The notes under the pieces were generated by a model. The model worked only from the letters and a program-made list of their open reading frames with translations. It had not been told where the DNA came from and searched no databases. Positions 1 to 64,000 of a stretch of 64,000 nt of DNA are shown here, one piece after another (the first letter of the stretch is position 1; each line of letters starts with the position of its first letter). The translations under genes and the position numbers were made by a program. Origin of the DNA: a virus (taxonomy: Duplodnaviria; Caudoviricetes); the IMG/VR virus record IMGVR_UViG_3300021255_000122, positions 1 through 64,000 of that record; one strand, given 5' to 3'.

Positions 1-14
1 GGTTGTCCATAACT

Positions 15-191
15 TTATTCTTTTAATCCCCAAATAGCCAAATCTATGCAAGCAGAAAAACCTACCCCAAGTAGTATGATATCCCAATTACTGAAACTCT
101 TAATCAGTTCAGGGTTACTAACACATAAAATTGTGAAGAAAGGTATTCCTAAACCTATAGAAACTGCCATTGATTTAATCATTTCTTTCAT
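15..191 (-). CDS. small hypothetical membrane protein (start re-set to MKEMIKS at 191)
   Basis: Two hydrophobic stretches; ATG 4 nt after the stop of the upstream ORF at 196. Confidence 0.55.
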   Translation of the reverse strand: MKEMIKSMAVSIGLGIPFFTILCVSNPELIKSFSNWDIILLGVGFSACIDLAIWGLKE

Positions 192-195
192 AACT

Positions 196-357
196 TTATT
201 TCTCCAATTCAAGATTAATCGAAAATTCCCACACAAACAGATATAAAGAAATACTAAGAAACCCTCTACAATATCCCACACCTAATGATGGCAACAGCAT
301 ACAGAACCAAGAGTTTTTGTTCCGATAATAATCAGTTCTTTTGAAGTTTACTTTCAT
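196..357 (-). CDS. hypothetical protein, 53 aa (MKVNFKRTDYYRNK...), below ORF-track cutoff
   Basis: Read by hand; fills the gap exactly between neighbouring co-oriented genes. Confidence 0.5.
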   Translation of the reverse strand: MKVNFKRTDYYRNKNSWFCMLLPSLGVGYCRGFLSISLYLFVWEFSINLELEK

Positions 358-360
358 AAA

Positions 361-636
361 TTATTTTCCTTTCTGTGCTTTAAGTCCCAATTCAAAGAAA
401 TGCTTGGCAACACGTCTTAAACTTAGTTTGTGACCTATTGTAGCTTTTTCAAAATTAGTGTCTATAAACTGAGATATTTCCTTATTTATATCCACCTCTT
501 TCACTTCAAGAGTGTCGAGAAATGAAAGAATTTCATCACATTCATCTTTTCTTGAAAAGAGTCTATGTCTCTTGTAAATATCCTTCCTTTTTTCTATCTC
601 CGCTACTAAAGCGGCTTTATTTATGTACTGTGCCAT
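361..636 (-). CDS. hypothetical phage protein
   Basis: ORF tightly packed with neighbours (2-3 nt gaps). Confidence 0.7.
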   Translation of the reverse strand: MAQYINKAALVAEIEKRKDIYKRHRLFSRKDECDEILSFLDTLEVKEVDINKEISQFIDTNFEKATIGHKLSLRRVAKHFFELGLKAQKGK

Positions 637-638
637 AA

Positions 639-1313
639 CTACTCCTCCGTTAGTTTCTTTAAATCGTTATAGAGTTCAATCAATGTTTGTCCTTGTCCTG
701 CATAGGATATATTGCCAGTAAGGTTTAGGTCATGGAGTGCTTTCGTCTGCTCATCACTCGGCTTCCAAGAGTATCTGTCTTTAAGTGAATTAAGCCAATC
801 AAAAAACTTTTTTAGGTAAGACACATCATTCGAAAATGATAAAGCCATTAATTCAAGTTCCTTAAACCAACTTTCATCCTCTTCACTCCAAGCACAAGCA
901 GGTTTATCATACATTGCTTCCTTTGCTTCTGCTGAAATCATGCGTTGTGGCTTTTTGTTGGGATTCAGAGTTTTTAGGAAAAACATAAGTTCTTGCATCT
1001 TTTTTATATCTACAGCATTATTTACTTCCTCTGCCTGCCTCCACTGTTCTTTAACAAGTGATTCAAGCTGACAGATACAACTCTCTTCTTGTGGACTCCA
1101 TTTTGCTATTTTTTCAGCCTCTTCTTCTGTTACACATCTTGTATTTCTGCAATGTGTGATAAGTTCTTTCCTTATTTTCTCATCCTCGCTCTCTTTGAGT
1201 TCGGGGAAGATTCTTTCTAAAGTTGCTTTAAGATGTCTATCTTCATCTTTATACGCAGCATTTGCTATTTCCAAAGCCTCGTCGTAGGCTCTTGCTTTTT
1301 CTTCTATATTCAT
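639..1313 (-). CDS. modular hypothetical protein of Bacteroidales-phage type (KARAYDEAL / ESEDEKIRKEL / WSEEDE / WKPSDEQ blocks)
   Basis: 224-aa ORF with short blocks I recognise from Bacteroidales phage accessory proteins; one block shared with 1515-1964. Confidence 0.7.
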   Translation of the reverse strand: MNIEEKARAYDEALEIANAAYKDEDRHLKATLERIFPELKESEDEKIRKELITHCRNTRCVTEEEAEKIAKWSPQEESCICQLESLVKEQWRQAEEVNNAVDIKKMQELMFFLKTLNPNKKPQRMISAEAKEAMYDKPACAWSEEDESWFKELELMALSFSNDVSYLKKFFDWLNSLKDRYSWKPSDEQTKALHDLNLTGNISYAGQGQTLIELYNDLKKLTEE

Positions 1314-1498
1314 TTTCTTTTTCTTTTTATATACTTATTGATGTCTTCTATAATAGTAGCAAAAAGACCAATACAATACATAAAGGCACTAATACCACTA
1401 AACCAAATATATACGCCTTCTTTTGATACATAATAAAGTATTAAAAATAGTAGTGCATATACCATCCATTTAAAATTATTTTCTTTTTTCATAATCAC
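1310..1498 (-). CDS. small membrane protein
   Basis: Two hydrophobic helices, basic ends, 4-nt overlap with the next gene. Confidence 0.6.
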   Translation of the reverse strand: MIMKKENNFKWMVYALLFLILYYVSKEGVYIWFSGISAFMYCIGLFATIIEDINKYIKRKRK

Positions 1499-1514
1499 AA
1501 CAAATTTAATTCAT

Positions 1515-1964
1515 TCAACGTCTTTCTGTTCCTTGTTTTTCAAGCATTAACTTATCCAACTCTGAAAGTTCTATATAGTCACATTCAAATCCAAGGCATG
1601 AACTAAGGTGATAATCATTACCATTCTTTATTAAGTAAATTAATTTGCCTTCCCCATTTCCTGCAATACCGTCTTTCCAATGTTTCCATATAGACACTTT
1701 CTTTGACTTCTCCTTGCCCTGCTTTTCAAGCCAAGCAAGCATAGCACTTGTAGTAGTGTTGTTAATCATAAAATTACCACACCTTTCATTACATTTAACA
1801 AGTTCAGCAATGACTTTCCTTATACGCTCATCATATGGCTCAATCTTTTTAAGGATTATTTTATTTCCCTCAATAGTGGCTTCAAAGCCTTCAGGAATAG
1901 TAATTTCCTGGTGCATCAACTCGCTGTCAAATGCCCCGAATGATATTTCTTTTTCGTTGTCCAT
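1515..1964 (-). CDS. modular hypothetical protein, partial paralogue of 639-1313
   Basis: EPYDERIRKVIAEL resembles ESEDEKIRKELI; WLEKQG and LEKQG occur twice internally. Confidence 0.7.
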   Translation of the reverse strand: MDNEKEISFGAFDSELMHQEITIPEGFEATIEGNKIILKKIEPYDERIRKVIAELVKCNERCGNFMINNTTTSAMLAWLEKQGKEKSKKVSIWKHWKDGIAGNGEGKLIYLIKNGNDYHLSSCLGFECDYIELSELDKLMLEKQGTERR

Positions 1965-1966
1965 AG

Positions 1967-2323
1967 TTACAAAATTTCTAATATGTAGTTTTTAATTCCC
2001 AAGTTTTTAGCCAAGGAATCTACCTCTTTGCGGAATGTATCTTCCTTGCTTTCTGTAGTAAAGTAGTAGTCATATTTCCCTTCTGAAAGGTTTCTGGCTT
2101 TAAGCCATTTGTTTGCGATTATTTTTCTTTTCTCCGCATTCCAACGGCTGTAATTCCCTACCTTACTTTTTAACCACTCATTTACTTTTCCTTCACAGTA
2201 GGTACGGAATGCCTCTTTGCTTTCTACGGTAGCATAAGAACTAAAAACTCCGTCAGAGGAATTAACCTCTATTTTTCCATCACTTCTTTTAGAGATGTAC
2301 AAGTAATGATTTTCCATAATCAC
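1967..2323 (-). CDS. hypothetical protein
   Basis: ORF in packed operon. Confidence 0.65.
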   Translation of the reverse strand: MIMENHYLYISKRSDGKIEVNSSDGVFSSYATVESKEAFRTYCEGKVNEWLKSKVGNYSRWNAEKRKIIANKWLKARNLSEGKYDYYFTTESKEDTFRKEVDSLAKNLGIKNYILEIL

Positions 2324-2634
2324 AACATTTTAAGTTCATTGAGTTTAATAATCATTTCTACACAAGCATCAACAAAGTTGTCGTAATAGTCTCCTTCAAT
2401 ATCCTCATCAGCACCTGTATATGAAATATAATATTTATCCATATAACCTCTATAAAGTTCAAAGAAGCGGCTTGTACCTTCTTCATCAACAACTTCATAA
2501 GGCAATTTTTCAAGCAATGCTGCAGGACTCCAAGCAGGGTAAAACTTTACGTTGCCACTACCGTCCTTAACTAAATCCCATTCATCAATAGGGAGGATTC
2601 TTGTCGTTCCATCAACAAAAACGTTCCATCCCAT
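2320..2634 (-). CDS. hypothetical phage protein, apparently 5'-truncated (frame open upstream as YEQSRKLSEILPLESAD)
   Basis: Frame extends 17 codons upstream of the Met to an in-frame TAA at 2686-2688. Confidence 0.6.
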   Translation of the reverse strand: MGWNVFVDGTTRILPIDEWDLVKDGSGNVKFYPAWSPAALLEKLPYEVVDEEGTSRFFELYRGYMDKYYISYTGADEDIEGDYYDNFVDACVEMIIKLNELKML

Positions 2635-2685
2635 ATCTGCACTTTCAAGTGGCAGTATCTCTGACAGTTTTCTACTTTGTTCATA

Positions 2686-2841
2686 TTACCAAATACTTAC
2701 ATAATAGTTACCATTATTGTCTTGACATAGTTCAAGACGTGTAATGTTATCACTTACTCCCTGATAAACTACATGGATTTCACAAGAAGTTATATGCCTT
2801 CCTATAAAAAGGGATTGGTCAATTAATTGTTGTAGTGTCAT
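2686..2841 (-). CDS. hypothetical protein, 51 aa (MTLQQLIDQSLF...)
   Basis: Read by hand; fills the intergenic gap. Confidence 0.5.
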   Translation of the reverse strand: MTLQQLIDQSLFIGRHITSCEIHVVYQGVSDNITRLELCQDNNGNYYVSIW

Positions 2842-2862
2842 GTCTTTTTTCTTTTTGTTTAT

Positions 2863-3063
2863 TTATATACACCTTGCATAATATTCCTCAATGTGGTTGT
2901 ATCTTGAACAAACGTTAGCCCAATATTCCTTTTCGGTTTCGCTTTCCAATTGTTCGGCAAGCATATAAATATCAAGCCATCGGGCATATCCCCACTTACT
3001 ATCAATTTCATGTATTTGGGATAGCAAATCTTTGTCGTGTTCGCTTAATTTTTCGTTTTCCAT
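2863..3063 (-). CDS. hypothetical protein
   Basis: ORF in packed operon. Confidence 0.6.
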   Translation of the reverse strand: MENEKLSEHDKDLLSQIHEIDSKWGYARWLDIYMLAEQLESETEKEYWANVCSRYNHIEEYYARCI

Positions 3064-3065
3064 AA

Positions 3066-3446
3066 CTAATACACTTTAATGGGTTTAAGCCTTTCTATGC
3101 CCTTGAAAACGCGCCTAACGGCATCACCAAAGTTTTTGTATAAAGCGAATACCCAAAGTTCATCTTCTTTCTTTCCGTTGAAAAGTGAATACACCTCCCA
3201 ATATTGCTTGTTGTTTGCATCCAAACTTTTATACCGTTCAATTGCAGCGTAGTGTTCCCATACCGTACAATTTTCCGACAACTTGCATATTTCTATTACG
3301 TCGGTGTTACCATCATTTAAGTCAAATAGCACGTCAGCACCCCATTTGTCGTTTTCGGGGAAATACTTTTGTAGAATGCCATCAAGTTTTCGATTGAAAG
3401 TAAAGGCTTTCATCTTGTCCGATTGTTCGTAACTATAGTATTTCAT
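3066..3446 (-). CDS. hypothetical protein
   Basis: ORF in packed operon. Confidence 0.65.
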   Translation of the reverse strand: MKYYSYEQSDKMKAFTFNRKLDGILQKYFPENDKWGADVLFDLNDGNTDVIEICKLSENCTVWEHYAAIERYKSLDANNKQYWEVYSLFNGKKEDELWVFALYKNFGDAVRRVFKGIERLKPIKVY

Positions 3447-3452
3447 TGTTGT

Positions 3453-3608
3453 TTATTTGTGATTATACCTCAACATATTCAATTCGTACCTTATGTTGCT
3501 TAATTCGCGCTTAATATCATGTAGTTTGTTTGCGCAATCGCATTGTGCAATTGTACCAATCAAAATAAAACATAATATATTTAAAAGAGTCGTCTTAATA
3601 TCCTTCAT
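3453..3608 (-). CDS. small protein with N-terminal hydrophobic segment and short coiled coil, 51 aa
   Basis: Read by hand: MKDIKTTLLNILCFILIGTIAQCDC... Confidence 0.5.
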   Translation of the reverse strand: MKDIKTTLLNILCFILIGTIAQCDCANKLHDIKRELSNIRYELNMLRYNHK

Positions 3609-3619
3609 AACAAAACGGT

Positions 3620-4180
3620 TTAATAGTCAAAATCTTTATTCAAAGCCTCTTGTAATGAAATCGCACCGTAGTTTCCTGCTTTCCAATTGTTGATAAAATT
3701 GTATATCGCCCACGCAAAATCTTCGGTTACTATGTTGCTTTTCTTTTTGTACTTTTCAAATTCGGCATTTGCGTCATACCCTAACACATCGTTGCAAAGT
3801 TGGTCGCAAATTTCGTTGTACACGTTTCCGTTGTGGCCTTTCACCCAATTGTATGTTATGTGCTTAATGTTTTTATTTTCAGCACGTACCTTGCGCCAAA
3901 CCTTAAACAAATCTTCGTTGCTTTTTTGTTGCCATTGTCCAGACAAAGTATTAAGTGCATATTGCGAATCGGAATAAATATCCACCTCGTCGGCATCATC
4001 GGGCAATCGGTTAAAAGCCGCAATAATCGCTTTTAGTTCGGCGCGGTTGTTTGTTTCCTTTGTAATCTTGTACGCATTCCTTTCGATTTCCGCGTTTTCG
4101 CCATTCAATATAACATAGGCAAACGCACCCTCGTCGTGTTGTTTTGAATACGCACCGTCCGTATAAATCGTATATCTCAT
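3620..4180 (-). CDS. rnhA: ribonuclease HI
   Basis: Motifs YTDGA, TNNRAEL, YSDSQY, WVKGH..NVYNEICD give the RNase H catalytic D-E-D-D set. Confidence 0.92.
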   Translation of the reverse strand: MRYTIYTDGAYSKQHDEGAFAYVILNGENAEIERNAYKITKETNNRAELKAIIAAFNRLPDDADEVDIYSDSQYALNTLSGQWQQKSNEDLFKVWRKVRAENKNIKHITYNWVKGHNGNVYNEICDQLCNDVLGYDANAEFEKYKKKSNIVTEDFAWAIYNFINNWKAGNYGAISLQEALNKDFDY

Positions 4181-4274
4181 AATTGTTATCTATTTATATA
4201 TATTTATATTTATAATTATATCTTTAGAATTTTATTATGTAAAAACATACATAGTTTTGATTTTTGAACTTTGG

Positions 4275-4722
4275 ATATTGCACAAAATTCCCAAAGTACA
4301 TTTTTACTGTACTTAGGAATTGTGCGTTTCTGGTAGTCCGTCATCCGTCACCCCATCAACCACACACAATAGCGAATTGCAAACACTATTGATACCTGTC
4401 CTTCCCGATTTGCTTTCGGTCGCACAAGCGGACAAGACACTTTTTCAAGCGTACCCTCACTTACTACCTTAGTGCTATCCCTCTTGGTAGTTTAATGTCC
4501 TTGGAATCGAGGTGTGACAACCGATACAATTTTCTCTTTCGGTATTTATGGACGTTCAAATCCCAAGTAAGTGAAATGGGAAATGCCAACCTTATAAAAG
4601 CAACAATCCCTATCAAGTAGTGCGGATACTTAATAGGGAAATGTCTATATAAAGTTGGCTCAAATGCCGTACTTTCCAACAATGTCCGTGAATCCTACAA
4701 GTTCCGCACACTTAATTCACGG
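4275..4722 (-). ncRNA. candidate ~440-nt structured RNA or long leader with complementary hairpin loops
   Basis: Starts right after the promoter at 4725-4732; multiple stems; loops GUGCGGA and UCCGCAC are complementary; no convincing ORF. Confidence 0.5.
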
Positions 4723-4724
4723 TG

Positions 4725-4755
4725 CAAAGATAGAACAAAGTTTTAAACACACAAA
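4725..4755 (-). promoter_or_regulatory. Bacteroidota housekeeping promoter (-33 TTTG, -7 TATCTTTG)
   Basis: Reverse complements of caaagata (4725-4732) and caaa (4752-4755), 19-nt spacer. Confidence 0.8.
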
Positions 4756-4780
4756 TGTTTGCCCCGATTTTTAATGTGTT

Positions 4781-4945
4781 TTAACATTCATCATCCCTAT
4801 CGTAGCAATCATCATCTTCGTAATCGCCATTGTGGTATCGCATGTTTGCGGCAAACGCTTCACATTTCATACAATTCAATCCGCAAAGATTCTCGGAACG
4901 TTCGCAAATGCGTTCCAGTTGTTCGTCGGATAAAATAAATGCCAT
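4781..4945 (-). CDS. small acidic Cys-rich protein, 54 aa (MAFILSDEQLERIC...)
   Basis: Read by hand; fills the gap. Confidence 0.5.
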   Translation of the reverse strand: MAFILSDEQLERICERSENLCGLNCMKCEAFAANMRYHNGDYEDDDCYDRDDEC

Positions 4946-4949
4946 TGCG

Positions 4950-5144
4950 TTAACGTTCTAAGATTTCGATTTTGTAATCATCACATTCAAAAGTATCTCC
5001 GTTCTTGTGTGTGTTGCACCAACGGATAGCGTCGTTCGTTTCCTTTACGTTGCACACCAAGGCAAACACCATTTCACCGATTTGCCCCATTCTGCACTCT
5101 TTTGTTACGTTCTCTTTCTTGTTTGTAAATCTTAATTTCTTCAT
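4950..5144 (-). CDS. hypothetical protein
   Basis: ORF with AT-rich leader. Confidence 0.6.
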   Translation of the reverse strand: MKKLRFTNKKENVTKECRMGQIGEMVFALVCNVKETNDAIRWCNTHKNGDTFECDDYKIEILER

Positions 5145-5156
5145 AGTTCTATTTGT

Positions 5157-5378
5157 TTATTTGTTATATATTTCATTTGCCCTTGCGACGATTTTGTTAC
5201 GGCACGTATTATCAAGTTCGGAATACCAATACAAATCGCCAAGCCTACTACGCTGGTGTACCCATTTCGAAAAGACATGCTCGCCAAGATTATCTCCAAA
5301 CACTTTCTTTGCTTCTCCTATGCACCACTTGTTGCACATGTAATAGAGAAAGTTTGTCACCTCGTTATTTTTTTCCAT
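5157..5378 (-). CDS. hypothetical protein (start MEKNNEV)
   Basis: ORF; internal Met is the more plausible start. Confidence 0.6.
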   Translation of the reverse strand: MEKNNEVTNFLYYMCNKWCIGEAKKVFGDNLGEHVFSKWVHQRSRLGDLYWYSELDNTCRNKIVARANEIYNK

Positions 5379-5553
5379 TGTCGTTAAGTTTTTCAATGTG
5401 ATACCATTCAACATCGGGTTCGTTCAATCCCCAAAAGTCGATAAGAAAATTCTCGTCTATGTGGTCGTGCATTCCATCTTCGGGAACGCTATAAGTTGGT
5501 GTTAGCAAACTTTCTCGACCATGTTCTTTAATTGTTGCTTGCCATGTAATCAT
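5365..5553 (-). CDS. hypothetical protein (start MITWQ)
   Basis: ORF with A-rich leader. Confidence 0.55.
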   Translation of the reverse strand: MITWQATIKEHGRESLLTPTYSVPEDGMHDHIDENFLIDFWGLNEPDVEWYHIEKLNDNGKK

Positions 5554-5587
5554 AATAATAATATTTGAATTTAAACGCTTTTTCTTT

Positions 5588-5657
5588 GCTTGTAAGCACA
5601 TTTCATTTGCTGGGTGGGTAGTTATCCCACAACGGCAAAGAAACGCGCTTAGAACGC
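5588..5657. repeat. dispersed ~70-bp imperfect palindrome, copy 1
   Basis: Arms ttgtaagcacatttc / gaaacgcgcttagaa; core gggtgggtagttatcccaca. Confidence 0.8.
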
Positions 5658-5658
5658 C

Positions 5659-5961
5659 TTAAAATGCGCTTAAATCAATTTCGTGTACCTGCGTGTAGGT
5701 TAACTTTCCACGATAGCCCCTTGACGCAAGTTCTTCCATAAGTTCCCGCGGGGTAAAATCAGAAAGGCACAACTTGCGGTTTTCTGCTCGCAAATCCTCA
5801 ACTTTCTTTTTCTGCTCCTCAATGCGTTGCTGACGTTTTTCGGCACGGTGTGTTTTGTCGCAATCAAGACATACGGACACATAGCCATATCGTCCTCTTT
5901 TGAAATGGTCTAAACTTAATTCACGACCACAACACTTACAAACTTTTGTTTCTGTTTCCAT
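5659..5961 (-). CDS. Zn-finger (CxxC...CxxC) protein with coiled coil
   Basis: CKCCG...CLDC followed by a charged helix. Confidence 0.7.
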   Translation of the reverse strand: METETKVCKCCGRELSLDHFKRGRYGYVSVCLDCDKTHRAEKRQQRIEEQKKKVEDLRAENRKLCLSDFTPRELMEELASRGYRGKLTYTQVHEIDLSAF

Positions 5962-5969
5962 GATGTTTT

Positions 5970-6839
5970 TTATTTTTTAGTTAATAAATAAGCGATGTAA
6001 TCATCCGTTCGCGCAATTTCCTTAACTTTAAGAATGACATATCCATCTTCCACCCCAATCAATTCCTTGATACGCATACATAGTATCTTGCTATTGATAG
6101 CGGCATTTCCAACACTTCCGTCTTTTCGCTTTCCGTCAACGACAGGCACGCCCGTTTCATCATTCAACCACAAACAAACCTCGCCTTTCTTATTGACACG
6201 TAAAGCGGCATATTCGTAACCGCCACGTTTCTGCATATCCGATGTTATGTTTTGATTGAATGTAACGTTGAACTTTGAGCGCGTGTTGAGTGACACCTCG
6301 TCGTTCCCAAGGCGACAAGTTTTCTTGCGTGTGACATCGACAAGTTCAAAATCCTTCAATGGGTCGGCAACGTTGTCAATAGGAATTTTCTTGTCTATGT
6401 TTTGCCTCTTGTGTTCACTTTCAATTATTTTTACTTCGTCTTTGTCCATCATAACGCCGTATCTTTCTGCCGAATCTACACGCGCCTCGGTTTTCCAAAA
6501 CTGTGGGCTATCCCAATTGTGACGTAGAACTTTGCCTTTGCCTTTGAAATTCCTAATATCCGACATTGGGTACTCGCCCAACTTGTCAACACGGTATCTA
6601 TCCCAACGCCGTTGAAAATCTTGCCAGAAATCATACCCGAAATGTGAATTTGTAACCCAATAGAATGCCGACAACATAACGTTATCCGCGTCGGCTTGTA
6701 CAAGATACTCCTCTACCGAAAGCGGATTTTGCTTTAAGCGATACTTTACGTACAAGTTAATGAACAAATCATCCATACCCCTGTCCTTGACAAAGTTCTT
6801 GAACATTGCAATTTCTATTAACGTCATTGTTTTATACAC
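5970..6839 (-). CDS. hypothetical protein, 289 aa
   Basis: Long ORF; no motif recognised. Confidence 0.75.
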   Translation of the reverse strand: MYKTMTLIEIAMFKNFVKDRGMDDLFINLYVKYRLKQNPLSVEEYLVQADADNVMLSAFYWVTNSHFGYDFWQDFQRRWDRYRVDKLGEYPMSDIRNFKGKGKVLRHNWDSPQFWKTEARVDSAERYGVMMDKDEVKIIESEHKRQNIDKKIPIDNVADPLKDFELVDVTRKKTCRLGNDEVSLNTRSKFNVTFNQNITSDMQKRGGYEYAALRVNKKGEVCLWLNDETGVPVVDGKRKDGSVGNAAINSKILCMRIKELIGVEDGYVILKVKEIARTDDYIAYLLTKK

Positions 6840-6877
6840 CTATACGTGTCGGTGCGCCAACTTTAAAAGATTAAAAA

Positions 6878-7108
6878 CTATTTTGCCAAAACGTACTCGG
6901 TGACATACTTGCCCGTTTCCGTCTTTATCTTACAAGCGTTAATATTCAATCCACGTTCGCGTAGGTCGTGAATGCGGCTTGCCAAGCGCATACAACCGAA
7001 AAGGCGTAATGCCTCAAGACTTGTGATTGAATACCCTTTTTGTAGGTAGTCGGCAATCATGTTGCACTGTGTCCTACTTTCCTTTTCGTTTAAATTAACG
7101 TTTGCCAT
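6878..7108 (-). CDS. winged helix-turn-helix protein (HTH_39-like)
   Basis: ITSLEALRLFGCMRLASRIHDLRERG is typical of this small phage wHTH family. Confidence 0.8.
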   Translation of the reverse strand: MANVNLNEKESRTQCNMIADYLQKGYSITSLEALRLFGCMRLASRIHDLRERGLNINACKIKTETGKYVTEYVLAK

Positions 7109-7110
7109 AT

Positions 7111-7560
7111 TTATCCGTAAATTAATTCTCCAAATAAAACAAATTGCATCACACTTTCTGCCTGTGGCAAATCCAAGTTACCCTTGTCCGCATGAACAAG
7201 ATTTCTTGCGCATTCACTAATATAATCGTCACCGTCAAGACAAGCCTGCAATCCGTTCTTGATGTCTTCAAGAGAAACGGTGTAAATCATTTCGAACTCT
7301 TCATCATCCCAAACGTGGGGCAAGTTGCCATAGAACTCCGCATCCTCGGCATACTTGTCAACAATTTCAATTGTCTTACCAGCAAGCAACAAGCGTGCAA
7401 GTTTGTCTTCAAAGCAATCATTTTCGTTCGCGTCTTTCAATTCGTGGTATTCAATACTATCGTAGCGAGCACCAAACATAAAAGAACCATAAAGAGCCGT
7501 GCTAAAGAAGTCAACCAAATCTTCGTGATTGATTTCTAAAATTGTCGTTTTTGTTTTCAT
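7111..7560 (-). CDS. hypothetical protein
   Basis: ORF with AT-rich leader. Confidence 0.7.
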   Translation of the reverse strand: MKTKTTILEINHEDLVDFFSTALYGSFMFGARYDSIEYHELKDANENDCFEDKLARLLLAGKTIEIVDKYAEDAEFYGNLPHVWDDEEFEMIYTVSLEDIKNGLQACLDGDDYISECARNLVHADKGNLDLPQAESVMQFVLFGELIYG

Positions 7561-7599
7561 AATAAATAAATAAATTTTAAATATACAAAATAAGTTTCG

Positions 7600-7634
7600 A
7601 AAAAGATAGGGAGGTTTATACGCCTCCCCGTCTT
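7600..7634 (-). terminator. intrinsic terminator
   Basis: gggagg/cctccc stem followed by a U-run on the minus strand. Confidence 0.6.
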
Positions 7635-7795
7635 AAAAGTCTAACAATACGATATGCAACTACTTTTTCGTTACATTTGGAACAACACTCGCCCTCGTCT
7701 TTGATAGGCCACGGGTTGTGACCCCATTCGTTTTTGATTCGCTTGCCACAAATACAACAAGTAAAGGGCTTGAAGTTTGCTTTAATCCCGTCCAT
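7616..7795 (-). CDS. small Cys-rich Zn-finger-like protein, 59 aa (CCICGK..GHNPWP..CCSKCN)
   Basis: Read by hand; motif pattern seen in small phage proteins. Confidence 0.6.
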   Translation of the reverse strand: MDGIKANFKPFTCCICGKRIKNEWGHNPWPIKDEGECCSKCNEKVVAYRIVRLLRRGGV

Positions 7796-7800
7796 AACTT

Positions 7801-8640
7801 TTATAAATAATTGTTGTACATAAACGCTTTTTTAACTCTTTGAATGTAAGATGCAAGTTTTACCTGTAAGTCTCTACTATCCAAATCATCAAACACCCAT
7901 TTCGTAAACAACGTCGGGTCAATATCCCGATAATCGCGCATCATGCTTAAAACGCTTTGCCTATAACCTTCCTTTGTGGTGATGCCTGACCAATCCCAAT
8001 CGTTAGGATTTTCCGCGCTTGTAGCCAACGGAAATACGTTTCTAAGCACTTTAATAAACACCTGTACGTCCTTGCTTTCAATGTTACGTAGGTTTTTCGT
8101 AATACCTCTTTTCATACTTTCTTCTTTCTTTTGCTCGTTTGATTTTCTTTTATATGATTCAAGCCAAGCATCGGACGCACCACCAAGTTTGACACCCTGC
8201 TGTTTTTTAACTTGTAATGCGCTCAATGTTCTTTCTTGAATTAGTTGTTTTTCAAGTTGTGCTGCGAACGAAAAGTTATTTAATATAAGTTCATCTATGG
8301 CAGTAAGTTTGTCACATCTCAAATCAATTCCCATTGAAACAACAACAAGACGAAGTTTTCTGGGTTTTAATTCGTTATGTATAAGAAGATTGAGGTCAAA
8401 CATTGAACGGCCTAAACGACTAATTTCAGAGACTATAATCATATCGCCTTCTTTTGTTTTTGGCAAAAGTTTTTTACCAAGGTTTCTTTCGGCGTAACTA
8501 ACACCTCCACTTACACCTTCATCTGAAATGATTTCATCCACTTTCATATCGTGAGATTTTAACCATTCGTATGCTGTGCGTTCTTGCTGTTCTGTACTTT
8601 GCTGGTCGGTACTAACACGACTATAAAGATAAACTTTCAT
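7801..8640 (-). CDS. small serine site-specific recombinase (resolvase/invertase family) with C-terminal extension
   Basis: N-terminal YSRVSTDQQ (catalytic Ser), SEISRLGRS, EKQLIQERT; start at MKVYLY 8640. Confidence 0.9.
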   Translation of the reverse strand: MKVYLYSRVSTDQQSTEQQERTAYEWLKSHDMKVDEIISDEGVSGGVSYAERNLGKKLLPKTKEGDMIIVSEISRLGRSMFDLNLLIHNELKPRKLRLVVVSMGIDLRCDKLTAIDELILNNFSFAAQLEKQLIQERTLSALQVKKQQGVKLGGASDAWLESYKRKSNEQKKEESMKRGITKNLRNIESKDVQVFIKVLRNVFPLATSAENPNDWDWSGITTKEGYRQSVLSMMRDYRDIDPTLFTKWVFDDLDSRDLQVKLASYIQRVKKAFMYNNYL

Positions 8641-8656
8641 AATATAAATATATTTA

Positions 8657-8790
8657 TTAAACAAACTTCCAAATAAAACCTTTTGTTTTCTTTCTTTTTC
8701 CGTTACAACATTCACTCAATGATGCGGGGTTTATATCAAGCGTTTTGCAAGCGTCTGATGCGCTATTCCAAATGACGATTCCACTCTGTG
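8657..8790 (-). pseudogene. NUMOD1-type DNA-binding domain remnant
   Basis: WNSASDACKTLDINPASLSECCNGKRKKTKGFIWKF matches the NUMOD1 pattern; no convincing start. Confidence 0.45.
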
Positions 8791-8900
8791 AACTTTGCCA
8801 GCACACGTAACTGACGCTTTGCCGTGTCCTTACTACGAGTGATTGACAACGGCGCATGATACTCGTCGCGAATAACATAAAGATAATTACACTTTGCCAT
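8763..8900 (-). CDS. hypothetical protein, 45 aa (MAKCNYLYVIRDEY...)
   Basis: Read by hand; ATG follows a typical AT-rich leader. Confidence 0.4.
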   Translation of the reverse strand: MAKCNYLYVIRDEYHAPLSITRSKDTAKRQLRVLAKFTEWNRHLE

Positions 8901-9085
8901 AATAGATATAAGTTTAATTAATAATTTGTGGCGGTAGCCGTTTTCGCTACGGCTACAACGATTTTATTTATACCGCCTACCATGTACACGTCGGGCAAAT
9001 CATTTGCCGCCCATACGGAAAATATCACCCGTTAGAATCAATCCAAGAATCCCGATAAAAAGAAAAATAGTCATTTTTTTGCTCT

Positions 9086-9511
9086 TTAATTGTTGAAATA
9101 CTTTTTAACTTCATTCCATGTCCCGTTTACGACAGGGTCGCGGAAACTTACGCTTTCGTCATATAACCCCCAATGTGCATGGTCGCATCCATGAGAACCC
9201 TTTTCAAGATGCTGCACGCAGAACAACACGTCGCCCGTTTCAATATCGCAAATCGAAAACTGGTCGTATAGCGCGCCAACACACGGGCAATTGTTTTTAA
9301 AGAACACATACGTTTTCTCTTTGTCAAACCTTTTACTATCCATAATTGACAACACTTTCACTCCAAGGTTTTTCGTCTTGTTTGCAAGTGAAGAATCTTT
9401 GCAAAACCAATCGTGCCACCCTGCCTCAATCTGAACCTTTCTTGAAGGTGAACTAAAATCGCCGCGCATGAAACGCTCGGCGAAAGTTTTAATATTCATT
9501 TCCATAATCAT
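9086..9511 (-). CDS. conserved-looking phage hypothetical protein (IEAGWHDWFC...FFKNNCP..LYD)
   Basis: ORF; motif pattern recalled from phage/ICE proteins. Confidence 0.7.
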   Translation of the reverse strand: MIMEMNIKTFAERFMRGDFSSPSRKVQIEAGWHDWFCKDSSLANKTKNLGVKVLSIMDSKRFDKEKTYVFFKNNCPCVGALYDQFSICDIETGDVLFCVQHLEKGSHGCDHAHWGLYDESVSFRDPVVNGTWNEVKKYFNN

Positions 9512-9550
9512 TTAAGTTTAATTGTTAATTCGTTCCAATCATTCGTAAAG

Positions 9551-9748
9551 TTAATCCCAAATCGTCATGTCTTCGTCAAGATATTCGTAAACATGAAGCA
9601 CCGTGTCGGCAATATCTTCAGTAAAGCCAACTATCCCTTCATGGGTTAGCCAAGCGTTAATCAAGTCATACTCGTCCATTGATTCGACTTTTTCTCTATC
9701 ATATTCGGCCTCGTCAACCAAATAGTTTTTTAATTCTTCTTTTGTCAT
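9551..9748 (-). CDS. small acidic protein (start MTKEELK)
   Basis: ORF with ATAGGAGA-N7-ATG leader. Confidence 0.65.
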   Translation of the reverse strand: MTKEELKNYLVDEAEYDREKVESMDEYDLINAWLTHEGIVGFTEDIADTVLHVYEYLDEDMTIWD

Positions 9749-9752
9749 AATA

Positions 9753-9905
9753 TTATCTCCTATTTGTTTGTTTACTAATTGTTTTGTATGCCTCGTCGTA
9801 GGTTTCAAATGCCGTAGTATCACGGCACTCCCACGCTTTTGCGCCAAGCGCAATCAATACCGCCTGACGCTGCTTTTCCGTCAATGTTATTTGATACGTT
9901 TTCAT
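9753..9905 (-). CDS. hypothetical protein, 50 aa (MKTYQITLTEK...)
   Basis: Read by hand; fills the gap. Confidence 0.5.
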   Translation of the reverse strand: MKTYQITLTEKQRQAVLIALGAKAWECRDTTAFETYDEAYKTISKQTNRR

Positions 9906-9925
9906 AATTACATGTTTTTTGATTG

Positions 9926-10078
9926 TTAGTAACTAAGCCGCTGGCCGTTTGAAATAATATCCTGTACTTCGTCCTCGGTTGCATCAATCGGCTCGAGGTC
10001 GTCATCAAGATAAACAACATAACCGAACAATACGGGCAAAATATCTATTTTGTGCCCGTTGAATAAATACGCTCCCAT
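9926..10078 (-). CDS. hypothetical protein, 50 aa (MGAYLFNGHK...)
   Basis: Read by hand; AT-rich leader. Confidence 0.5.
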   Translation of the reverse strand: MGAYLFNGHKIDILPVLFGYVVYLDDDLEPIDATEDEVQDIISNGQRLSY

Positions 10079-10104
10079 ATTATTTATTTATATATAATTT
10101 TTGT

Positions 10105-10353
10105 TTAGCAACAATAATGTTCTTTGCGCCATTTGTCAAACTCTCTCAAAGATAGAATCTTTTGCCCGTTGCACTTTGTGCCTCGTGGATAGTTCTTCGA
10201 GTAGTCGTAACAAGAAGACAAGAAACGAAGAAAACCTCCTGCATACATTCTTTGTCTTATTTCGCCCTCGCTTGCTCTAACATAGATAGTTTCTTCAAAT
10301 TTAGGTGGGAGGACGTTCTCACTGACCATAAAGATATATTTTTCCATAATCAT
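10105..10353 (-). CDS. hypothetical protein
   Basis: ORF with AT-rich leader. Confidence 0.6.
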   Translation of the reverse strand: MIMEKYIFMVSENVLPPKFEETIYVRASEGEIRQRMYAGGFLRFLSSCYDYSKNYPRGTKCNGQKILSLREFDKWRKEHYCC

Positions 10354-10413
10354 AACAAATAACTTTATTATTTATTTCTATTAATTAATATTACACACAT
10401 GCGCGCACGCGAA

Positions 10414-10614
10414 TTAGAGACAATCGAAACGCGACAGGATTTTCAAATTAGCCACATAGAAACGCCGCCACACGTTCGGGAATCGTTTGCCGTGTAGGTA
10501 TAGGGCAAACCACCAAACAAGCGAACACACGCAAGAAAAACCACCGCCAAGCGAAAGGATAACGCCCACCAACAAAGCAAGCGAACAAAACAAACAATAA
10601 ATAATATTTTTCAT
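10414..10614 (-). CDS. small membrane protein
   Basis: Two hydrophobic segments and a basic tail. Confidence 0.6.
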   Translation of the reverse strand: MKNIIYCLFCSLALLVGVILSLGGGFSCVCSLVWWFALYLHGKRFPNVWRRFYVANLKILSRFDCL

Positions 10615-10736
10615 ATCTTCTTTTTTTTGTGATTAATTACTGGATAACTTTCTACAATAAGCGGAGGCGGTCACGTAATCACCGCTCGCCTCCGCCGTTA
10701 TAATTGCATCATAAAGCGCAAAGATTTCTTCTTGTT

Positions 10737-11030
10737 TCATAACACTTGCTCTTTAATCCACTTTCGCGTCTCTTTCAAAATCTCCTGAAAGTCAACAGAA
10801 GAATGCAAGATTAAACCTTCACAAAATGCGCCCTGTTGGTCGTTGCGTTCCGTGTGGTACATCATACGAACATCCCACTCTGGACGGTCTAAGCAATACA
10901 ACTCTATCGGGGTGACGTTCTTTTCTGCATCGTAACAATGCAGCCTCCAATCACAATCTACAGCAGCGTCAAAGCGCAGCCCCTTCACTTTGTATTGTAT
11001 GTTAACAATACGACTCGCCTTCGTTCTCAT
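10737..11030 (-). CDS. hypothetical protein
   Basis: ORF with AT-rich leader. Confidence 0.65.
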   Translation of the reverse strand: MRTKASRIVNIQYKVKGLRFDAAVDCDWRLHCYDAEKNVTPIELYCLDRPEWDVRMMYHTERNDQQGAFCEGLILHSSVDFQEILKETRKWIKEQVL

Positions 11031-11044
11031 AATATATTTAAAAA

Positions 11045-11491
11045 TTAGATTTCAATTTTGCCCCACCAGCCACTATCGGAAACCTCGGGGTCTTCCATAC
11101 GGCTTGCACACTGCCAAAAGAAAGAGGCTACCCACGTATTCATCTCACGGTTTTCAATCTGGTATAAGACGGAGTGAAAAAACTCGGTGAGCGCGTTGCG
11201 AAGTTCATTGCGATTCATCGGCACATTTCCAAAACCGTCAACCGCCCAAATAGCCGCGCCTTTCTTGCGATATTCCTCAAACGTACTATCATACGTCAAC
11301 TCGTCTTTATACGGCTCGTCGTCGTGATACTGCTCGGCAACCGAAAGCGCGTTAAACTCAAATACCTGCATGAAGTTTTTGCGCACGTTTTCGAGAAAAT
11401 AACGAAACTTGTGCGGCTTACTTTCTTCAATTCCATACAGAAGGCCTGCGGCCTTCACAAACTCGATTTTATCAACAACAAAACTTGACAT
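11045..11491 (-). CDS. hypothetical protein
   Basis: ORF with AT-rich leader. Confidence 0.7.
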   Translation of the reverse strand: MSSFVVDKIEFVKAAGLLYGIEESKPHKFRYFLENVRKNFMQVFEFNALSVAEQYHDDEPYKDELTYDSTFEEYRKKGAAIWAVDGFGNVPMNRNELRNALTEFFHSVLYQIENREMNTWVASFFWQCASRMEDPEVSDSGWWGKIEI

Positions 11492-11623
11492 GATATAAAA
11501 AATTTAAGTATAACAATATTTATTTTAATTCTAACGGCTTTTATTTTCCCTACCTAATAAAGTGACCGCCGACGCATATAAAACGCGCCAACGGCCACAA
11601 AATCAAAAGATAGGAAAATATTA

Positions 11624-12088
11624 TTAATCGAGATATTCGTACATGTATGCCGTTTTCTCTTCGTCCTCGGCATAGTAGTCGTACATAAGGTCTCTAACCT
11701 GTTCGTACATGAAAGACCATAACCGTGTCCAATTTTCATTTTTTCGGGCATCATGCTCCCACGCCTTCCAATTGCAACAAAGCACAAACTCGGCCATGTA
11801 TTCCTCGTCGTCTTTCCAAGAGGACACGGCATTTTTAACCGTATCGAGAACGCCATTAAAACCAAACCACTCACCAGTCGACAGGTCGCTCATAAATGTG
11901 GTCTTTCGTTTCTTGCCACATTCGGCCAAATTGCGCTCCATGCACCGCTCTGAGGTTGCGGCATATTGGAACATATTAACGGGCGTACCCATCCAATTAT
12001 TAACGGCTTCAAACTTTGTGCCGACAAACTCTTCTTTTGCCGTGCTGATGATTTCACGCAAACGGCTCGCAAATTCTTTCTTTTCCAT
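11624..12088 (-). CDS. hypothetical protein
   Basis: ORF with AT-rich leader, followed by a GC hairpin. Confidence 0.7.
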   Translation of the reverse strand: MEKKEFASRLREIISTAKEEFVGTKFEAVNNWMGTPVNMFQYAATSERCMERNLAECGKKRKTTFMSDLSTGEWFGFNGVLDTVKNAVSSWKDDEEYMAEFVLCCNWKAWEHDARKNENWTRLWSFMYEQVRDLMYDYYAEDEEKTAYMYEYLD

Positions 12089-12290
12089 AATAATATAAAG
12101 TAAAAGTATATAATTATAAAACCAAAACTAAAACAAGAGGCCGACGTTTTGAACGTGTGAAAACGCAAAACGCTCAGCCCGTTCTATAATACGGCGCGAG
12201 CCGTACCCGTGCAAATAAAGTGCGTAAATTCGCTCCATTTGCGTCGCTATTTGTTTAAACGTCTTCATACCTTTGTCCTCCCCGTTTGCT

Positions 12291-12461
12291 TTATTTATAA
12301 AACCACTGGCCGCTCATATCGTCGGCAAATGCACCGCCGAAAGAAATAACACCTAAAGCGTTACACAGCCGCAAGAATAAACACACATTCTCGAAACGCA
12401 CAAAGGTCTGCCCCTTTGCGTCTAACTCCTTGACCTTTTCAATAACATTTAATTTTTTCAT
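12291..12461 (-). CDS. hypothetical protein, 56 aa (MKKLNVIEKVKELD...)
   Basis: Read by hand; ATAGGAGA-N7-ATG leader. Confidence 0.55.
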   Translation of the reverse strand: MKKLNVIEKVKELDAKGQTFVRFENVCLFLRLCNALGVISFGGAFADDMSGQWFYK

Positions 12462-12508
12462 AACTTTGTCTCCTATCTTTAAATTGAAAATAAACCGCTT
12501 TTTCTTTT

Positions 12509-12576
12509 GTGTACGCCCTTAAATATATCTTTGTGGGTAAGTACAAAGGTACACAAATAAAACGCGCTTAAAACGC
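12509..12576. repeat. dispersed ~70-bp imperfect palindrome, copy 2
   Basis: ...ttgtgggtaagtacaaaggtacacaaataaaacgcgcttaaaacgc; closest to the copy at 59812. Confidence 0.8.
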
Positions 12577-12658
12577 TTTAAAATATGTTTGTGGGTGCAA
12601 AGGGCTCGCCCCTTTGTGCCGTGTCTTGAAACACGCCAACACCCAAAAGGGGAGGCCG

Positions 12659-13495
12659 TTATCGTTTGGCCTCGCCCGTTATGCTCTTTAATACCTCCTC
12701 CGTTGTTTTGTCACGTATTTCGTAAAAGTCAAGAATCACCGCGTTTTTGATTTTCAACGCTTCGCAAATTTCCGCCCTTTGTTCTTTTGTCGTCACTGGG
12801 CTTCCGAAGCCGCTTGAAAAAACGTCGCTCAGCCCTTCCGTTATGCCGATAAATTTAAAAAAATGCCGACGTACCCACGAAGGGTTGACGGTGGGATAAA
12901 TAACACGCAAAACGTCTAAAGCGTTTCTGCTGTCCTTAATCTTAACAACCGCCGCCGCCGTTTGTTTGTCACTTTTGCGACGTGAGCCTGCGTTAACTGT
13001 TGAAATAATTGAGGTGTACAAATTAACACGCGTACCGCTCGCCTCGAGCATCATTATTGCGCTCAACACCTTTGCACAAACACGAATGCTTTCCTCTGTT
13101 TTTACGGAATAGTCAAAACCTCCGTTAAATAAGATATTGACTACCTTTGCCCGCGTTTTAACGTACCGCTGTGCTATCATGCTATTTGGAGCACCTGCGA
13201 GATAGACTGGCACATTCGGCGCAAAACCTACGACACTCGAAAAGGTCTGCCGACGTTGTATAAATTTATGAATGTTTGCGCGTGTTTTTTTAACGCCTTC
13301 GTTCTCCACGGCGTCGAGCAAATCTTTGTCGCCGAAAAGCATTTTATTTTGCGCCTCGTCAAAATTTTGTGTACCCGTCCACGAAGAGCCTTCTTTTTCC
13401 CAACTATTTTTGTTAAATGCTGGCTGCACCTTGCCGTTTTCGAGATACGTGTTAAATTCACGGATGCTCTCGAATCGTTTATAAATATTCTCCAT
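12659..13495 (-). CDS. vWA-like partner of the adjacent AAA ATPase
   Basis: GFAPNVPVYLAGAPNSM, then alternating beta/alpha (VVNILFN, LEASGTRVNLY, VKIKDS); directly downstream of the AAA gene. Confidence 0.6.
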   Translation of the reverse strand: MENIYKRFESIREFNTYLENGKVQPAFNKNSWEKEGSSWTGTQNFDEAQNKMLFGDKDLLDAVENEGVKKTRANIHKFIQRRQTFSSVVGFAPNVPVYLAGAPNSMIAQRYVKTRAKVVNILFNGGFDYSVKTEESIRVCAKVLSAIMMLEASGTRVNLYTSIISTVNAGSRRKSDKQTAAAVVKIKDSRNALDVLRVIYPTVNPSWVRRHFFKFIGITEGLSDVFSSGFGSPVTTKEQRAEICEALKIKNAVILDFYEIRDKTTEEVLKSITGEAKR

Positions 13496-13515
13496 TTTAA
13501 CCGTGTTTATTTTGT

Positions 13516-13583
13516 TTGTATTGCGTTTTATTGTGGACGGTGGTACATTTGCCCACCGCCCTAAAAATCACCGCTTAAAACGC
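13516..13583. repeat. dispersed ~70-bp imperfect palindrome, copy 3
   Basis: Right arm ccgcttaaaacgc contains the AAA gene stop; minus-strand core gtgggcaaatgtaccac. Confidence 0.75.
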
Positions 13584-14852
13584 TTTTTTCATGGCTTTAG
13601 CCCAAGCATTTTCCTTATTCTTGAGTGCGCCGTAAATCTCGCGAATTTCGTCCTTTTCAAGACCTTTGCAAACACTCTCCACAATGCAAGCCTCTTTGTC
13701 GTTTTCGTTTTCCACTTCGTCGCGCATGGCTGCTGTAGCGCGATAAGACACTACCTGCTGAATGCCTGTGCTCTTTATTGCTTCGCGAATATCTTCGACA
13801 AAAGCAACAATTTCCTCATTACCCCCTGCAATTTTCAACTCGACTTCATGGCTGTAATCAACCTCGAAGAAAAAACCGAAACGGTCCCGGCTGCTTGCGT
13901 CAATAATCTGACCCGTCACATATTCCTCGTCAGCACCTTTCATTAAAGTGTTTCCTGCGGCCATAAAGCGGAAATTCGGATGAGCGTTAACACGGCCAAC
14001 AATAGGGAAATCGTACCAGCCGTTAGCAAGAGCCGAATTAAGAACAATAGCGGCTTCACTGTTGCTGCGGTCGTATTCATCCTGAAAGTACAGGCCGCCA
14101 TTTGCAAACGCTTTAAAAAACGGCGTTTCCTGAAAATTGCCGCCAGCGTCACCATATCCGCGTACGTCGTGCGCAAATTGTATTGTGGTCTGTCCGTAAA
14201 AATCAAGACCCAGCCGCTCGGCTACCTGTTCTGCCGTGTGGCTCTTACCACTACCAGCACGACCAAACAAATACACGTTATTACCGCGTGCGACCTTTGC
14301 CACAATACGCTCGAACTTTTCACAATAAACCTCGCCTTCTTTTTTCGCGTTTTGGCGTGCTTTCTTGACAACTGCGGAGAACTTCTTTGGGTCATCCTTT
14401 GCCATGCGGTTGAGGACGTTGCAAACAATCTCCTCAACCTTTGCGGCATCCACTGCACCTCCGCGCAGATTCTTAATGGCATTAATTAACGCCTGTTCGT
14501 CCTTTGTGCTTTCGTCGGTGGTATGCACATTTTCTGGCTTGTGTGCATTTTCGGCACATGGTTCTTCTTTCACCTCCACGGCCTCGGCCTCGGCTTTTTC
14601 CGTCGGCTGAGGCTGCGGTTTTTCGGCCTTCTTGCGAGGAGCACGCTCTTTCGTTAAGATAGTCCACTCGTTAGAGAGTGTAAATACCTGCTCACCGTTC
14701 TCGTCCTTTGACTCGTTCAAAATACCGCTCCATGAGTTTGCGAACCTCTTGCCGAGAGGCTTTCCCGTGTTGCTTTTAACAAGACCTCCCTCTACCTTTG
14801 TGTTGCTAACTGCCTTGACCTCACCTGTTGTCAAATTCTTAATCTTAATCAT
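13575..14852 (-). CDS. MoxR/CbbQ/NorQ-type AAA+ ATPase with low-complexity N-terminal region
   Basis: Walker A GRAGSGKS, Walker B YFQDEYD, LNSAL, HPNFRFMAAGN, D.SSRDRF. Confidence 0.88.
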   Translation of the reverse strand: MIKIKNLTTGEVKAVSNTKVEGGLVKSNTGKPLGKRFANSWSGILNESKDENGEQVFTLSNEWTILTKERAPRKKAEKPQPQPTEKAEAEAVEVKEEPCAENAHKPENVHTTDESTKDEQALINAIKNLRGGAVDAAKVEEIVCNVLNRMAKDDPKKFSAVVKKARQNAKKEGEVYCEKFERIVAKVARGNNVYLFGRAGSGKSHTAEQVAERLGLDFYGQTTIQFAHDVRGYGDAGGNFQETPFFKAFANGGLYFQDEYDRSNSEAAIVLNSALANGWYDFPIVGRVNAHPNFRFMAAGNTLMKGADEEYVTGQIIDASSRDRFGFFFEVDYSHEVELKIAGGNEEIVAFVEDIREAIKSTGIQQVVSYRATAAMRDEVENENDKEACIVESVCKGLEKDEIREIYGALKNKENAWAKAMKKAF

Positions 14853-14960
14853 AACTTAATCTCCTATCTTTTAAATTAAACAATTAATAAATAAATAAAA
14901 ATTGCACCCCGTCCGCTGTGCAAGAGCGGTGCATTGCTTAACTCACGGGGTGTTGAAAGT

Positions 14961-15221
14961 TTAAACGACGTTGTACCAGCTATATTTGTCGAAATTGCCA
15001 GCTTTATAGTCAACACCTAAAGCGCGCAAACGGCTCTTTGTGGTCTGTGTCGGCCAACCTGCAAACGTCCAATACTTAACTCAGTCTATAATGCGAAAAA
15101 TGGCATTATTGTGGAGGTACACCGTCAATTCGCCGTTAAAGGTTTCTACTCGCGTGTTCCCGTTCGCCAAATTTTTGCGATTTTTTACGGCCTCGCACAT
15201 GGCTTCCTCAATCTTTCTCAT
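14961..15221 (-). pseudogene. phage gene interrupted by an in-frame TGA at 15081-15083
   Basis: MRKIEEAM...FRIID*VKYWTFAGWPTQTTKSRLRALG...; frame continues 39 codons to a TAA. Confidence 0.65.
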
Positions 15222-15261
15222 AGTTGTAAAATTTAAATAAATGAATAAATAAAAATATAAA

Positions 15262-15306
15262 AAATTTGTGGACGTGTGCAAAACCGCCTCGCACAAATAA
15301 AACGCT
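15262..15306. repeat. partial copy of the dispersed palindrome
   Basis: tttgtggacg...cacaaataaaacgc shares arm and core words with copies 2 and 3. Confidence 0.45.
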
Positions 15307-15406
15307 ATTTTCTTGCATGTATCATAAATAAAGATTCTGCCGTTTTGTCGTGTATCTTTGTTTTGCAACCGCCGCGGCTCTGTTCCCAGTGCTTCCGTTT
15401 TGGTTG

Positions 15407-15414
15407 CAAAGATA
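15407..15414 (-). promoter_or_regulatory. Bacteroidota -7 promoter element TATCTTTG
   Basis: caaagata on plus; upstream of the leftward accessory genes; -33 element not clear. Confidence 0.6.
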
Positions 15415-15539
15415 CGAAAACGTGAGGTCTTCGCGTGTATGTGATATTTTGCAATTAAATCCGTTTTCCGTCCTCCGTTCTGCTTTCGTTTATACATTTA
15501 AGCGGATACGAAAAAATGTAAATTAGTCTATTATCTAAA

Positions 15540-15866
15540 AAAATTAGTCGGCTGGTTGCTGCCTGTAGGCCGTTGCTGCTCACTCGCCCCACCGTTAGGT
15601 GGTTTTAACGCCGCATAATATAAAGCGTTGCGAGGCCGAGAAAATCTGGCTTTTGTGTTTGTTTACAATTCCCTGTTAAGGTTCACGACCTACGTCGGCG
15701 GCATGTAAGTACTGCAAAAGCGGTTCTGCTCGATTTGCATTCCCTTCGGGTATCATGCTCCGCGCATATCCCGTTGGCAATTTAAGACCTCCCTGAAAAA
15801 CTAATTCCATGTACTCGCTTGCTTGAGGGTGATGCTTGCGACCCTGTGGGGTGATTTCTTAAATCT
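15540..15866 (-). ncRNA. candidate ~330-nt structured non-coding RNA
   Basis: Follows the -7 element at 15871-15878; GC-rich island in AT-rich surroundings; many nested stems; no ORF of 60 aa or more. Confidence 0.6.
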
Positions 15867-15870
15867 GATG

Positions 15871-15878
15871 CAAAGATA
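15871..15878 (-). promoter_or_regulatory. Bacteroidota -7 promoter element TATCTTTG
   Basis: caaagata on plus. Confidence 0.65.
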
Positions 15879-16139
15879 ATGCATTATTTTTATAGTTGTT
15901 TATTTTCTTAACACTTTTAACTAAAACATATATGTATTTAATATTTGTAAACAAATAAGCGGTTTAAATGTGAAAATATCTTTAATATTGCACGTACACG
16001 GGAATATATTGCACATTTTCCGCTTTTTGTGCATTTTTTCCATTTGGCCGTGAATTTATGCGTTATTTGCAATAATGTACACGATACGCGCACGCATATT
16101 ATAACTTTCGAATTATCCGATTTAAGCCCGTTTTCCTTT

Positions 16140-16214
16140 CGCGTGTTGCGTTTATTTGTGGCAAATGTATAATTTATCCACTAATAAATAAATCTCCGTT
16201 TTGTGTACGTACAC
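16140..16214. repeat. dispersed palindrome, copy 4 (inverted partner of 16807-16880)
   Basis: cgcgtgttgcgttta...gtggcaaatgtataatttatccac...ttgtgtacgtacac. Confidence 0.75.
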
Positions 16215-16243
16215 AGTGCAAATTCCAGTTAGTGCATGGACAC

Positions 16244-16274
16244 AAAAAAAGCGTACCTAAAAAGATACGCTTTT
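16244..16274. terminator. bidirectional intrinsic terminator
   Basis: aaaagcgta/tacgctttt stem with A and T runs. Confidence 0.7.
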
Positions 16275-16297
16275 GATACTATGGAAAAAATGTAATA

Positions 16298-16645
16298 TTA
16301 CACAAACTTAACTTGGCCGTTTACTTCGAGCGTAACAGCCTCCTGTTGCATTTCGTTTTTGATGCGCTCGGCAATTGCATAAACCTTTGCAAAGTTTTCT
16401 TGCAACTGTGCCGAACTGCAAAAAGAGTAAACAATTGTTACCTCCTCTAATACCGTTTCGCCGTTTGCACATACCCAGCCGCCAACGGCCTTCGATGCTG
16501 TTGCACCGCCAAACATCTGAGCCAGTTCTGTTATTGTGCGCTTGACTTGTGCACTGTTGTCAGTTTGTTCGTTTACATTTACTGTAGAGGGTACATAAAT
16601 GCTAACTTTGCAATCTAAATCAAATTTAAATTTTAAGGTCTTCAT
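16298..16645 (-). CDS. small protein with a probable PII-like/ferredoxin fold (DUF3574-like)
   Basis: FGGATA..AVGGW...GETVLEEV...QEAV pattern; has its own promoter and terminator. Confidence 0.6.
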   Translation of the reverse strand: MKTLKFKFDLDCKVSIYVPSTVNVNEQTDNSAQVKRTITELAQMFGGATASKAVGGWVCANGETVLEEVTIVYSFCSSAQLQENFAKVYAIAERIKNEMQQEAVTLEVNGQVKFV

Positions 16646-16694
16646 AATTTTTAATTTTAAGTATAAATAAATAAAATGTTAACTAATTCTTTTG

Positions 16695-16702
16695 CAAAGG
16701 TA
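16695..16702 (-). promoter_or_regulatory. Bacteroidota -7 promoter element TACCTTTG
   Basis: caaaggta on plus, 50 nt upstream of the 16645 start. Confidence 0.7.
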
Positions 16703-16806
16703 ATCATTTTATTTATATAATGTATTTGTATTTTTATGTTATAAAACATATTTCCGATATTTAACATTGTGTTCGCACACAATTAGTAAATGCAAACAAA
16801 TGTTAT

Positions 16807-16880
16807 GTGTACGCACACAATGCGTTAAATTTATACCAGATATATAACTTATCGTTTTTTAGATTTAAACGCAACACGCG
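16807..16880. repeat. dispersed palindrome, degenerate copy (inverted partner of 16140-16214)
   Basis: Minus strand begins cgcgtgttgcgttta and ends ttgtgtgcgtacac. Confidence 0.7.
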
Positions 16881-16930
16881 CAAATTATAGCGTTTTTCGT
16901 TTTTCTTGACACTTATTTAATACTTTTGCG

Positions 16931-17504
16931 TAACTACTTGATTTATAGCGTTTTACGTGTTGTTTTGCTAAAAGGTACGTTAATTGCTTGATTTACAAAG
17001 AGTTACGATTTTTCGCGCTTTAATAGTGCTTCATAAAGTATTGAAAATCAATTATTTAGCGCAAACACCTTTGTTATTTAGAATTTTCTAAATAAGGAAA
17101 ACACCTAATTTATTGCACAAATTTACTTTAAATGTGCAAAACGTGAAACAATTGTTTTTGTTACGTGAAACATTTATAAAACTTTGCTTTCAAAAATAGT
17201 TTTCCTTTTCTTTTATATTCTTTTCTTTTCCCTTACTTAATTATATTATGCTTTATTATATCGTATCTTTATATTTTATATTTATATTCTTTAGTATTGC
17301 TTTATATATAGCTTTATTATAATATATATTTATTATTATAATTATATTATATTATGTAATGCGCTTTTTTCGCGTTTTGCGCCCGTCGTTTGCATCCGCT
17401 TCGCACTTCATGCCGTGAAATATGGCATAACACCAGAAATAAACGTTTTTATTTTTGCAAGACGAACGTTTTCAAAACGTAACACGTTGAAAATCAAAAC
17501 GTTA
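16931..17504. promoter_or_regulatory. four IHF-consensus sites (WATCAANNNNTTR) at 16931-16943, 16981-16993, 17046-17058 and 17492-17504
   Basis: All four match the consensus exactly; two on each strand. Confidence 0.6.
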
Positions 17505-17830
17505 CGCAATTTTAGAAGGGGGAGGGGGTAAAACTCCCAACTTCTTTGTGTGGTGCATACCTTTTATTTTGAAAAAAAGAAAATTTCCGAAAAAAAGAAA
17601 AATTTTCAAAAACGAAAAACGAAAAATTTCAAAATTCTTGTATAATATAAATATTAATATTATTTTTGTCAAGTCTAAATATATTATATATATATTATGA
17701 TGTTTTGTTTTACGTGCGCGTGCGCATACGTGCGTATATATATACATATTAATTAATATCTTAATAATAAGGAAATCTTTATATATAAAGAAACCTTTAT
17801 AAATATTAAGAAATTCTAATATTTTGTTGT
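17260..17830. other. divergence point: AT-rich low-complexity tracts flanking a G-tract, A-tract repeats and an RY tract; candidate origin or packaging/terminus site
   Basis: gaagggggagggggtaaaactccc at 17515-17538; tandem gaaaaaaagaaaaattt; tacgtgcgcgtgcgcatacgtgcgtatatata; gene orientation flips here. Confidence 0.5.
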
Positions 17831-17835
17831 TTTTG

Positions 17836-17866
17836 TTTGAATATTAAAAATAATTATATACTTTTG
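17836..17866 (+). promoter_or_regulatory. Bacteroidota promoter (-33 TTTG, -7 TACTTTTG)
   Basis: 19-nt spacer; heads the rightward operon. Confidence 0.8.
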
Positions 17867-17909
17867 TGGTTGAATTTATATATATTTTTATTTTAAACTT
17901 TATATTTTT

Positions 17910-18155
17910 ATGAAAGCAAGATTATTACGAAAGTTACGGCGTAGATATTCGCGCAAGTATGCGATTCGCCGTTGGTCTGGTGGTTGGTGTGTTGTATGGG
18001 GTGCAAGCGACCTTGACCGTTTGCGTTATTCCACCCTTGACCGTGCAAAGATTCAATTTCGCGAAATGGTGCGTGACGACATTATGGCTTACGTTGTCAA
18101 GTTCCGCAACCGTCTTTTTTACTTGAACCGCAAAGTTACTTATTACCCTTGGTAG
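17910..18155 (+). CDS. small basic hypothetical protein
   Basis: First ORF after the promoter; Arg/Lys-rich. Confidence 0.7.
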   Translation: MKARLLRKLRRRYSRKYAIRRWSGGWCVVWGASDLDRLRYSTLDRAKIQFREMVRDDIMAYVVKFRNRLFYLNRKVTYYPW

Positions 18156-18162
18156 ATTTGTT

Positions 18163-18474
18163 ATGGAAAAGGCAAAGATTAAGAACGAACGCCGTTGGGG
18201 TGGTATTCTTGGTGTTATCGGTGAAGATTTGGTACGTCCTCTATCCGTTATCGAGGGTGTATTGCAAGAAGTATTGCAAGAAATGAAGAAATACGACGAA
18301 CGTTTAGAATCGCGTGGTATCAATCCCGACGAGGATGCCGTTCATCGTAGGTATTTAAAGATTTCGTGTGACCTTGGTGCGATACATTCCGTTCTAAGTG
18401 GCGGCAATGTGATGTTGAGTGGTGTTATATGTGATTTACTTGAAGAATACGTAACGAATAGAAATTGCAATTAG
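18163..18474 (+). CDS. hypothetical protein
   Basis: ORF in packed operon. Confidence 0.7.
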   Translation: MEKAKIKNERRWGGILGVIGEDLVRPLSVIEGVLQEVLQEMKKYDERLESRGINPDEDAVHRRYLKISCDLGAIHSVLSGGNVMLSGVICDLLEEYVTNRNCN

Positions 18475-18477
18475 TTT

Positions 18478-19062
18478 ATGAACAAGAAAACGAATGAATT
18501 TATAGAGCGTGCGCATGAAATGGCGTGCAATCACGGCTTCCACGACAAAGAGTTAAGTATTGAGCATTGTTTAATGTTGGTGATAACCGAGATTTCCGAA
18601 ATGGTTGAAGCAGACCGCAAGGGAAAGTATGCGCAAGTGGCGATGTATGAAAGCCAAAAGAATACGCCACAATCAGAAAACTTGAAAGAGGCGCATAGGA
18701 AGTTTTGCTTCGAGACTTTCATCAAAGACTCCTTTGAGGACGAAATGGCCGATACGTGCATTAGGTTATATGATACGGCAGGTGCTTTCGGTGTGAAATT
18801 TGAAAAATGGCAACTTGACGCGGACATGGGCGATATGTATTACGACAACATAGCACCAAAGACGTTACCCGAAAAGGCGTTTTTGCTCTGTGGTGTTCTA
18901 ATGCGTGCCATTGAGGGTGAAGAACTTGACGGGATTATTGGTGGCGCGTTAAGTTTTCTTGAACTTTTGGCCGAGGAAATGGATGTTGACTTGTTTTGGT
19001 ACATCGAAAAAAAGATGGATTACAACGAAACACGCAAGAAATTGCACGGCAAAAAGTACTAA
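18478..19062 (+). CDS. MazG-like nucleoside triphosphate pyrophosphohydrolase
   Basis: LMLVITEISEMVEADRK, EDEMADTCIRLYD and C-terminal KMDYNETR..LHGKKY. Confidence 0.82.
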   Translation: MNKKTNEFIERAHEMACNHGFHDKELSIEHCLMLVITEISEMVEADRKGKYAQVAMYESQKNTPQSENLKEAHRKFCFETFIKDSFEDEMADTCIRLYDTAGAFGVKFEKWQLDADMGDMYYDNIAPKTLPEKAFLLCGVLMRAIEGEELDGIIGGALSFLELLAEEMDVDLFWYIEKKMDYNETRKKLHGKKY

Positions 19063-19072
19063 AGCCCAAAAT

Positions 19073-19149
19073 CGTGCGTTCTAAGCGTAGATTTTTGTCT
19101 TTGTGGGCAACTTATCCACCCAATAGGTAAAAACGCGTCAAAACGCACG
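19073..19149. repeat. dispersed palindrome, copy 5
   Basis: cgtgcgttctaagcgt / acgcgtcaaaacgcacg arms; core tgtgggcaacttatccaccc. Confidence 0.85.
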
Positions 19150-19189
19150 AAAACGGGCAAATTTGGCATTTATTTTAAATTTACACATT

Positions 19190-19501
19190 ATGAACAACAA
19201 GAATTACGAGTCCATTCCCGAATGGAAAAAGGATTTAACGAGAAAAATCGGTCTGTTTGGTCTTGGTGACTTGCGCAAACTTGCCCCGATAGGAAACTTA
19301 GGGTATGCGAACGGGTGGTACTGGAACTTTGAAGGCGAAAGTGGGTGGTTTTACGGAGAAATGGAGAAAGCCATTATGGAGGCTTTTCGCGAACAAGGGT
19401 TCAAGTTCGACAAAGGTTACGATAGTGGCTATAGACGTACCGACCACCATTACATTTGTACCGAACTAAACATGCGTTATTCAGTAGATAGTGGGGATTA
19501 A
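19190..19501 (+). CDS. hypothetical protein (start MNNKNY)
   Basis: ORF with AT-rich leader. Confidence 0.65.
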   Translation: MNNKNYESIPEWKKDLTRKIGLFGLGDLRKLAPIGNLGYANGWYWNFEGESGWFYGEMEKAIMEAFREQGFKFDKGYDSGYRRTDHHYICTELNMRYSVDSGD

Positions 19502-19529
19502 TATACAAACTTAATATTTTATATTATAT

Positions 19530-19727
19530 ATGGAAAAGTACAAGAACGACAACAAGATTGTTATAAGTTACCAAAAGCGGTTGACTACGGTTGACGTGCG
19601 TGAAATTGTGGCCATGAACCATCCGAATGAGGGTGACAAGTTCTTTCGCGTCTATTTTGAAAATGCCGTTTGGCAGGTTTCTTCCGACCAACATGATAGG
19701 TTATACAAAGCATGGATGGCGCAATGA
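19530..19727 (+). CDS. hypothetical protein
   Basis: ORF with AT-rich leader. Confidence 0.6.
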   Translation: MEKYKNDNKIVISYQKRLTTVDVREIVAMNHPNEGDKFFRVYFENAVWQVSSDQHDRLYKAWMAQ

Positions 19728-19879
19728 TAAGGAAATGTGGGCATAGTGCGTTTGGTGGTCATTTATACCGTTCGTACTTGATATTTGGCCTTATATGGCT
19801 ACATATTGGGATAGGCAAGGATTTCCCACGCATATCGTTTAAAAAGTTACCGTTTTAATTCAACAAAAAAAAGAAAATT

Positions 19880-20269
19880 ATGGAAAATTCAATTATCGTA
19901 CAAATAGAGAAAATCTTAGACAAGCAAACATTCACTTCAAGTAAGACGGGAAACGTCTATGAAAAATTTTTCTTCGTAGGCAAGACGCAAGCGCAATATC
20001 CAAAGACAATCGCCTTTTCGGTGATGGGTGCGGAAAAGTTTGAGAAACTTGGTATTGTGGTAGGCAAAACGTACAATATTTCGTTTGATGTGGAAAGCCG
20101 CGAATGGAATGGAAAGTATTTTACCGATATAACCGCATGGAAGGCCGTGTGCGTCGATGGTGGCAATGCGCCACAACAAGCATCATCCAATGTTCAAAAT
20201 CCGCAACCGCAACCACAAGCCGCGCCGCAAACTACAACGAATGCCAATGATGATGGTCTGCCATTCTGA
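19880..20269 (+). CDS. DUF3127-like OB-fold, putative single-stranded DNA-binding protein
   Basis: QYPKTIAFSVMG, FDVESREWNGKYFTDITAWK, Q/P-rich linker, acidic DDDGLPF tail. Confidence 0.85.
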   Translation: MENSIIVQIEKILDKQTFTSSKTGNVYEKFFFVGKTQAQYPKTIAFSVMGAEKFEKLGIVVGKTYNISFDVESREWNGKYFTDITAWKAVCVDGGNAPQQASSNVQNPQPQPQAAPQTTTNANDDGLPF

Positions 20270-20272
20270 TGC

Positions 20273-20638
20273 GTGTTTCGTTCACGAGAGCAAATGATTA
20301 TGAACGCACAAAATAATGAAACCCTACAAGCCATGTGCCGTGACTACTTAACGCGGTTGCGGTACATGGGTAGGAAACACGGTATAGATGTTGATGCGAT
20401 TATACGTGCCAACAAGCGCAGGGAATGTGTCGCAACAAACAAGGAGGTTGAAATGCTTTCACGTTGTGTTGACGACGAGAGAATATCACGCACGGAAATA
20501 CCAACAATGCTTGGCAAGTCATATAGAAGATGTTGCGAAGATGAAGATTTTGAAAAAATCAAAAAATTAAAACGAGTTGGTATATACTCTAAGATTTCTA
20601 CTATTTTATACAAAACAAAACGAACAAAAAGGAAGTAA
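20273..20638 (+). CDS. hypothetical basic protein (start uncertain)
   Basis: ORF in packed operon. Confidence 0.65.
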   Translation: MFRSREQMIMNAQNNETLQAMCRDYLTRLRYMGRKHGIDVDAIIRANKRRECVATNKEVEMLSRCVDDERISRTEIPTMLGKSYRRCCEDEDFEKIKKLKRVGIYSKISTILYKTKRTKRK

Positions 20639-20639
20639 A

Positions 20640-21734
20640 ATGCCAGAAAAATATTCAAATCCTTTATTGCACACAAGTCAGTTTACAATGTGTGGAAACT
20701 GCTTTAGAATGGATTCTTACAAAGGTTGTTGGTTTGGCTGCGAGTATTGTTTCGCAAATGCAAGAGCAGGTGGTGGAAGCGATAATAATTTTAATAGAGA
20801 CTTTGCTATTACCGACCCCGAACTTGTTAGAAAATGGTTTTACGAAGCGATAGAACTTGGCGAGACAAATAATATTAAAAAAGAGATGCTTAATCATCGC
20901 GTACCTATTCACCTTGGTGGAATGTCAGACCCTTTTCAAGAGTTGGAAAAAAGGTATAGGGTAACATATAGATTGCTTGAAATATCAAAAAAATACAAAT
21001 ACCCAATAAATATTAGTACCAAAACATCTTCATTGGAAGAAATGTATTTTGAGTTGTTAGACCCTAAGATACACACGTTTTCAATATCGTTGATTGGTGT
21101 AAGCGATGATTATATCCGCACATGGGAAACACGTACACCTTTGGCGTGGGAACGTATTAACTTTATTAAAGAGTTAAAAAAAAGAGGCTTTTGGGTTTCT
21201 ATAAGAATACAACCAATTATTGATATAAAAGAGGTGCTCGAACTTGTTAAAGAAACAGACGATTTGGTTGATTACTACACAATAGAACATTTGAAGATAC
21301 CTACAGACAACAAGCAAATATCAAACTCTTTATTCAAGAAGTTAGGTGAAATGAATTTAAACATTAACCTAATACCTAAAGGTAGAGAGTATGAGTTTGA
21401 AGGAAAAGTAAAACTTGAAAATATAAGAAAAATACAAGAACTTGCAAAAACGCCTGTTGGTTGTGGTGATAACGATTTCCATATACTATCCGAAAGTCTA
21501 AATTGTTGCGGTATAGATTTGATGCCTAAATCATTTTCAAATTGGATGAAATACAACACTATGTATATCAAAATGACTGGCGACAAATCACAATGGTCTC
21601 CACAAAACAATTGTAATGCTTGTTTTGTTTCACATTGTGTAAAAAAGGGTTTTACAACAGTAAAGCAATATACGGATAGGGCATACATAGAACAATATGG
21701 AAACCCAAGCCAGCTTGCTTTTGATTTTGGTTAA
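20640..21734 (+). CDS. radical SAM protein, spore photoproduct lyase/COG1533-like
   Basis: CWFGCEYC (CxxxCxxC), GGMSDPFQELE, ISTK, SIRIQPII; start at ATG 20640. Confidence 0.85.
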   Translation: MPEKYSNPLLHTSQFTMCGNCFRMDSYKGCWFGCEYCFANARAGGGSDNNFNRDFAITDPELVRKWFYEAIELGETNNIKKEMLNHRVPIHLGGMSDPFQELEKRYRVTYRLLEISKKYKYPINISTKTSSLEEMYFELLDPKIHTFSISLIGVSDDYIRTWETRTPLAWERINFIKELKKRGFWVSIRIQPIIDIKEVLELVKETDDLVDYYTIEHLKIPTDNKQISNSLFKKLGEMNLNINLIPKGREYEFEGKVKLENIRKIQELAKTPVGCGDNDFHILSESLNCCGIDLMPKSFSNWMKYNTMYIKMTGDKSQWSPQNNCNACFVSHCVKKGFTTVKQYTDRAYIEQYGNPSQLAFDFG

Positions 21735-21748
21735 TTGTGGTTAAAGAT

Positions 21749-21779
21749 TTTGATATATGAAAACATAGTTGTATCTTTG
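21749..21779 (+). promoter_or_regulatory. Bacteroidota promoter (-33 TTTG, -7 TATCTTTG)
   Basis: 19-nt spacer. Confidence 0.85.
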
Positions 21780-21784
21780 CACCA

Positions 21785-22025
21785 ACCTATCAACCATGCG
21801 TTGAAAAGGTAACGGTGGCGTAGTTCCCGAAAGGGTGGTATCTTTTTAGGTATTATTGGTTAATTGCGCCACTTGCTAAGAAAGAATCGTTGATGCGTTG
21901 TCGGTCACAAAGGCGCATTAAGCGAAAAGATATAAGTAATTACTATTTTTGCCTACGGGCGGCATGAAAGTGTAGTGACCGACACAAGTAATGTCGCTCG
22001 TTGGTTTTTTAAAAGGTCACAAATT
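21785..22025 (+). promoter_or_regulatory. structured ~240-nt 5' leader of the HNH-initiator operon
   Basis: 11-bp and 10-bp long-range stems; GAAA and UACG tetraloop hairpins. Confidence 0.55.
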
Positions 22026-22574
22026 ATGAAGAAAGAGTATTTATCGGCACTTGCCAGCCCACAATGGCAAAAGAAACGTCTTGAAATCATGCAAAGAGAC
22101 AACTTTACTTGCCAATTTTGCGGATGTAAGGATAGAACGTTGCACATTCATCACAAAGTGTACGAAAAAGGAAAGAAACCTTGGGAATACGAAGACAAGG
22201 ATTTGATTACTTTGTGCGATAGGTGTCACGAATACATAACCGATGAAAAAAACAATCTTTACGAAAATTTTACCAATGCAAGAGATTGTTTTAGAAAGTT
22301 TGGTTTTAGTGATTCGATTTTTAATGCAATTTTGTGCGGCTTTTGTTCTTTTTTTGAAAGCATAAAAGAACAAGAAAAACTTTGGAATTTTGATATAACA
22401 AAGCAAGACATCCATAATGCTGTTATGAGCACCCAAAATTATGACGATGTTAAAACCCTTGTTAAATTGGGGATTAAAGAAAAGGAATTGGTGAATTTCA
22501 ATTATCCTATTTTTCTTGAAGACTATGATAATGCTAAAATAGATGAAAACGTATCTTTACTTCTTAATGATTGA
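22026..22574 (+). CDS. HNH endonuclease-domain protein
   Basis: RDNFTCQFCG...LHIHH...LITLCDRCH; start MKKEYL. Confidence 0.85.
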   Translation: MKKEYLSALASPQWQKKRLEIMQRDNFTCQFCGCKDRTLHIHHKVYEKGKKPWEYEDKDLITLCDRCHEYITDEKNNLYENFTNARDCFRKFGFSDSIFNAILCGFCSFFESIKEQEKLWNFDITKQDIHNAVMSTQNYDDVKTLVKLGIKEKELVNFNYPIFLEDYDNAKIDENVSLLLND

Positions 22575-22582
22575 TTGCTAAC

Positions 22583-23428
22583 ATGGAAAGAAACGATTAT
22601 ATCACCATCCAAGCCTACATGGTAACGGAACTTGGATTGAGCGGAAACAATTTGATTATCTATGCCCTTATACATGGTTTTTGTAAAGATGGAATACATG
22701 AATTTAAGGGTAGTATAAATTATATTTGTGAATGGACTAACCTAACACGAAACACCGTGATAGCCATTCTAAAGCAATTAGTTGAAAGTGAATTACTCGT
22801 AAAGAGAATATACAAGGAAAATAATGTTGCTTTTTGCGCTTATTCATTGGGTAGTGCAAAAATTGCACCACCAGTGCAAAATGTGGATGATGGTAGTGCA
22901 AAAATTTCACCCAATAATAATATAGATAATACTAAATTGAAAAAAGATAAAGAAGAATCTTTATCTAAAAGTGCAAGCGATGTGGAACTTTTTGAGAAAT
23001 GTTGGATTGCATATAGGAGAAAAGGGAAAAAAGGCAAATCCTTACCGTATTGGAAAAAACTAACTGAAAGTGAGAAGCAAATGGTACTTCCACATATCAA
23101 GGCTTATGTAACAAGTCGTGAATTACAATTCCAACAGGATTTTGAACGATACCTACGCGATAAAACATTTACCACAATCGTATTTTTAAAAAACAAGGTT
23201 ATATACGACCCGACAAAAAATAATGGCGCAACATACATGCCAATATGCGACGGTGCTTTATCATGGAGCGATTATCTTAATTGCTATGTTTACGTTGGAA
23301 TGTACTATGGCCATGTTTCGGATGGATATACCGATGAAAACCGTCCTAACGGCGCAAAGGTGTTTCTTGGTAATGGTGGCGGTTATATTGTATGGAATAG
23401 CGAAACAAAAACTTGGAATAAGATATGA
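22583..23428 (+). CDS. phage replication initiator (N-terminal wHTH, DnaD/replisome-organiser-like helical domain)
   Basis: LSGNNLIIYALIHGF..INYICEWTNLTRNTVIAILKQL; FEKCWIAYRRK..YWKKL; internal DNA repeats. Confidence 0.75.
   Translation: MERNDYITIQAYMVTELGLSGNNLIIYALIHGFCKDGIHEFKGSINYICEWTNLTRNTVIAILKQLVESELLVKRIYKENNVAFCAYSLGSAKIAPPVQNVDDGSAKISPNNNIDNTKLKKDKEESLSKSASDVELFEKCWIAYRRKGKKGKSLPYWKKLTESEKQMVLPHIKAYVTSRELQFQQDFERYLRDKTFTTIVFLKNKVIYDPTKNNGATYMPICDGALSWSDYLNCYVYVGMYYGHVSDGYTDENRPNGAKVFLGNGGGYIVWNSETKTWNKI
22850..22911 (+). repeat. iteron-like direct repeats inside the initiator gene (candidate origin)
   Basis: ggtagtgcaaaaattgcacc (22850), agtgcaaaa (22873), ggtagtgcaaaaatttcacc (22892), then an AT-rich tract. 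Confidence 0.7.
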
Positions 23429-23646
23429 AAGCAGAAGAATATATAAAATCAAAGTCAACTATCTTGTATAGTGGTGGTATGAACGAAGAAAAAGTAGTTA
23501 GCCAAAAAGACGCTTTACTTGCACTTGATGCCGCAAGAAATGAAATGCTTAATAAAGTGTATCATTGGCTTCGTAAGGAGCTTTATATATCGCCACAAGC
23601 ACTTGAAGAAATGTATAATGCCAATCGTGTATATCAACCTTTTTAA
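23425..23646 (+). CDS. hypothetical protein
   Basis: ATGA overlap with the initiator stop. Confidence 0.65.
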   Translation: MKAEEYIKSKSTILYSGGMNEEKVVSQKDALLALDAARNEMLNKVYHWLRKELYISPQALEEMYNANRVYQPF

Positions 23647-23713
23647 CGATAATGCTAAGTAATGGTCGTGGTACGTTGGTATGGTCAACAATCACTAAGA
23701 CATGGAATAAGGT

Positions 23714-23893
23714 ATGATTAAGGACAAAGCGTTTTACTACTCGCAAAAACGAGGAGTTGGAAAGAAAGCATACGAAAACTACATGCAAGGTGTAAAGGAC
23801 GTTATCATAGAACTAAACAACGCTTTCCAAATCGGAGGTATTGGTACTATGGTTGAATGTTACAACAGCATCTTAGAGGAATTAAAACATTAA
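23714..23893 (+). CDS. hypothetical protein, 59 aa (MIKDKAFYYSQK...)
   Basis: Read by hand. Confidence 0.55.
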   Translation: MIKDKAFYYSQKRGVGKKAYENYMQGVKDVIIELNNAFQIGGIGTMVECYNSILEELKH

Positions 23894-23896
23894 GAT

Positions 23897-24163
23897 ATGA
23901 ACTACGTTATAGAAAAGCATATCACGAAAAAGTACGAGGTAACGGATATTGCGCGTTTCTTGAAGTACGCTACTTTTGTAGGTGGCCGAAAGGGGATGCG
24001 CAATACCCCAAGGACGTGCTTTCGTTGTGGCCATAAGTTCACTGATGACGAATATACATACCTTGGTGTGGTTAAGGGTGACAAGAACCGTATTTTTTGC
24101 AAGTCGTGTGCGGAACATATTGCATCTATTATTGGCAAAGAAAATATTAGTTCATTAACATAG
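23897..24163 (+). CDS. Zn-finger protein (CFRC...CKSC)
   Basis: Two CxxC pairs. Confidence 0.65.
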   Translation: MNYVIEKHITKKYEVTDIARFLKYATFVGGRKGMRNTPRTCFRCGHKFTDDEYTYLGVVKGDKNRIFCKSCAEHIASIIGKENISSLT

Positions 24164-24176
24164 TATAACATAAAAT

Positions 24177-24209
24177 TTTGCTATATATGAAATTTTATTA
24201 GTACACTTG
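24177..24209 (+). promoter_or_regulatory. Bacteroidota promoter (-33 TTTG, -7 TACACTTG variant)
   Basis: 21-nt spacer; same position relative to the RNA motif as the promoter at 31004-31035. Confidence 0.65.
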
Positions 24210-24210
24210 C

Positions 24211-24289
24211 AAAGTGGATAGGGCGGTTTGGCCACCGCTTGATAAGGGGTAATCCTATCGCCCCTTCCACTTTTTCAAATGATAGGATT
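24211..24289 (+). ncRNA. three-way-junction/pseudoknot RNA motif, copy 1 (5' of NUMOD4-HNH gene)
   Basis: Four helices, all with compensatory changes relative to copy 2. Confidence 0.75.
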
Positions 24290-24308
24290 GATTAAAGAAT
24301 AGGAAATT

Positions 24309-25061
24309 ATGAAAGAAATTTGGAAAGACGTTGTAGGCTACGAGGGTTTGTATCAAGTATCGAATCTTGGTAGGATAAAATCGTTACCAAAAGAAAAGAA
24401 AACCCCAACCACAACTTTTATGACGAAAGAAACAATCTTAAATCAACACAAAGATAAGGGTGGTTACTTTCGTGTAATGTTGACAAAGAAAGGGAAATCA
24501 ATACTTAAATCAGTGCATGTCATTGTCGCTTCTGCTTTTATTGGTGAAAGGAATAATCTTACCGTAAACCATAAAGACGAAAATAAAGCCAACAATAACG
24601 CAAACAACCTTGAATATCTTACAAGAGCAGAAAACGTGAGGTACGGAACTGGTATTATTCGTAGTGCTAAAAACAGACAAAATAACCCTAACATAGGTAT
24701 TGCTGTAAATCAATTCAACTTAGACGGTACTTTTGTCGCAAGATACAAATCTGCTTTTCTCGCAATGAAACTAAACGGTTGGAAAGGTTGTGGAGGTAAT
24801 ATCTTAGAATGTTGTAGAAAAAAGAAACACACATTTATGGGTTTTGTGTGGCGTTTTGATGGAGATACAAACATTGAATTTGAACGAAAGACTAATGCCA
24901 AGGGTGTTTTGCAATTTACAAAGGATGGTGTACTCATCACAGAATATAAGTCATTGACAGATGCGGAAATGGCTACACATACTCAAAAAGCGCACATTTG
25001 CGATTGTTGTAAGGGAAATAGAAAATACGCAAACGGTTTCTTGTGGAAATATAAGGATTAG
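24309..25061 (+). CDS. free-standing homing endonuclease NUMOD4-HNH-NUMOD1x2
   Basis: EIWKDVVGYEGLYQVSNLGRIKS (NUMOD4), VNHKDENKANNNANNLEY (HNH), two NUMOD1 repeats ending GFVWRF and GFLWKY. Confidence 0.92.
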   Translation: MKEIWKDVVGYEGLYQVSNLGRIKSLPKEKKTPTTTFMTKETILNQHKDKGGYFRVMLTKKGKSILKSVHVIVASAFIGERNNLTVNHKDENKANNNANNLEYLTRAENVRYGTGIIRSAKNRQNNPNIGIAVNQFNLDGTFVARYKSAFLAMKLNGWKGCGGNILECCRKKKHTFMGFVWRFDGDTNIEFERKTNAKGVLQFTKDGVLITEYKSLTDAEMATHTQKAHICDCCKGNRKYANGFLWKYKD

Positions 25062-25066
25062 TAATT

Positions 25067-27199
25067 ATGGATGCAAACGAAATTAGGCATTGGCACAGCG
25101 TTTTCAAACGTGATAATGAATTGTTTGAGATACGCATATTGGGAGATAGAACTTGGAGCGGATATTTTTATGACGTGGAAACTGCAATAAAGGCTCTTGA
25201 ACCGTTTGATAATGCCAATATATATTATTCAATCAATGAGGTTAAATCAGCTTGCGCAAGCAGAGACCAATTTAATTGTTTTAAACAAGTAAAAGGTACG
25301 GCTACAAGTAAACAAGATATAGAACATCGTTGGTGGTTGCCTATTGATGTGGATTGTGAACGACCAAGCGGTGTTAGTTCAACCGAAGAAGAAAAAGCAA
25401 AGGCTCACAAAAAAGCGCAAGATGTTTTTGTATTCTTACGCGAAAATGGTTTTTGTACGCCAGTCGTTTGTGATAGTAGTTCGGGTTATCATATATTATA
25501 CCCTATTGATATGGATAACAATCAAGAAAGCGAAGATTGCATAAAGGCTTTTCTTGAAATACTTGCAAACAACTTTACGGACGAGAGCGTAAAAATCGAC
25601 ACCGTATTGCATGATGCAAATAGAATATTACGATTGTCAGGAACTTATGGACGCAAAGGCCGTTCGACAAAGGAAAGACCTCACCGTATGGCTAAGATAC
25701 TTTCCGTACCAAGCGAAATAAAACGCATGGGTATTGAACAAATCAAGGCTTTTAACGCAAAATACACAATTAAGGTTGAACAACCACAAAGACGGCAATT
25801 TCGTGGATTACAAAACGAGCAATTCAATCTAAGGGATTTTATTGAAAAGTACGGTATTAAAGTCGCAAAGGAAATTCCTATTAGTGGTGGAGGTACAAAG
25901 TTTGTGCTCGAAGAATGCCCGTTCGACCAGCAACATAAAGCCCCAGATTCCGCTTTGTTTGAAATGCCAAATGGTAGTATTGCGTTCAAATGCTTCCACA
26001 ATTCTTGTTCGCAATACGATTGGCGTGCGTTTAGGTTGCATTTCGACCCACACGCTTACGATTATGAAAACGAACCAAGACAACAACACGTACCACAATC
26101 AACGTACCAACAAAAGGGTTACACGCAACAAAAAAAGTACGAGATTAAAGAGGAAATCCCCGAACTTGGAGAAAAATGGCTTTCCATGTCAACTATAAAG
26201 AAAGTGGACTTGTCACAACTTGAACACTTTTCTACGGGTTTTACAGAACTTGATAAGAATATAATTGGTCTTTACATGTCGGAAGTAACCATATTGTCGG
26301 GCAGTAACGCAAGTGGTAAATCATCATGGTTAAACACGCTCTTACTAAATATAATCCAACAGGGAGGAAAGGCTGCTTTGTGGTCTGGTGAATTGCGCCC
26401 CGATATATTGAAGACGTGGATTCAAATGGTAGCCGCAGGAAAATCAAATCTTAGGCTTTCAAACTATGGTGATGGCAAATATTATGTACCAAACGCAATT
26501 GCCGACAAAATAGACGAATGGCTCGACGGAAAGTTTTTCTTGTACAATAACGAATACGGAAACTCATGGCAGCAAATCTTTCACGATATGGAATTGTTGT
26601 TAAAGGCTGGCGTAAAAGTATTTGCTTTGGATAACTTGTTTAGCCTTGATATTGATATTCTTGATGGGGATAAAAACAACAAGCAAAAGGAATTGATATT
26701 GCAAATCAAGGATTTTGCTAAAAAGAACCTTGTACATATAATATTGGTTGCACACCCAAGGAAAGTTACTTCGTTCCTTAGAAAGAATGATATTAGCGGA
26801 ACATCAGACTTACAAAATGCTGTTGATAAGATATTTATAATTCATAGGGTAAATAACGACTTTTTCCGCTCTGGTGCTGAGTTCTTTGGCGAAAGCGAAA
26901 TCAATCATTATCGTGGTTACGGAAACGTTATAGAAGTTTGCAAGGAAAGACTTTACGGCGTTGTTGACTTAATGGTAGGTATGCAATACGAGGTGGAAAG
27001 TCGTAGGTTCAAGAACACGATGGACGAAAACATTCGATATGGATGGGAAATAGAACCCATACAAAGCACGATGTCGTTTAATGGTGGCCAAGTGTACACG
27101 CAACCACAAGAAAACGCGCCACAAGCAAAAGAAACGGCAAATAACGCAAACGATATGATGCCATTTGCACCTTATGTTGGCGACGATACGCCTTTTTAG
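25067..27199 (+). CDS. primase-helicase fusion (N-terminal primase-like domain, Zn-binding segment, SF4/DnaB-Twinkle-type helicase)
   Basis: IDVD and SSSGYHILY primase-like motifs, CPF..H..C..SC, Walker A GSNASGKS, ALDNL, LVAHPRK, ISGTSDL; acidic DDTPF tail. Confidence 0.85.
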   Translation: MDANEIRHWHSVFKRDNELFEIRILGDRTWSGYFYDVETAIKALEPFDNANIYYSINEVKSACASRDQFNCFKQVKGTATSKQDIEHRWWLPIDVDCERPSGVSSTEEEKAKAHKKAQDVFVFLRENGFCTPVVCDSSSGYHILYPIDMDNNQESEDCIKAFLEILANNFTDESVKIDTVLHDANRILRLSGTYGRKGRSTKERPHRMAKILSVPSEIKRMGIEQIKAFNAKYTIKVEQPQRRQFRGLQNEQFNLRDFIEKYGIKVAKEIPISGGGTKFVLEECPFDQQHKAPDSALFEMPNGSIAFKCFHNSCSQYDWRAFRLHFDPHAYDYENEPRQQHVPQSTYQQKGYTQQKKYEIKEEIPELGEKWLSMSTIKKVDLSQLEHFSTGFTELDKNIIGLYMSEVTILSGSNASGKSSWLNTLLLNIIQQGGKAALWSGELRPDILKTWIQMVAAGKSNLRLSNYGDGKYYVPNAIADKIDEWLDGKFFLYNNEYGNSWQQIFHDMELLLKAGVKVFALDNLFSLDIDILDGDKNNKQKELILQIKDFAKKNLVHIILVAHPRKVTSFLRKNDISGTSDLQNAVDKIFIIHRVNNDFFRSGAEFFGESEINHYRGYGNVIEVCKERLYGVVDLMVGMQYEVESRRFKNTMDENIRYGWEIEPIQSTMSFNGGQVYTQPQENAPQAKETANNANDMMPFAPYVGDDTPF

Positions 27200-27218
27200 T
27201 TAAAATTTGTGTTTTATC

Positions 27219-27250
27219 TTTGGAATATTTAAAACAAAACGTTATATTTG
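27219..27250 (+). promoter_or_regulatory. Bacteroidota promoter (-33 TTTG, -7 TATATTTG)
   Basis: 20-nt spacer. Confidence 0.8.
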
Positions 27251-27269
27251 CAACCAAAATTACAATAAA

Positions 27270-27689
27270 ATGGAGAAACCAAAACTTTATGTAAAAAATG
27301 AGAAAGGCCGTTATGTGCCTTATCAAGAACCAGTACAAGAATACGACAACAAATTATATCGTAAAAATGTACGAGGAAAGAAAATCGTCTATGAACCGTG
27401 TTCAATGTGTTTGACTAACGACTTAGGCGAAGGTGTGTGGGTGGTTACTAAGCAATACGGAGGCCGTTGTATTACAAGTGGTAAGTACCTTATGGAAAAT
27501 TTCATGTGCCTAAAAGCAAGCGACATTCAAGAAGTTTCGTTGGCAAAGTTAGGAGGCATGGAACGCCTTGCACATCATTTGTCAACACATTGGAATGAAT
27601 TGCCGCGTTATGTTTCACAATACGAACTTTGCCGTGCAATTGTAGGATTATTGTTTGAATACGAAAAAGAAAAGGAAAATGGGAAATAG
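27270..27689 (+). CDS. hypothetical protein (start MEKPKLY)
   Basis: First ORF after the promoter. Confidence 0.7.
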   Translation: MEKPKLYVKNEKGRYVPYQEPVQEYDNKLYRKNVRGKKIVYEPCSMCLTNDLGEGVWVVTKQYGGRCITSGKYLMENFMCLKASDIQEVSLAKLGGMERLAHHLSTHWNELPRYVSQYELCRAIVGLLFEYEKEKENGK

Positions 27690-27954
27690 CAATGTTGACA
27701 AGTTTAGCGAAATCCTTTTGGAAATGCGCGAAACGTATGAAAAGAAAAATAGCGACTATGGAAATAGCTTTGGCGACACAATACGCGAATTTGGCTACAT
27801 ACCTGCCGTTGCCCGTATAAACGACAAACTAAATCGCGTAAAAAAGATGGTTAAAGGAGATGCGATGAACGTTAATGAAAGTATGCGTGACAACTTGATT
27901 GATATTGCCGTATATAGTATTTTAACCGTAATGGAAATAGATAATCAAAAATAA
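27679..27954 (+). CDS. DUF1599 / nucleotide-modification-associated domain 1 (Nmad1) protein
   Basis: YEKKNSDYGNSF...RINDKLNR...ESMRDNLIDIAVYSIL. Confidence 0.85.
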   Translation: MGNSNVDKFSEILLEMRETYEKKNSDYGNSFGDTIREFGYIPAVARINDKLNRVKKMVKGDAMNVNESMRDNLIDIAVYSILTVMEIDNQK

Positions 27955-27955
27955 A

Positions 27956-28024
27956 GCGTTCTAAGCGCGCAAAAACGAAAGATGATATAGTTTACCGCAT
28001 TTTGCGTTACGTGCGCTTAGAACG
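27956..28024. repeat. dispersed palindrome, copy 6
   Basis: Perfect 12-bp arms cgttctaagcgc / gcgcttagaacg, 2 nt after a stop codon. Confidence 0.85.
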
Positions 28025-28052
28025 AATAAAACGTGGCTTAAAACGAAAGATT

Positions 28053-28454
28053 ATGGCATCATTTCAATTGACAGGATTTGTAAACACGATAAAATATCTA
28101 CCCGACGCGTTGTTGGTTTATGTAGATGAATACAAACGCGGCTACAAGAAACAAGACGGTACGATAGTTAGCGAAAAATATATGACGTGGAAGTGTATTT
28201 TTAAGCCATACTTTAAAAAATACGTTTCCGAACATTTCGGCGACGGAATGCTTGTCGAAATAAAAGGCGAGATAATGCCTTATGCCATCGAAAAGGAAAA
28301 GTTGATAGACGGATATAGCGTTATAGGCCAAACTATCAATATCGCATCATACCCGAAATCTACCGTGAAACGCGAAATAAGGATGATTAAAGATAGTCAA
28401 ACAACCGCAAATGAAACACCCGATTTAGAGGGCTATATTGAACCAGATTTTTAG
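28053..28454 (+). CDS. putative OB-fold SSB-like protein
   Basis: FQLTGFV...WKCIF...GMLVEIKGEI beta pattern; acidic EPDF tail. Confidence 0.6.
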   Translation: MASFQLTGFVNTIKYLPDALLVYVDEYKRGYKKQDGTIVSEKYMTWKCIFKPYFKKYVSEHFGDGMLVEIKGEIMPYAIEKEKLIDGYSVIGQTINIASYPKSTVKREIRMIKDSQTTANETPDLEGYIEPDF

Positions 28455-28477
28455 TTAACAATAAAAACAATTAAATT

Positions 28478-28948
28478 ATGAGCAACAAAAAAGAACTTAA
28501 ACAACAAGTACGTTCCGACGTGACGATGCTTGAAGAATTAACAAGATTAAAAAAGGATATTGAAACCTATAAGCAAGTGGGTGAACAAATGGGTGTTGAA
28601 ATCCTTTCACTTAAACGTCAAAACGCTGGCTTAAAGGGGTTGAACAAGCAATTGCAAAAGCGTGTAGAACATTACAAGAAACTTGACCTTGAAGGTGATG
28701 AATTAAATGAGGAAAAGATAGCCAAAATCGAAACTCTCACCAATGAATTAAAAGCCAAAAACAAAGAACTTGAACAATCAAAGTTAGCTTATTCTAACGT
28801 AAGCGCACAAGCTATAGGCCGACGCGAAACGATTGACAAGTTGAACAAAAAGATTTGCGGTTTAGAAAAAGAAATCTTGGAATTACGTTCAACTATTGAT
28901 AGTTACAATGCAATGCCTTGGTACAAAAGGATTTATAAAAACATGTAA
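28478..28948 (+). CDS. coiled-coil protein
   Basis: Heptad pattern over most of its length. Confidence 0.7.
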   Translation: MSNKKELKQQVRSDVTMLEELTRLKKDIETYKQVGEQMGVEILSLKRQNAGLKGLNKQLQKRVEHYKKLDLEGDELNEEKIAKIETLTNELKAKNKELEQSKLAYSNVSAQAIGRRETIDKLNKKICGLEKEILELRSTIDSYNAMPWYKRIYKNM

Positions 28949-28977
28949 CTATTTCTTGCCATATTTATATACAAATG

Positions 28978-29009
28978 AAATGCCACTATCTTTTTTGACG
29001 GTGGCATTT
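28978..29009. terminator. hairpin between convergent operons, probable terminator
   Basis: aaatgccac/gtggcattt stem. Confidence 0.65.
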
Positions 29010-29034
29010 CGCTTTAAACAACAACAAATATATA

Positions 29035-29514
29035 TTACGTTTGTGGGGCGTTAAGACAATGCATCGTGATAGTCCCCATAATCCAAGATTTATCTCCTCT
29101 TTTCATCTTTTGTGTCGTTGGCTTGTATTCTTTCAAGCACACACAATGTACGTATTTGTTATTAACATAAGAAGATTGAATCCATACGTCTGAATCGGTC
29201 ATGTACGATATGAAATTATCGTGTACCGATTGTACATCGAAACTTACGCTTGGATTTGTCGCGTATTTTTTTCTTATGATGAAAGTAATTTCTATATCCG
29301 TGTTTTCGCGAATAACAACGGGATTATTTGTTGTTTCGCTAATTGTCGTTATAAGAAAATCTTCTTCTTGCGAATCAATCCATTGCGCCGTATAGATATT
29401 AACAGGTTTCCCTTTTGCAAGAAATCCGTCCATTTTCAATATCCTTAGACCATTGAACATTGTTTCAACGTTCGCAAATTCACCGTTGCTTGTGTTCTTT
29501 ACTTGATATGTCAT
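29035..29514 (-). CDS. putative tail/baseplate (distal tail-like) protein
   Basis: Downstream of tape measure; beta-rich. Confidence 0.5.
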   Translation of the reverse strand: MTYQVKNTSNGEFANVETMFNGLRILKMDGFLAKGKPVNIYTAQWIDSQEEDFLITTISETTNNPVVIRENTDIEITFIIRKKYATNPSVSFDVQSVHDNFISYMTDSDVWIQSSYVNNKYVHCVCLKEYKPTTQKMKRGDKSWIMGTITMHCLNAPQT

Positions 29515-30089
29515 AATCTTAATTCCTTTCTAAACGTTTTAATTTGTCCCAAACAATATTTACCGTATTCAACATTTGAATTTTCGGAATATTTGTATAT
29601 CGTGACGTTGCAAGTGTCGTCGCAATCCCTAATATTTACCGAAGATGTATCAAAAAGATAAATCCTAATACTTGAATACCCATCACATGTAAGGTTTATT
29701 TTACTACCATTGCTTATGTAAAGCGTAGGACAGGAAACTTTTGGCACTAAAACGTTAATATTACACCAAAGTAATTGTGTAACGTCCGTTGTAATTACCA
29801 AATCAGTTTGCGTGTCAATATACATTGCATAGGTAAATCCGTTTACACCATCACAATCGTTAAAAACGTGTCCATTGATATATTCTCCAAATTCTTTTTT
29901 GCAATACTCTTTCGACAACCCTTTGCCTCGATAACAAAAGTCCGCAAAATAAGGTGCTGCTTGTTGGTTTAGAACTAACCTTACCAACTTCTCTTTATCA
30001 TCGTGGCAAGCCGCCCACTTACCATCCCATTCTTTACATAGATTAGCAAGTTTGGCGTTTTTTCTAAATTCTAACATTTCGTTTTTCAT
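29511..30089 (-). CDS. hypothetical virion-module protein with C-terminal beta-repeat-like region
   Basis: Position in tail operon; repeated I/V-x-I/L-Y-x-x pattern. Confidence 0.6.
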   Translation of the reverse strand: MKNEMLEFRKNAKLANLCKEWDGKWAACHDDKEKLVRLVLNQQAAPYFADFCYRGKGLSKEYCKKEFGEYINGHVFNDCDGVNGFTYAMYIDTQTDLVITTDVTQLLWCNINVLVPKVSCPTLYISNGSKINLTCDGYSSIRIYLFDTSSVNIRDCDDTCNVTIYKYSENSNVEYGKYCLGQIKTFRKELRL

Positions 30090-30092
30090 ATA

Positions 30093-30905
30093 CTAATCAG
30101 TTATTTCTACCTTGTAATTCATTAAAGCATTATAAACTTTTTCGTTTATCTTTCCATCTTTGTAATATTGTGTTGCCATTTCTTGAATATGGGCTTCTTT
30201 CGTCTTTTTGTATGCTTGAAATGCTTTTTCTTGTGTATCAAACGTGCCAAGATTTATATATTCACCATACTTTCTAACAATAGCACTAAACGATTTGCGT
30301 TTATTTCTTTTTACTACACCTATCGGAAAATTACCCCTTGTTGCATCATGTTTTGTTATAAGCGTATTTATTTCAGATGGCACAAAACAACAAGTTTTAG
30401 GGGAATATACTTTATTGCCTTTTATAAGAATGTCCTTATCAAGATGATACCCTTCTACGTAATTCTCGTCAAACCATCTTTCGAAATTAGAAAAATACCG
30501 CCAACTATCACAAACAGTACAATTTTCGTAAGGTGTTCCTATGTTCTTTGACGAATAACATCTTTGAAACATGGCTTTCCATATTACATAAGATTTATGT
30601 CTTTCCCCTTTAACCGATGTGGAAAAATCCGAATCATTTATACCAATGCCATATATTTTTTTTCGTGACCATTTTCTTGGAATACCGCCGTTATTACGTG
30701 AAGCATACGAACAACTTTTGCATCCACAATACAATAAATGGTCGTGTGGGGTTTGTAAAAAAACACCATGTTTCTTGCATATAATAGGAACTTTTGTAGT
30801 GGTGTTAACGTAAATTTCTTCTGTAATAAGGTTATAATCAAACCTGTTACCCCACACATTTTTAAATGCAGTTTTAATTTCTGCTAAAGTTTTCTTTCTT
30901 GGCAT
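30093..30905 (-). CDS. free-standing HNH-AP2 homing endonuclease inserted in the tail operon (start MPRKK; alternative start 30935)
   Basis: IICKKHG..CKSC, WKAMFQRCY, HLDKDILIKGNKVYSPKTCCFVP..IN, NLGTFDTQEKAFQAY (AP2). Confidence 0.88.
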   Translation of the reverse strand: MPRKKTLAEIKTAFKNVWGNRFDYNLITEEIYVNTTTKVPIICKKHGVFLQTPHDHLLYCGCKSCSYASRNNGGIPRKWSRKKIYGIGINDSDFSTSVKGERHKSYVIWKAMFQRCYSSKNIGTPYENCTVCDSWRYFSNFERWFDENYVEGYHLDKDILIKGNKVYSPKTCCFVPSEINTLITKHDATRGNFPIGVVKRNKRKSFSAIVRKYGEYINLGTFDTQEKAFQAYKKTKEAHIQEMATQYYKDGKINEKVYNALMNYKVEITD

Positions 30906-30926
30906 ATTATCTACACTTTTAATATT

Positions 30927-31000
30927 ATCTACCATTGGAATTATGGAAGGGGCGGTAGATTTGCCCCTTATCGGATGGTGGCCAAACCATCCTATCCATA
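30927..31000 (-). ncRNA. three-way-junction/pseudoknot RNA motif, copy 2 (5' of HNH-AP2 gene)
   Basis: Same junctions (AUA, GAU) and loop (UUGGCC) as copy 1, with covarying stems. Confidence 0.75.
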
Positions 31001-31003
31001 CTA

Positions 31004-31035
31004 CAAAGATAAACATTATTCTAAACATATCCAAA
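31004..31035 (-). promoter_or_regulatory. Bacteroidota promoter (-33 TTTG, -7 TATCTTTG)
   Basis: caaagata at 31004-31011 and caaa at 31032-31035, 20-nt spacer. Confidence 0.8.
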
Positions 31036-31049
31036 TATTTTTAAGTTCT

Positions 31050-34000
31050 TTAAGATAAAAGTTCAACAGCGAAAGCACGACCACTTGGTACAAGAACCCC
31101 TTCAAGTATATGTTGTATGGCTTGTTGAGTTTGGTACGATGATTGTAGCTGCAAAAGGATTTGGCTTACGGTAGCCGTTTGAACGTCTAAGTCAAAACCT
31201 ACAACCGCATCGCGGATTTGCGTAAGTAAGTCACTATGCAAATAAACTTGTTGGCTTACGCTATTCATGTATGCTTCAAGTGCGCCTGCGGTTTCTTCCG
31301 TAACACTTTGAATACCTTGTTGTAATCCGCTAAGATTCTTACTTGGGTCTGCTTTGTCGCCAAACGAATAGTATTGACTTATTAATTCTTTAAGCCTCTC
31401 CGCAAGTTCTGGGGTTGTTTGCCCTAATTGTTCCATCACCCAACTAATGTCAGAATCGTTAATTGCGGAAACCGAATCAAGTGCTTGTTTTGTCGATTTT
31501 TCGGCATCGGCAGCGGCTTTGCGATATTCATCAGCAATCCTCTTGAACTTTGATGCATTTGATTGTTGCAACATAAACGCATCGTATGAACTGTAACCGC
31601 CAAATGTTGTAAGAATCTCCATGTCATTCATGTTTTTTATATCGCTATTTCTTAATTGCGCTTCGGCGTATGCTTCCGCTTCTTTTTCCGAACGCGATGT
31701 GATTCTTTTATCTATGCTCTCCCAAAGGTTATCCATATATTGTGTCATAACACGCGAAACAATTGATTTCATTATCATGTTATCAATCATTTCTTCGAAT
31801 TTACCTTCAAACACTTCCATGTAGTCCTCACCTTCACGGAAAGCATCTATCATGGATTCAACCAAGTTTTCTGCAAAATCACCAACGCTTGAAACACCCA
31901 TTAGGTCGTTAACAATTTCGTTGGTCATATCCATAATCTCGTATTGCAATTCCTTGATATTCTTTTGTAAATCAAGAATCTTGTCATCGTCACGGTCTTT
32001 GGAGTCACGCGACTTTTCAAGAATCAATTGCCTACGTAGTTCTTCAAGTTGCAATTCCTTGTTGGCTTGTGCGGCTTTCTTAGCACCTACAACACTTGTT
32101 CCGTATGCGTTATCTATTGCGTGTTGCAAATCAACATAGGCGATTTCAAGCCGTTTAACGGCGCGTTCGGATGCTTCCACTTGTTCGGTTATCTTTTTGT
32201 TATTGTTGCCCGACAAGAAAGAAACAAGGCCGATAATAACGCTTAACGCGGCGGCTATAGCCAACAAATAAGGTGATGTTGATTGTAAAACAATCATTGC
32301 AGCCACGACACCCATGATAACGGTAGTCATAACGGAAAAACCTTCGGATATTGCATTGATAGCCTCTGCCGTATCATCATCGCCTGCGGCCTCGAATAGT
32401 TTTGCCACCGACGTAAATAATCCTTGCACGTTTTCAAGTTGCCCAGAAAGACCTTGTAGGCCGTTTTGTAGTTTCTTGTAAGCCTTTTGTTGCTTGTTTT
32501 CTGCTTGAACAACCTTTATTTCTGCATTTGATTGTCTTTGAATAGCAAGCGCAAGACGTTCTCTTGCTTTTGCTTGCATTTCGGGATTTGCATCTTCCGA
32601 CTCGTCCAATTCGCGTTGAGCGGCTTCTACTTCTTTTGTTGCGTCGGCAAGTTCTTGTTGCGCCAATTTTGCTTCAGCGCTTGCTTGTCGCATTTCCCTA
32701 ATGGATGATGTTATGGCAAGATACGGGTCACGGCTTTCAAGTTCGGATTGTGCTTGTTTTAGGCTTTGCATCAATGCTTTCATTGACGCTGGGTCTTCTT
32801 TGACTTGATTCTTTAAAGTTTCAAGTTTATCAATAATAAGTTGAATGGCGTGTGTGGAATTGTTTGACATATCCTCAAACGTCATTGTGTACAAATCCGA
32901 ATCTTTGAAATCACCCCACGTTGCGCTTGCTATTTTACTATCTTGCATCTTAAATGCTGCATTTGCAACATTCGCGGCTACCTTGTTGCTTGATGTTACC
33001 TTAGATAAAACATCTGCAAGTTCTGCTTGTAAACGTGCAATTTCTTGTGGGTTGCTTGAAACCTTTATCCGCGATACAATGTCTAACGCTTGCGATTGTT
33101 GCGAATCGTTACCAAATTGACGAATGATAGAAAGTTGTTCTTGAACGGTTTCTTTGTATATCTTAATGATTTTTGATTGTAAGTCACCGTACTTTTCTAC
33201 CAAATCCGACCAATTCTTTGTAGCGGACTTTGCTTCGTCAAGCCTTATCTTGTTGGCATATTCGCGTATCGAGTTGAGTGATTTTACAAAAGCACTATCC
33301 AAAGTTTGTCCTTGTTCTTTAGCCCATTTTTCGAAATCGTTTTTGTCAAGCATTGCGGCAAGGTCGAAACTTTGTTGGATATTGTTTTCGGCAAACAATT
33401 TGTCAACACTTGCTTGCATCTTCGTGACAACTTGGTTAAACGTTCTTGGTAAGTCACGTAGTTCGCTTTCATCAATACCCATCATGTCTGCAAAAACGTC
33501 GCCAAGTTCGGGGTTGGCATCAAGTTCTATGCCGAGTTCGTATTCTTCTTTAAGTTTACCAAGTTCATTGTTAAGGCCATCGGTTAACTTTTTGTAATCC
33601 GCTTTTGTAATTTCGACATTAATGTTTGCGATAGCTTTTTCAAGCGATTCTATTCCTTTTGCGTTGTTTGCACCCTTTGCAACATCAAGTAAGGACTTGT
33701 AATAATCTCGAACTTCTCGCAAGTCCATATTGGCAAGTTCTTGTGCGCCCTTTGTTTGAACGCCGTACTTGCTTAATGTAGCGTTAACACGCATAAGTGT
33801 GTTGTTGTATTCTTCGGCTGCTTTTGTAATCGCTTCTTGTGCAGAAACACCCATCTTGCGATATTCGTTATATCGCTTTTGAATGTTGTTGATTAATTCT
33901 ATTTCATCTTTAAGCGATTCGGCAAACGGGTCTTTCTTAGCACCACCAGAGGATTTCGTCTTTTTATCATGTTTGTTTCTTTCTTCAAGGGCATCCCGTT

Positions 34001-36875
34001 CTTGTTTGTATTGTTTTTCACGCGCAGCGGATGCATACAACAAACCTTGTTCGTATGTTGTTTCCCTTGTATATCCTTTGGCGTGTCCACCACTTTGTGC
34101 AATAGCGGTAAAACGCGCTGCAAGCCTTTGCAATTCGGGCAAATCTATATTCTGCATCCATTGCGGCGGCTTTTGTGCCGTAAGTTTTAAGTCAAAGTTT
34201 ATAACGTGGTTTTGTTGAGCAAGTTTCACTATTTCATATACGCGATTATAAAGCGACACTGCGTCATTTGCATTGTTCCGCATAGCACGGGCGTTTGCGT
34301 CTACTTTTTCGGTAAACGACATCGTGCTCTGTGTAGCCTTTTTCGCGGCATTGTAGTTCGCTTCTGTTTTGTTGTTAAAGTTGTCTAATTCTTCTCGTGC
34401 TGTTTGTAAACTTTGAATAAAACTATCAAGCCCAACCTTATATGCACCGTGATTTTGTGAAAATTGTGTGAATTGTGCTTGTATTGTTTCCTCGCTTATT
34501 CCAACCGCCCGAAGCCTGTTGGCAATTTCTTTGTATATTTCTCTTAAACCTTTTTCGTATTCTTCACCCGTTTTATTGGCAATCAAAGATATTCTTTGTT
34601 GTACAATATCTCCAACTATTGCGCTTATTACCTTTGAGTTTTCTTCAAGTTCTTTGGCAATTTGGGGTGAGAACTTACCATAGATACCAAGTGTGTCACC
34701 TCCTAATCTTTCTTCAAAAGCCTTTTGTGCTTCTTCAACTTGTGTTTTGTATGTTTCTTGTCCCGTAGCAAGCATATTGGCGCGTTGACGTTGTGCGCTT
34801 TCTTCTTGTACCAATTCAATAGTTCTTTCTATTTTTGAATTGATTTCATCGCGATTTTTGATTTCGCTAACACCGTATTCTTGTAAAACTTGGTTAAGGT
34901 CTCCGACTGTTTTCTTATACAAAGCAGTGTTTTCGTCAACACCTTTTAGGATTTTTCCAAGAGTTTCAATATTGCTAATGGTTTTTGCACCACTTTCACC
35001 AAAACGCTCAATATCTACGGTTGTCTTGTTTGCCGATTGCCTAAAGAAAAGGAAATAACTTGCGAGCCCCATAAGTGCTGATGCAAAAGCAACAACAACA
35101 TTAGAAGACATAACGGCATTAAACGTTGCCATAGTTCCAGTAGCGGAACGAACAGCGTTGATATATTGGGTTATACCTACGATTATTCTTGTACCCCATG
35201 TTCTTTGATGTTCAAAGTTAACAACCGCAAGAATTGCCCGATAAGCACCGTATGTAACGATTAAAGATTGTATTATCGAAAGTACGGTTTTCCAATTTTC
35301 AAATATCTTTTTTATGGTTTGAACCGACCCTACCAAAAAACCTTGATTACTTGCACCAATTTCGTTGTACATATTGTTCATCGCAAGCGTAAGGTTGTTC
35401 ATTTGAACTTTTAGTGTTTCGGCTTGCTTGGCTTGGAAATCAAAGAACTTTCCTCCCTCGTCTGTGATTTTATATAAAACTTGAAGCACATCGGAATACG
35501 ATACAAGTTTTTTTGACATCATATCATAGACTTGTGCCGTAGTAACAATTTGGTCGCCAAAACGTTTTTGTTCGGTGTACATTTGTGCAAGCATTGGAAC
35601 GATAGCAAGACCAGCGTTAGCAAAGTCACGGGCATCACGGGCGTTAAGAAAACCTTGCGCCTTAATCTGTCCTAAGTTGTATGTTAAACGTTCCATAGAA
35701 ACACCCAAAGCCGCACTAATATCTGCCAATCTACGTGTGGTATCTACAACTTCGTCTGCGGCAAAGTTGTATGCGGTAAGTTGTTTGGCGGCAGTACCAA
35801 GTTCAATCAACGTGAATGGCGACTTGATAGCCATTTGGTTTAATTCGTTGAATATCTCGGAACCGCGCTCAAAAGAACCTACAAGAACGCCAAGACTTCT
35901 TTCCAATAATTCGTATTGACCGCGAATTTCAAGAACTTGTTTTGTAAAGTTAGAAATTGCGCCTAATGTTAATGCGTAAACAACACGATTACGAATATAT
36001 CCAAAAGATTGCGCCAACATATTGTTGGAACGGATTGCTTGGGCGTTTTTGCCAATAAGCTGTGTTTGCAACTTTGAAAGACGTTGGTATTCATCACCCA
36101 ATTGTTTTACTTGCGTTTTATTATTTGGGTCAATAGAAACACGTCTTAATGCTTGCATTTTTTTTGCAATGGCATCAACGCTTGATTCATCCATACCAAG
36201 AACATCTTTGATTGTTTTTGGTTGAGCGTTTCTTATTTTGTCTATTTTGTCTTTACAATTTTGAATAGCGGTAGCAAGTCGGTTTGTTTGTTGTTGGCTA
36301 AGTATGGTTGTATTTGCGTATTTGGCTTGTATGCTTTCCAATGCACGAAGTTTTGTTTGTGCATCGGCTAACATTTTTGTTGGCATAGAGGTTGCTGCGC
36401 TAATTTCTTTGCGTGCGTTAGCCATAGATTCTTTTAGCGTTCCTTTTGCAAGTATGCTCTGCAAACGTGTACGCATATCCTCTATTTGTTTGTTTATTGC
36501 CGCAACTTGTGGAGATGTTTGTTGGAACGTGTCTCGCAAGCGTTCTGCGGCAGTTATTTGTTCCTTCAAATCTTTTATTGAATTTTGTGTTGCGCTTGCA
36601 CCACTTCCACTTGAACTCCCGCGACTACCAGCCGATTGTGCAGCTACCATAGCATCAAACGATTGCGACATTTTGCGCCACGCTTCTTGCATCGTATCGA
36701 CACTAACCTTTTGTGTTATGGCAAAGTCTTTCATCGCAAGTTTCATCTTGTCAAGCCCTTCGGTAAAATTTTTGGCCATAGCATTTGTTTTATCGCCAAC
36801 ATAGTTCACCAAGTCTTGTATGGACTTTTCAAGTTCTCTCTTATCGAGACTGCCAACGATTATAACGTCATCCAT
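31050..36875 (-). CDS. tail tape measure protein
   Basis: 1941 aa, helical; tape-measure N-domain pattern (KSPFTLIELGTAAKQLTAY...LGQIKAQG); hydrophobic patches; follows the chaperone genes. Confidence 0.93.
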   Translation of the reverse strand: MDDVIIVGSLDKRELEKSIQDLVNYVGDKTNAMAKNFTEGLDKMKLAMKDFAITQKVSVDTMQEAWRKMSQSFDAMVAAQSAGSRGSSSGSGASATQNSIKDLKEQITAAERLRDTFQQTSPQVAAINKQIEDMRTRLQSILAKGTLKESMANARKEISAATSMPTKMLADAQTKLRALESIQAKYANTTILSQQQTNRLATAIQNCKDKIDKIRNAQPKTIKDVLGMDESSVDAIAKKMQALRRVSIDPNNKTQVKQLGDEYQRLSKLQTQLIGKNAQAIRSNNMLAQSFGYIRNRVVYALTLGAISNFTKQVLEIRGQYELLERSLGVLVGSFERGSEIFNELNQMAIKSPFTLIELGTAAKQLTAYNFAADEVVDTTRRLADISAALGVSMERLTYNLGQIKAQGFLNARDARDFANAGLAIVPMLAQMYTEQKRFGDQIVTTAQVYDMMSKKLVSYSDVLQVLYKITDEGGKFFDFQAKQAETLKVQMNNLTLAMNNMYNEIGASNQGFLVGSVQTIKKIFENWKTVLSIIQSLIVTYGAYRAILAVVNFEHQRTWGTRIIVGITQYINAVRSATGTMATFNAVMSSNVVVAFASALMGLASYFLFFRQSANKTTVDIERFGESGAKTISNIETLGKILKGVDENTALYKKTVGDLNQVLQEYGVSEIKNRDEINSKIERTIELVQEESAQRQRANMLATGQETYKTQVEEAQKAFEERLGGDTLGIYGKFSPQIAKELEENSKVISAIVGDIVQQRISLIANKTGEEYEKGLREIYKEIANRLRAVGISEETIQAQFTQFSQNHGAYKVGLDSFIQSLQTAREELDNFNNKTEANYNAAKKATQSTMSFTEKVDANARAMRNNANDAVSLYNRVYEIVKLAQQNHVINFDLKLTAQKPPQWMQNIDLPELQRLAARFTAIAQSGGHAKGYTRETTYEQGLLYASAAREKQYKQERDALEERNKHDKKTKSSGGAKKDPFAESLKDEIELINNIQKRYNEYRKMGVSAQEAITKAAEEYNNTLMRVNATLSKYGVQTKGAQELANMDLREVRDYYKSLLDVAKGANNAKGIESLEKAIANINVEITKADYKKLTDGLNNELGKLKEEYELGIELDANPELGDVFADMMGIDESELRDLPRTFNQVVTKMQASVDKLFAENNIQQSFDLAAMLDKNDFEKWAKEQGQTLDSAFVKSLNSIREYANKIRLDEAKSATKNWSDLVEKYGDLQSKIIKIYKETVQEQLSIIRQFGNDSQQSQALDIVSRIKVSSNPQEIARLQAELADVLSKVTSSNKVAANVANAAFKMQDSKIASATWGDFKDSDLYTMTFEDMSNNSTHAIQLIIDKLETLKNQVKEDPASMKALMQSLKQAQSELESRDPYLAITSSIREMRQASAEAKLAQQELADATKEVEAAQRELDESEDANPEMQAKARERLALAIQRQSNAEIKVVQAENKQQKAYKKLQNGLQGLSGQLENVQGLFTSVAKLFEAAGDDDTAEAINAISEGFSVMTTVIMGVVAAMIVLQSTSPYLLAIAAALSVIIGLVSFLSGNNNKKITEQVEASERAVKRLEIAYVDLQHAIDNAYGTSVVGAKKAAQANKELQLEELRRQLILEKSRDSKDRDDDKILDLQKNIKELQYEIMDMTNEIVNDLMGVSSVGDFAENLVESMIDAFREGEDYMEVFEGKFEEMIDNMIMKSIVSRVMTQYMDNLWESIDKRITSRSEKEAEAYAEAQLRNSDIKNMNDMEILTTFGGYSSYDAFMLQQSNASKFKRIADEYRKAAADAEKSTKQALDSVSAINDSDISWVMEQLGQTTPELAERLKELISQYYSFGDKADPSKNLSGLQQGIQSVTEETAGALEAYMNSVSQQVYLHSDLLTQIRDAVVGFDLDVQTATVSQILLQLQSSYQTQQAIQHILEGVLVPSGRAFAVELLS

Positions 36876-36899
36876 TTCGTATAATATATTTAGTTGTTG

Positions 36900-37295
36900 T
36901 TATTTACTTTTTTTTGAATTATTGGCTTTGGTTTGGCGTATGGGAACGATGTATTCTTCGCCTTCCTTTAGTTCCGAACCATTGCTTAATCCATCCATAA
37001 AGTTTTCCAACTTTCTTTGCGACTCCAATGCGTCTTTGTACGTTTCCCATGCTTTTTTGTCCGAACCATGCAAGTATTTTGTGTGTGTGTTATCAATGGC
37101 CATGAATTGTATTTGCGCACAAGATAGCTTGAAAAGGTAATCATCAAGTTTGTATTGCGTGAATGCCCTTATGAAGTCTGAGGCGTCCGCAATGATAGTG
37201 CTTCCATAAATTGTGATGCTGTCTCCATTGACTTCTTCTTCCGAGTCAGAAGTGAATCCGTAGCCATACTCACCGATTTTTTGAGTAAAAAAAAA
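36900..37295 (-). CDS. tail assembly chaperone, -1 frameshift extension (gpT-like)
   Basis: Open -1 frame overlapping the chaperone 3' end; U9 slippery run at 37287-37295. Confidence 0.7.
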   Translation of the reverse strand, partial: FFFTQKIGEYGYGFTSDSEEEVNGDSITIYGSTIIADASDFIRAFTQYKLDDYLFKLSCAQIQFMAIDNTHTKYLHGSDKKAWETYKDALESQRKLENFMDGLSNGSELKEGEEYIVPIRQTKANNSKKSK

Positions 37296-37756
37296 CCCGA
37301 TAAGTCTATAGACTTGATTGCGCCAAGGACAATAGCAGCCCATTGGTTTGCGTCAAAAGTGCTATTCATAACCTTTGCTTTCATTATGCCTATCCACTTG
37401 TCGTTTCGCGACATAACCGCTTGTGCCGAATCATAATCTGTTATATCATCGGGTGCAAACAAATGATTACATAACACTATTGCCATTATTTCACACATAG
37501 CATCTAAATCGGTACACAACGCGGTTATAATTTTCGCGTCCGTGTCCAAAGTTTCATCAGACTTACGCATGTCCATTACCAATCGGCAAATGCGATACAA
37601 CGAATAATAACGCATGCCTTTTACACTATATTCTTTTTCACCAAGGCGCACCAACGAAGGTGAATCCGTTATGATGTCAAGAATATCGCGTTTAACGTCT
37701 ATTGGAAAATCGTTAAATGTTTTTTCGTTGGAACTATTCTTTACGTTTTTGTCCAT
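37169..37756 (-). CDS. tail assembly chaperone (gpG-like)
   Basis: Between tail tube and tape measure; contains GGT TTT TTT TTA. Confidence 0.75.
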   Translation of the reverse strand: MDKNVKNSSNEKTFNDFPIDVKRDILDIITDSPSLVRLGEKEYSVKGMRYYSLYRICRLVMDMRKSDETLDTDAKIITALCTDLDAMCEIMAIVLCNHLFAPDDITDYDSAQAVMSRNDKWIGIMKAKVMNSTFDANQWAAIVLGAIKSIDLSGFFLLKKSVSMATDSLLTRKKKSMETASQFMEALSLRTPQTS

Positions 37757-37806
37757 TTTTTTAGCTTTTCGTAAACGTTGTTTTTTTGCTTTCTATTAAA
37801 CGTAAA

Positions 37807-37841
37807 GGGCGCGCACTGGGTGACACCCCAATAACGCACCC
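37807..37841 (-). terminator. GC-rich hairpin after the tail tube gene
   Basis: gggcgcg...tggg/ccca...cgcaccc. Confidence 0.5.
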
Positions 37842-37882
37842 TCACGTTCACGAAAGCAAGTTAATTCGCAAATTAGTACACC

Positions 37883-38401
37883 TTATGCAGACGTTGTACC
37901 AACAATCTTGTACATGTGGTCAACATTCGGAGTAACCGAAGTGTCGGTGTAAACAAGAGCGGTAATAGTAACTGCGTAGTTTAATGCACCATCAGCATCC
38001 TTTTTGAGTGTACCAACGGTAAGACCCTTGTAGATGATAAGTGAATTGTAACCACGTCCGAAATCAAGTTTCCATTCCCACTCCGAAGTGTGGGCGGCGG
38101 CAGCACCTTCGTAGGATTCAGCAACAGACGATGTTGCAGCCGTAGCAGTTCCACCAAAAAGGTTTGGAAGTTCGGAAAGTTCGTAGTTAGTCAATTCAAA
38201 TGTCATTGTCACGGGCTGACCCTGATAAATGATGTCAAACGGAGAATCATAGAACTCGGCTTCAATCTCTGTTGAATCTGGCTCGTCTTGTGCAATAGTA
38301 AGACCACGGAGAATACCCATAAGCTGAGTGTAGTCACCAGTACCAGCACCAACGGCACGATAACCAAGGCTAACTGGCTTCAAAGTTGTTTTCTTTGCCA
38401 T
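37883..38401 (-). CDS. major tail (tube) protein
   Basis: Position; beta-rich 172 aa; biased codon use suggesting high expression. Confidence 0.75.
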   Translation of the reverse strand: MAKKTTLKPVSLGYRAVGAGTGDYTQLMGILRGLTIAQDEPDSTEIEAEFYDSPFDIIYQGQPVTMTFELTNYELSELPNLFGGTATAATSSVAESYEGAAAAHTSEWEWKLDFGRGYNSLIIYKGLTVGTLKKDADGALNYAVTITALVYTDTSVTPNVDHMYKIVGTTSA

Positions 38402-38437
38402 AATTTTATCCTTTCTTTTTAATGTTTATAATTTTGT

Positions 38438-38875
38438 TTATTCTTGTTTGTTAATTACAACAACAAAAGACTTTACGAATAAGTTATATTGGTTTCCCTT
38501 TTGCGTGTTTGCGTTATCATCCATAGAAATGGTGGTTTCGGGCATAACATAATAGGGTTCGTTTTCTTGCGTTTCGGCGTTTTTTATAACGGCCAAAATT
38601 GCATCTTCAAATTCCTTATACTTTCTTTTGTGTAGCCTACCACGCGACATCTTAGGAACGTATGCGTAGATATAGCATCGCGCCCATGCGTAAGTTTCTC
38701 CTTCAAATTCCGATTCATCCTCTATGTCGCCAACTTTTGTTACCACAAATCCGTTTTCCGCTTCATCGTCTGTTGTTTCCGATGGTTCGCCCATAGAATG
38801 AACATTATTCGTTACTACGCCATATAATAGCGAATAAAGATAATCGTATATAGCAATTCTTGACTTGTCTATCAT
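38438..38875 (-). CDS. putative tail terminator protein
   Basis: Synteny immediately upstream of the tail tube gene. Confidence 0.55.
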   Translation of the reverse strand: MIDKSRIAIYDYLYSLLYGVVTNNVHSMGEPSETTDDEAENGFVVTKVGDIEDESEFEGETYAWARCYIYAYVPKMSRGRLHKRKYKEFEDAILAVIKNAETQENEPYYVMPETTISMDDNANTQKGNQYNLFVKSFVVVINKQE

Positions 38876-39405
38876 AATGGCTTAACGCTAAATGTTACAT
38901 GTCCTTTAGGTGAAAACGTATTCTTAATATGGTCGTATCGTTGGCTAATAACGAAGAAACGGTTTGTTTTCGTACTACCAGCCGCAGGGTCTAAGTATCG
39001 CGCATAGGGCGCACATGCAGCCCAAACAACAACCCAACCGTCTTTTGTCGGCAAATGCCCTTGAAACGCGCTTAAAAAAGCCGTAGCCTCTTTGCGTCCG
39101 TCAACGGGTATTCTTTTTGACGGGTCTTTACTCCATTCATGCAAATAAGACACATCGTTAGCCATCTTAGAACCAATATGGCCGTGTGATTGTTCTTTGC
39201 CATCAAAATAGACAGCCCAAACATAACTATCGGCCAAGTTGAATGTACGGCTTTTGAATTGTCGTGTCACAATCATTTCGTAAAGTTCCTCTTTGGCGTA
39301 TTGTACAAGGCGGCGCGTTTGTTCCGTAACCAAGTTTTTCATCATGGCTTTTCTAAGTTTTTCCTTATCGAATTTAACGCGTGTTCTTGTTGCCATAGTT
39401 ACCAC
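38872..39405 (-). CDS. putative tail completion/neck protein (HK97 gp10-like)
   Basis: Synteny; SRTFNLADSY and APYARYL patterns. Confidence 0.55.
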   Translation of the reverse strand: MVTMATRTRVKFDKEKLRKAMMKNLVTEQTRRLVQYAKEELYEMIVTRQFKSRTFNLADSYVWAVYFDGKEQSHGHIGSKMANDVSYLHEWSKDPSKRIPVDGRKEATAFLSAFQGHLPTKDGWVVVWAACAPYARYLDPAAGSTKTNRFFVISQRYDHIKNTFSPKGHVTFSVKPL

Positions 39406-39734
39406 TTTTTACGTGTGCAATAAATGCTAATTCCTTTTAATTGCGAGGGTTCTGCGTTGTCAACGGTTAGTTGTAAGGTTTCACCATACCGTGTAACCGT
39501 TACATCATCGCCTTTACGTGGAATAATATAATTCCCCTGTTCATCGGTTGTAAGCGGAATGGAAACAACATAGGGTGCGGTTTGTAGTGTGCGCCCGTCA
39601 AGGTCTCTTTGTGTGGTTTCATCCATGACACCACTATAGATTTCCTGTGTAGTATCTTCCTCGTCGCCAACACCGTAGATTGTGCGGCTTATAACACCGT
39701 TGTAGGGAAATTCTACTATTTCGTCGCGAATCAT
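39399..39734 (-). CDS. putative head closure/stopper protein
   Basis: Synteny; size; beta pattern. Confidence 0.5.
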   Translation of the reverse strand: MIRDEIVEFPYNGVISRTIYGVGDEEDTTQEIYSGVMDETTQRDLDGRTLQTAPYVVSIPLTTDEQGNYIIPRKGDDVTVTRYGETLQLTVDNAEPSQLKGISIYCTRKKW

Positions 39735-40123
39735 AGGCTAATAACGTCGGTTATTGGTATAAACTTAATTCGGCGGTTTTCGGCAAGTTCCTCCAAATCG
39801 CCAGCCTTTTCGTCGTTGTATCGCTTGTAAATGCGTATAGCGTACTGAATCTTGTCGTCTTGATAGAAATCCTGTTCGCTACCAATGGTTTTTTGGAAAC
39901 CGTTGTGCGATTGTTGCAACGATGCAGTATTAGATGGTCTAAGAAGAACTGCCGTATAGATAAGGTCTGCGGTCATAAGGTCGCGTTCCCTTTCTGTTAC
40001 TTTAGTTTCATCGTAAACGTCCCAACTTGGGTCTATACCTCGGTCAAGGGCGATTTTTACAAAGTTTTTCTCCGTAAACGAAGAATACATTGTTGATGCT
40101 TCCAACCATTCTAATACCGTCAT
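39731..40123 (-). CDS. putative head-tail adaptor
   Basis: Immediately after the capsid gene; helical, 130 aa. Confidence 0.55.
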   Translation of the reverse strand: MTVLEWLEASTMYSSFTEKNFVKIALDRGIDPSWDVYDETKVTERERDLMTADLIYTAVLLRPSNTASLQQSHNGFQKTIGSEQDFYQDDKIQYAIRIYKRYNDEKAGDLEELAENRRIKFIPITDVISL

Positions 40124-40153
40124 CTTTGCAAGTTTTTAAGGTTCTATATTTGT

Positions 40154-41449
40154 TTAGGCATCTGCGGTTGCAGTGTCTACCACTACGTGATAAAGTGACT
40201 CGTTAAGCACGGGTGCATAGCGACCAATAATATCCGTATGATAAGACTTCAACATTCCGTTAGGCGTAACCTTGTTGATTACATAGAGGAAATTCTGCAC
40301 TTTTGCAAGTGAGAACTGAATATTGCTATTCACCTCTCCGCTTTGCATCAACTTAACATCTGCGGTCTTGGCGTGTACAACAACACCTGCCGTACCGAGC
40401 GGACGAAGAACGGCTGCGTTTGGCTTCCATCCCGAAACATCGGAAACGGTTGTGATGTTTTGTACTGTGGCCGACTGCTTGACAACGCGGATAGGCGCAA
40501 TCTTGGAAATCGGGCTTTGACTATAAGCAACGATGTTTTCCCAAGTGATGCTTGATTGGTTCGAGGGAGAGCCGCTTGAATCAATGATAACCACGCGGTT
40601 GTTAGATACGCCATACATGGCAATCCAACGGTTAACCTCGGCCACAAATGCGGCGTTGTTAAGCAATACGGATGTAATCATGCTGTAAGGAATATCCCAC
40701 TCCATTGGGAAATCCTCTGGCAAGTTGTTTGCGGCCTTGAAATCATGCTCAATCTTTTGCATTTGTGCAGGAATGTCGCAAGTTGCGTCCGACCAAACCT
40801 TTGTACCAGCGGTCTTAAAGTTTGCAAGAGGAATGTACGAAGACTGCAATGTGTTCACGCCACTAAAGCCCAATGTAGACGTGATAGTTCCCGTGCTACC
40901 GTTGAACGAAATGCGGTTGGTGTTACTATAAGCACCACCATAAGAAAGTGCTTGTGCGGCCATATAAGAAAGACGGTAGTTGTGTGTCTTGATAAGGTCG
41001 GCAACACCACGAACAAAGCCTGTAACAAGGTTTTGGTCTTGTGGGTTCATTTCACGAAGACGTGCCTGCAATTCCAACTTGGACATAGAGGTTTCGAACA
41101 AGCCCTTACCGTATTGGTAGATAGAGCCAGTCTTTTCCTCCCATCCTTCGTTGTCAAGCTGAGCGGTTTCGGAAAGAGGAGCCATTGCGTCGGCCATAGG
41201 CACGATGCGATTCACGCGTTGACGAACCGTCCATGCTGGGTTTTTCTTTGTATCGGCAAGGTCAATGTCGTATTCGTTACCTTCTACAACAAAGTGTTCT
41301 TGCCAAAAGAAACGGTTTGCCTCGATTTCAAGAGAATTGTCGATAAGTGTCTGGAGAAAACCACCATTGTTTCCGTCCATAAATCCCTTTTGATACAATT
41401 TTTCAATTGCCTCATCGGGTGTCCACTGATATTTATATGCGTTTGCCAT
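40154..41449 (-). CDS. major capsid protein
   Basis: 431 aa after scaffold and decoration genes; strongly biased codons; position before head-tail genes. Confidence 0.8.
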   Translation of the reverse strand: MANAYKYQWTPDEAIEKLYQKGFMDGNNGGFLQTLIDNSLEIEANRFFWQEHFVVEGNEYDIDLADTKKNPAWTVRQRVNRIVPMADAMAPLSETAQLDNEGWEEKTGSIYQYGKGLFETSMSKLELQARLREMNPQDQNLVTGFVRGVADLIKTHNYRLSYMAAQALSYGGAYSNTNRISFNGSTGTITSTLGFSGVNTLQSSYIPLANFKTAGTKVWSDATCDIPAQMQKIEHDFKAANNLPEDFPMEWDIPYSMITSVLLNNAAFVAEVNRWIAMYGVSNNRVVIIDSSGSPSNQSSITWENIVAYSQSPISKIAPIRVVKQSATVQNITTVSDVSGWKPNAAVLRPLGTAGVVVHAKTADVKLMQSGEVNSNIQFSLAKVQNFLYVINKVTPNGMLKSYHTDIIGRYAPVLNESLYHVVVDTATADA

Positions 41450-41481
41450 AATCTATGTTTCCTTTCTTTAATGTTTTGTGA

Positions 41482-42156
41482 TTAAATCCAGAAGATACCG
41501 TCAATGTAAGAGCGATTCTTGGCCAAAACGTAAGTAGGTAGTGGTTGCATACGTGCAATCCAAGCCTGCTTGTTGTAAACGGCTGAAACACTATAGTTGG
41601 CGTTTTCAAATCCGTAGCCCTCGGTGGGGAGCAAATCGCGGTCTGCCTCGTTGAATACGTTAGGATTGGGAACAAGAACGGTTGCGGATGCGGATGCTGC
41701 GCTACCGCTTGCCTCTACAAGAATGTCGTTGATAGCCAAAGCACCAAGTGCGGTGTCAACGGTTACGGCAAATTCGGCGTTAGCCTTATCGTAAACGACT
41801 GCCGTTACCTTACCTGACTGGCCTGTTCCAGTTGCGGTTTGTGGTGCTTTCATCAAAATTTGGCCAACTTCGGGAGCGTCCGAATAACCATCGGCTTTAA
41901 TATAGATGGTGGTGTCGGTTGCTGCGGTAGTAGCCTTACTAACGGCGAAAGAACGGAAAATCAACATCTCTTGGCCTGGGGTGTACTGTAAAAGTTGCGC
42001 AGCCCAAAGATGTCCGAAGCCTTTGTTGGGGTTGCCAATAGTGCCACCAAGCAAGATGTTGTTTCTTTGCTCACCGTTACTATCTTTCACCCAAACAAAC
42101 TTCCCACCACGCACTTGTCGTGATGTTTCAAAGAAAAATGCTAAGTTTGTTACCAT
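41482..42156 (-). CDS. putative head decoration/cement protein
   Basis: Ala/Thr-rich, beta-rich; between scaffold and capsid genes. Confidence 0.55.
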   Translation of the reverse strand: MVTNLAFFFETSRQVRGGKFVWVKDSNGEQRNNILLGGTIGNPNKGFGHLWAAQLLQYTPGQEMLIFRSFAVSKATTAATDTTIYIKADGYSDAPEVGQILMKAPQTATGTGQSGKVTAVVYDKANAEFAVTVDTALGALAINDILVEASGSAASASATVLVPNPNVFNEADRDLLPTEGYGFENANYSVSAVYNKQAWIARMQPLPTYVLAKNRSYIDGIFWI

Positions 42157-42181
42157 AATCTTTTGCTTTTAATTTGTTTGT

Positions 42182-42814
42182 TTAAACTTTAACTTTGGGG
42201 ATGGAATTAAGGAGTTCCTCTTCGCGCTTTTGTGTTTGTTGCGGCGCGAGTGGCTTAATGTCACCTATACTATCCTTGAAAATATCTTGGAATTGAGATA
42301 CAAGTGATTCTGCCTGTTCCTTGTCTTCCTTGTCCAACTTGATTTCATAATTTGCCGCAAATTTCTCAAACGACTTATGCAAATCTTGTCGAACACTTTT
42401 CTTTGCCAGTTCCAATACGTCCTTTTGTTTAGCTTTTTTTGCTTCACTGTCCTTATACCGCTTTAGTTCGTCGATTTGGTCTTGCACCTCTTTTGGAATT
42501 TGCGGTGTAGGCTTTGGATTTGGTTCTGGATTGATTTTTTTTTGCAACTCGGCGATTTGGTTTTTGTATTCGTTTTCTTTCGAATTAAAGACGTTGGTCT
42601 TTTCGGTAATGATAGTGCTTGCGCCGCTAAAAGCGGTATTCAAAGCGAATTTCATGTCCTCAATGGCCTTTTCATCATCAACATTTGTTTCGGCATAACG
42701 CTTTGCAAAATGTTCCGCGAATTTGTCTTTGAAACCATCGGTTAGTGTTGCGGTAGTGTAACTTTTCTCGTTACAATAATCGTTTACTTTCTGTAAAACT
42801 TCGTCTTTTGTCAT
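42182..42814 (-). CDS. putative capsid scaffolding protein
   Basis: Charged, helical, Pro-rich linker (PEPNPKPTPQ); first gene of the head operon. Confidence 0.65.
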   Translation of the reverse strand: MTKDEVLQKVNDYCNEKSYTTATLTDGFKDKFAEHFAKRYAETNVDDEKAIEDMKFALNTAFSGASTIITEKTNVFNSKENEYKNQIAELQKKINPEPNPKPTPQIPKEVQDQIDELKRYKDSEAKKAKQKDVLELAKKSVRQDLHKSFEKFAANYEIKLDKEDKEQAESLVSQFQDIFKDSIGDIKPLAPQQTQKREEELLNSIPKVKV

Positions 42815-42860
42815 AGTTTTCTACTATTTTAAATAAAAACAATGTCGCATTTGTTTTGCG

Positions 42861-42983
42861 CAAAAGTATAAAAAAAACAAAATGCAATTCTTGCAATATT
42901 AAAAATCCATTTGAAATTATTAAAAACGCAACGAACTTTCAAAAGGATTGGAATAACGCGCTATATTTTAATGTGTAATTTTG
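42861..42983. promoter_or_regulatory. divergent promoters: -7 TACTTTTG (minus, 42861-42868) and TAATTTTG (plus, 42976-42983)
   Basis: TAnnTTTG matches heading the two divergent structural operons. Confidence 0.65.
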
Positions 42984-43008
42984 CATAGAAAACAACAATC
43001 AAAGCGTT

Positions 43009-44778
43009 ATGGCGAGAAAAAGAAACGATATTGTCTTATCACCGTTAGAGGATGGCAATCAAAAAAAAGCCATTCGCTCTAATGCCGATATTGTATGCTT
43101 TACGGGCGGTACGGGAGGTGGTAAGTCCGTTGCGCTTTATTATGCGCCAATAGAATATCTTTCTATGAACGATAATGCCAAGATTGTTTGTTTTATGCGC
43201 AACGTAAGTGATTTCTGGGGTGCAGGAAAAGTAAACGATACGCTAAAGAAAATGTACCCGTTGATAGATAGGACAACAAAACGCCAACCGCACGACCCGA
43301 TAGGTGAAATTATCCGTAACCAAACGGACATGGGTTTGAAATTCTACAACGGTAGCGAATTGAAATTCCAGCAACTTGACAACGAGAACCCGATTGTTAT
43401 TGATAAGATAGCAAAAGGTTTGCAAGCCAAGAAACTTATCTTTGACGAATGCAATAAATTCGAATGGCGTACAATTACGTCGTTCTTTCCGCGTTTGCGT
43501 AGTGATAGCAAGGGAAAGGCGCAAATATACCTTGCACAAAACCCCGAACGTGAATGTTTCTTGCGTAAACTATGCGGAAAGGGTGAACACGGAGGCGGTT
43601 GGATAAACGATGATGGAACGGTAGATAAGTCTATGGATGGTGTTGTTATGTATTTCAATATGCAAAACGGTGAAATAGACAAGACGTATTGGGGTAGAAC
43701 GAAGCGTGAAGTTTACGAAAAATGCAAAGAGCACATAGATGCGCTCTTGCAACAAGACCCCGATATGTCGTATGAAGATTTCATCCTTTCCATGACATTC
43801 TTTACGTTTGACGTTCGCGACAACAAGAAAATGCTATCCAAAAACAAAGGTTATCGTGGTTTGGCCGCAAATTCAGCTACCGCAGCATCATCATATTCCG
43901 TGAATTGGAATTATTCGTTAGAGGATGAACAAAAAGAGGAAATAGACCTTTCAAGCGTTCAATTGTTGCCAACCGATATTGAAAGAATGTTTAGAAAAAT
44001 GGAAATCCCAACCGATTCCGTTTGTCTTAAACGCTTTATGACAATGGATATGGCGACAACGGGATTTGATAATCTTGTTTTTAAATATTGGGAATTATGG
44101 TCGCGTTACGGTTATATATGTAAAGATATAAAATATTCTCTTTACAATACAAACCGCCAAGCCGTTATGGACGCAATAGCTTTTCGTGACAAGCACGATT
44201 TGCAAGAAAAACAAATGATTATTGACGTGCAAGGCTTTGGCTTTTTACGTGATTGTTTCCCAAGGGCAATATTGTTTAGCGGTTCTGGTAGCCCGTCGCA
44301 ACGTTCTAAGGCGCAATTTAAGACGATGAAAGACGAAGCAGGACACATTGCAATGGAAATGGTGCAATCGGGGCTTATTCACTACGAACCATCGCTTGCA
44401 AACATGCGATATACGCACCAAAATATGAAACGCCAAGCTACAACAATACAAAAGCACATGACGTTTGAACGCCTTATCTTTCAATTCCACAAAACGCCAA
44501 ATGGCCGCTTGGAAATGATGAGGAAAGAGGATATGAAGAAACTATTGAAAGGTATGTCACCAGACCTTTTCGATAACGTTATATTGCTTTGCGGAGGCAC
44601 TTGTTACGATTGTTATAGGATTTTGCGCGATGATGCAGGTGTTATGCGAAAACAAGTTCAAGCAAGCGATATGCTTACACTTTTGGGAGTAAATGATAAT
44701 CAAATAGATACAAGGTTGCAGCGTGTAAGAAAGATACGTAATGCGAGCGAAATATTAAACGTTTTAAGTACAATATGA
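43009..44778 (+). CDS. terL: terminase large subunit
   Basis: Walker A GGTGGGKS, Walker B LIFDEC, AQNP coupling motif, nuclease MTMDMA and SPDLFD. Confidence 0.92.
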   Translation: MARKRNDIVLSPLEDGNQKKAIRSNADIVCFTGGTGGGKSVALYYAPIEYLSMNDNAKIVCFMRNVSDFWGAGKVNDTLKKMYPLIDRTTKRQPHDPIGEIIRNQTDMGLKFYNGSELKFQQLDNENPIVIDKIAKGLQAKKLIFDECNKFEWRTITSFFPRLRSDSKGKAQIYLAQNPERECFLRKLCGKGEHGGGWINDDGTVDKSMDGVVMYFNMQNGEIDKTYWGRTKREVYEKCKEHIDALLQQDPDMSYEDFILSMTFFTFDVRDNKKMLSKNKGYRGLAANSATAASSYSVNWNYSLEDEQKEEIDLSSVQLLPTDIERMFRKMEIPTDSVCLKRFMTMDMATTGFDNLVFKYWELWSRYGYICKDIKYSLYNTNRQAVMDAIAFRDKHDLQEKQMIIDVQGFGFLRDCFPRAILFSGSGSPSQRSKAQFKTMKDEAGHIAMEMVQSGLIHYEPSLANMRYTHQNMKRQATTIQKHMTFERLIFQFHKTPNGRLEMMRKEDMKKLLKGMSPDLFDNVILLCGGTCYDCYRILRDDAGVMRKQVQASDMLTLLGVNDNQIDTRLQRVRKIRNASEILNVLSTI

Positions 44779-46286
44779 TTAGAATAAAAGACATTAATTG
44801 GTATCTTAGTGAACCTACAAGGCTTTTGCAAATGAAGCCTTTTACACGCGGTGGCAAGATGAATAGTCATGGGTTTGAAACGCAAGAAATCCTTAATAAC
44901 ACGACACTTGAAACTGGATTTGCGAATCTTACCCTTAGACCTATATCGCAAGATACGTACATTACGGAATACAAGCCCGACTTGCATCACATTATTTATA
45001 ATAAGACAATTCCGCATATTAAAGTGGTGTTGAATGGTGTTGAAATTCCAACGGGCGACATGGAATTAACGCAAACCGCAGCGTTTCAAAAACTTATCCA
45101 TTCCGCGCATGTACGTAGCCTAACATCAAATCCGTTGGAATTTAACCTTTGCAACATTGACAAAGAACAAGGTGGTATTAACCAATTTGAATACGCAAAG
45201 AGTGAATGGAATTGGCGCAACATGGATTGGTGGTTAGGACGTGCTATCAACACTTGCAAGCAACTCGGCAATTGCGGATTGTTGTTTAGTTTCGACCCAC
45301 AAGAAGAAAAATATTCCGTTTCAAGCTATAGCTACGAAGATGGCTATCAAGTCATTCCTAACTATGATGAATACGGAATTGAAATAGCGCGAACACTTTG
45401 CTATCAAATAGACAACACAACCGTAATCGACACATACGACAACAAGTACCATTATCGTTGTACGAAAGGGTCAAACGGTTGGTCTATCCAAAAAGAAAAA
45501 CACGGGTTTAGTAGATGCCCGTTGTTAACGAAACGTGGAAAGGTTGCATGGGAATATGCGGAAAGTTCCATTGAAATATGGGAACTTATGGCAAACATTC
45601 AAGCAATTGCACTTAAACGTTTTGGAACTTTTGCTTTGGCGTTTTGGGGAGAAATGGACAAGGAAACATTTTCCCGTGATTCATCAACGATGATTATCAA
45701 TCTTTCAAGCGATACTACGCAAGGAAAGCAAGATGTTAAGGTGTTGGATTTTCCCGAACCGCAAACAATGGACGGTTTCTTGAAAACCGTAGAGGAAAAA
45801 ATTTCGTTGTTTAGTTCAACTTCGTTTATTACGCCAAAAGATATTACCGCAACAAATAGTGGTGGTAACGGAATTGCGCTTGCGATGTCTAACGACTATG
45901 CGCTTGCAACGCAGAGCGCGCTTGATTGGCGTAAATTCGTAAACGACATGGTGTATCTACACCAAGAAGGACTTGACCTTGAAAACAACGCTACCGAGAA
46001 ATACGGAAAGCTACGCATTAGCGCAAAGATAGTTCCTTGGTCACTTGAAACAAACAATACAAAGATTACGAACTTGCAAATGGAATCCAAGTGGTTGTCA
46101 ATGAAAACTATCATTGAAAAGTCACCCGATGCCGCGCCAAACGAGGTTGAGCGTATTATTGAAGAACGTGGCTCACTTATACCGCAAGATGGTATTAGTG
46201 ATGCAGATAGCGAAAAAGCCGCAAGAATATCCAAGAACAATAGTAACGAAATAGTTGATAATCAAGCCCAAACGGGACTTTCATAA
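44775..46286 (+). CDS. portal protein (SPP1 gp6-like)
   Basis: 503 aa directly after terL; NSGGNGIALAM..A pattern. Confidence 0.82.
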   Translation: MIRIKDINWYLSEPTRLLQMKPFTRGGKMNSHGFETQEILNNTTLETGFANLTLRPISQDTYITEYKPDLHHIIYNKTIPHIKVVLNGVEIPTGDMELTQTAAFQKLIHSAHVRSLTSNPLEFNLCNIDKEQGGINQFEYAKSEWNWRNMDWWLGRAINTCKQLGNCGLLFSFDPQEEKYSVSSYSYEDGYQVIPNYDEYGIEIARTLCYQIDNTTVIDTYDNKYHYRCTKGSNGWSIQKEKHGFSRCPLLTKRGKVAWEYAESSIEIWELMANIQAIALKRFGTFALAFWGEMDKETFSRDSSTMIINLSSDTTQGKQDVKVLDFPEPQTMDGFLKTVEEKISLFSSTSFITPKDITATNSGGNGIALAMSNDYALATQSALDWRKFVNDMVYLHQEGLDLENNATEKYGKLRISAKIVPWSLETNNTKITNLQMESKWLSMKTIIEKSPDAAPNEVERIIEERGSLIPQDGISDADSEKAARISKNNSNEIVDNQAQTGLS

Positions 46287-46672
46287 TGGAGGATTACAAT
46301 ATGGGATGGATGGAATTTGTATTAGGTATAGCAACGTTGGTGTTAGGCACGGGATGGTTGTTTACATACCGTGCTTTCAAGAAACGAAACGAAGGCGAAG
46401 CCATGCAAGCCGAAGCAGGTGGATGGGAAGGCCAACAACGCGTATATCAAAACACTATTGCCGATTTGGAGAAATCATGCGAGTTTATCAGAAACGATAG
46501 GGATTTACTTAGAAAGGAAAACGAAGAATTGCGTCGTGAAAACAAAGAACTTAGAGATAAGATTAACCATCTTGAAAGCGTTATTCTTGATATTAGAAAG
46601 GATATGGCAAGGCAAGGTAGGCGCATTGAATCTTTGACTAACAAAACAAAAAAAGGAAACCAATCAACGTAG
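46286..46672 (+). CDS. putative holin (N-terminal TM plus coiled coil)
   Basis: FVLGIATLVLGTGWLFTY; directly before the endolysin. Confidence 0.55.
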   Translation: MEDYNMGWMEFVLGIATLVLGTGWLFTYRAFKKRNEGEAMQAEAGGWEGQQRVYQNTIADLEKSCEFIRNDRDLLRKENEELRRENKELRDKINHLESVILDIRKDMARQGRRIESLTNKTKKGNQST

Positions 46673-46687
46673 TAAGGAGGACAAATA

Positions 46688-47305
46688 ATGCAAACACTAA
46701 GAATAGGTAGCCGAGGAAACGACGTAAAGATTCTACAACGCGCTTTGAATCTTTACGACGATGGAATATTTGGAAATTTGACACTTGAACGGGTAAAGGA
46801 ATACCAAAAAAGCGTAGGACTTTACCCCGATGGAATAGTTGGCGATAAAACTTGGGAAAAGTTGCTTAACGGCAAATCGCAAATATCCGTATCAAAACGA
46901 AAGATTACGGAGATAATTGTGCATTGTACGGCGACGCAAGAAGGAAAACACTTTACCGTTTCCGATATAACACGTTGGCACAAGCAACGTGGGTTTTCAA
47001 CGATAGGTTATCATTACGTTATATATCTTGATGGCACAAGACATTTAGGACGTAACGTAAACATTAGTGGCGCACATTGTGAAAACCACAATTCGCATTC
47101 AATAGGCGTTTGTTACGTTGGTGGCCTTGCAAGCGATGGAAAGACACCAAAGGATACACGCACACAAGCGCAAAAAACGGCCTTGCTTGCGTTATTACGT
47201 GAATTACGTAGGGTTTACCCGATGGCAAGAATTTATGGCCATAGGGATTTCTCTTCCAAGGCTTGCCCATCGTTTGATGCCAAACGTGAATATTCAACAA
47301 TCTAA
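46688..47305 (+). CDS. endolysin: peptidoglycan-binding domain plus N-acetylmuramoyl-L-alanine amidase (T7 lysozyme-like)
   Basis: LRIGSRG.DV..LQ...DGIVG..TW; IIVHCTAT, IGYHYVI, GAHC, GHRD, KACPSFD. Confidence 0.93.
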   Translation: MQTLRIGSRGNDVKILQRALNLYDDGIFGNLTLERVKEYQKSVGLYPDGIVGDKTWEKLLNGKSQISVSKRKITEIIVHCTATQEGKHFTVSDITRWHKQRGFSTIGYHYVIYLDGTRHLGRNVNISGAHCENHNSHSIGVCYVGGLASDGKTPKDTRTQAQKTALLALLRELRRVYPMARIYGHRDFSSKACPSFDAKREYSTI

Positions 47306-47317
47306 AACACGAATATT

Positions 47318-47788
47318 ATGATAGACAAAGAAAAAATAGAATATGCAAGAATATGGCATGAACAACAAAAACAAAACGTTGGTTGTGGAACGCCTTTGTA
47401 TGTTTGCATCATTATTGCCGTTATCCTTTTCTTTTCGTCTTGCGCAACACGTACCGTAATAGAATATCGTGACCACGACGTTAATCACTACATAACGAAA
47501 GTAGAAAAAGATACGGTAACACAAAACACAAGGGATAGCATCTATTTTGAAGTAATACAAAAAGGCGATACGGTGTTTGCTACTAAGTATAAGGAAAAAT
47601 ATATCTATTTAGACAAAATCCAAATAAGATGCGATACATGTTGGCGCGATAGTGTTGTAACGGAATACAAGGAAAACGTAAGGGAAATAAAAAAAATACC
47701 TAAAATCTATAAGGTTTCACTTGTGTTTTCAATCCTTTGTGTTATATTTGCAATATTAAAATTTGTAAGATGGCTAAAGAAACGTTAG
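47318..47788 (+). CDS. putative unimolecular spanin (lipoprotein with C-terminal TM)
   Basis: Hydrophobic run ending FSSC; beta-rich middle; C-terminal TM and basic tail. Confidence 0.6.
   Translation: MIDKEKIEYARIWHEQQKQNVGCGTPLYVCIIIAVILFFSSCATRTVIEYRDHDVNHYITKVEKDTVTQNTRDSIYFEVIQKGDTVFATKYKEKYIYLDKIQIRCDTCWRDSVVTEYKENVREIKKIPKIYKVSLVFSILCVIFAILKFVRWLKKR
47743..47750 (+). promoter_or_regulatory. -7 element TATATTTG ahead of the large tail gene
   Basis: 20 nt upstream of the ATG at 47770. Confidence 0.55.
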
Positions 47789-50700
47789 GAAGAAATATCA
47801 CGTTCCCGATATACAACGAGAACGGCACATCGTTCCACAACCTTGTTTTAAAAAGAGCCGTTGTGGATAGTGTTGTTATGTCGCTTGGTGACAAGATAAC
47901 TGGTGATGTATATTACAAAGACAACGCCCTCGATGTAACGATGCGTGAATATATCTTGTACAAGAAAAATCCAGAGGATGAAAACGAAGATGCGGTAAAA
48001 TACGTTCTTGTTAGCCCACCTACGATAGTACGCGAAGGTATGGTTTCGGACAATTCCGAATTAAAAGGAATGACAAAATACTCGTTCGTTTTCTATCATC
48101 CTATGTATGTGTTGAACAACATTCCTTTTAGCGATGTTGCCGTTACAAGCGAACAAGAAAGGTATTTATCGCAAAACAAGGAGTTTTCTTGGATTGGCTA
48201 CCCAGACGATTATATTGCAAAGATAAGCAAGAATTTACAGCAAACACAATGGACGGTAGAGAAAAGTTCACGTTTCCCAACCGATAAAGATAGTGTTCTT
48301 AGCGGTGTTTTGTCTTTTAGCAACAATACTATTGCCGATGCATTAAAAACATGGTACGACACATGGGAAATACCTTATGTGATTGACGTTGTAAAAAGCG
48401 GCGAACAAGGGTATTCCAACGGAAAGCGTTTCAAGATTGTATTCGGCTTACCGTCAACGGAAATCTACCAACAAAACGGTAGTACGCCTTTTGTGTTTGA
48501 AATGGGAAAGGGTGTTGGTTTAAAGAACAATTCCCGAACGCCACGTAACAATAAAATCGTTACACGAATAAGTGGTTACGGTAGTGAAAGCAATATCCCT
48601 TATGGCTATCCGCAAATTATTTGGACGGGCGACCAATCATGGGATTACACGATAAACAACGCAAGCGGAATGCAAACAATTACCGTTGGCGGTAGGACAA
48701 TACAAGCGATGTCTTACCCAATTTATGACGGTATTGTTGGTGGCCAAAAAGTAAGGCTTATCAAGCATCCGTTTACGCGCACACACCTTATGCCAACGGT
48801 TTATTCGGACACGGTAAACAAAAAGGTGAACCCACGTAATCCGAACTATAATCCTAACGGCGAAATCATTGATTATTACGATGCAATTGCAACGCAAGAA
48901 TATCAATACCCTAACGAAATAGACCAAAATTCACCGTCTTACGAAATACACGAATTTGACGTTAAGCCAGAAATGAGTGATGGTGGCGAGGATATTGAAA
49001 TTGTAAACGCCGTACCACTTAATGCCGACCTAACACCTGCCGATTCTTGGGATGATTCCATAGACGATGATGGTAATTTCCTACAAAGTTATTTTAGGTT
49101 GGATTTGCCTATATTTCCGTTTGATTTGTATGCGTGTGCATCCATAACCGAGGAAATGAGCGTTAATATGCGTTCGGGTGCTTGTATCGGGTGTACATTC
49201 AATGTACAAGTTGATTGGGAAGAATATAAGCGTAATTTCTACAAGGAAGATGGTACGTTTGACCCTGTAATCCATACGGAAAGCGGTGACGGACACGTAA
49301 GAGACGGTAGTAGATTCCCCGATAGTAGCCAAACGGCAATAAGCCTTATTGTTCAAAAAGACAACGAAACATTTGGTACAATCATGCCAAATGTGTACCA
49401 ACAACCACATAGCGGTGATGCTTTTGTCGTGTTGGGAATATCGTTGCCCGTTGAATATATCACAAACGCCGAGGAAACACTTGACGATGAAATGAAATCG
49501 TATATGCTTGAAAACAACGTGCATTATTACGATTATCCTTTGAAATTCGACGAGTATTTCTTGGCTACACATACAAATATCCTAACTCAACTAAAGCCAA
49601 ATGCCATTGTTCATTTCGCCTTTGGTGACATAGAACAACCGCTTGAATTGTATGTTAAGCAACTTACCGTAAAATACGGATATAATGTATTACCGCAATA
49701 CGACATTACGCTAACGGACAACGTAGAGGTGGTTCTTAACCAAATAGGACAAGTTGCCGATGATGTGGAAAGGCTATCTTCGATAATCTCCATGATGCGT
49801 GAAAACTATTCGCGTAACGTATGGGGTGAGATAGCAAAGAAACTATCAAAGGTTAGCGATGATACGGCAAAGGGTAAGATTACGTTCGAAAAGGGAGCGG
49901 AATTTGGAACATACAATAGTGGTGCACTTGGAAGCGGAGGTGCTATCAACATAGACCAAAACGGCAATTCTAATGCCGAATTTGATTTCCTTACGATACG
50001 AAAAGCCGCAACGTTTAGGACAATAACGATTCTTGAATTGAAACACGTTGGCGGTGAACTTGGATTAACCGCTGGCGCAATGAAAGTTTCGGCGGTAGAG
50101 GAAACCGAAACCGCATACCGTTGTTACTTCGATACAAGCGATGGCACAAAGCAAGTGTATCAAGAATTTGTTGTAGGCGACCAAGCACGTTGCCAACAAT
50201 TCCGACTTGCACAAAATGCAAGCGGAATGACAACTACGCATTACTATTGGCGACTTGTAACGGGTGTTGGCGAAAACTACGTTGATTTGTCCAAGACGGA
50301 TGCCGATACGGGTAGTGGCATTCCACAAGCAGGTGACGAGGTAATCCAATTAGGTTATCGCAACAACGACCACCCAGAACGCCAATCAGCAATCATTCTT
50401 TCGGCGGTTGAAACACAAGCACCTTCCATAAGATATTACCAAGGGATTAATAGCTACAACTTAACGAACACTATTGTCAAGGAAGAATATTACGACCCAG
50501 ACCCTAACGATAAAAAATTTCATTCAAACACTTACGGTGAAAGTTATGTAGGAGACAAGAACGAAACTACCTACATGAAATACACGCAAAACGGTGGTGT
50601 TGAAATCAAGGGTAAGGTGGAAATGTCAAGTGCAAGCACTCTTGATGGAAGTAACTTGGGAAGTGTGTTAACCGCAATTAATGGAACGGCAACGACAGCA

Positions 50701-52614
50701 AACACCAATGCGCAAAATGCACAAACTGCTGCTGGCAATGCCCAGAGTGCTGCTGATGCTGCACAATCTACGGCTAACACGGCTAACACAAACGCCACAA
50801 ATGCACAAACCGCCGCAAGCAATGCGCAATCAACCGCAGATGCGGCAAATACCGCCGCAAGTAATGCTGCCACAGCCGCACAAACGGCACAAACCGCCGC
50901 AAATAACGCGCAAACTGCTGCTGATAATGCTCAAACATCAGCCGACCAAGCAAACACAACGGCAAACGCAACCGCAACTACCGTAGCCAATCTTTCTACG
51001 GGAAATCAAAATCTTTTGCGTAATAGCGGATTTACGGGGGATTATCTACCTGAAGATTCCGCAACAAGTGTCGAAGTGAATGATGGTACTTTCTTGTTTT
51101 CCAACCCGTTTGACCATTGGACAACGACAAATGCAACTGCCATTTCTTCGGTAGAAAGTGTTACTGGTATGGCTGTGGTATTAACAAACGGCTCTTTGCA
51201 GCAAACGCTTGAAACGCCTTTGATTGCAAGCGGAAACTACATATTTTCGTTTAAAGCAAAAGGAACGTCGATAAGTTTCACTATTGGTTCTTATTCCTAT
51301 ACGCAAGCACTAACAAATACGGCTACAAGATACACGTTCAAGTTCATTGCGCAAAGTGCTTCAACTGCTTTTGCGATAACGTCATCAACGTGTACCGTTA
51401 TGGAGCTTCAACTTGTACAAGGAACTGTACCAAATACCGATTGGATAAACAACCCAAATGACAACGACAAAGCACTTGCATATTTCCAAAACCTTACATA
51501 TCTCACGAATGCTATTGTAAACGGAAGTACAAGTATTCTTGGCGGTTTGATTCTTTCCAACCAGATAAGAGTTGGCAACTACCGTGACGGTTCAATGGTA
51601 CAAGAGACTGGAGGTATAGCAAGTCAATCAAGTTATGAGTTTGAAGAAAGCGGTGGCACAAGTGGATTGTACACGGGTTCAAATAGTCCTTTCCTTTGGG
51701 GAGGAGGAACTATGGAAAAAGCATTCTATACTATTGCTAAATACGATGAGAATCCTAATTACGAGCCATCCGCAAGCGAACTTGCAAATTTGATGGCAAA
51801 ATTCGTTGTGACACACGGTGGTAGGGCAATTCTTAATGATATTATTCTTCGCGGAGTAATATATGCCGTGAGCGGAAAAATAGGTGGGTTTGATATTGGT
51901 GTGGACAAATTAAAAAACACCAATTATGCGGCTTCAATTAACATATCTAACGATGCTACAAACCCAACACAAAACACAATTATAGGTGGCGAAGCCGTAG
52001 ATACTTTTACGAACAAGAAATGTGCAATGGTTGCAAGGAATGTTACGCCTTCACAGACACACAACACGGCCTTGTTCTTGGTGGCTCAGGGAGCAAATTA
52101 CAACTATGCTTTTCACGGAGAAGGCAATGGTGTACTTAATGGTGTAATGTATGGTTACAAAACCGCATTGTTGTCATTAAAGACACAAGAAACACAAATA
52201 AACCTAACGCAAGGTTCAACTTTTCTTGTGACAGAAAGAACTGGCACGGATGATGATAAGAGATTTATATTGATGCCAAAACTTAGTCAAGTACAACAAA
52301 CACTTGGACTACCACAGACGTTTTCACAAGAAAATTCAACACCGTTTTCAATAGAAATAAACATAATGTATTATTCGCCCGTAACCACAAAAATAAGACT
52401 TATTTTTAGAGGATATACTGGCTACACGGATAGTCAATACCCATATTTGCATTATGACGATGATAATATTCATACGGGTGATAGCGAATCGAGTATTGAA
52501 ATGACGAGAGGTGATATAGTCAAATTGTTGCTCGTTTATTACCCCAACAAAGTTGCATCCTCTGGAGAACTTGCTCCCTATCAAGCAATCAAGATGGTTC
52601 ATAATCATTCATAA
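47770..52614 (+). CDS. large tail protein (baseplate hub/central fibre)
   Basis: 1614 aa; NNKIVTRISGYGSESNIP, AEFDFLTIRKAATF motifs typical of Bacteroidales phage tail proteins; Ala/Asn/Thr heptad stalk. Confidence 0.8.
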   Translation: MAKETLGRNITFPIYNENGTSFHNLVLKRAVVDSVVMSLGDKITGDVYYKDNALDVTMREYILYKKNPEDENEDAVKYVLVSPPTIVREGMVSDNSELKGMTKYSFVFYHPMYVLNNIPFSDVAVTSEQERYLSQNKEFSWIGYPDDYIAKISKNLQQTQWTVEKSSRFPTDKDSVLSGVLSFSNNTIADALKTWYDTWEIPYVIDVVKSGEQGYSNGKRFKIVFGLPSTEIYQQNGSTPFVFEMGKGVGLKNNSRTPRNNKIVTRISGYGSESNIPYGYPQIIWTGDQSWDYTINNASGMQTITVGGRTIQAMSYPIYDGIVGGQKVRLIKHPFTRTHLMPTVYSDTVNKKVNPRNPNYNPNGEIIDYYDAIATQEYQYPNEIDQNSPSYEIHEFDVKPEMSDGGEDIEIVNAVPLNADLTPADSWDDSIDDDGNFLQSYFRLDLPIFPFDLYACASITEEMSVNMRSGACIGCTFNVQVDWEEYKRNFYKEDGTFDPVIHTESGDGHVRDGSRFPDSSQTAISLIVQKDNETFGTIMPNVYQQPHSGDAFVVLGISLPVEYITNAEETLDDEMKSYMLENNVHYYDYPLKFDEYFLATHTNILTQLKPNAIVHFAFGDIEQPLELYVKQLTVKYGYNVLPQYDITLTDNVEVVLNQIGQVADDVERLSSIISMMRENYSRNVWGEIAKKLSKVSDDTAKGKITFEKGAEFGTYNSGALGSGGAINIDQNGNSNAEFDFLTIRKAATFRTITILELKHVGGELGLTAGAMKVSAVEETETAYRCYFDTSDGTKQVYQEFVVGDQARCQQFRLAQNASGMTTTHYYWRLVTGVGENYVDLSKTDADTGSGIPQAGDEVIQLGYRNNDHPERQSAIILSAVETQAPSIRYYQGINSYNLTNTIVKEEYYDPDPNDKKFHSNTYGESYVGDKNETTYMKYTQNGGVEIKGKVEMSSASTLDGSNLGSVLTAINGTATTANTNAQNAQTAAGNAQSAADAAQSTANTANTNATNAQTAASNAQSTADAANTAASNAATAAQTAQTAANNAQTAADNAQTSADQANTTANATATTVANLSTGNQNLLRNSGFTGDYLPEDSATSVEVNDGTFLFSNPFDHWTTTNATAISSVESVTGMAVVLTNGSLQQTLETPLIASGNYIFSFKAKGTSISFTIGSYSYTQALTNTATRYTFKFIAQSASTAFAITSSTCTVMELQLVQGTVPNTDWINNPNDNDKALAYFQNLTYLTNAIVNGSTSILGGLILSNQIRVGNYRDGSMVQETGGIASQSSYEFEESGGTSGLYTGSNSPFLWGGGTMEKAFYTIAKYDENPNYEPSASELANLMAKFVVTHGGRAILNDIILRGVIYAVSGKIGGFDIGVDKLKNTNYAASINISNDATNPTQNTIIGGEAVDTFTNKKCAMVARNVTPSQTHNTALFLVAQGANYNYAFHGEGNGVLNGVMYGYKTALLSLKTQETQINLTQGSTFLVTERTGTDDDKRFILMPKLSQVQQTLGLPQTFSQENSTPFSIEINIMYYSPVTTKIRLIFRGYTGYTDSQYPYLHYDDDNIHTGDSESSIEMTRGDIVKLLLVYYPNKVASSGELAPYQAIKMVHNHS
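50690..50990 (+). repeat. in-frame 7-residue (21-bp) degenerate repeats, A/N/Q/T coiled-coil stalk
   Basis: NAQTAAG NAQSAAD AAQSTAN TANTNAT NAQTAAS NAQSTAD ... Confidence 0.75.
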
Positions 52615-52632
52615 AAACAACAATAAAGATAT

Positions 52633-55600
52633 ATGGAAAACTTAAATAATGTACCAAGTAGCGGAACTTTCGGTGGTTCTATAAACCAAGTCAATCAGAA
52701 CTTCGGTTTGGTTAAAGTGGCGATAGACGGATTAGAAGGCAGGACAATCCGTTCAAAGGGGCTGTTTCCCACACAAGCTGCGTTAGTAGCCGCATATCCA
52801 TCCCCAATAGTCGGCGATTATGCTTACGTCGGTAGCGGACTACCTGCCGAAATCTATGATTGTGTAACCGCTGGTACATGGCATGACACGGGGCAAACTG
52901 GAGGTAGCGAGACGATAAACCTTGGCGACTATTCAACGACAACACAAATGAACGCTGCCATTGATAGCGGACTACAAGGGCAAGTTGGTTATGCGGTTTG
53001 TAGTACCGCTGGTGGAACGGCGAGAAAAGATGTCGTTGTTAGTGGTTTCAAGTTACTTGCGAATGGCGGTGCATTGCACATAAAGATGACAACGGCCAAC
53101 ACTAACGCAAGTGCAACGATGAACATAAGTCCAACGTCAACCGTTATAGCAGCAAACACAAAACCGCTTTTCTACAACGGTGCACAAGCAAGTTCCGAAA
53201 ACACATGGGGCGCAAATGAAATCATTTCCGTTTATTATGACGGAACTAATTATCAAGCAACGAATAGCCAAGGAGGGGGTGGCAAGGCCGAGAGAATAAA
53301 GTATGACAATTCACAAAGTGGGCTTGCTGCTGAGAATGTTCAGGGGGCTTTGGATGAGTTAGGGCAGAGGGCTGTTATCATTAATAGTGATAATATAATT
53401 GGTAATTATACAGATAAGCTCGGCTATATAACTCCAGATTTAAAGTGGCTTTCTAACAACAAAAAGAGGAAACATAGGGCAATCCCAGTTGCAGGTGCAG
53501 ATTATGTGAAGATTACGGCAAAGAGTGACCACAGGTCATCAATAACATTCGCAACATCTAATTATGTGACACCTACTACTTCCAGTTCAGGAAGTAATGT
53601 TCCTGTTTGTGCTGGTGCAGAATTATATTATATTGATACAGCAGAAACGAAGATATTTCGTATTCCTTCTGATTGTGCTTACGTTCTTGTTAATATCACT
53701 TCCGATAATTCCACTTTTCTTACACCGACTTCTATATATTTTGGTGTTGATATTAATAAGGTTGTAACAACGAAAATCACTAATAAGATTCCGTTTGCTA
53801 CCTTTGAGCACCTTGCACTTAGAATAACTAATAACCAAGAAATCGCAATTCAATCAAGGAATGTAACTGATTATATAGATATAAGTACCATGTCAAATAT
53901 AATCTATACTCGCGCACATTCTGATGGTGCAGGAGGAAATTATGGTATGTTATTCTACGATGAAGATAAAGAGCCTATAGCTGATTCTGGCTACAGGGAG
54001 TTTACAAATTATCCTAAAGATGGATATTCGATAGAAAAGATTCCTGTTCCTGAAGGCGCTGTATATGCAAGGTTTACCTATTGGAATAATGAAAAATTTG
54101 GCAAGTTCTTCGTTGCTGATGGGGATGCAGATGCAGAGGCGATTGCCTTGTGGAAAAGTATCAATAATTCAAGAATGCTATATGGCTATGAGGCTGGTAT
54201 ATATAGGCAAGCTAATGGAACAGAAGATAATGGCCTCCAACTAAATCCTTTGTATGGATTAAGTGTTCCTATTCCTGTATCAAAAGGTGATACTGTATTA
54301 TGGCACTATGGTGATGTAGAAATTAGGACAATGGCAATGGAGATTATTTCTGAAAATAATACTGACCTTGGTTCTTATAAAAACACAGAAGCTAATGAAA
54401 GGTTGTTTACTGATTTTTTTCCTTCCTCTCAGTATAGTAATTTCTTTATAAGAGTAAGTCTACTGATAGCCAATGGCAGCGATAATTATATTGAAGTCAA
54501 TGGCGAAAGGGTATGGACAGCATTTAATGAAAGCCTTGGAAATAAATTCAACAAGATAGATAAGGTGGTGAATCCTTATACGGATTTATCTTTCTACAAT
54601 AAATCTATTAGCACCACTACGGGCGGTGAAGCGAAAACAACCAAAAGACTTTCTACGTCATATATTGTACATAGGGGAAGATATATATTAAGCGTAGCTG
54701 ATGGATACTTAATCCATTCTGTTAATTATTATGATGAAAATAAAACATGGTATAAGGGTATCTTTGCCCCAGCGCAGACAGTCATAACGGAACAGCAAGA
54801 TATTGAAGGTTATATTAAAATAGTTGTTACTAATCAGGACAATACTACAGATATCGCACTTGATGCCCCTATAAACCTGACTTTTAATACATATTCAGGC
54901 GGTAGTTTGGAAGAGTTTGACGATGCTTTGCGTATAGGTACATTCAATAGTTCTTATAACAATACAGATGTAGAGGCGGTTAGAAATAAATACTGCGGAT
55001 TAATCAAGGGTAAGAGCAAGATAGAGAATTTCCTTTTCTTTACAGACCCACATCTTACGCCAAATAGCAGATATGAGGAAATGACGGAAGCCATCAGAGA
55101 TAGATTTATATCTACTCTACAAAAATACTATAATTCATTACCTATGGATTTCTGTATTTGTGGAGGAGATTGGCTCAACTTTAACCATCCTAATAATACG
55201 GACTGTGAATGGTTAGGATATTGTGATGCCTATATGCGTAAGTTGTTTAGGAACTATTATCCAGTGTTTGGAAACCACGATAACAATCCATACACTCCGA
55301 GTAACACGGAAAGTAACTGGTTGAATGCTCTAACCTATCCAACGGTTATGAATCTCATGTTCCGCGAGAATGGAAGAACATACTATTCATTTGAGGGATT
55401 GAACACCAAATTCTATGTAATGAATAGCGGTGTCTCATTCATCAAGGGGATGACAAATAGCACATATTCAAGACTTGTCAGTAACCGATGGGCACAGATT
55501 GAATGGTTAGGCAATGCTCTTCTTCAAGATGATGCAGATAATAGTGTAATTGTAATGCACATTTATTCCAACGCATCTAATCCTGTGAACTGGTTCTCAG

Positions 55601-56151
55601 AAGAAACAGGATATAGAGCATACGGAATCCACGATTTAGGTAAGAATGTGAAATTGTTAGTGACTGCCTACAATAACAGGCAATCAATAACACTAAATGG
55701 CATTACATATAACTTTGCGAATTGCAATGGAAGGGTGATGTTTATTCATTGCGGACATACACACTTTGATTATGTAGACACAACAGGGGAAATTCCAATT
55801 ATTAGTACAACAAACTTAGAAGGTGGACACTTGGTAAATGGAGAAGTTGTGTATGACCTTGTACCAACCTTTGATTGTTGTATGAACGATTTGGACAACT
55901 CCGCTTTGTATATGACAAGAGTCGGTGCTGGAGTAAGCAGAATAGTTAATTACAGTCACAAGGCTGTTTCTGTTGGTGGAAGCATTTCTCTTACTTGTAA
56001 ATTGAGCGGCACTATAACATGGCAGACAAGAAACAGCAATATTGCCACTGTATCTAATGGGACTGTGGCTGGTGTTGCTTCTGGTTGTGTGGGCATTATT
56101 GCCACCAATGAAAACGGTGAGGAAGAATATTCGATTGTTAAAGTTGGGTGA
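52633..56151 (+). CDS. tail fibre/receptor-binding protein with calcineurin-like metallophosphoesterase domain and C-terminal Ig-like (Big_2) domain
   Basis: Fibre N-terminus and YDNSQSGLAAENVQGALDEL linker; FTDPH, GGDW, GNHD, VMH, GHTH; C-terminal TWQTRNSNIATVSNGTV. Confidence 0.8.
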   Translation: MENLNNVPSSGTFGGSINQVNQNFGLVKVAIDGLEGRTIRSKGLFPTQAALVAAYPSPIVGDYAYVGSGLPAEIYDCVTAGTWHDTGQTGGSETINLGDYSTTTQMNAAIDSGLQGQVGYAVCSTAGGTARKDVVVSGFKLLANGGALHIKMTTANTNASATMNISPTSTVIAANTKPLFYNGAQASSENTWGANEIISVYYDGTNYQATNSQGGGGKAERIKYDNSQSGLAAENVQGALDELGQRAVIINSDNIIGNYTDKLGYITPDLKWLSNNKKRKHRAIPVAGADYVKITAKSDHRSSITFATSNYVTPTTSSSGSNVPVCAGAELYYIDTAETKIFRIPSDCAYVLVNITSDNSTFLTPTSIYFGVDINKVVTTKITNKIPFATFEHLALRITNNQEIAIQSRNVTDYIDISTMSNIIYTRAHSDGAGGNYGMLFYDEDKEPIADSGYREFTNYPKDGYSIEKIPVPEGAVYARFTYWNNEKFGKFFVADGDADAEAIALWKSINNSRMLYGYEAGIYRQANGTEDNGLQLNPLYGLSVPIPVSKGDTVLWHYGDVEIRTMAMEIISENNTDLGSYKNTEANERLFTDFFPSSQYSNFFIRVSLLIANGSDNYIEVNGERVWTAFNESLGNKFNKIDKVVNPYTDLSFYNKSISTTTGGEAKTTKRLSTSYIVHRGRYILSVADGYLIHSVNYYDENKTWYKGIFAPAQTVITEQQDIEGYIKIVVTNQDNTTDIALDAPINLTFNTYSGGSLEEFDDALRIGTFNSSYNNTDVEAVRNKYCGLIKGKSKIENFLFFTDPHLTPNSRYEEMTEAIRDRFISTLQKYYNSLPMDFCICGGDWLNFNHPNNTDCEWLGYCDAYMRKLFRNYYPVFGNHDNNPYTPSNTESNWLNALTYPTVMNLMFRENGRTYYSFEGLNTKFYVMNSGVSFIKGMTNSTYSRLVSNRWAQIEWLGNALLQDDADNSVIVMHIYSNASNPVNWFSEETGYRAYGIHDLGKNVKLLVTAYNNRQSITLNGITYNFANCNGRVMFIHCGHTHFDYVDTTGEIPIISTTNLEGGHLVNGEVVYDLVPTFDCCMNDLDNSALYMTRVGAGVSRIVNYSHKAVSVGGSISLTCKLSGTITWQTRNSNIATVSNGTVAGVASGCVGIIATNENGEEEYSIVKVG

Positions 56152-56232
56152 AAATAATGGACAACAGAATATTGACATTAATGATATGTGGCGGCATCAT
56201 GCTGCTGATGTAAAAAAACAATTCTTTATCGC

Positions 56233-56270
56233 AAAAAGCCTTTGTAACTTAATGATTACAAAGGTTTTTT
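56233..56270 (+). terminator. intrinsic terminator after the tail fibre gene
   Basis: aaaaagcctttgtaa/ttacaaaggtttttt. Confidence 0.8.
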
Positions 56271-56322
56271 CTTTTTGTAATGGACTTAAAAAAGTCCAAC
56301 ATTGTTCTTTCTTGTTTTGGGA

Positions 56323-56330
56323 TATCTTTG
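56323..56330 (+). promoter_or_regulatory. -7 element TATCTTTG for the 56.4-58.6 kb cassette
   Basis: Consensus match between the terminator and the first gene. Confidence 0.75.
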
Positions 56331-56391
56331 CACCGTAATCGGTTACACAACGTGAACTTAAATTCAATAACAACAAAACAAGAAAAAAATT

Positions 56392-57372
56392 ATGGCAGCA
56401 GAAATTTATCAACTTCCAGAAGGAAACGGCAATGGTGGCAATGCAACCATTCCTTTCTCTATTCCTATTGGCTTTGGCGGTTATGGGAACGGCGGTATGT
56501 TCGGAAACGGCAACGGCTTTAATTCAATCGCAGACCTTTTCGGCTTGGCAATTATCGCTTCAATGTTCGGTTGGGGCGGCAATGGCTTTGGCGGCGGTTT
56601 CGGCGGTTGGGGCGGCAACGGTGGCGCAGGTTTCATCAGCAATCAGTTGAACAACGATAGCGGACGTGAACTTTTGATGAATGCCATCACGAACCAAGGC
56701 GAAGCATCGAGAACCGCAATACAGACACTTAGCACGATGCTCGGACAGGACTTCAATCTTGTCAACGCGGGCATCCAGTCGGCGCAAAACACCCTTAACC
56801 AAATTGCCAACGCACAAGGAATGTCAACCTTGCAGATGATTAACGCCGTACAATCGGGCGACGCGAACCTTGCAAGCACAATCCAAAAGTGTTGCTGCGA
56901 CCAATCACTTGCAACTTGCCAGCAAACGAACACTTTACAGAATGCGATTAATGGCGTAAACCAAAGCGTTCTTAACAAAGCGGCTTCAGACCAACTTGCA
57001 ATGTGTCAGCAGACCTATGCTTTGACCGATACAATGAACCGCAACTATCTTGCTCTTGACAACAAGATTGACGCGCTTGAATCAAGTCGTAAAGACCGTG
57101 AAATCACAAGCCTTACCGCTCAAGTGGCTAAGTTGGAATCGCAGAACTTCACGGCTGGTATCGTTCAGCAAGCCGTTGCACCACTTAACGCTCAATTGAA
57201 CAATCTTGCAAACGAGGTGGACGATATTAAGTGCAAACTTCCCGAAACTGTAAACGTTCAGTGGCCTAATCTTGTGGCCGTCAATGCAAGCCCCTACGTT
57301 AGTGGTGGTTTCTACGGACAGCCTTGGGGTGGTTTCTATGGCAATGGGTTTGGTAACAACATAACGTTCTAA
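56392..57372 (+). CDS. Gly/Asn/Phe-rich protein with hydrophobic segment, CCC motif and coiled coil (function unknown)
   Basis: GGNGFGGGFGGWGG; IADLFGLAIIASMFGW; KCCCD; LDNKIDALES..KDREITSL. Confidence 0.85.
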   Translation: MAAEIYQLPEGNGNGGNATIPFSIPIGFGGYGNGGMFGNGNGFNSIADLFGLAIIASMFGWGGNGFGGGFGGWGGNGGAGFISNQLNNDSGRELLMNAITNQGEASRTAIQTLSTMLGQDFNLVNAGIQSAQNTLNQIANAQGMSTLQMINAVQSGDANLASTIQKCCCDQSLATCQQTNTLQNAINGVNQSVLNKAASDQLAMCQQTYALTDTMNRNYLALDNKIDALESSRKDREITSLTAQVAKLESQNFTAGIVQQAVAPLNAQLNNLANEVDDIKCKLPETVNVQWPNLVAVNASPYVSGGFYGQPWGGFYGNGFGNNITF

Positions 57373-57398
57373 CAATTAGCGGATAGGAGGTAAAAAGC

Positions 57399-57734
57399 AT
57401 GAGTTGTTTTGGTAATATTACGACAAACGCAGGAGGTATTCCGCTTTTGATTTCAACAACTACAACCGTAGGAACGGAAAGCATTGACATTGCTTTGGGT
57501 TTCCGTCGTATTCAGCCGTTAGGATATTTCACCGTTCGTATTTCGGATGTTATTCCCACGGATGCAACCACAACGTTACCCGTGACTTTGACTTTGAACG
57601 GCACAACACGCGCCCTTACGTTACCTAACGGCACACCCGTAACCGCAGCCGAATTGCTTTCGACGAACGTTATCTTGGTGTTCAACGATAGGTTTAATGG
57701 CACGCTTGCGCTAATGTCAAGAACGGTATTGTAG
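57399..57734 (+). CDS. small Thr-rich all-beta protein (function unknown)
   Basis: ORF in cassette. Confidence 0.8.
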   Translation: MSCFGNITTNAGGIPLLISTTTTVGTESIDIALGFRRIQPLGYFTVRISDVIPTDATTTLPVTLTLNGTTRALTLPNGTPVTAAELLSTNVILVFNDRFNGTLALMSRTVL

Positions 57735-57770
57735 TTTTTAGTGTTTAACAACAAAAAGTAAATAACAATT

Positions 57771-58292
57771 ATGGATTTTTCAAGTTTAGGTAACGGTAAT
57801 CCGTTTTACATTCTTCGTCAAGGAGAAAAGCCGGTATTAGAGGTTGGAACGGTTAAGGCAAAGACACAACCACACGTAAAGTTTCCCACCCAAACGCCTA
57901 ATCTAATGGCAGGTTTGCAAACGCAACAAGTTATTGATATAACCGCTACGATTAACGGAAAGGATGAAACATTTAACGACATTCCCGTAGGTGTGGAAAT
58001 CGCCCAAAAAGGTAATAGCACGTTTAGTGGTAGCCGTGAGGCAATGTTACAAGCGGTGGATAATATGTTGCAAACGTCTAAAAAGGCTTTGGAACAAATT
58101 CCATTGCACAAAAATGTAATTGCCGAATCGGAAAAAATGCTTGAAGTCTTGAATCCACGTTATGCGGAGGAAAAGAAACAGGCACGCACTATTACAGACC
58201 TTGAACGTCGACAGTCAGAGACCGACAAGAAACTTGACACAATCCTTGGAATCTTGAAGAAGTTGGATTCTCCTTCGCCGAACAATGTTTAA
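57771..58292 (+). CDS. hypothetical protein (beta N-terminus, helical C-terminus)
   Basis: ORF in cassette. Confidence 0.8.
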   Translation: MDFSSLGNGNPFYILRQGEKPVLEVGTVKAKTQPHVKFPTQTPNLMAGLQTQQVIDITATINGKDETFNDIPVGVEIAQKGNSTFSGSREAMLQAVDNMLQTSKKALEQIPLHKNVIAESEKMLEVLNPRYAEEKKQARTITDLERRQSETDKKLDTILGILKKLDSPSPNNV

Positions 58293-58313
58293 TCCATATA
58301 AAAACGAAAGAAT

Positions 58314-58550
58314 ATGAGTTACGTAATAATTAATCGGGATGAAGACGACATGATGGGCTTACGTTCACAAATGCGTAGGAACTATCATGGTGGTGAATAT
58401 CGCAACTATGGCGGTTCAAGTGCTATGATGCGCAATGACGGTAGTATGCGTGACCACTATTACAAGATGGGTTATCGGCACGCTATGGAAGATATGGAAG
58501 ATGATGAACAGTATCGCCGCCAGCGTGATAGCCGTGGCCGTTACGTCTAA
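58314..58550 (+). CDS. small low-complexity R/Y/M/D-rich protein ending RRQRDSRGRYV
   Basis: ORF in cassette, followed by a terminator. Confidence 0.75.
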   Translation: MSYVIINRDEDDMMGLRSQMRRNYHGGEYRNYGGSSAMMRNDGSMRDHYYKMGYRHAMEDMEDDEQYRRQRDSRGRYV

Positions 58551-58558
58551 AAAATTAT

Positions 58559-58590
58559 AGGGGGAGGGTGTTTCGCCCTTTCCCTTTTTT
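58559..58590 (+). terminator. intrinsic terminator
   Basis: aggggagggtg-tttc-gccctttccc plus T-run. Confidence 0.75.
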
Positions 58591-58621
58591 CAATAACAAT
58601 AAAATAAAAAGGAAAGGAACA

Positions 58622-59029
58622 ATGATGGAATATTACGTTTATAAAAGTGAGGAAGAAGAAATATACAATAGCAAATACCATTGTCATTTCAACAAAAGAC
58701 TTGCGGAATGGGCAATAGAAAACATGCGCAAGGAAAACCCCACGAACGGAATGCTTGAACCAATCAAGAAAAAAACAATTGAGGAATTTGACGAGTTCTT
58801 GAAAGAAAACAAATTAAGCATTCAAGATGAATCGTATTACGATGCCTACTATCTTTTGCACATGACTTTTGCCGATTATGCAAAATCCTTAGAGGATGAT
58901 AAGCATCGTGCGGCATATATTGAGGAAACCATTTGCGACCCCGATTGTGAACCCACAGCCGTTCTTGCTTGTTTCAAGGCAAAAATGGATTTGATGGGTA
59001 AGCCTATCTTTTGGGAGAAATTTTTCTAA
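58622..59029 (+). CDS. conserved-looking helical hypothetical protein
   Basis: DAYYLLHMTFADY...ICDPD..CFKAKM..PIFWE; start MMEYY. Confidence 0.75.
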   Translation: MMEYYVYKSEEEEIYNSKYHCHFNKRLAEWAIENMRKENPTNGMLEPIKKKTIEEFDEFLKENKLSIQDESYYDAYYLLHMTFADYAKSLEDDKHRAAYIEETICDPDCEPTAVLACFKAKMDLMGKPIFWEKFF

Positions 59030-59040
59030 TATCATGGCCT

Positions 59041-59427
59041 ATGGAAACAACGTATATTGACGTAGATAACAAGTGGGGTATAGTTGTCGTATATGATTAC
59101 GATGTTGATTACGAAGCAAATGACCTTTTGGCTATCATGCGTAGTTTTGGTATGACAAGAAAAAACGCCAATCGTGCGCTAAACATTTTGTCTAACTACA
59201 ACACGGGTATGTCCATTTCGAACGACGATTTGCGTATGAGTGCCATCTTCATAAGCAAGGCAACAAACAATAGCGAGTTTTGGTCAACGGCGATACACGA
59301 ACTAAAACATACCGCTGATGCAATTATAACGTATTACGGTGTGGATTGGGACGGAGAAGATGCTGCATACCTTACTGGCTATCTCACAAAAGAAATGGTG
59401 GAAGAAATTGGAGAACCATGTTATTAA
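59041..59427 (+). CDS. putative zincin-like metallopeptidase
   Basis: AIHELKH (HExxH) with downstream GEDAAYL. Confidence 0.6.
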   Translation: METTYIDVDNKWGIVVVYDYDVDYEANDLLAIMRSFGMTRKNANRALNILSNYNTGMSISNDDLRMSAIFISKATNNSEFWSTAIHELKHTADAIITYYGVDWDGEDAAYLTGYLTKEMVEEIGEPCY

Positions 59428-59447
59428 TCACATAAACAAACAAAAAA

Positions 59448-59819
59448 ATGGAAAAAGAAAAATTAATGGTCGAATACAAGGTTACGCTTGAAAGCCTTGT
59501 CGAGAAAACAAAGTTCGTTTATAGCGAGGAATTTTACAAGTTAGACGAATTTGAAAAACAAAAGTTCACTAAAGACAAGATGGCAACCGAGGGGCATTTA
59601 AGCACTTTGTGTAACTTGCTTTGGGGTGAAAAGGTGCAATTTGGTGGTGGCGTTACCGATATGTTTGCACTTGGTATTATAAGTTCTATGTTTGGGTATA
59701 ATGGGCTTTGGGGTGGCAACACGTCAAGTACCGACTACCTAAAGAAAGCACTTGATGATGAAAAGGAAAAGCAAGATGAGGTTTACGTAGTGCCAACGAA
59801 CGAAAATAAAGCCGTGTAA
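59448..59819 (+). CDS. hypothetical protein
   Basis: ORF; its stop codon lies inside palindrome copy 7. Confidence 0.7.
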   Translation: MEKEKLMVEYKVTLESLVEKTKFVYSEEFYKLDEFEKQKFTKDKMATEGHLSTLCNLLWGEKVQFGGGVTDMFALGIISSMFGYNGLWGGNTSSTDYLKKALDDEKEKQDEVYVVPTNENKAV

Positions 59820-59884
59820 GCGCGTTTTATTTCTTTTGTGGTAACTTGTACGTTAGGGTACATAAAAAGCCGTTACAACGCACG
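59812..59884. repeat. dispersed palindrome, copy 7
   Basis: gtgtaagcgcgtttt...ttgtggtaacttgtac...aaagccgttacaacgcacg. Confidence 0.8.
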
Positions 59885-59909
59885 AAAATAGCGTTAGCGG
59901 CTTTTAATA

Positions 59910-60116
59910 TTATTCTATTCCTTTTTGCTTTTTGATGAAATGCCACAAATACCCCATTTCTTGCGTGTATTTTGTGCCATCAAACAAAGGATAGTTTATG
60001 TCTTTGCCAAACTTTGCCATAAGGTGAATCGCTTTGATAAATCCCTCGTAGGAATCTATTTTCTTTTGCATCTTGGCGATTTCCTTAATTTCATTGTTGT
60101 TTAATTTTGTTTCCAT
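59910..60116 (-). CDS. hypothetical protein
   Basis: ORF in packed operon. Confidence 0.6.
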   Translation of the reverse strand: METKLNNNEIKEIAKMQKKIDSYEGFIKAIHLMAKFGKDINYPLFDGTKYTQEMGYLWHFIKKQKGIE

Positions 60117-60124
60117 AATTGTTG

Positions 60125-60313
60125 TTATTCGCTAATTAAACCTTGTTCGTCAAGAAATTCTTGCAAATCCATATCCAACGTATTTTGCAAATGGATTTTT
60201 ACTTCTTGTGCCTCGCCACAAGTTAGATTTGCAAATTCTTTCATCATACATTCCGATGCAATAAAATTGTGCGCAAAGTCTGTACAAAACTTTCGTATAT
60301 CTTTTCTTTCCAT
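60125..60313 (-). CDS. hypothetical protein
   Basis: ORF in packed operon. Confidence 0.6.
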   Translation of the reverse strand: MERKDIRKFCTDFAHNFIASECMMKEFANLTCGEAQEVKIHLQNTLDMDLQEFLDEQGLISE

Positions 60314-60318
60314 AATAA

Positions 60319-60939
60319 TTAAAGTTTAGACGGTTGCGGATAAAACCGATTTTCGTTTTCTGCCCATTGGTACACTTGATGACAATGTGGGCATATAGAA
60401 TCAATACCTGCATACGCATCAAACTCTTTGTTGCAATTAACGCATAGGGCATTAAACTTTGGGTGTACCGTTATGAAATGTTTTTGGAACGTGTCGCCAC
60501 TATCAAGCGCACCTTGTTCGTACATCGTCTTGATAAGCGAAAGAATATCCTTTACGCTTGCATCATCAAGTTCTTGCGAACGATTGTGCAATAGGTTTGC
60601 CAATAGTTGTTGTACCTCCGACCCCGTGAACTTGTAGTTTTCCAACGTACTTGCGCTTGCTTGAACGTCTTGTTGGTAACTTTCTTTTAGCAAGTCAAAT
60701 AAGTGTTGGCATTCTTGTTGTTGCAACATTACGTCAGCATCGCGGTTAATCTTTGCAAGGTATTCGCTTTCATCTTCACTACTTGTTTCACGCAAGAACT
60801 TTTCCCTATCGTATATCATTCCATACGCAACCGCTTTTTCCTCGCCCAATACAACTTGTGCGACAAATAAATATTGGTTGATGTCAAACGTTACGCCGCG
60901 TGTAAACAACACGTTTTTTGTATCAAGATAGTTTAGCAT
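60319..60939 (-). CDS. helical protein with C-terminal Zn ribbon (CVNC...CPHC)
   Basis: 206-aa ORF with two CxxC pairs. Confidence 0.7.
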   Translation of the reverse strand: MLNYLDTKNVLFTRGVTFDINQYLFVAQVVLGEEKAVAYGMIYDREKFLRETSSEDESEYLAKINRDADVMLQQQECQHLFDLLKESYQQDVQASASTLENYKFTGSEVQQLLANLLHNRSQELDDASVKDILSLIKTMYEQGALDSGDTFQKHFITVHPKFNALCVNCNKEFDAYAGIDSICPHCHQVYQWAENENRFYPQPSKL

Positions 60940-61127
60940 AGTTCTCTTGCGTCTATTATTTCTCCAGTTTCAATCACATATCCTTGTACGCCGCATCGCG
61001 GACATTCAAGGTCTTTAAGTAGTGTTGCCATAGGTCTTACGGCAATCCACCGCTTTAGACACCCAAGGCAAACGACCTCAGATGTCTTGTGCGGAATGTT
61101 TTCTTCTATGTAGTGTATCTCACTCAT
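60933..61127 (-). CDS. small Zn-finger protein (CLGC...CPRC)
   Basis: Two CxxC pairs; start MSEIHY. Confidence 0.6.
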   Translation of the reverse strand: MSEIHYIEENIPHKTSEVVCLGCLKRWIAVRPMATLLKDLECPRCGVQGYVIETGEIIDARELC

Positions 61128-61365
61128 TGGTAGTAAACAATTCTTGTTTATCAACAGTCAAAAGTGTTGGCTGTAAAGGCTTGTTAAAAGTAAGCATCGA
61201 GTGCCATACTTTTCTTGTAAACACTAACTTGATTACCTCCTTCCAAGATAATTCCCAACAAGTTACCACAGTGCCATCATCAAATTTTAGTGCAGGCAAT
61301 GGCATGTACTCTGGTTGGTCTTTTCCGTAGACCACGTTCTGTTCTTTAAATTCTATTGGTTTCAT
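61120..61365 (-). CDS. hypothetical phage protein (MKPIEFKEQNVVYGKDQPEYMPLP)
   Basis: ORF in packed operon. Confidence 0.7.
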   Translation of the reverse strand: MKPIEFKEQNVVYGKDQPEYMPLPALKFDDGTVVTCWELSWKEVIKLVFTRKVWHSMLTFNKPLQPTLLTVDKQELFTTNE

Positions 61366-61586
61366 ATCTCATCATCCCACAAAATATAATCTTTGTATTT
61401 TATTTCCATAGTGCAACATTCATTCTTGCAAGCAAGACACAAGACTTTGTCGCCATCTGAATTTGAGCCAACATAGTTGTCATCAGCCCACATAGTTTCA
61501 CCACAAATAGGACATTTTATGTCTTTATTGTAAAAATGATGGTGGTGTCTTGTTATAAACTCAATTAACTTCGTGAAAGGTCTCAT
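61362..61586 (-). CDS. small Zn-finger protein (CPIC...CLAC)
   Basis: Two CxxC pairs. Confidence 0.6.
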   Translation of the reverse strand: MRPFTKLIEFITRHHHHFYNKDIKCPICGETMWADDNYVGSNSDGDKVLCLACKNECCTMEIKYKDYILWDDEI

Positions 61587-61589
61587 ATC

Positions 61590-62084
61590 TTACAAGTTTT
61601 TACGTCGTGCATACTCTGCGATGAGGAGTCCATCAAAGTCTGTATGGTTAAAGTCTGCAAGCTGGGGAAATAATCGTTTTCCAATATCCTTACTTGCTTT
61701 CTTTTGTTCGTCAGTTCCCTTAATACCTTTTGGCAACAACATTCTCTGCCACTCCTTGCTGTCAACATAGCAATAAGGAAAGCCGAAATGCTCAATAAGG
61801 GTTAGTTCCGCTTCAAAGCAACGCAATGCCGATGTTGTAGCCTTAAACCTTGTCGGATTAACCATTGGACGTTCCATTACTACCATCGTGTTTAATGGGT
61901 CAAACTGCTTTAGAATATCGGCCAAACCATTAGCATCAACGCGCGTGATGTTATCTTTCTTCTTGGTGTAGTTTTGCTCTTTCTTTACAGGCGTGTGGAA
62001 AATCTTTGGTTCTAATCCCTCACCAACGATTCCAATAGTGCCAGTCACGCCGTTATCCACACCGATGTATGTTTTTTGTGCCAT
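61590..62084 (-). CDS. RuvC-like Holliday junction resolvase
   Basis: YIGVDNG, VVMERP, DGLLIAEY acidic catalytic set. Confidence 0.85.
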   Translation of the reverse strand: MAQKTYIGVDNGVTGTIGIVGEGLEPKIFHTPVKKEQNYTKKKDNITRVDANGLADILKQFDPLNTMVVMERPMVNPTRFKATTSALRCFEAELTLIEHFGFPYCYVDSKEWQRMLLPKGIKGTDEQKKASKDIGKRLFPQLADFNHTDFDGLLIAEYARRKNL

Positions 62085-62096
62085 ATTATTGCGTCG

Positions 62097-62513
62097 TTAA
62101 ATTATGGTTGTGAACTTTGTGAGTTTCAAACTAACAAGCGACATGTTATCATATCCTTGCCGCATATATTCCGAAATGAAAGCCTTTGCGTTATCGAATG
62201 ATTGTGCAAACAAGATAGTCTTGTATTTGATTTCTTTCTCGTTTCCCTCGTCATCGTGAAAGACATCCATAAGTTCGGCTTGCCAAATCAAATCGTCGTC
62301 GTGTTGGCAAGTGTTAAGGATTTCTTTAATCTTACTGCGCTTAACACCGACAACATCTACTTCGTTAAGGTTCAATCCTTGTCCGTATTCATAACCCGCT
62401 TCTTCTGCATCGGCAAAAGATATTGCGTTTTGTACTACAAGGTTATTTTTTACGTTTTTGTCGTTACCTTTGTTGTCAATGGCAACATGGGTTATTTGTA
62501 CTTCGTATATCAT
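62097..62513 (-). CDS. DUF4494-like protein
   Basis: GNDKNVKNNLVVQNAISFADAEE...WQAEL..GNEKEIK..LFAQSFDNA. Confidence 0.75.
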   Translation of the reverse strand: MIYEVQITHVAIDNKGNDKNVKNNLVVQNAISFADAEEAGYEYGQGLNLNEVDVVGVKRSKIKEILNTCQHDDDLIWQAELMDVFHDDEGNEKEIKYKTILFAQSFDNAKAFISEYMRQGYDNMSLVSLKLTKFTTII

Positions 62514-62515
62514 AA

Positions 62516-62989
62516 TTATTTTCTTTTAAGTTCTACTCTTGCGTTCTTTGGTATAACAATTTTTATCGGTTCTTCGTTTTCCATTATGCTTTCTTGGTGT
62601 TGCTTTATAACGCGCTTGATAATAACCCACCGTTTTGTCCATATTGGTTCGCATTCTATCATTTGCGTCATTTTAGTAATACCATTGGCAATTGTTGCCG
62701 TGGTGAAATACTTTCCGTAATATTGAGAGGAAACTTTTGCTATCTTTTCGTATGTTTCGTTTGTCATACGTCGGTATGAATACCAAAACAACCAACGTGC
62801 TTGCGCGACACTTAACGTGTTGCAGTCCGTGAGCATTTTATCCATTTCTACGTTACAAAGAGCCGAAACGAAATAAGCAAGCCAATATTGAATCTTGCTT
62901 TCGTACCCACGTAGTATTTTACAAATAGTGTCAAGCATTATTTGTTCGGCTTCCGACATTTTTTCTAATACAAAATCTTCTTCTTTCAT
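62516..62989 (-). CDS. stand-alone DnaA domain IV-like helix-turn-helix protein
   Basis: VSALCNVEMDKML...VAQARWLFWYSYRRMTNETYEKIA..TATIANGI follows the DnaA C-terminal pattern; ATGA overlap with the upstream stop. Confidence 0.55.
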   Translation of the reverse strand: MKEEDFVLEKMSEAEQIMLDTICKILRGYESKIQYWLAYFVSALCNVEMDKMLTDCNTLSVAQARWLFWYSYRRMTNETYEKIAKVSSQYYGKYFTTATIANGITKMTQMIECEPIWTKRWVIIKRVIKQHQESIMENEEPIKIVIPKNARVELKRK

Positions 62990-63417
62990 CCGCTTTGTTT
63001 CCTTTCGCATATTTCGTTAATGATAGTTTGTTGTGCCAACGGCAATCTTTCGACGTACAAGTTTAACCGTTGTTGCTTTTCCTTTCCAAGAATCTTATCC
63101 CAAACCCCTTGTATTTCGAAACGGAATCTAAGGAAAACAAATACACCTTTAAATGCAACCATATCGCCATCTATTTGTTTTTCAAGATAAGCCTCCCATT
63201 GCGGCCTTCTTTCCCTTTCGGTGTATGTTTGTGATTCGTTGTTATATTCAAGCAATTTCTTTCGTTTAAGCCAAAGATACGTCTTTCCGTCTTTCTTGAA
63301 ATATTGCCCGACAATAGGCGAGAGATTGATACCCTCGATGGTTATCTTTCCCTCGTACCTACCGCCTTGCTTGCGTTCTAAATAGCCGTTAGCATAATCA
63401 CCGTAATATTCTATCAT
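62986..63417 (-). CDS. hypothetical protein
   Basis: ORF in packed operon. Confidence 0.7.
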   Translation of the reverse strand: MIEYYGDYANGYLERKQGGRYEGKITIEGINLSPIVGQYFKKDGKTYLWLKRKKLLEYNNESQTYTERERRPQWEAYLEKQIDGDMVAFKGVFVFLRFRFEIQGVWDKILGKEKQQRLNLYVERLPLAQQTIINEICERKQSG

Positions 63418-63422
63418 TACGT

Positions 63423-64000
63423 TTACGATATTAGCATTGGCATAATCAACGAAATGTAATCATACCCGAAAGAATTTTCATCGCCCTCGGTAATAATTCC
63501 AGCGCGTGACGGGTCGGAAAGCAACAAGTTCACCTTTTCACCACTAATGTTCGTTAGCATTTGCAAAAGGGTAGAGCCTTTAAAGCCGATTGTAATTCTT
63601 TCGCCGTTGTATTCACAAGGAACGATTTCCGATGCTGCTTTTGAAAAATCAATATCTTCGGCGTTGATTTCCATTTTCCCGTCCGCAAGTTCAAGTGAAA
63701 CAAGTTCCACCGTATCGTTTGACATAGGAAGCACACGTTTCAAGGCTGAAACTAACGTTTTCTTTTCGATTACGGCTTTTTTATCGTTGTCTTTGGGTAT
63801 TACCGCGTCGTAGTTCGGGTAACGTCCTTCAAGCAATCTTGTGCAAAGTTTGAACGTGTTATTGTTTATGGAAACAAAACGTTCGTTGAACTCAATCTTA
63901 ACATCACCCGTTTGTTTGTTTAGCGCGTTCATAAGGACGTGTGACGGTTTTGTGTGTAGGGTAAATCCGTTGTCTTGTTCACCGTCGCCGTTTTTAATCG
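63423..64000 (-). CDS. dnaN: DNA polymerase III beta sliding clamp, 5'-partial (runs off the window)
   Basis: RLLEGRYPNYDAVIP, ITIGFKGSTLLQML, DPSRAGII, LIMPM; frame open to the window edge. Confidence 0.9.
   Translation of the reverse strand, partial: IKNGDGEQDNGFTLHTKPSHVLMNALNKQTGDVKIEFNERFVSINNNTFKLCTRLLEGRYPNYDAVIPKDNDKKAVIEKKTLVSALKRVLPMSNDTVELVSLELADGKMEINAEDIDFSKAASEIVPCEYNGERITIGFKGSTLLQMLTNISGEKVNLLLSDPSRAGIITEGDENSFGYDYISLIMPMLIS

What the first reader, a model, noticed from the sequence alone, without database searches (positions are those of the whole stretch)
24177..24311. Covarying three-way-junction plus pseudoknot RNA shared by two unrelated homing endonuclease genes
Copy 1 (24211-24289, plus) vs copy 2 (31000-30927, minus). 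P1: AAAGUGG/CCACUUU vs UAUGG/CCAUA. Junction AUA. P2: GGGCGGU/ACCGCUU vs GGAUGGU/ACCAUCC, loop UUGGCC in both. Junction GAU. P3: AAGGGGU/GCCCCUU vs AAGGGGC/GCCCCUU. The P3 loop pairs downstream: AAUCCUAUC/GAUAGGAUU vs AUCUACC/GGUAGAU. Every helix changes sequence but keeps pairing, while junctions and the P2 loop are invariant. Both start at a promoter and precede an endonuclease, but of different types (NUMOD4-HNH-NUMOD1 vs HNH-AP2) at distant loci, so the promoter-RNA unit behaves as a portable control module. Simple RBS-sequestering hairpins are known for T4 homing endonucleases. The branched shape with a loop matching a downstream target recalls c4 (P1), CI (P4) and IsrK-type RNAs. I do not know this motif as described in Bacteroidota phages.
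Basis: seen in the sequence. Interest (0 to 1): 0.85.

Follow-up and report, generated by a model that had tools for sequence, protein, structure and literature searches.

The report
Folded leader RNA of nuclease cassettes
Two unrelated selfish DNA-cutting-enzyme genes of this Bacteroides-type phage each begin with the same three-armed folded RNA. It is a long-armed, uncatalogued relative of the orphan Rfam motif int-alpA, and its design suggests that it throttles translation of the gene behind it.

Summary
Both copies fold into a three-way junction whose P3 loop pairs downstream. On 49 distinct relatives, 91% of helix cells pair, against 41-57% in slid controls.

It is not a new class. Copy 1 hits Rfam int-alpA (RF02996) at 29.2 bits, below the 35.8-bit cut-off, and copy 2 does not hit. 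A model built only from this long-armed form recovers two sequences that pass the int-alpA cut-off. I therefore read it as a divergent, uncatalogued branch of a known orphan motif. This scan has already reported the same family on other genomes.

- **Second target site.** The P3 loop has a second, weaker complement about 18 nt further on, ending about 3 nt before the AUG (33 of 34 leaders, 8% in cross controls).
- **Self-complementary P2 tip.** The P2 tip carries a six-letter palindrome that changes between lineages but stays self-complementary.
- **One mobile unit.** Promoter, RNA and nuclease gene are present or absent together at both loci in related phages.

The genes behind the leader are HNH endonucleases in 42 of 49 cases. 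The most likely function is protein-free translational control in cis. This is untested. A cultured Bacteroides uniformis phage carries two copies, so it can be tested.

The parts
24177..24209 (+). Predicted Bacteroidota-type promoter of cassette 1 (-33 box 24177-24180, -7 box 24202-24209)
   Evidence: Read from the sequence. A -7 box with at most one mismatch ends 5-7 nt before the junction motif in 23 of 37 distinct upstream contexts. The transcription start has not been mapped.
24211..24273 (+). Copy 1 core: three-way junction (P1, P2, P3)
   Evidence: Model R1 scores it at 83.0 bits. Covariation. Rfam int-alpA scores 29.2 bits, below the 35.8-bit cut-off.
24229..24234 (+). Six-letter self-complementary tip of P2, copy 1
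   Evidence: 26 of 43 distinct P2 arms hold a perfect palindrome of 6 nt or more (4.1 expected), with nine different palindromes of 6-8 nt. No second copy lies in cis among the 18 leaders checked, apart from 4 scattered occurrences with no consistent position.
24251..24259 (+). P3 loop of copy 1 (the pairing loop)
   Evidence: Complementary to 24281-24289 and to 24299-24304.
24281..24289 (+). Site 1 of copy 1: pseudoknot partner of the P3 loop (parking site)
   Evidence: 9 bp, -13.3 kcal/mol. Family-wide covariation.
24299..24304 (+). Site 2 of copy 1: second complement of the P3 loop, 4 nt before the AUG at 24309
   Evidence: 6 bp, -6.6 kcal/mol (one search gives -6.7). 33 of 34 leaders have a complement of 6 nt or more in the last 24 nt before the AUG, against 8.4% in cross controls.
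24309..25061 (+). Nuclease gene 1: NUMOD4-HNH_3(-NUMOD1) homing-type endonuclease, 250 aa
   Evidence: Pfam NUMOD4 1.3e-17 and HNH_3 2.6e-9; NUMOD1 is below the cut-off. phrog_59 1.6e-38.
24164..25066 (+). Approximate extent of mobile cassette 1 (promoter + RNA + nuclease gene), between the 88-aa ORF and the DnaB-like helicase gene
   Evidence: In L221 and L230 the two flanking genes abut, with no nuclease and no RNA. In L224, where no 88-aa ORF homolog was detected, the stretch upstream of the helicase likewise holds neither. L212 and L213 carry the same cassette. L215 and L222 carry other HNH genes behind the RNA at this site. L223 carries the RNA ahead of a gene unlike nuclease 1 that I did not examine.
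31004..31035 (-). Predicted promoter of cassette 2 (-33 box 31035-31032; -7 box 31011-31004, exact consensus)
   Evidence: Read from the sequence.
30940..31002 (-). Copy 2 core: three-way junction
   Evidence: Model R1 scores it at 83.1 bits. The minimum-energy fold equals the junction fold. No Rfam hit at E up to 10.
30979..30984 (-). Six-letter self-complementary tip of P2, copy 2 (same letters as in copy 1)
30927..30933 (-). Site 1 of copy 2 (pseudoknot partner of loop 30962-30954)
   Evidence: 7 bp, -10.3 kcal/mol.
30909..30914 (-). Site 2 of copy 2, 3 nt before the AUG at 30905
   Evidence: 6 bp; -6.4 kcal/mol and -6.7.
30093..30905 (-). Nuclease gene 2: HNH endonuclease of another family, 270 aa
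   Evidence: phrog_953 1.5e-75 and phrog_374. No Pfam hit. Unrelated to nuclease 1.
30090..31049 (-). Approximate extent of mobile cassette 2, between the 1941-aa ORF and the 192-aa ORF
   Evidence: L233-L236 have the two flanking genes adjacent, with no nuclease and no RNA. L232 has a 51%-identical nuclease plus the RNA at 79.6 bits.

Best explanation
Each copy is the 5' leader of a free-standing HNH homing-endonuclease cassette. A host-type promoter starts transcription at or within the first letters of P1. The first ~63 nt fold into a three-way junction with conserved junction letters.

The 9-nt loop of P3 is complementary to two downstream sites:
- Site 1 lies 5-8 nt after P1 and gives the more stable pairing (a pseudoknot).
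- Site 2 lies about 18 nt further on, ends about 3 nt before the AUG, and sits inside the ribosome-landing region.

I infer that the loop acts as an anti-ribosome-site element. Parked on site 1 it leaves the start region open. Paired with site 2 it closes the start region. The balance between the two sets how much nuclease is made, without any protein of the cassette.

The self-complementary tip of P2 probably lets two leaders pair tip to tip. That could deliver a second, free loop to site 2 and so make repression depend on RNA concentration.

By descent the RNA is a long-P2 branch of the orphan Rfam motif int-alpA.

What is shown: the fold, both complementarities, the palindromic tip, the mobility with the gene, and the family link. 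What is inferred: the transcription start, translational control and its direction, and dimerisation.
For: **Fold**
- 91.2% of cells paired on 49 distinct leaders against 41-57% slid; 205 doubly changed cells.
- Pseudoknot: all 8 pairs covary.

**Two target sites**
- Own loop against own downstream region: best complement 7.0 nt and second best 5.9 nt. Cross controls give 4.3 and 3.0.
- Site 2 of 6 nt or more just before the AUG in 33 of 34 leaders, against 8.4% in cross controls.
- Site 1 averages -11.1 kcal/mol and site 2 -8.8. Site 1 is the stronger in 27 of 34. Start-to-start spacing is 18.0 +/- 1.9 nt. Site 2 ends a median of 3 nt before the AUG.
- In members from hosts that use Shine-Dalgarno sequences, site 2 lies on the purine-rich GGAG-type stretch.
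- The two window copies are orthogonal: cross pairing is only -2.6 and -1.7 kcal/mol.

**P2 tip**
- 26 of 43 distinct arms hold a palindrome of 6 nt or more (4.1 expected); 40 of 43 hold one of 4 nt or more (18.3 expected).

**Genes and mobility**
- The gene behind the leader is an HNH endonuclease in 42 of 49 cases. The four clusters called HNH fall into three kinds of PHROG hits.
- Empty and filled sites occur at both loci in relatives.

**Family link**
- Copy 1 scores 29.2 bits against int-alpA.
- L034 and L023 pass the int-alpA cut-off at 40.4 and 37.9 bits. Model R1, built only from long-P2 leaders, finds them at 44.2 and 40.1 bits.

**Precedent**
- Translational control of phage homing endonucleases by RNA structures that hide the ribosome site is established in T4 (PMC2988022).
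Against: - There is no expression data.
- Site 2 is short (6 nt, about -6.5 kcal/mol in both window copies) and weaker than site 1. In cis the start region may therefore be open nearly all the time, and nothing identified here would switch it.
- For copy 1 a rod-like alternative fold is 6.7 kcal/mol better than the junction fold before the pseudoknot is counted.
- The strongly conserved junction letters suggest a partner (protein, ribosome or ligand) that this model does not name.
- Some nuclease genes at the same site lack the leader (L214), so it is not required.
- Palindromic tips could have another cause that I have not thought of.
- The counts are on distinct sequences, not on independent evolutionary events.
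Confidence: 0.6

Rival explanations
1. It is a trans-acting antisense RNA of the P1 c4 / P4 CI kind. The junction is released as a stable small RNA by termination or processing after P1. Its loop then pairs in trans with the two sites on read-through transcripts, which blocks translation or provokes termination.
For: - Rfam files int-alpA as 'Gene; sRNA'.
- A loop with two complementary targets is the design of c4 and CI (my own knowledge of those systems).
- Many members have a U-rich stretch right after P1.
- Copies within one genome carry different, non-cross-reacting loops (L037).
Against: - Copy 2 has no U run after P1.
- Cassette 1 sits directly upstream of the helicase gene on the same strand, so an efficient terminator there would be polar.
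- The Rfam C4 and isrK models give nothing at E up to 10.
- Both targets lie within 45 nt in cis, where intramolecular pairing should win.
Confidence: 0.15
2. It is a sensor (riboswitch-like or protein-binding). The conserved junction binds a small molecule, a host protein or the ribosome, and binding decides whether the loop sits on site 1 or on site 2.
For: - The junction letters and the P3 stem are nearly invariant across leaders from phages of very different hosts, while the helices drift.
- Two mutually exclusive pairings resemble a riboswitch expression platform.
Against: - The genes behind the leader (nucleases, an HTH protein, a replication initiator) point to no metabolite.
- Unrelated nucleases share the leader, so binding by the encoded protein is unlikely.
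- No candidate partner was found.

This reading is compatible with the best explanation as its missing trigger.
Confidence: 0.12
3. It only protects the message. A base-paired 5' end and a compact pseudoknot shield the cassette's mRNA from 5'-end-dependent decay, and the second complement is incidental.
For: - The predicted start falls in P1, so the 5' end would be paired.
- Structured 5' ends stabilise bacterial and phage mRNAs (general knowledge).
Against: This does not explain why a second complement of a freely drifting loop is kept next to the AUG in 33 of 34 leaders, nor the palindromic P2 tip.
Confidence: 0.08
4. It is a DNA-level element. The palindrome and the two direct repeats would be operator or recombination sites for a protein, not RNA structure.
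For: Palindromes and direct repeats next to a promoter are typical of operators. I-TevI represses its own promoter (PMC2988022).
Against: - The helices hold G-U pairs that exist on one strand only, and they covary by compensatory change.
- The palindromes and repeats differ between lineages and are not conserved as a protein site would be.
- Orientation is always sense to the gene.
Confidence: 0.03

Closest known systems
Rfam RF02996, int-alpA RNA motif (a candidate structured RNA; from memory, from the 224-motif survey of Weinberg et al. 2017, PMC5737381; function unknown)
   Same: - The order of elements is the same: P1, short junction, P2, purine-rich junction, P3, then a tail that pairs with the P3 loop.
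- The junction letters are nearly the same.
- Copy 1 aligns end to end with the model at E 2.5e-4.
- Members found with this motif's own pattern pass the family cut-off and are found by my model.
   Different: - Both window copies fail the cut-off (29.2 bits; no hit).
- P2 is 7 bp with an 8-nt tip, against a short hairpin in the Rfam model.
- The hosts are Bacteroidota-type and lack Shine-Dalgarno use.
- The genes behind the leader are homing endonucleases, not integrase or alpA. (The association implied by the family name is from memory; the survey's supplement was not available.)
- The second loop target and the palindromic tip are not part of the Rfam consensus line that I saw.
RBS-sequestering hairpins of T4-type homing endonuclease genes (I-TevI, I-TevII, I-TevIII, segB, mobE; PMC2988022)
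   Same: An RNA structure in the leader of a phage homing endonuclease gene covers the ribosome site and limits translation. The logic is the same: restrain a selfish nuclease.
   Different: - Those are simple hairpins that form only on read-through transcripts, because the gene's own late promoter lies inside them.
- Here the promoter precedes the whole structure.
- Here the structure is a three-way junction with a parking site.
- Here it is conserved across unrelated nucleases and phage groups.
Phage immunity antisense RNAs: c4 of P1/P7 (Rfam C4), CI of P4, IsrK
   Same: Small branched RNAs whose loops are complementary to two target sites on the same transcript, one at a ribosome site (my knowledge of these systems).
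   Different: - No match to the Rfam C4 or isrK models.
- Here both targets lie downstream, within 45 nt.
- There is no sign of RNase P-type processing.
- The regulated genes are nucleases, not antirepressors.
HIV-1 dimerisation initiation site and other palindromic kissing loops (review PMC7357161)
   Same: A six-letter palindrome sits in an apical loop beside unpaired letters. The palindrome varies between lineages but stays self-complementary.
   Different: - Dimerisation is untested here.
- The context is a bacterial-virus mRNA leader, not a packaged genome.
- Some members keep only 4 self-complementary letters.

Membership tests
Rfam int-alpA (RF02996) | Bit score at or above the curated gathering score (35.8) | tested here: not met
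   Copy 1 scores 29.2 bits, E 2.5e-4. Copy 2 gives no hit at E up to 10. No hit at gathering level anywhere in the window.
Rfam int-alpA (RF02996) | Three-way junction with the family's junction letters and a conserved G-rich/C-rich P3 | tested here: met
   End-to-end alignment to the model consensus. Covariation on 49 leaders.
Rfam int-alpA (RF02996) | The 3' tail pairs with the P3 loop (pseudoknot) | tested here: met
   8 of 8 pairs with changes on both sides, 88.8% paired against 31-53% slid.
Rfam int-alpA (RF02996) | Continuity with accepted members (reciprocal detection) | tested here: met
   L034 (40.4 bits) and L023 (37.9 bits) pass the Rfam cut-off. Model R1, built from long-P2 leaders only, scores them at 44.2 and 40.1 bits.
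Rfam int-alpA (RF02996) | Association with integrase or alpA genes (implied by the family name; recalled, not read) | tested here: not met
   The genes behind the leader here are HNH endonucleases, 42 of 49 in the sampled branch.
c4 / IsrK / P4 CI antisense RNAs | Match to Rfam C4 or isrK | tested here: not met
   Neither appears in permissive scans of either copy.
c4 / IsrK / P4 CI antisense RNAs | Released as a discrete small RNA by processing | not testable with these tools
T4-type RBS-sequestering hairpin | A simple hairpin containing the RBS, disrupted in transcripts from the gene's own promoter | tested here: not met
   The predicted promoter lies wholly upstream of P1. The structure is a junction plus pseudoknot.
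Palindromic kissing-loop dimerisation site (HIV-1 DIS type) | A self-complementary hexamer exposed in an apical loop and maintained through sequence change | tested here: met
   26 of 43 distinct arms against 4.1 expected; nine different palindromes of 6-8 nt. In the window: 24229-24234 and 30984-30979.
Palindromic kissing-loop dimerisation site (HIV-1 DIS type) | The RNA forms a dimer that depends on the palindrome | not testable with these tools
   Needs native gels or proximity ligation.
Riboswitch | A defined ligand and a gene context related to that ligand | tested here: inconclusive
   The junction is conserved, but the genes behind the leader suggest no ligand.

The most novel reading that the evidence does not exclude
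The leader is a protein-free, concentration-sensing brake. Leaders pair tip to tip through the palindromic P2 loop. Within the dimer, or with leader fragments left over from decayed messages, a free P3 loop reaches site 2 of the partner and shuts its translation. The mobile cassette would thus limit its own nuclease dose in whatever genome it lands in. That would be a regulatory RNA homodimer in a bacterial virus, and it would give a function to the orphan int-alpA family.
Probability: 0.2. Interest if true: 0.8.

Novelty: new variant of a known kind. Interest (0 to 1): 0.55.

Why it matters
int-alpA is a catalogued RNA motif with no known function. This branch supplies a concrete, testable mechanism: an anti-ribosome-site loop, a parking site and a possible dimerisation tip. 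It also supplies a clear biological setting, the self-restraint of mobile nuclease genes.

The leader works in hosts that do not use Shine-Dalgarno pairing, so it could also say something about how start sites are chosen in Bacteroidota.

It is compact (about 100 nt), and each copy has its own loop and target pair, which makes it attractive as a portable expression controller.

A reviewer of RNA dimers notes that functional RNA oligomers are rarely seen in nature (PMC7357161), so a confirmed dimer would be notable.

Against this, the family is already in Rfam, and this scan has reported the same leader type on other genomes. This window adds a further instance and a cultured test system, not a new class.

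Tried and rejected
- **Other catalogued RNAs.** An Rfam scan of the whole window at gathering level found nothing. No tRNA or tmRNA was found. The leader is therefore not a tRNA-like element, an intron or any other catalogued RNA.
- **Close relatives among deposited phage genomes.** DNA searches of the phage collection with the window and with two leaders found nothing. Only a protein search led to a cultured relative.
- **int-alpA in the control genomes.** The search gave no usable reference copies.
- **Third copy in the window.** A weak model hit at 7599-7669 (19.6 bits) lacks the junction letters and looks like an ordinary hairpin. Rejected.
- **Terminator reading of P1 plus U run.** Weakened, because copy 2 has no U run and cassette 1 lies upstream of the helicase gene.
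- **Upstream AUG next to site 1 as a general feature.** Rejected. An upstream AUG occurs in 17 of 34 leaders, about 12 of them at site 1. Those site-1 cases sit mainly in leaders whose loop resembles the window's. Frame and stops are not consistent.
- **A second copy of the P2 palindrome in cis as pairing partner.** None in 14 of the 18 leaders checked; the 4 occurrences found have no consistent position.
- **Fixed-register count for site 2.** It gave only 65% pairing because subgroups use different registers and some rows misalign. A register-free test was used instead.
- **Genome-collection pattern scan.** Most of the 72 hits were chance. Only 12 passed the model.
- **Supplement of the 2017 survey.** It is not held, so what its authors wrote about int-alpA could not be read.
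Full report
**What is there**

The window is part of an 80,227-bp virus record with direct terminal repeats. Its closest cultured relative is Bacteroides phage C3_41T2LP, which infects B. uniformis. The helicases are 43.7% identical over their full length.

Each has the following parts, in order:
- a 5-7 bp P1;
- a three-letter junction;
- a 7-bp P2 with a six-letter loop, identical in both copies;
- a second three-letter junction;
- a 7-bp G/C-rich P3 with a nine-letter loop;
- a complement of that loop a few letters after P1.

A 25-position core pattern occurs only at these two places in the window and never in shuffles. Both copies sit directly behind a Bacteroidota-type promoter, with a -33 box, a 20-21 nt spacer and a -7 box. 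In copy 2 the -7 box is an exact consensus. In 23 of 37 distinct upstream contexts across relatives, such a -7 box ends 5-7 nt before the junction motif. Transcription should therefore begin in the first letters of P1. This is a prediction; I have no RNA data.

**Is the structure real?**

I scanned the viral collection with two patterns taken from the conserved core. I built a covariance model, R1, from ten long-armed leaders, then collected and aligned matches.

- On 49 distinct leaders, 91.2% of helix cells form standard pairs. When the 3' partners are slid by 1-3 columns, the figure is 41-57%.
- 16 of 21 pairs show changes on both sides, in 205 cells.
- P3 was held nearly constant by my search patterns. 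Leaders found by the model alone still show compensated changes in it.
- The loop-to-tail pseudoknot is supported in the same way: all eight pairs change on both sides, with 88.8% paired against 31-53% slid.

One caveat applies to copy 1. Its thermodynamic optimum is a different, rod-like fold, 6.7 kcal/mol better than the junction fold before the pseudoknot is counted. For copy 2 the optimum is the junction fold.

**What family is it?**

- A permissive Rfam scan aligns copy 1 end to end with int-alpA (RF02996) at 29.2 bits, E 2.5e-4. The family cut-off is 35.8 bits.
- Copy 2 gives no Rfam hit. Nothing in the window reaches any gathering score.
- Of nine loci carrying validated leaders, the int-alpA model found only the two with a short P2, at 40.4 and 37.9 bits. 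Both are above the cut-off.
- Model R1 contains no short-P2 sequence, yet it finds those two at 44.2 and 40.1 bits.

The window's RNA is therefore continuous with int-alpA, but it belongs to a long-P2 branch that the Rfam model does not capture.

int-alpA has no assigned function as far as I could find. The library holds only incidental mentions. The survey's main text does not discuss it and its supplement is not held. Searches for a described nuclease-leader junction RNA or a phage leader kissing loop found nothing relevant.

**A second target of the loop**

In both copies the P3 loop has a second complement next to the start codon. These are 24299-24304, 4 nt before the AUG at 24309, and 30914-30909, 3 nt before the AUG at 30905. 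This holds across the family.

| Measure | Result |
|---|---|
| Leaders with a loop complement of 6 nt or more in the last 24 nt before the AUG | 33 of 34 (27 distinct loops) |
| Same test with loops paired to other leaders' start regions | 8.4% |
| Site 1, mean length and pairing energy | 7.5 nt, -11.1 kcal/mol |
| Site 2, mean length and pairing energy | 6.6 nt, -8.8 kcal/mol |
| Leaders in which site 1 is the stronger | 27 of 34 |
| Start-to-start spacing of the two sites | 18.0 +/- 1.9 nt |
| Gap from the end of site 2 to the AUG | median 3 nt |

- In members from hosts that use Shine-Dalgarno pairing, site 2 falls on the GGAG-type stretch.
- In the Bacteroidota-type members site 2 has no fixed sequence but keeps its position.
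- The two window copies do not cross-react: -2.6 and -1.7 kcal/mol, against about -6.5 kcal/mol (site 2) to -13 kcal/mol (site 1) for the cognate pairs.

**A self-complementary tip**

The apex of P2 usually consists of two unpaired letters followed by a six-letter palindrome.

- Of 43 distinct P2 arms, 26 carry a perfect palindrome of 6 nt or more, against 4.1 expected from shuffled apices.
- 40 of 43 carry one of 4 nt or more, against 18.3 expected.
- Nine different palindromes of 6-8 nt occur.
- The two inner pairs of a hexamer cannot form within one loop.
- Among the 18 leaders checked, the palindrome recurs nearby in only 4, at no consistent position. The simplest partner is therefore the same loop of a second molecule.

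This design is known from the HIV-1 dimerisation initiation site (PMC7357161). Both window copies carry the same palindrome. Copies in other genomes often differ from one another. Dimerisation itself is untested.

**The gene behind the leader, and mobility**

- Of 49 distinct leader-plus-gene combinations, 42 encode HNH endonucleases. The four clusters called HNH fall into three kinds of PHROG hits.
- The other seven are of mixed types. They include a replication-initiator-like protein, a glycosyltransferase-like protein, a protein with a weak hit to tail assembly chaperones, and one of unknown function.
- In the cultured phage one leader precedes an annotated HTH protein.
- The two window nucleases show no similarity to each other.
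- Nuclease 1 is NUMOD4-HNH_3, with a sub-threshold NUMOD1 match.
- Nuclease 2 matches phrog_953 and no Pfam family, so the AP2 call is unconfirmed.

Cassette 1 site in relatives:
- L221 and L230 have the 88-aa ORF abutting the helicase gene, with neither nuclease nor RNA.
- L224 lacks a detectable 88-aa ORF homolog, and the stretch upstream of its helicase also holds neither.
- L212 and L213 have the same cassette as the window.
- L215 and L222 have other HNH genes behind the RNA at that site.
- L223 has the RNA ahead of a gene that I did not examine.
- L214 has a nuclease without the RNA.

Cassette 2 site in relatives:
- L233-L236 have an empty site.
- L232 has a 51%-identical nuclease with the RNA.

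Promoter, RNA and nuclease gene are thus gained and lost as one unit of about 0.9 kb. The same P2 tip is shared by leaders of both nuclease families within this phage group, whereas the same nuclease family in other phages carries other tips. By inference, leaders and genes reassort.

**How it probably works**

Shown: the fold, the two complementarities with their positions and strengths, the palindromic tip, and the mobility. Inferred: everything else.

I think the loop is an anti-ribosome-site element with a parking place. On site 1 it leaves the A/U-rich start region open. On site 2 it blocks the start region.

In cis, site 1 should usually win, so the default would be 'on'. Repression would then need something that frees a loop or adds one. 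The palindromic tip suggests the source: a second leader, or a leader fragment that outlives its message, docked tip to tip. That would make repression rise with RNA dose.

This fits the known need to restrain phage homing endonucleases, which T4 meets with simpler hairpins (PMC2988022). It also fits a cassette that must regulate itself wherever it lands.

Unrelated nucleases and non-nuclease genes share the leader, which argues against control by the encoded protein. The near-invariant junction still hints at an unnamed partner.

I put 0.6 on cis translational control in this general form and about 0.2 on the dimer-dependent version. The main rivals are:
- a c4/CI-like trans-acting RNA;
- a ligand or protein sensor, which could equally be the missing trigger;
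- simple 5' protection of the message;
- a DNA-level operator, which the strand-specific G-U pairs and compensatory changes make unlikely.

**Standing**

The scan's earlier notes describe the same family on other genomes, including the parking-site idea and the self-pairing tips. They are unchecked AI notes and not independent evidence. I reached the palindrome idea before reading them (note) and tested each point here.

Outside this scan I found only the Rfam entry. I therefore class the finding as a new variant of a known kind.

What this window adds is a clean two-locus case with empty-site controls, and a cultured phage-host pair that carries two leaders. That pair makes the mechanism directly testable.

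Noticed in passing
window 24279-24302 (+) and 30935-30903 (-): An AUG sits directly 5' of site 1 in both copies. In copy 1 it opens a 7-codon reading frame that stops at a UAG inside site 2. In copy 2 it is in frame with the nuclease start and would add 10 residues. An upstream AUG occurs in 17 of 34 leaders, about 12 of them at site 1. Those site-1 cases sit mainly in leaders whose loop resembles the window's, with inconsistent frame, so it is probably not a family feature.
   Followed up: partly
OR296439.1 (Bacteroides phage C3_41T2LP) 35180-35119 (-) and 51606-51656 (+); loci L238-L241: A cultured B. uniformis phage carries two leaders of this family. One (39.5 bits) precedes a gene annotated as an I-HmuI-like DNA endonuclease. 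The other (25.1 bits) precedes a gene annotated as an HTH-domain protein. Each has its own compensated P3, its own loop and target pair, and its own palindromic P2 tip.
   Followed up: partly
L214:2880-3500: A relative has an HNH endonuclease gene at the helicase site with no promoter-RNA unit, starting right after the upstream gene. The leader is therefore not obligatory for such insertions.
   Followed up: no
L037 (IMGVR_UViG_3300028833_002010) 3964-4027, 9782-9844, 13639-13699: One 17.7-kb contig carries three leaders with three different P3 loops and three different P2 tips. Each loop has two matching downstream sites.
   Followed up: partly
L045-type leaders: several dozen loci among L045-L139 (the largest group): One identical leader recurs on more than 30 viral contigs, most of them from sample 3300045988. 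This suggests a very abundant phage lineage or very recent spread of one cassette.
   Followed up: no
window 7599-7669 (+): A weak model hit (19.6 bits, E 0.005). It is a hairpin-rich intergenic stretch without the junction letters and is not a member.
   Followed up: yes
window 5588-59884, 15540-15878, 4180-4755: Other first-stage notes on this genome describe dispersed ~70-bp palindromes at gene boundaries and two long promoter-driven structured RNAs without ORFs. I did not examine them.
   Followed up: no
L141 (Candidatus Prevotella equi MAG), L181 (Bacteroides sp. MAG), L183, L188, L205, L210 and others: Model-validated leaders also occur on contigs binned into MAGs of several phyla: Bacteroidota, Bacillota, Spirochaetes, and the Syntrophales and Thermodesulfovibrionia groups. 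Whether these are prophages or mis-binned phage contigs was not checked.
   Followed up: no

Follow-up and report, generated by a model that had tools for sequence, protein, structure and literature searches.

The DNA analysed here (the window) is a stretch of 64,000 nucleotides from IMG/VR virus record IMGVR_UViG_3300021255_000122, which represents a long-tailed phage of 80 kb with terminal repeats and a tape-measure protein of 1941 aa. At positions 56,392-59,819 it carries an operon whose genes we refer to as g1 to g7 (Table 1). The initial annotation had described g1 to g4 as a self-contained cassette of four co-directional genes. All four genes are present and belong to real families, as seen from the PHROG matches of g1, g2 and g3 and from g4 motifs kept in 21 other loci. 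They are, however, only the first genes of a longer operon, which has six to seven genes under a single promoter and includes a zincin gene (g6) that the annotation had placed outside. The conserved unit is g1-g2-g3-g4-g5-g6, to which g7 is added in the window copy.

Table 1. Genes and regulatory features of the operon in the window.
Feature	Position	Strand	Remarks
Upstream terminator-like hairpin, closes the tail-fibre operon	56233..56270	+	15-bp stem, then T run
Bacteroidetes-type -7 promoter box TATCTTTG (TAnnTTTG)	56323..56330	+	62 nt before g1 ATG
g1, 326-aa Gly/Asn-rich protein	56392..57372	+	PHROG 16490, E 3.3e-23
g2, 111-aa Thr-rich protein, Cys at position 3	57399..57734	+	PHROG 31654, E 2e-8
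g3, 173-aa protein, helical heptad-bearing C-terminal half	57771..58292	+	PHROG 28898, E 1.4e-27
g4, 78-aa Arg/Tyr/Met/Asp-rich protein	58314..58550	+	conserved motifs
Internal GC-rich hairpin with T run, g4/g5 gap	58559..58585	+	12-bp stem
g5, 135-aa acidic protein, DUF7841	58622..59029	+	Pfam PF25223, E 1.4e-13; PHROG 38431, E 4.3e-15
g6, 128-aa stand-alone zincin-like metallopeptidase	59041..59427	+	HELKH + downstream Glu; PHROG 1365, E 2e-6
g7, 123-aa variable last gene, short g1-like hydrophobic motif	59448..59819	+	matched in 12 loci
Bidirectional hairpin, true distal end of the operon	59865..59905	.	between the operon and convergent minus-strand genes

Related loci were gathered with a single g1 sequence as query. 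The order g1 to g6 is kept in them, with collinearity in 86-95 of 101 loci (about 90). The co-occurrence of the genes, on which the initial annotation had staked its proposal, is thus very strong. Individually, g2 was found in 89, g3 in 95 and g5 in 91 of the 101 loci, g4 was detected by phmmer in 40, and g7 follows g6 in about 9 of 85 loci. About 40% of the loci contain in addition an HTH gene of their own within the operon.

Both terminator-like hairpins and the promoter that had been proposed as borders of the four-gene cassette exist, but the second hairpin lies inside the unit. Upstream of g1, where the window hairpin has a folding energy of -15.3 kcal/mol (z -5.05), a hairpin with dG <= -10 occurs in 48% of 93 loci, compared to 1% in the control. 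The TAnnTTTG box is found within -250 to +60 of g1 in 79 of 93 loci, and in 50 of these at -80 to -61; the chance expectation is 0.13 per 310 nt. Enrichment of the box was checked before g2, g3, g5 and g6 and found before none of them, and a second promoter ahead of g5 was rejected since no box is present there; g6 and g7 likewise lack a box. The hairpin after g4 reaches -19.2 kcal/mol (z -3.83); among 87 loci, 44% have a hairpin with dG <= -10 between g3 and g5. Because the conserved unit runs on to g6/g7 and only g1 has a conserved promoter box, this hairpin is internal and probably represents an attenuator. The distal hairpin (-18.1 kcal/mol, z -5.0) has its counterpart in 67% of 82 loci, in which g6 is followed by a hairpin. 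Its usual place is the end of a rightward gene block, at the margin of the late region; lysis cassettes and morons alike are often located there.

The g1 protein consists of a hydrophobic segment (residues 46-60), a long helical domain, a CCC cluster (167-169) and an aromatic-Gly tail. In agreement with the initial annotation, it is rich in G (13%) and N (12%) and has a single hydrophobic stretch; its ends are rich in G/N/F/Y/W. The family is large, comprising 492 clusters when grouped at 50% identity and over 6000 when grouped at 90%. The CCC cluster is near-invariant: of 91 full-length representatives, 82 keep it. The Kyte-Doolittle value of the hydrophobic 15-mer has a median of 1.79 across representatives, and in many homologues this stretch is strongly apolar, as in WMWIIFLFFLF or MLIVLFLILILGF. 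In the window protein the segment is short, flanked by Gly, and contains an Asp. Because no basic residues flank it, the topology of g1 is not predictable, and the segment could instead sit buried inside an oligomer. An AlphaFold2 model displayed helices at residues 46-58, 80-170 and 172-282, the last of which spans 111 residues (~16 nm) with a pLDDT of ~71-94 by 10-residue block, mostly above 80, whereas residues 1-45, 59-80 and 300-326 remained below 50. The long coiled coil of the initial annotation is only partly supported by this helix, since clear heptad periodicity is limited to ~108-145 and 247-295.

Several database matches of g1 were set aside. Hits to Pfam RHH_4, PTS_IIA and DUF4391 are noise below the cut-off, which also explains the stray JGI name 'cellobiose PTS IIA' of g1 relatives. 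The PHROG 'head maturation protease' (E 3.5e-4) was treated as coiled-coil noise because only the helical part of the g1 profile was covered. A J-domain fusion (P0184), considered as a sign of a cytoplasmic g1, is a single protein that occurs on one 3.6-kb contig, which may be an assembly chimera formed through Gly-rich repeats. Longer fused forms of g1 were sought and none were found, which is weak evidence.

Among the smaller proteins g2 is the best conserved member, with a mean column identity of 65% over 18 diverse homologues. The g4 protein has the composition and the RRQRDSRGRY end that had been described for it (R 17%, M 13%, Y 12%, D 12%; terminus RRQRDSRGRYV), and alignment of 22 sequences (the window g4 and those of 21 loci) revealed the motifs MRxQMRR, GYxxGYxHGWED and a C-terminal RRxRDSRGRY/F. 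The match of g5 to PF25223 scores 51.6 bits and lies above the gathering cut-off of 25.2. Neither a signal peptide nor a TM segment was found in g2-g6, nor a lipobox in g2-g7. PDB profile searches with g2, g3, g5 and g6 gave nothing below E 0.06, and the ESM Atlas returned for g2 and g3 only unnamed viral clusters and no structure. The g7 protein shares with residues 46-58 of g1 a 13-residue match that is 54% identical (E 0.006, single comparison); a paralogous relationship of g7 to the g1 N-terminus was not established, since hhalign gave a probability of 14% and the similarity is confined to these 13 residues.

By its active-site motif g6 is an intact small zincin of the gluzincin type, with H86, E87, H90 and E106 invariant in 30 homologues. 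Its AlphaFold2 model has a pLDDT of 95.3, and the best viral match in BFVD is a 'PolyVal Metallopeptidase superfamily domain' (E 1.3e-10, TM 0.82, 31% identity); the g6 homologue of phage C3_41T2LP is also named PolyVal metallopeptidase. Pfam models gave no match at E <= 0.1, and no close solved structure was detected (Foldseek E >= 0.13, VIA Z <5). The MPTase-PolyVal family is known from work on polyvalent proteins. With its invariant HExxH and Glu and its confident model, g6 resembles MPTase-PolyVal and SprT-like phage zincins; unlike MPTase-PolyVal, it stands alone with 128 aa and is not a domain within a large polyvalent protein.

The five PHROGs matched by g1, g2, g3, g5 and g6 are all annotated as 'unknown function'. 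Searches in Pfam, PHROGs, NCBIfam, PADLOC, PDB sequences and PDB folds revealed no match of the operon proteins to characterised virion, lysis or defence families, in line with the expectation of the initial annotation that these are not already described virion or lysis parts. PADLOC-DB 2.0 gave nothing at E <= 1 except g3 with PtuB (E 0.045, 11 bits). The cassette DNA had no match among GenBank phages, and a literature search for C3_41T2LP, DUF7841, the operon PHROG numbers and T5.077 found nothing, nor any paper that names the operon genes.

The operon is carried by four crAss-like genera, podoviruses of the Suoliviridae and Steigviridae, by the isolate C3_41T2LP, a phage of Bacteroides uniformis, by the long-tailed window phage and by prophage-sized contigs of Bacteroidales MAGs. 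The hosts are gut and rumen Bacteroidales. The initial annotation mentioned similar clusters in gut phages of both Bacteroidota and Bacillota; the former holds, but the latter is not supported, as the only matches outside the Bacteroidales come from three contigs of 3-5 kb that were assigned to MAGs of Clostridiales, Eubacteriales and Treponema. The presence of the operon differs even within the Asinivirinae, where cr116_1 possesses it and crAss001 does not. In cr116_1 it lies between the endolysin gene and a gene annotated just before the major capsid genes. In crAss001, gp31 occupies the matching place and is just 236 bp away from the endolysin gene, and a profile search revealed no g1 homologue in that genome. 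Judged from this distribution, the operon is an accessory, mobile element that moves as a unit between unrelated Bacteroidales phages. Since it functions in very different virions, its activity is most likely tied to the host they have in common rather than to a docking site of the particle.

Phage morons are self-contained promoter-gene-terminator units within late operons, such as lambda bor and lom and HK97 gene 15. Similarly, the operon possesses a host-type promoter of its own, is flanked by terminator-like hairpins, is patchily present among close relatives, lies at the edge of the late block and is found in both prophages and lytic phages. Whereas morons comprise one or two genes, it has six to seven in a fixed order, and it includes an enzyme and, at many loci, the HTH gene.

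A comparison of the g1 profile with T5.077 (321 aa), an early protein of E. coli phage T5, gave an hhalign probability of 96% (E 3.5e-9, 112 columns), by which T5.077 is a remote homologue of g1. Both proteins display a Gly-rich hydrophobic segment, a Q/N/A-rich helical domain and a CCC motif. T5.077-T5.078-T5.079 likewise form a promoter-to-terminator unit that is headed by the g1 relative and contains low-complexity and Cys-rich partners. The T5 unit differs in its E. coli host and its three genes, is annotated only (PHROG 8119), and its Q-rich T5.078 and CC-rich T5.079 are not homologous to g2-g6; zincin and DUF7841 genes are missing. In the T5 genome it sits among tRNA, nucleotide-metabolism and replication genes, outside those annotated as structural.

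We interpret the operon as a mobile, moron-like unit that encodes a host-directed, membrane-anchored protein assembly and not a part of the virion, and we assign this reading a probability of about 0.45. The self-assembling, membrane-linked and host-directed structure suggested by the initial annotation fits the anatomy of the proteins; the pore, coat, condensate and particle protection named with it are guesses.

The main rival is an accessory fibre or decoration of the virion, with g1 as a Cys-stapled coiled-coil fibre, g2 and g3 as tip or adaptor, g4 and g5 as assembly factors and g6 as maturation protease. The long helix of g1 is compatible with such a role, and depositors named g1 homologues 'outer capsid protein/viral fiber' or 'spike protein/glycoprotein'; we regard these as misleading names for proteins of the operon. 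Fold searches with g1 returned only generic long-helix matches (Foldseek E >1, VIA Z <=7.8), among them the reovirus sigma1 tail (Z 7.3), and these are no better than expected of any long helix. The genomic position also speaks for a fibre: the operon follows tail-fibre genes here and in ~11 loci and g1-like genes lie beside 'tail protein' genes in two other viruses; in the window copy, however, Pfam and PHROGs revealed no tail-fibre or capsid family match. High expression of g1, proposed from codon bias, is weakly supported: the ENC of 47.9 is ordinary, and only the GC3 of 0.51 resembles that of the putative capsid gene (0.49). If this reflects bulk expression, it also fits a virion structure. 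A strongly hydrophobic segment would be odd in a fibre, podoviruses and long-tailed phages that carry the operon have no docking partner in common, the crAss001 particle is complete without it, and the T5.077 operon stands apart from the structural genes of T5. We therefore consider the fibre unlikely.

The neighbourhood of the operon also suggests a connection to lysis. In four crAss-like genomes it adjoins holin and endolysin genes. Of 95 loci, 15 have an endolysin gene 1.3-2.1 kb upstream of the operon, and 3 have a u-spanin-like gene at 0.8-1.6 kb on that side. Within 8 kb on either side an endolysin gene was detected in only 19 of the 95 loci, roughly the frequency expected if 17-kb pieces were drawn at random from genomes of 75-100 kb, so that the link may be positional only. 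The window phage possesses a complete-looking lysis cassette 9 kb upstream, consisting of a TM and coiled-coil protein, an amidase and a u-spanin-like lipoprotein (156 aa, 47318-47788) with an N-terminal lipoprotein signal and a C-terminal TM segment.

In a spanin- or fusion-like model, the Gly-rich hydrophobic peptide and the aromatic-Gly tail of g1 would engage the two membranes, and zipping of the helical domain would then fuse or disrupt the outer membrane at lysis. The best PDB sequence matches of the g1 profile, influenza HA2 and the coronavirus S2 HR1 region (E 0.006-0.06), agree with this idea but are marginal and could be compositional, and no fold match to class I fusion subunits was obtained with Foldseek or VIA, which gave generic helices. 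In common with these subunits, g1 shows a Gly/Phe-rich apolar peptide, heptad helices and an aromatic-rich end in this order, and the ~16-nm length of its helix also counts in favour. In contrast to them, it lacks a C-terminal TM anchor, its Gly/aromatic tail having no hydrophobic stretch, and neither a receptor-binding partner nor an enveloped particle goes with it. With spanins (lambda Rz/Rz1, T1 gp11) it shares a membrane segment, a long helical domain and conserved Cys. It is, however, twice the size of Rz, lacks the flanking charges that set a type II topology, has neither the lipoprotein signal nor the C-terminal TM segment of a unimolecular spanin of the T1 gp11 type, and finds no lipobox lipoprotein among g2-g7 as partner of a two-component spanin. 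The five conserved partners have no export signals and would therefore be kept apart from a periplasmic g1 until the holin acts. The operon further co-exists with the u-spanin-like gene in the window genome, and since crAss001 has no g1 homologue, it is not required for lysis in that lineage. Nor does g1 resemble a holin, a small membrane protein of about 60-220 aa with at least one TM domain and a charged C-terminus: g1 has 326 aa and an uncharged Gly/aromatic C-terminus, and it matched no holin PHROG or Pfam family. A spanin- or fusion-like function of g1 thus seems quite improbable.

Still less probable is a membrane-bound condensate or intracellular scaffold, in which the FG/GN-rich ends of g1 and the Arg/Tyr-rich g4 (in T5 the Q-rich T5.078) would phase-separate and concentrate or shield phage components. 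The residue content of the g1 ends and of g4, the extreme Q-richness of T5.078 and the low pLDDT of the g1 ends and of residues 59-80 are in keeping with it. This reading is based on composition only, it offers no nameable client or function, and the sharply conserved motifs of g4 resemble a folded or binding peptide rather than a generic sticker.

For the membrane-anchored, host-directed assembly we propose the following mechanism. Host RNA polymerase would start transcription at the TAnnTTTG box, and the strong hairpin after g4 would pass only part of the transcripts; from this partial read-through we infer a bulk production of g1-g4 and a low output of g5-g7. The short Gly-flanked segment of g1 would enter the cytoplasmic membrane, and g1 would oligomerise via its long helical domain, with the CCC cluster held by metal or disulfide bridges. 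The partners g2, g3 and g4, which have no export signal, would bind the cytoplasmic part of g1, whereby the Arg/Tyr-rich g4 may contact the aromatic-Gly tails. The zincin g6, together with g5, may trim or regulate one component. The complete assembly would alter the host envelope during infection.

Two leading branches of this host-directed reading are lysis or egress and superinfection exclusion. That the assembly tunes lysis or egress is possible at best; that it blocks superinfecting phages is slightly less likely, and six genes are elaborate for such a task. More tentatively than the host-directed reading as a whole, we suggest that the operon encodes a phage machine of an unrecognised kind: a mobile membrane-anchored assembly that combines low-complexity parts with a coiled-coil core held at the triple-cysteine cluster, resembles a fusion protein or a membrane condensate in its construction and is trimmed by a mini-zincin. 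It may remodel the Bacteroidales envelope, and the T5.077 operon would be its distant cousin.

In the human gut, crAss-like phages count among the most abundant viruses. The operon is widespread, occurring in several crAss-like families, in rumen phages and in prophages, with a g1 family that comprises thousands of clusters. Phages with unrelated particles keep acquiring it intact, so it must confer a host-specific advantage. The cultured B. uniformis phage C3_41T2LP and T5.077-079 in E. coli phage T5 provide tractable entry points to its study. The operon most likely acts at the host membrane, and its advantage may lie in lysis control, phage-phage competition or envelope remodelling, which are poorly understood in Bacteroidales.

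The window carries the four open reading frames g1 to g4 that the initial annotation had described as a cassette of low-complexity proteins, and the compositional features attributed to these proteins were borne out. The unit is not limited to four genes, since g5 and g6 belong to the same collinear unit, followed here by g7, a variable additional gene found after g6 in about nine loci. Profiles built in this analysis were searched against loci encoding a g1 relative (79 from IMG/VR, 18 from prokaryote genome assemblies and 5 from GenBank phages) and detected g1 in 100, g2 in 89, g3 in 95, g5 in 91 and g6 in 86 of 101 loci. Gene order and strand are identical across all loci, and most absent genes fall in loci truncated at contig ends. 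Being short and of low complexity, g4 was matched by phmmer in just 40 loci, yet its motifs are sharply conserved.

Coordinates of the operon, the lysis region and remote g1 relatives (window positions unless a locus is named)
Feature	Coordinates	Strand	Remarks
Hairpin upstream of g1	56233-56270		-15.3 kcal/mol, z -5.05 (significant)
-7 box TATCTTTG	56323-56330		62 nt before g1 start
g1	56392-57372	+	
g2	57399-57734	+	
g3	57771-58292	+	
g4	58314-58550	+	
Hairpin after g4	58559-58585		-19.2 kcal/mol, z -3.83 (significant)
g5	58622-59029	+	Pfam DUF7841, E 1.4e-13
g6	59041-59427	+	128-aa zincin
g7	59448-59819	+	
Bidirectional hairpin	59865-59905		-18.1 kcal/mol, z -5.0
128-aa protein, N-terminal TM segment and coiled coil	46286-46672	+	weak holin PHROG matches
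Amidase endolysin with PG-binding	46688-47305	+	
156-aa protein, lipobox FFSSC and C-terminal TM segment	47318-47788	+	u-spanin architecture; weak NCBIfam 'spanin2' match, E 0.025
Large tail-fibre gene	47737-52614	+	
Large tail-fibre gene	52633-56151	+	
g1-like gene, vir215	L104:4878-5759		PHROG 16490
g1-like gene, vir335	L105:4860-5783		PHROG 16490
T5.077-T5.079 unit, phage T5	L106:3065-4672		promoter P12 to bidirectional terminator

The promoter and the two terminators proposed for the cassette fared differently. A perfect Bacteroidetes -7 box (TAnnTTTG) precedes g1. Of 93 loci, 79 have such a box between -250 and +60 relative to g1, 50 of them at -80 to -61, against a background of 0.13 per 310 nt. 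The frequency before g2, g3, g5 and g6 is 1-9%, no more than expected by chance; a single promoter therefore serves the whole unit. Both hairpins are present, but the one after g4 does not end the unit. Hairpins with a T run (dG <= -10) precede the promoter in 48% of loci, separate g3 from g5 in 44% and follow g6 in 67%, compared with 1% in the coding control. Their recurrence between g3 and g5 identifies the supposed second terminator as a recurrent internal element, which probably attenuates transcription, so that g1-g4 would be produced abundantly and g5-g7 sparsely. The true end in the window is the bidirectional hairpin, which faces convergent minus-strand genes. In 42 of 97 loci the promoter is directly preceded by a small HTH gene (~77-94 aa), a candidate dedicated regulator that the window lacks. 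In L014, L016, L052 and other loci this gene lies ~100-170 nt before g1, and its product has a C-terminal HTH with weak Mor, HTH_7 and HTH_23 matches.

The g1 family is very large and divides into 492 clusters when grouped at 50% identity and into more than 6000 at 90%. Its members are always stand-alone proteins of ~290-400 aa, with a short N-terminal motif and then Gly/Asn-rich tracts flanking one hydrophobic segment (median Kyte-Doolittle 1.79 over 15 residues; 70% of members reach 1.6) with almost no basic residues next to it. A Q/N/A-rich helical domain containing CCC (82 of 91 members) and a conserved KCKxPxTVxVxYP motif are also found, and the C-terminus of most members is an aromatic-Gly tail. 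A minority (P0123, P0125, P0134, P0136, P0180 and P0181) have an Ala/Thr-rich tail instead after the KCK-P-TV motif; judged from these sequences, the tail module appears exchangeable. The AlphaFold2 model of g1 (mean pLDDT 65) predicts a helix at 46-58, several short helices at 80-170 and a single helix at 172-282, with clear heptad periodicity only at ~108-145 and 247-295. That such Gly/Asn-rich proteins form a membrane-bound condensate is the least probable of the readings considered here. Fold searches with g1 returned generic long helices and nothing else. The best PDB sequence matches of the g1 profile were influenza HA2 and coronavirus S2 HR1 (E 0.006-0.06); they explain the depositors' label 'spike protein/glycoprotein' and do not prove kinship. 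A periplasm-spanning fusogen is improbable, and none of g2-g6 has a signal peptide or TM segment.

Among the partners, g2 is the best conserved operon protein (mean column identity 65%), usually with a Cys at position 3. In g6, H86, E87, H90 and E106 are invariant. Its highly confident model (pLDDT 95.3) had no close relative among solved structures, but matched a viral protein named 'PolyVal Metallopeptidase superfamily domain' (E 1.3e-10, TM 0.82) and numerous small unnamed phage proteins. PADLOC and NCBIfam gave no match for any operon protein. The hydrophobic g7 motif VTDMFALGIISSMFG resembles g1 residues 46-58 (IADLFGLAIIASMFG); this similarity is too short to establish common origin, and the two proteins may have a common membrane or binding partner.

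The window covers the first 64 kb of its record (80,227 bp, direct terminal repeats, rated complete by CheckV), which encodes no tyrosine integrase. The large terminase subunit and a 1941-aa tape-measure protein indicate a long-tailed phage. In the right-hand part, the plus-strand genes run from that of the large terminase subunit and a 503-aa ORF, by position likely the portal gene, through lysis and tail-fibre genes to the operon. GenBank carriers include the crAss-like phages cr273_1, cr109_1 and cr1_1 (Suoliviridae, three subfamilies) and cr116_1 (Steigviridae, Asinivirinae), as well as C3_41T2LP, a cultured phage of Bacteroides uniformis. The cr116_1 copy has the endolysin gene on one side and, on the other, the gene annotated immediately ahead of the major capsid genes. 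In crAss001, of the same subfamily, the endolysin gene and gp31, in the corresponding place, are 236 bp apart, and the g1 profile found no match even at E <= 1. Relatives in prokaryote assemblies come nearly all from MAGs of rumen and gut Bacteroidales; some sit on contigs of 145-406 kb and are thus prophages. The suggested occurrence in Bacillota phages lacks good support, with only three 3-5 kb contigs binned outside Bacteroidales. Upstream neighbours are co-directional in 80 of 97 loci, most of those downstream are convergent (at the second position, 58 of 83), and 45 to 63 different clusters are represented among the flanking genes, which places the operon at the far end of the rightward, late-type block, at many different junctions. 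It is an accessory and mobile unit, of the kind of a multi-gene moron or accessory operon.

We favour, at a probability of about 0.45, a membrane-anchored, host-directed, non-virion assembly. The same operon in podoviruses and long-tailed phages with only the host order in common, its dispensability in close relatives and the position of the remote g1 relative T5.077 away from the annotated structural genes of T5 all argue for a host-directed function, and a virion fibre is accordingly unlikely, although two large tail-fibre genes precede the operon here. In the favoured assembly the hydrophobic g1 segment would provide the membrane location, the five partners without export signals would assemble on the cytoplasmic face, and g6, the sole enzyme, probably trims or regulates one component. 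Within this reading, tuning of lysis or egress is a tentative proposal and superinfection exclusion a somewhat weaker one. Holin or endolysin genes adjoin the operon in all four crAss-like genomes examined, and 15 of 95 loci have an endolysin gene 1.3-2.1 kb upstream, which suggests a link to lysis. This link could be positional, because an endolysin gene was detected within 8 kb on either side in only 19 of 95 loci and this phage already has a full-looking lysis cassette. That cassette is canonical-looking and lies ~9 kb upstream of the operon. A mechanism of a new kind is less likely than not, but a real possibility. A literature search found no paper naming these protein families, isolate C3_41T2LP or T5.077.

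In P0184 (ENA, one 3.6-kb contig) a DnaJ J-domain and G/F region replace the hydrophobic N-terminus on the g1 helical core. It may be a genuine fusion and would then favour a cytoplasmic g1 core, or it may be a chimeric assembly via the Gly-rich repeats. The g1-like proteins of Caudoviricetes sp. vir215 and vir335 contain CCC twice and have a strong TM segment; g2-g6 are absent beside their genes, which adjoin a 'tail protein' gene. A reverse transcriptase gene also adjoins in vir215 and may belong to a diversity-generating retroelement. The stated host of both is Methanomassiliicoccales and, if right, would make the g1 family independent of the outer membrane.

T5.077 aligned with the g1 family alignment over 112 columns (hhalign probability 96%, E 3.5e-9) and shares its Gly-rich hydrophobic segment, helical domain and CCC. 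It is the first gene of a three-gene unit whose other products are a 138-aa protein of extreme Q content and a CC-rich protein of 64 aa that contains four CC pairs, and which sits among tRNA, nucleotide-metabolism and replication genes. Our literature search found no study of the T5.077-T5.079 operon, which offers a genetically tractable entry point.
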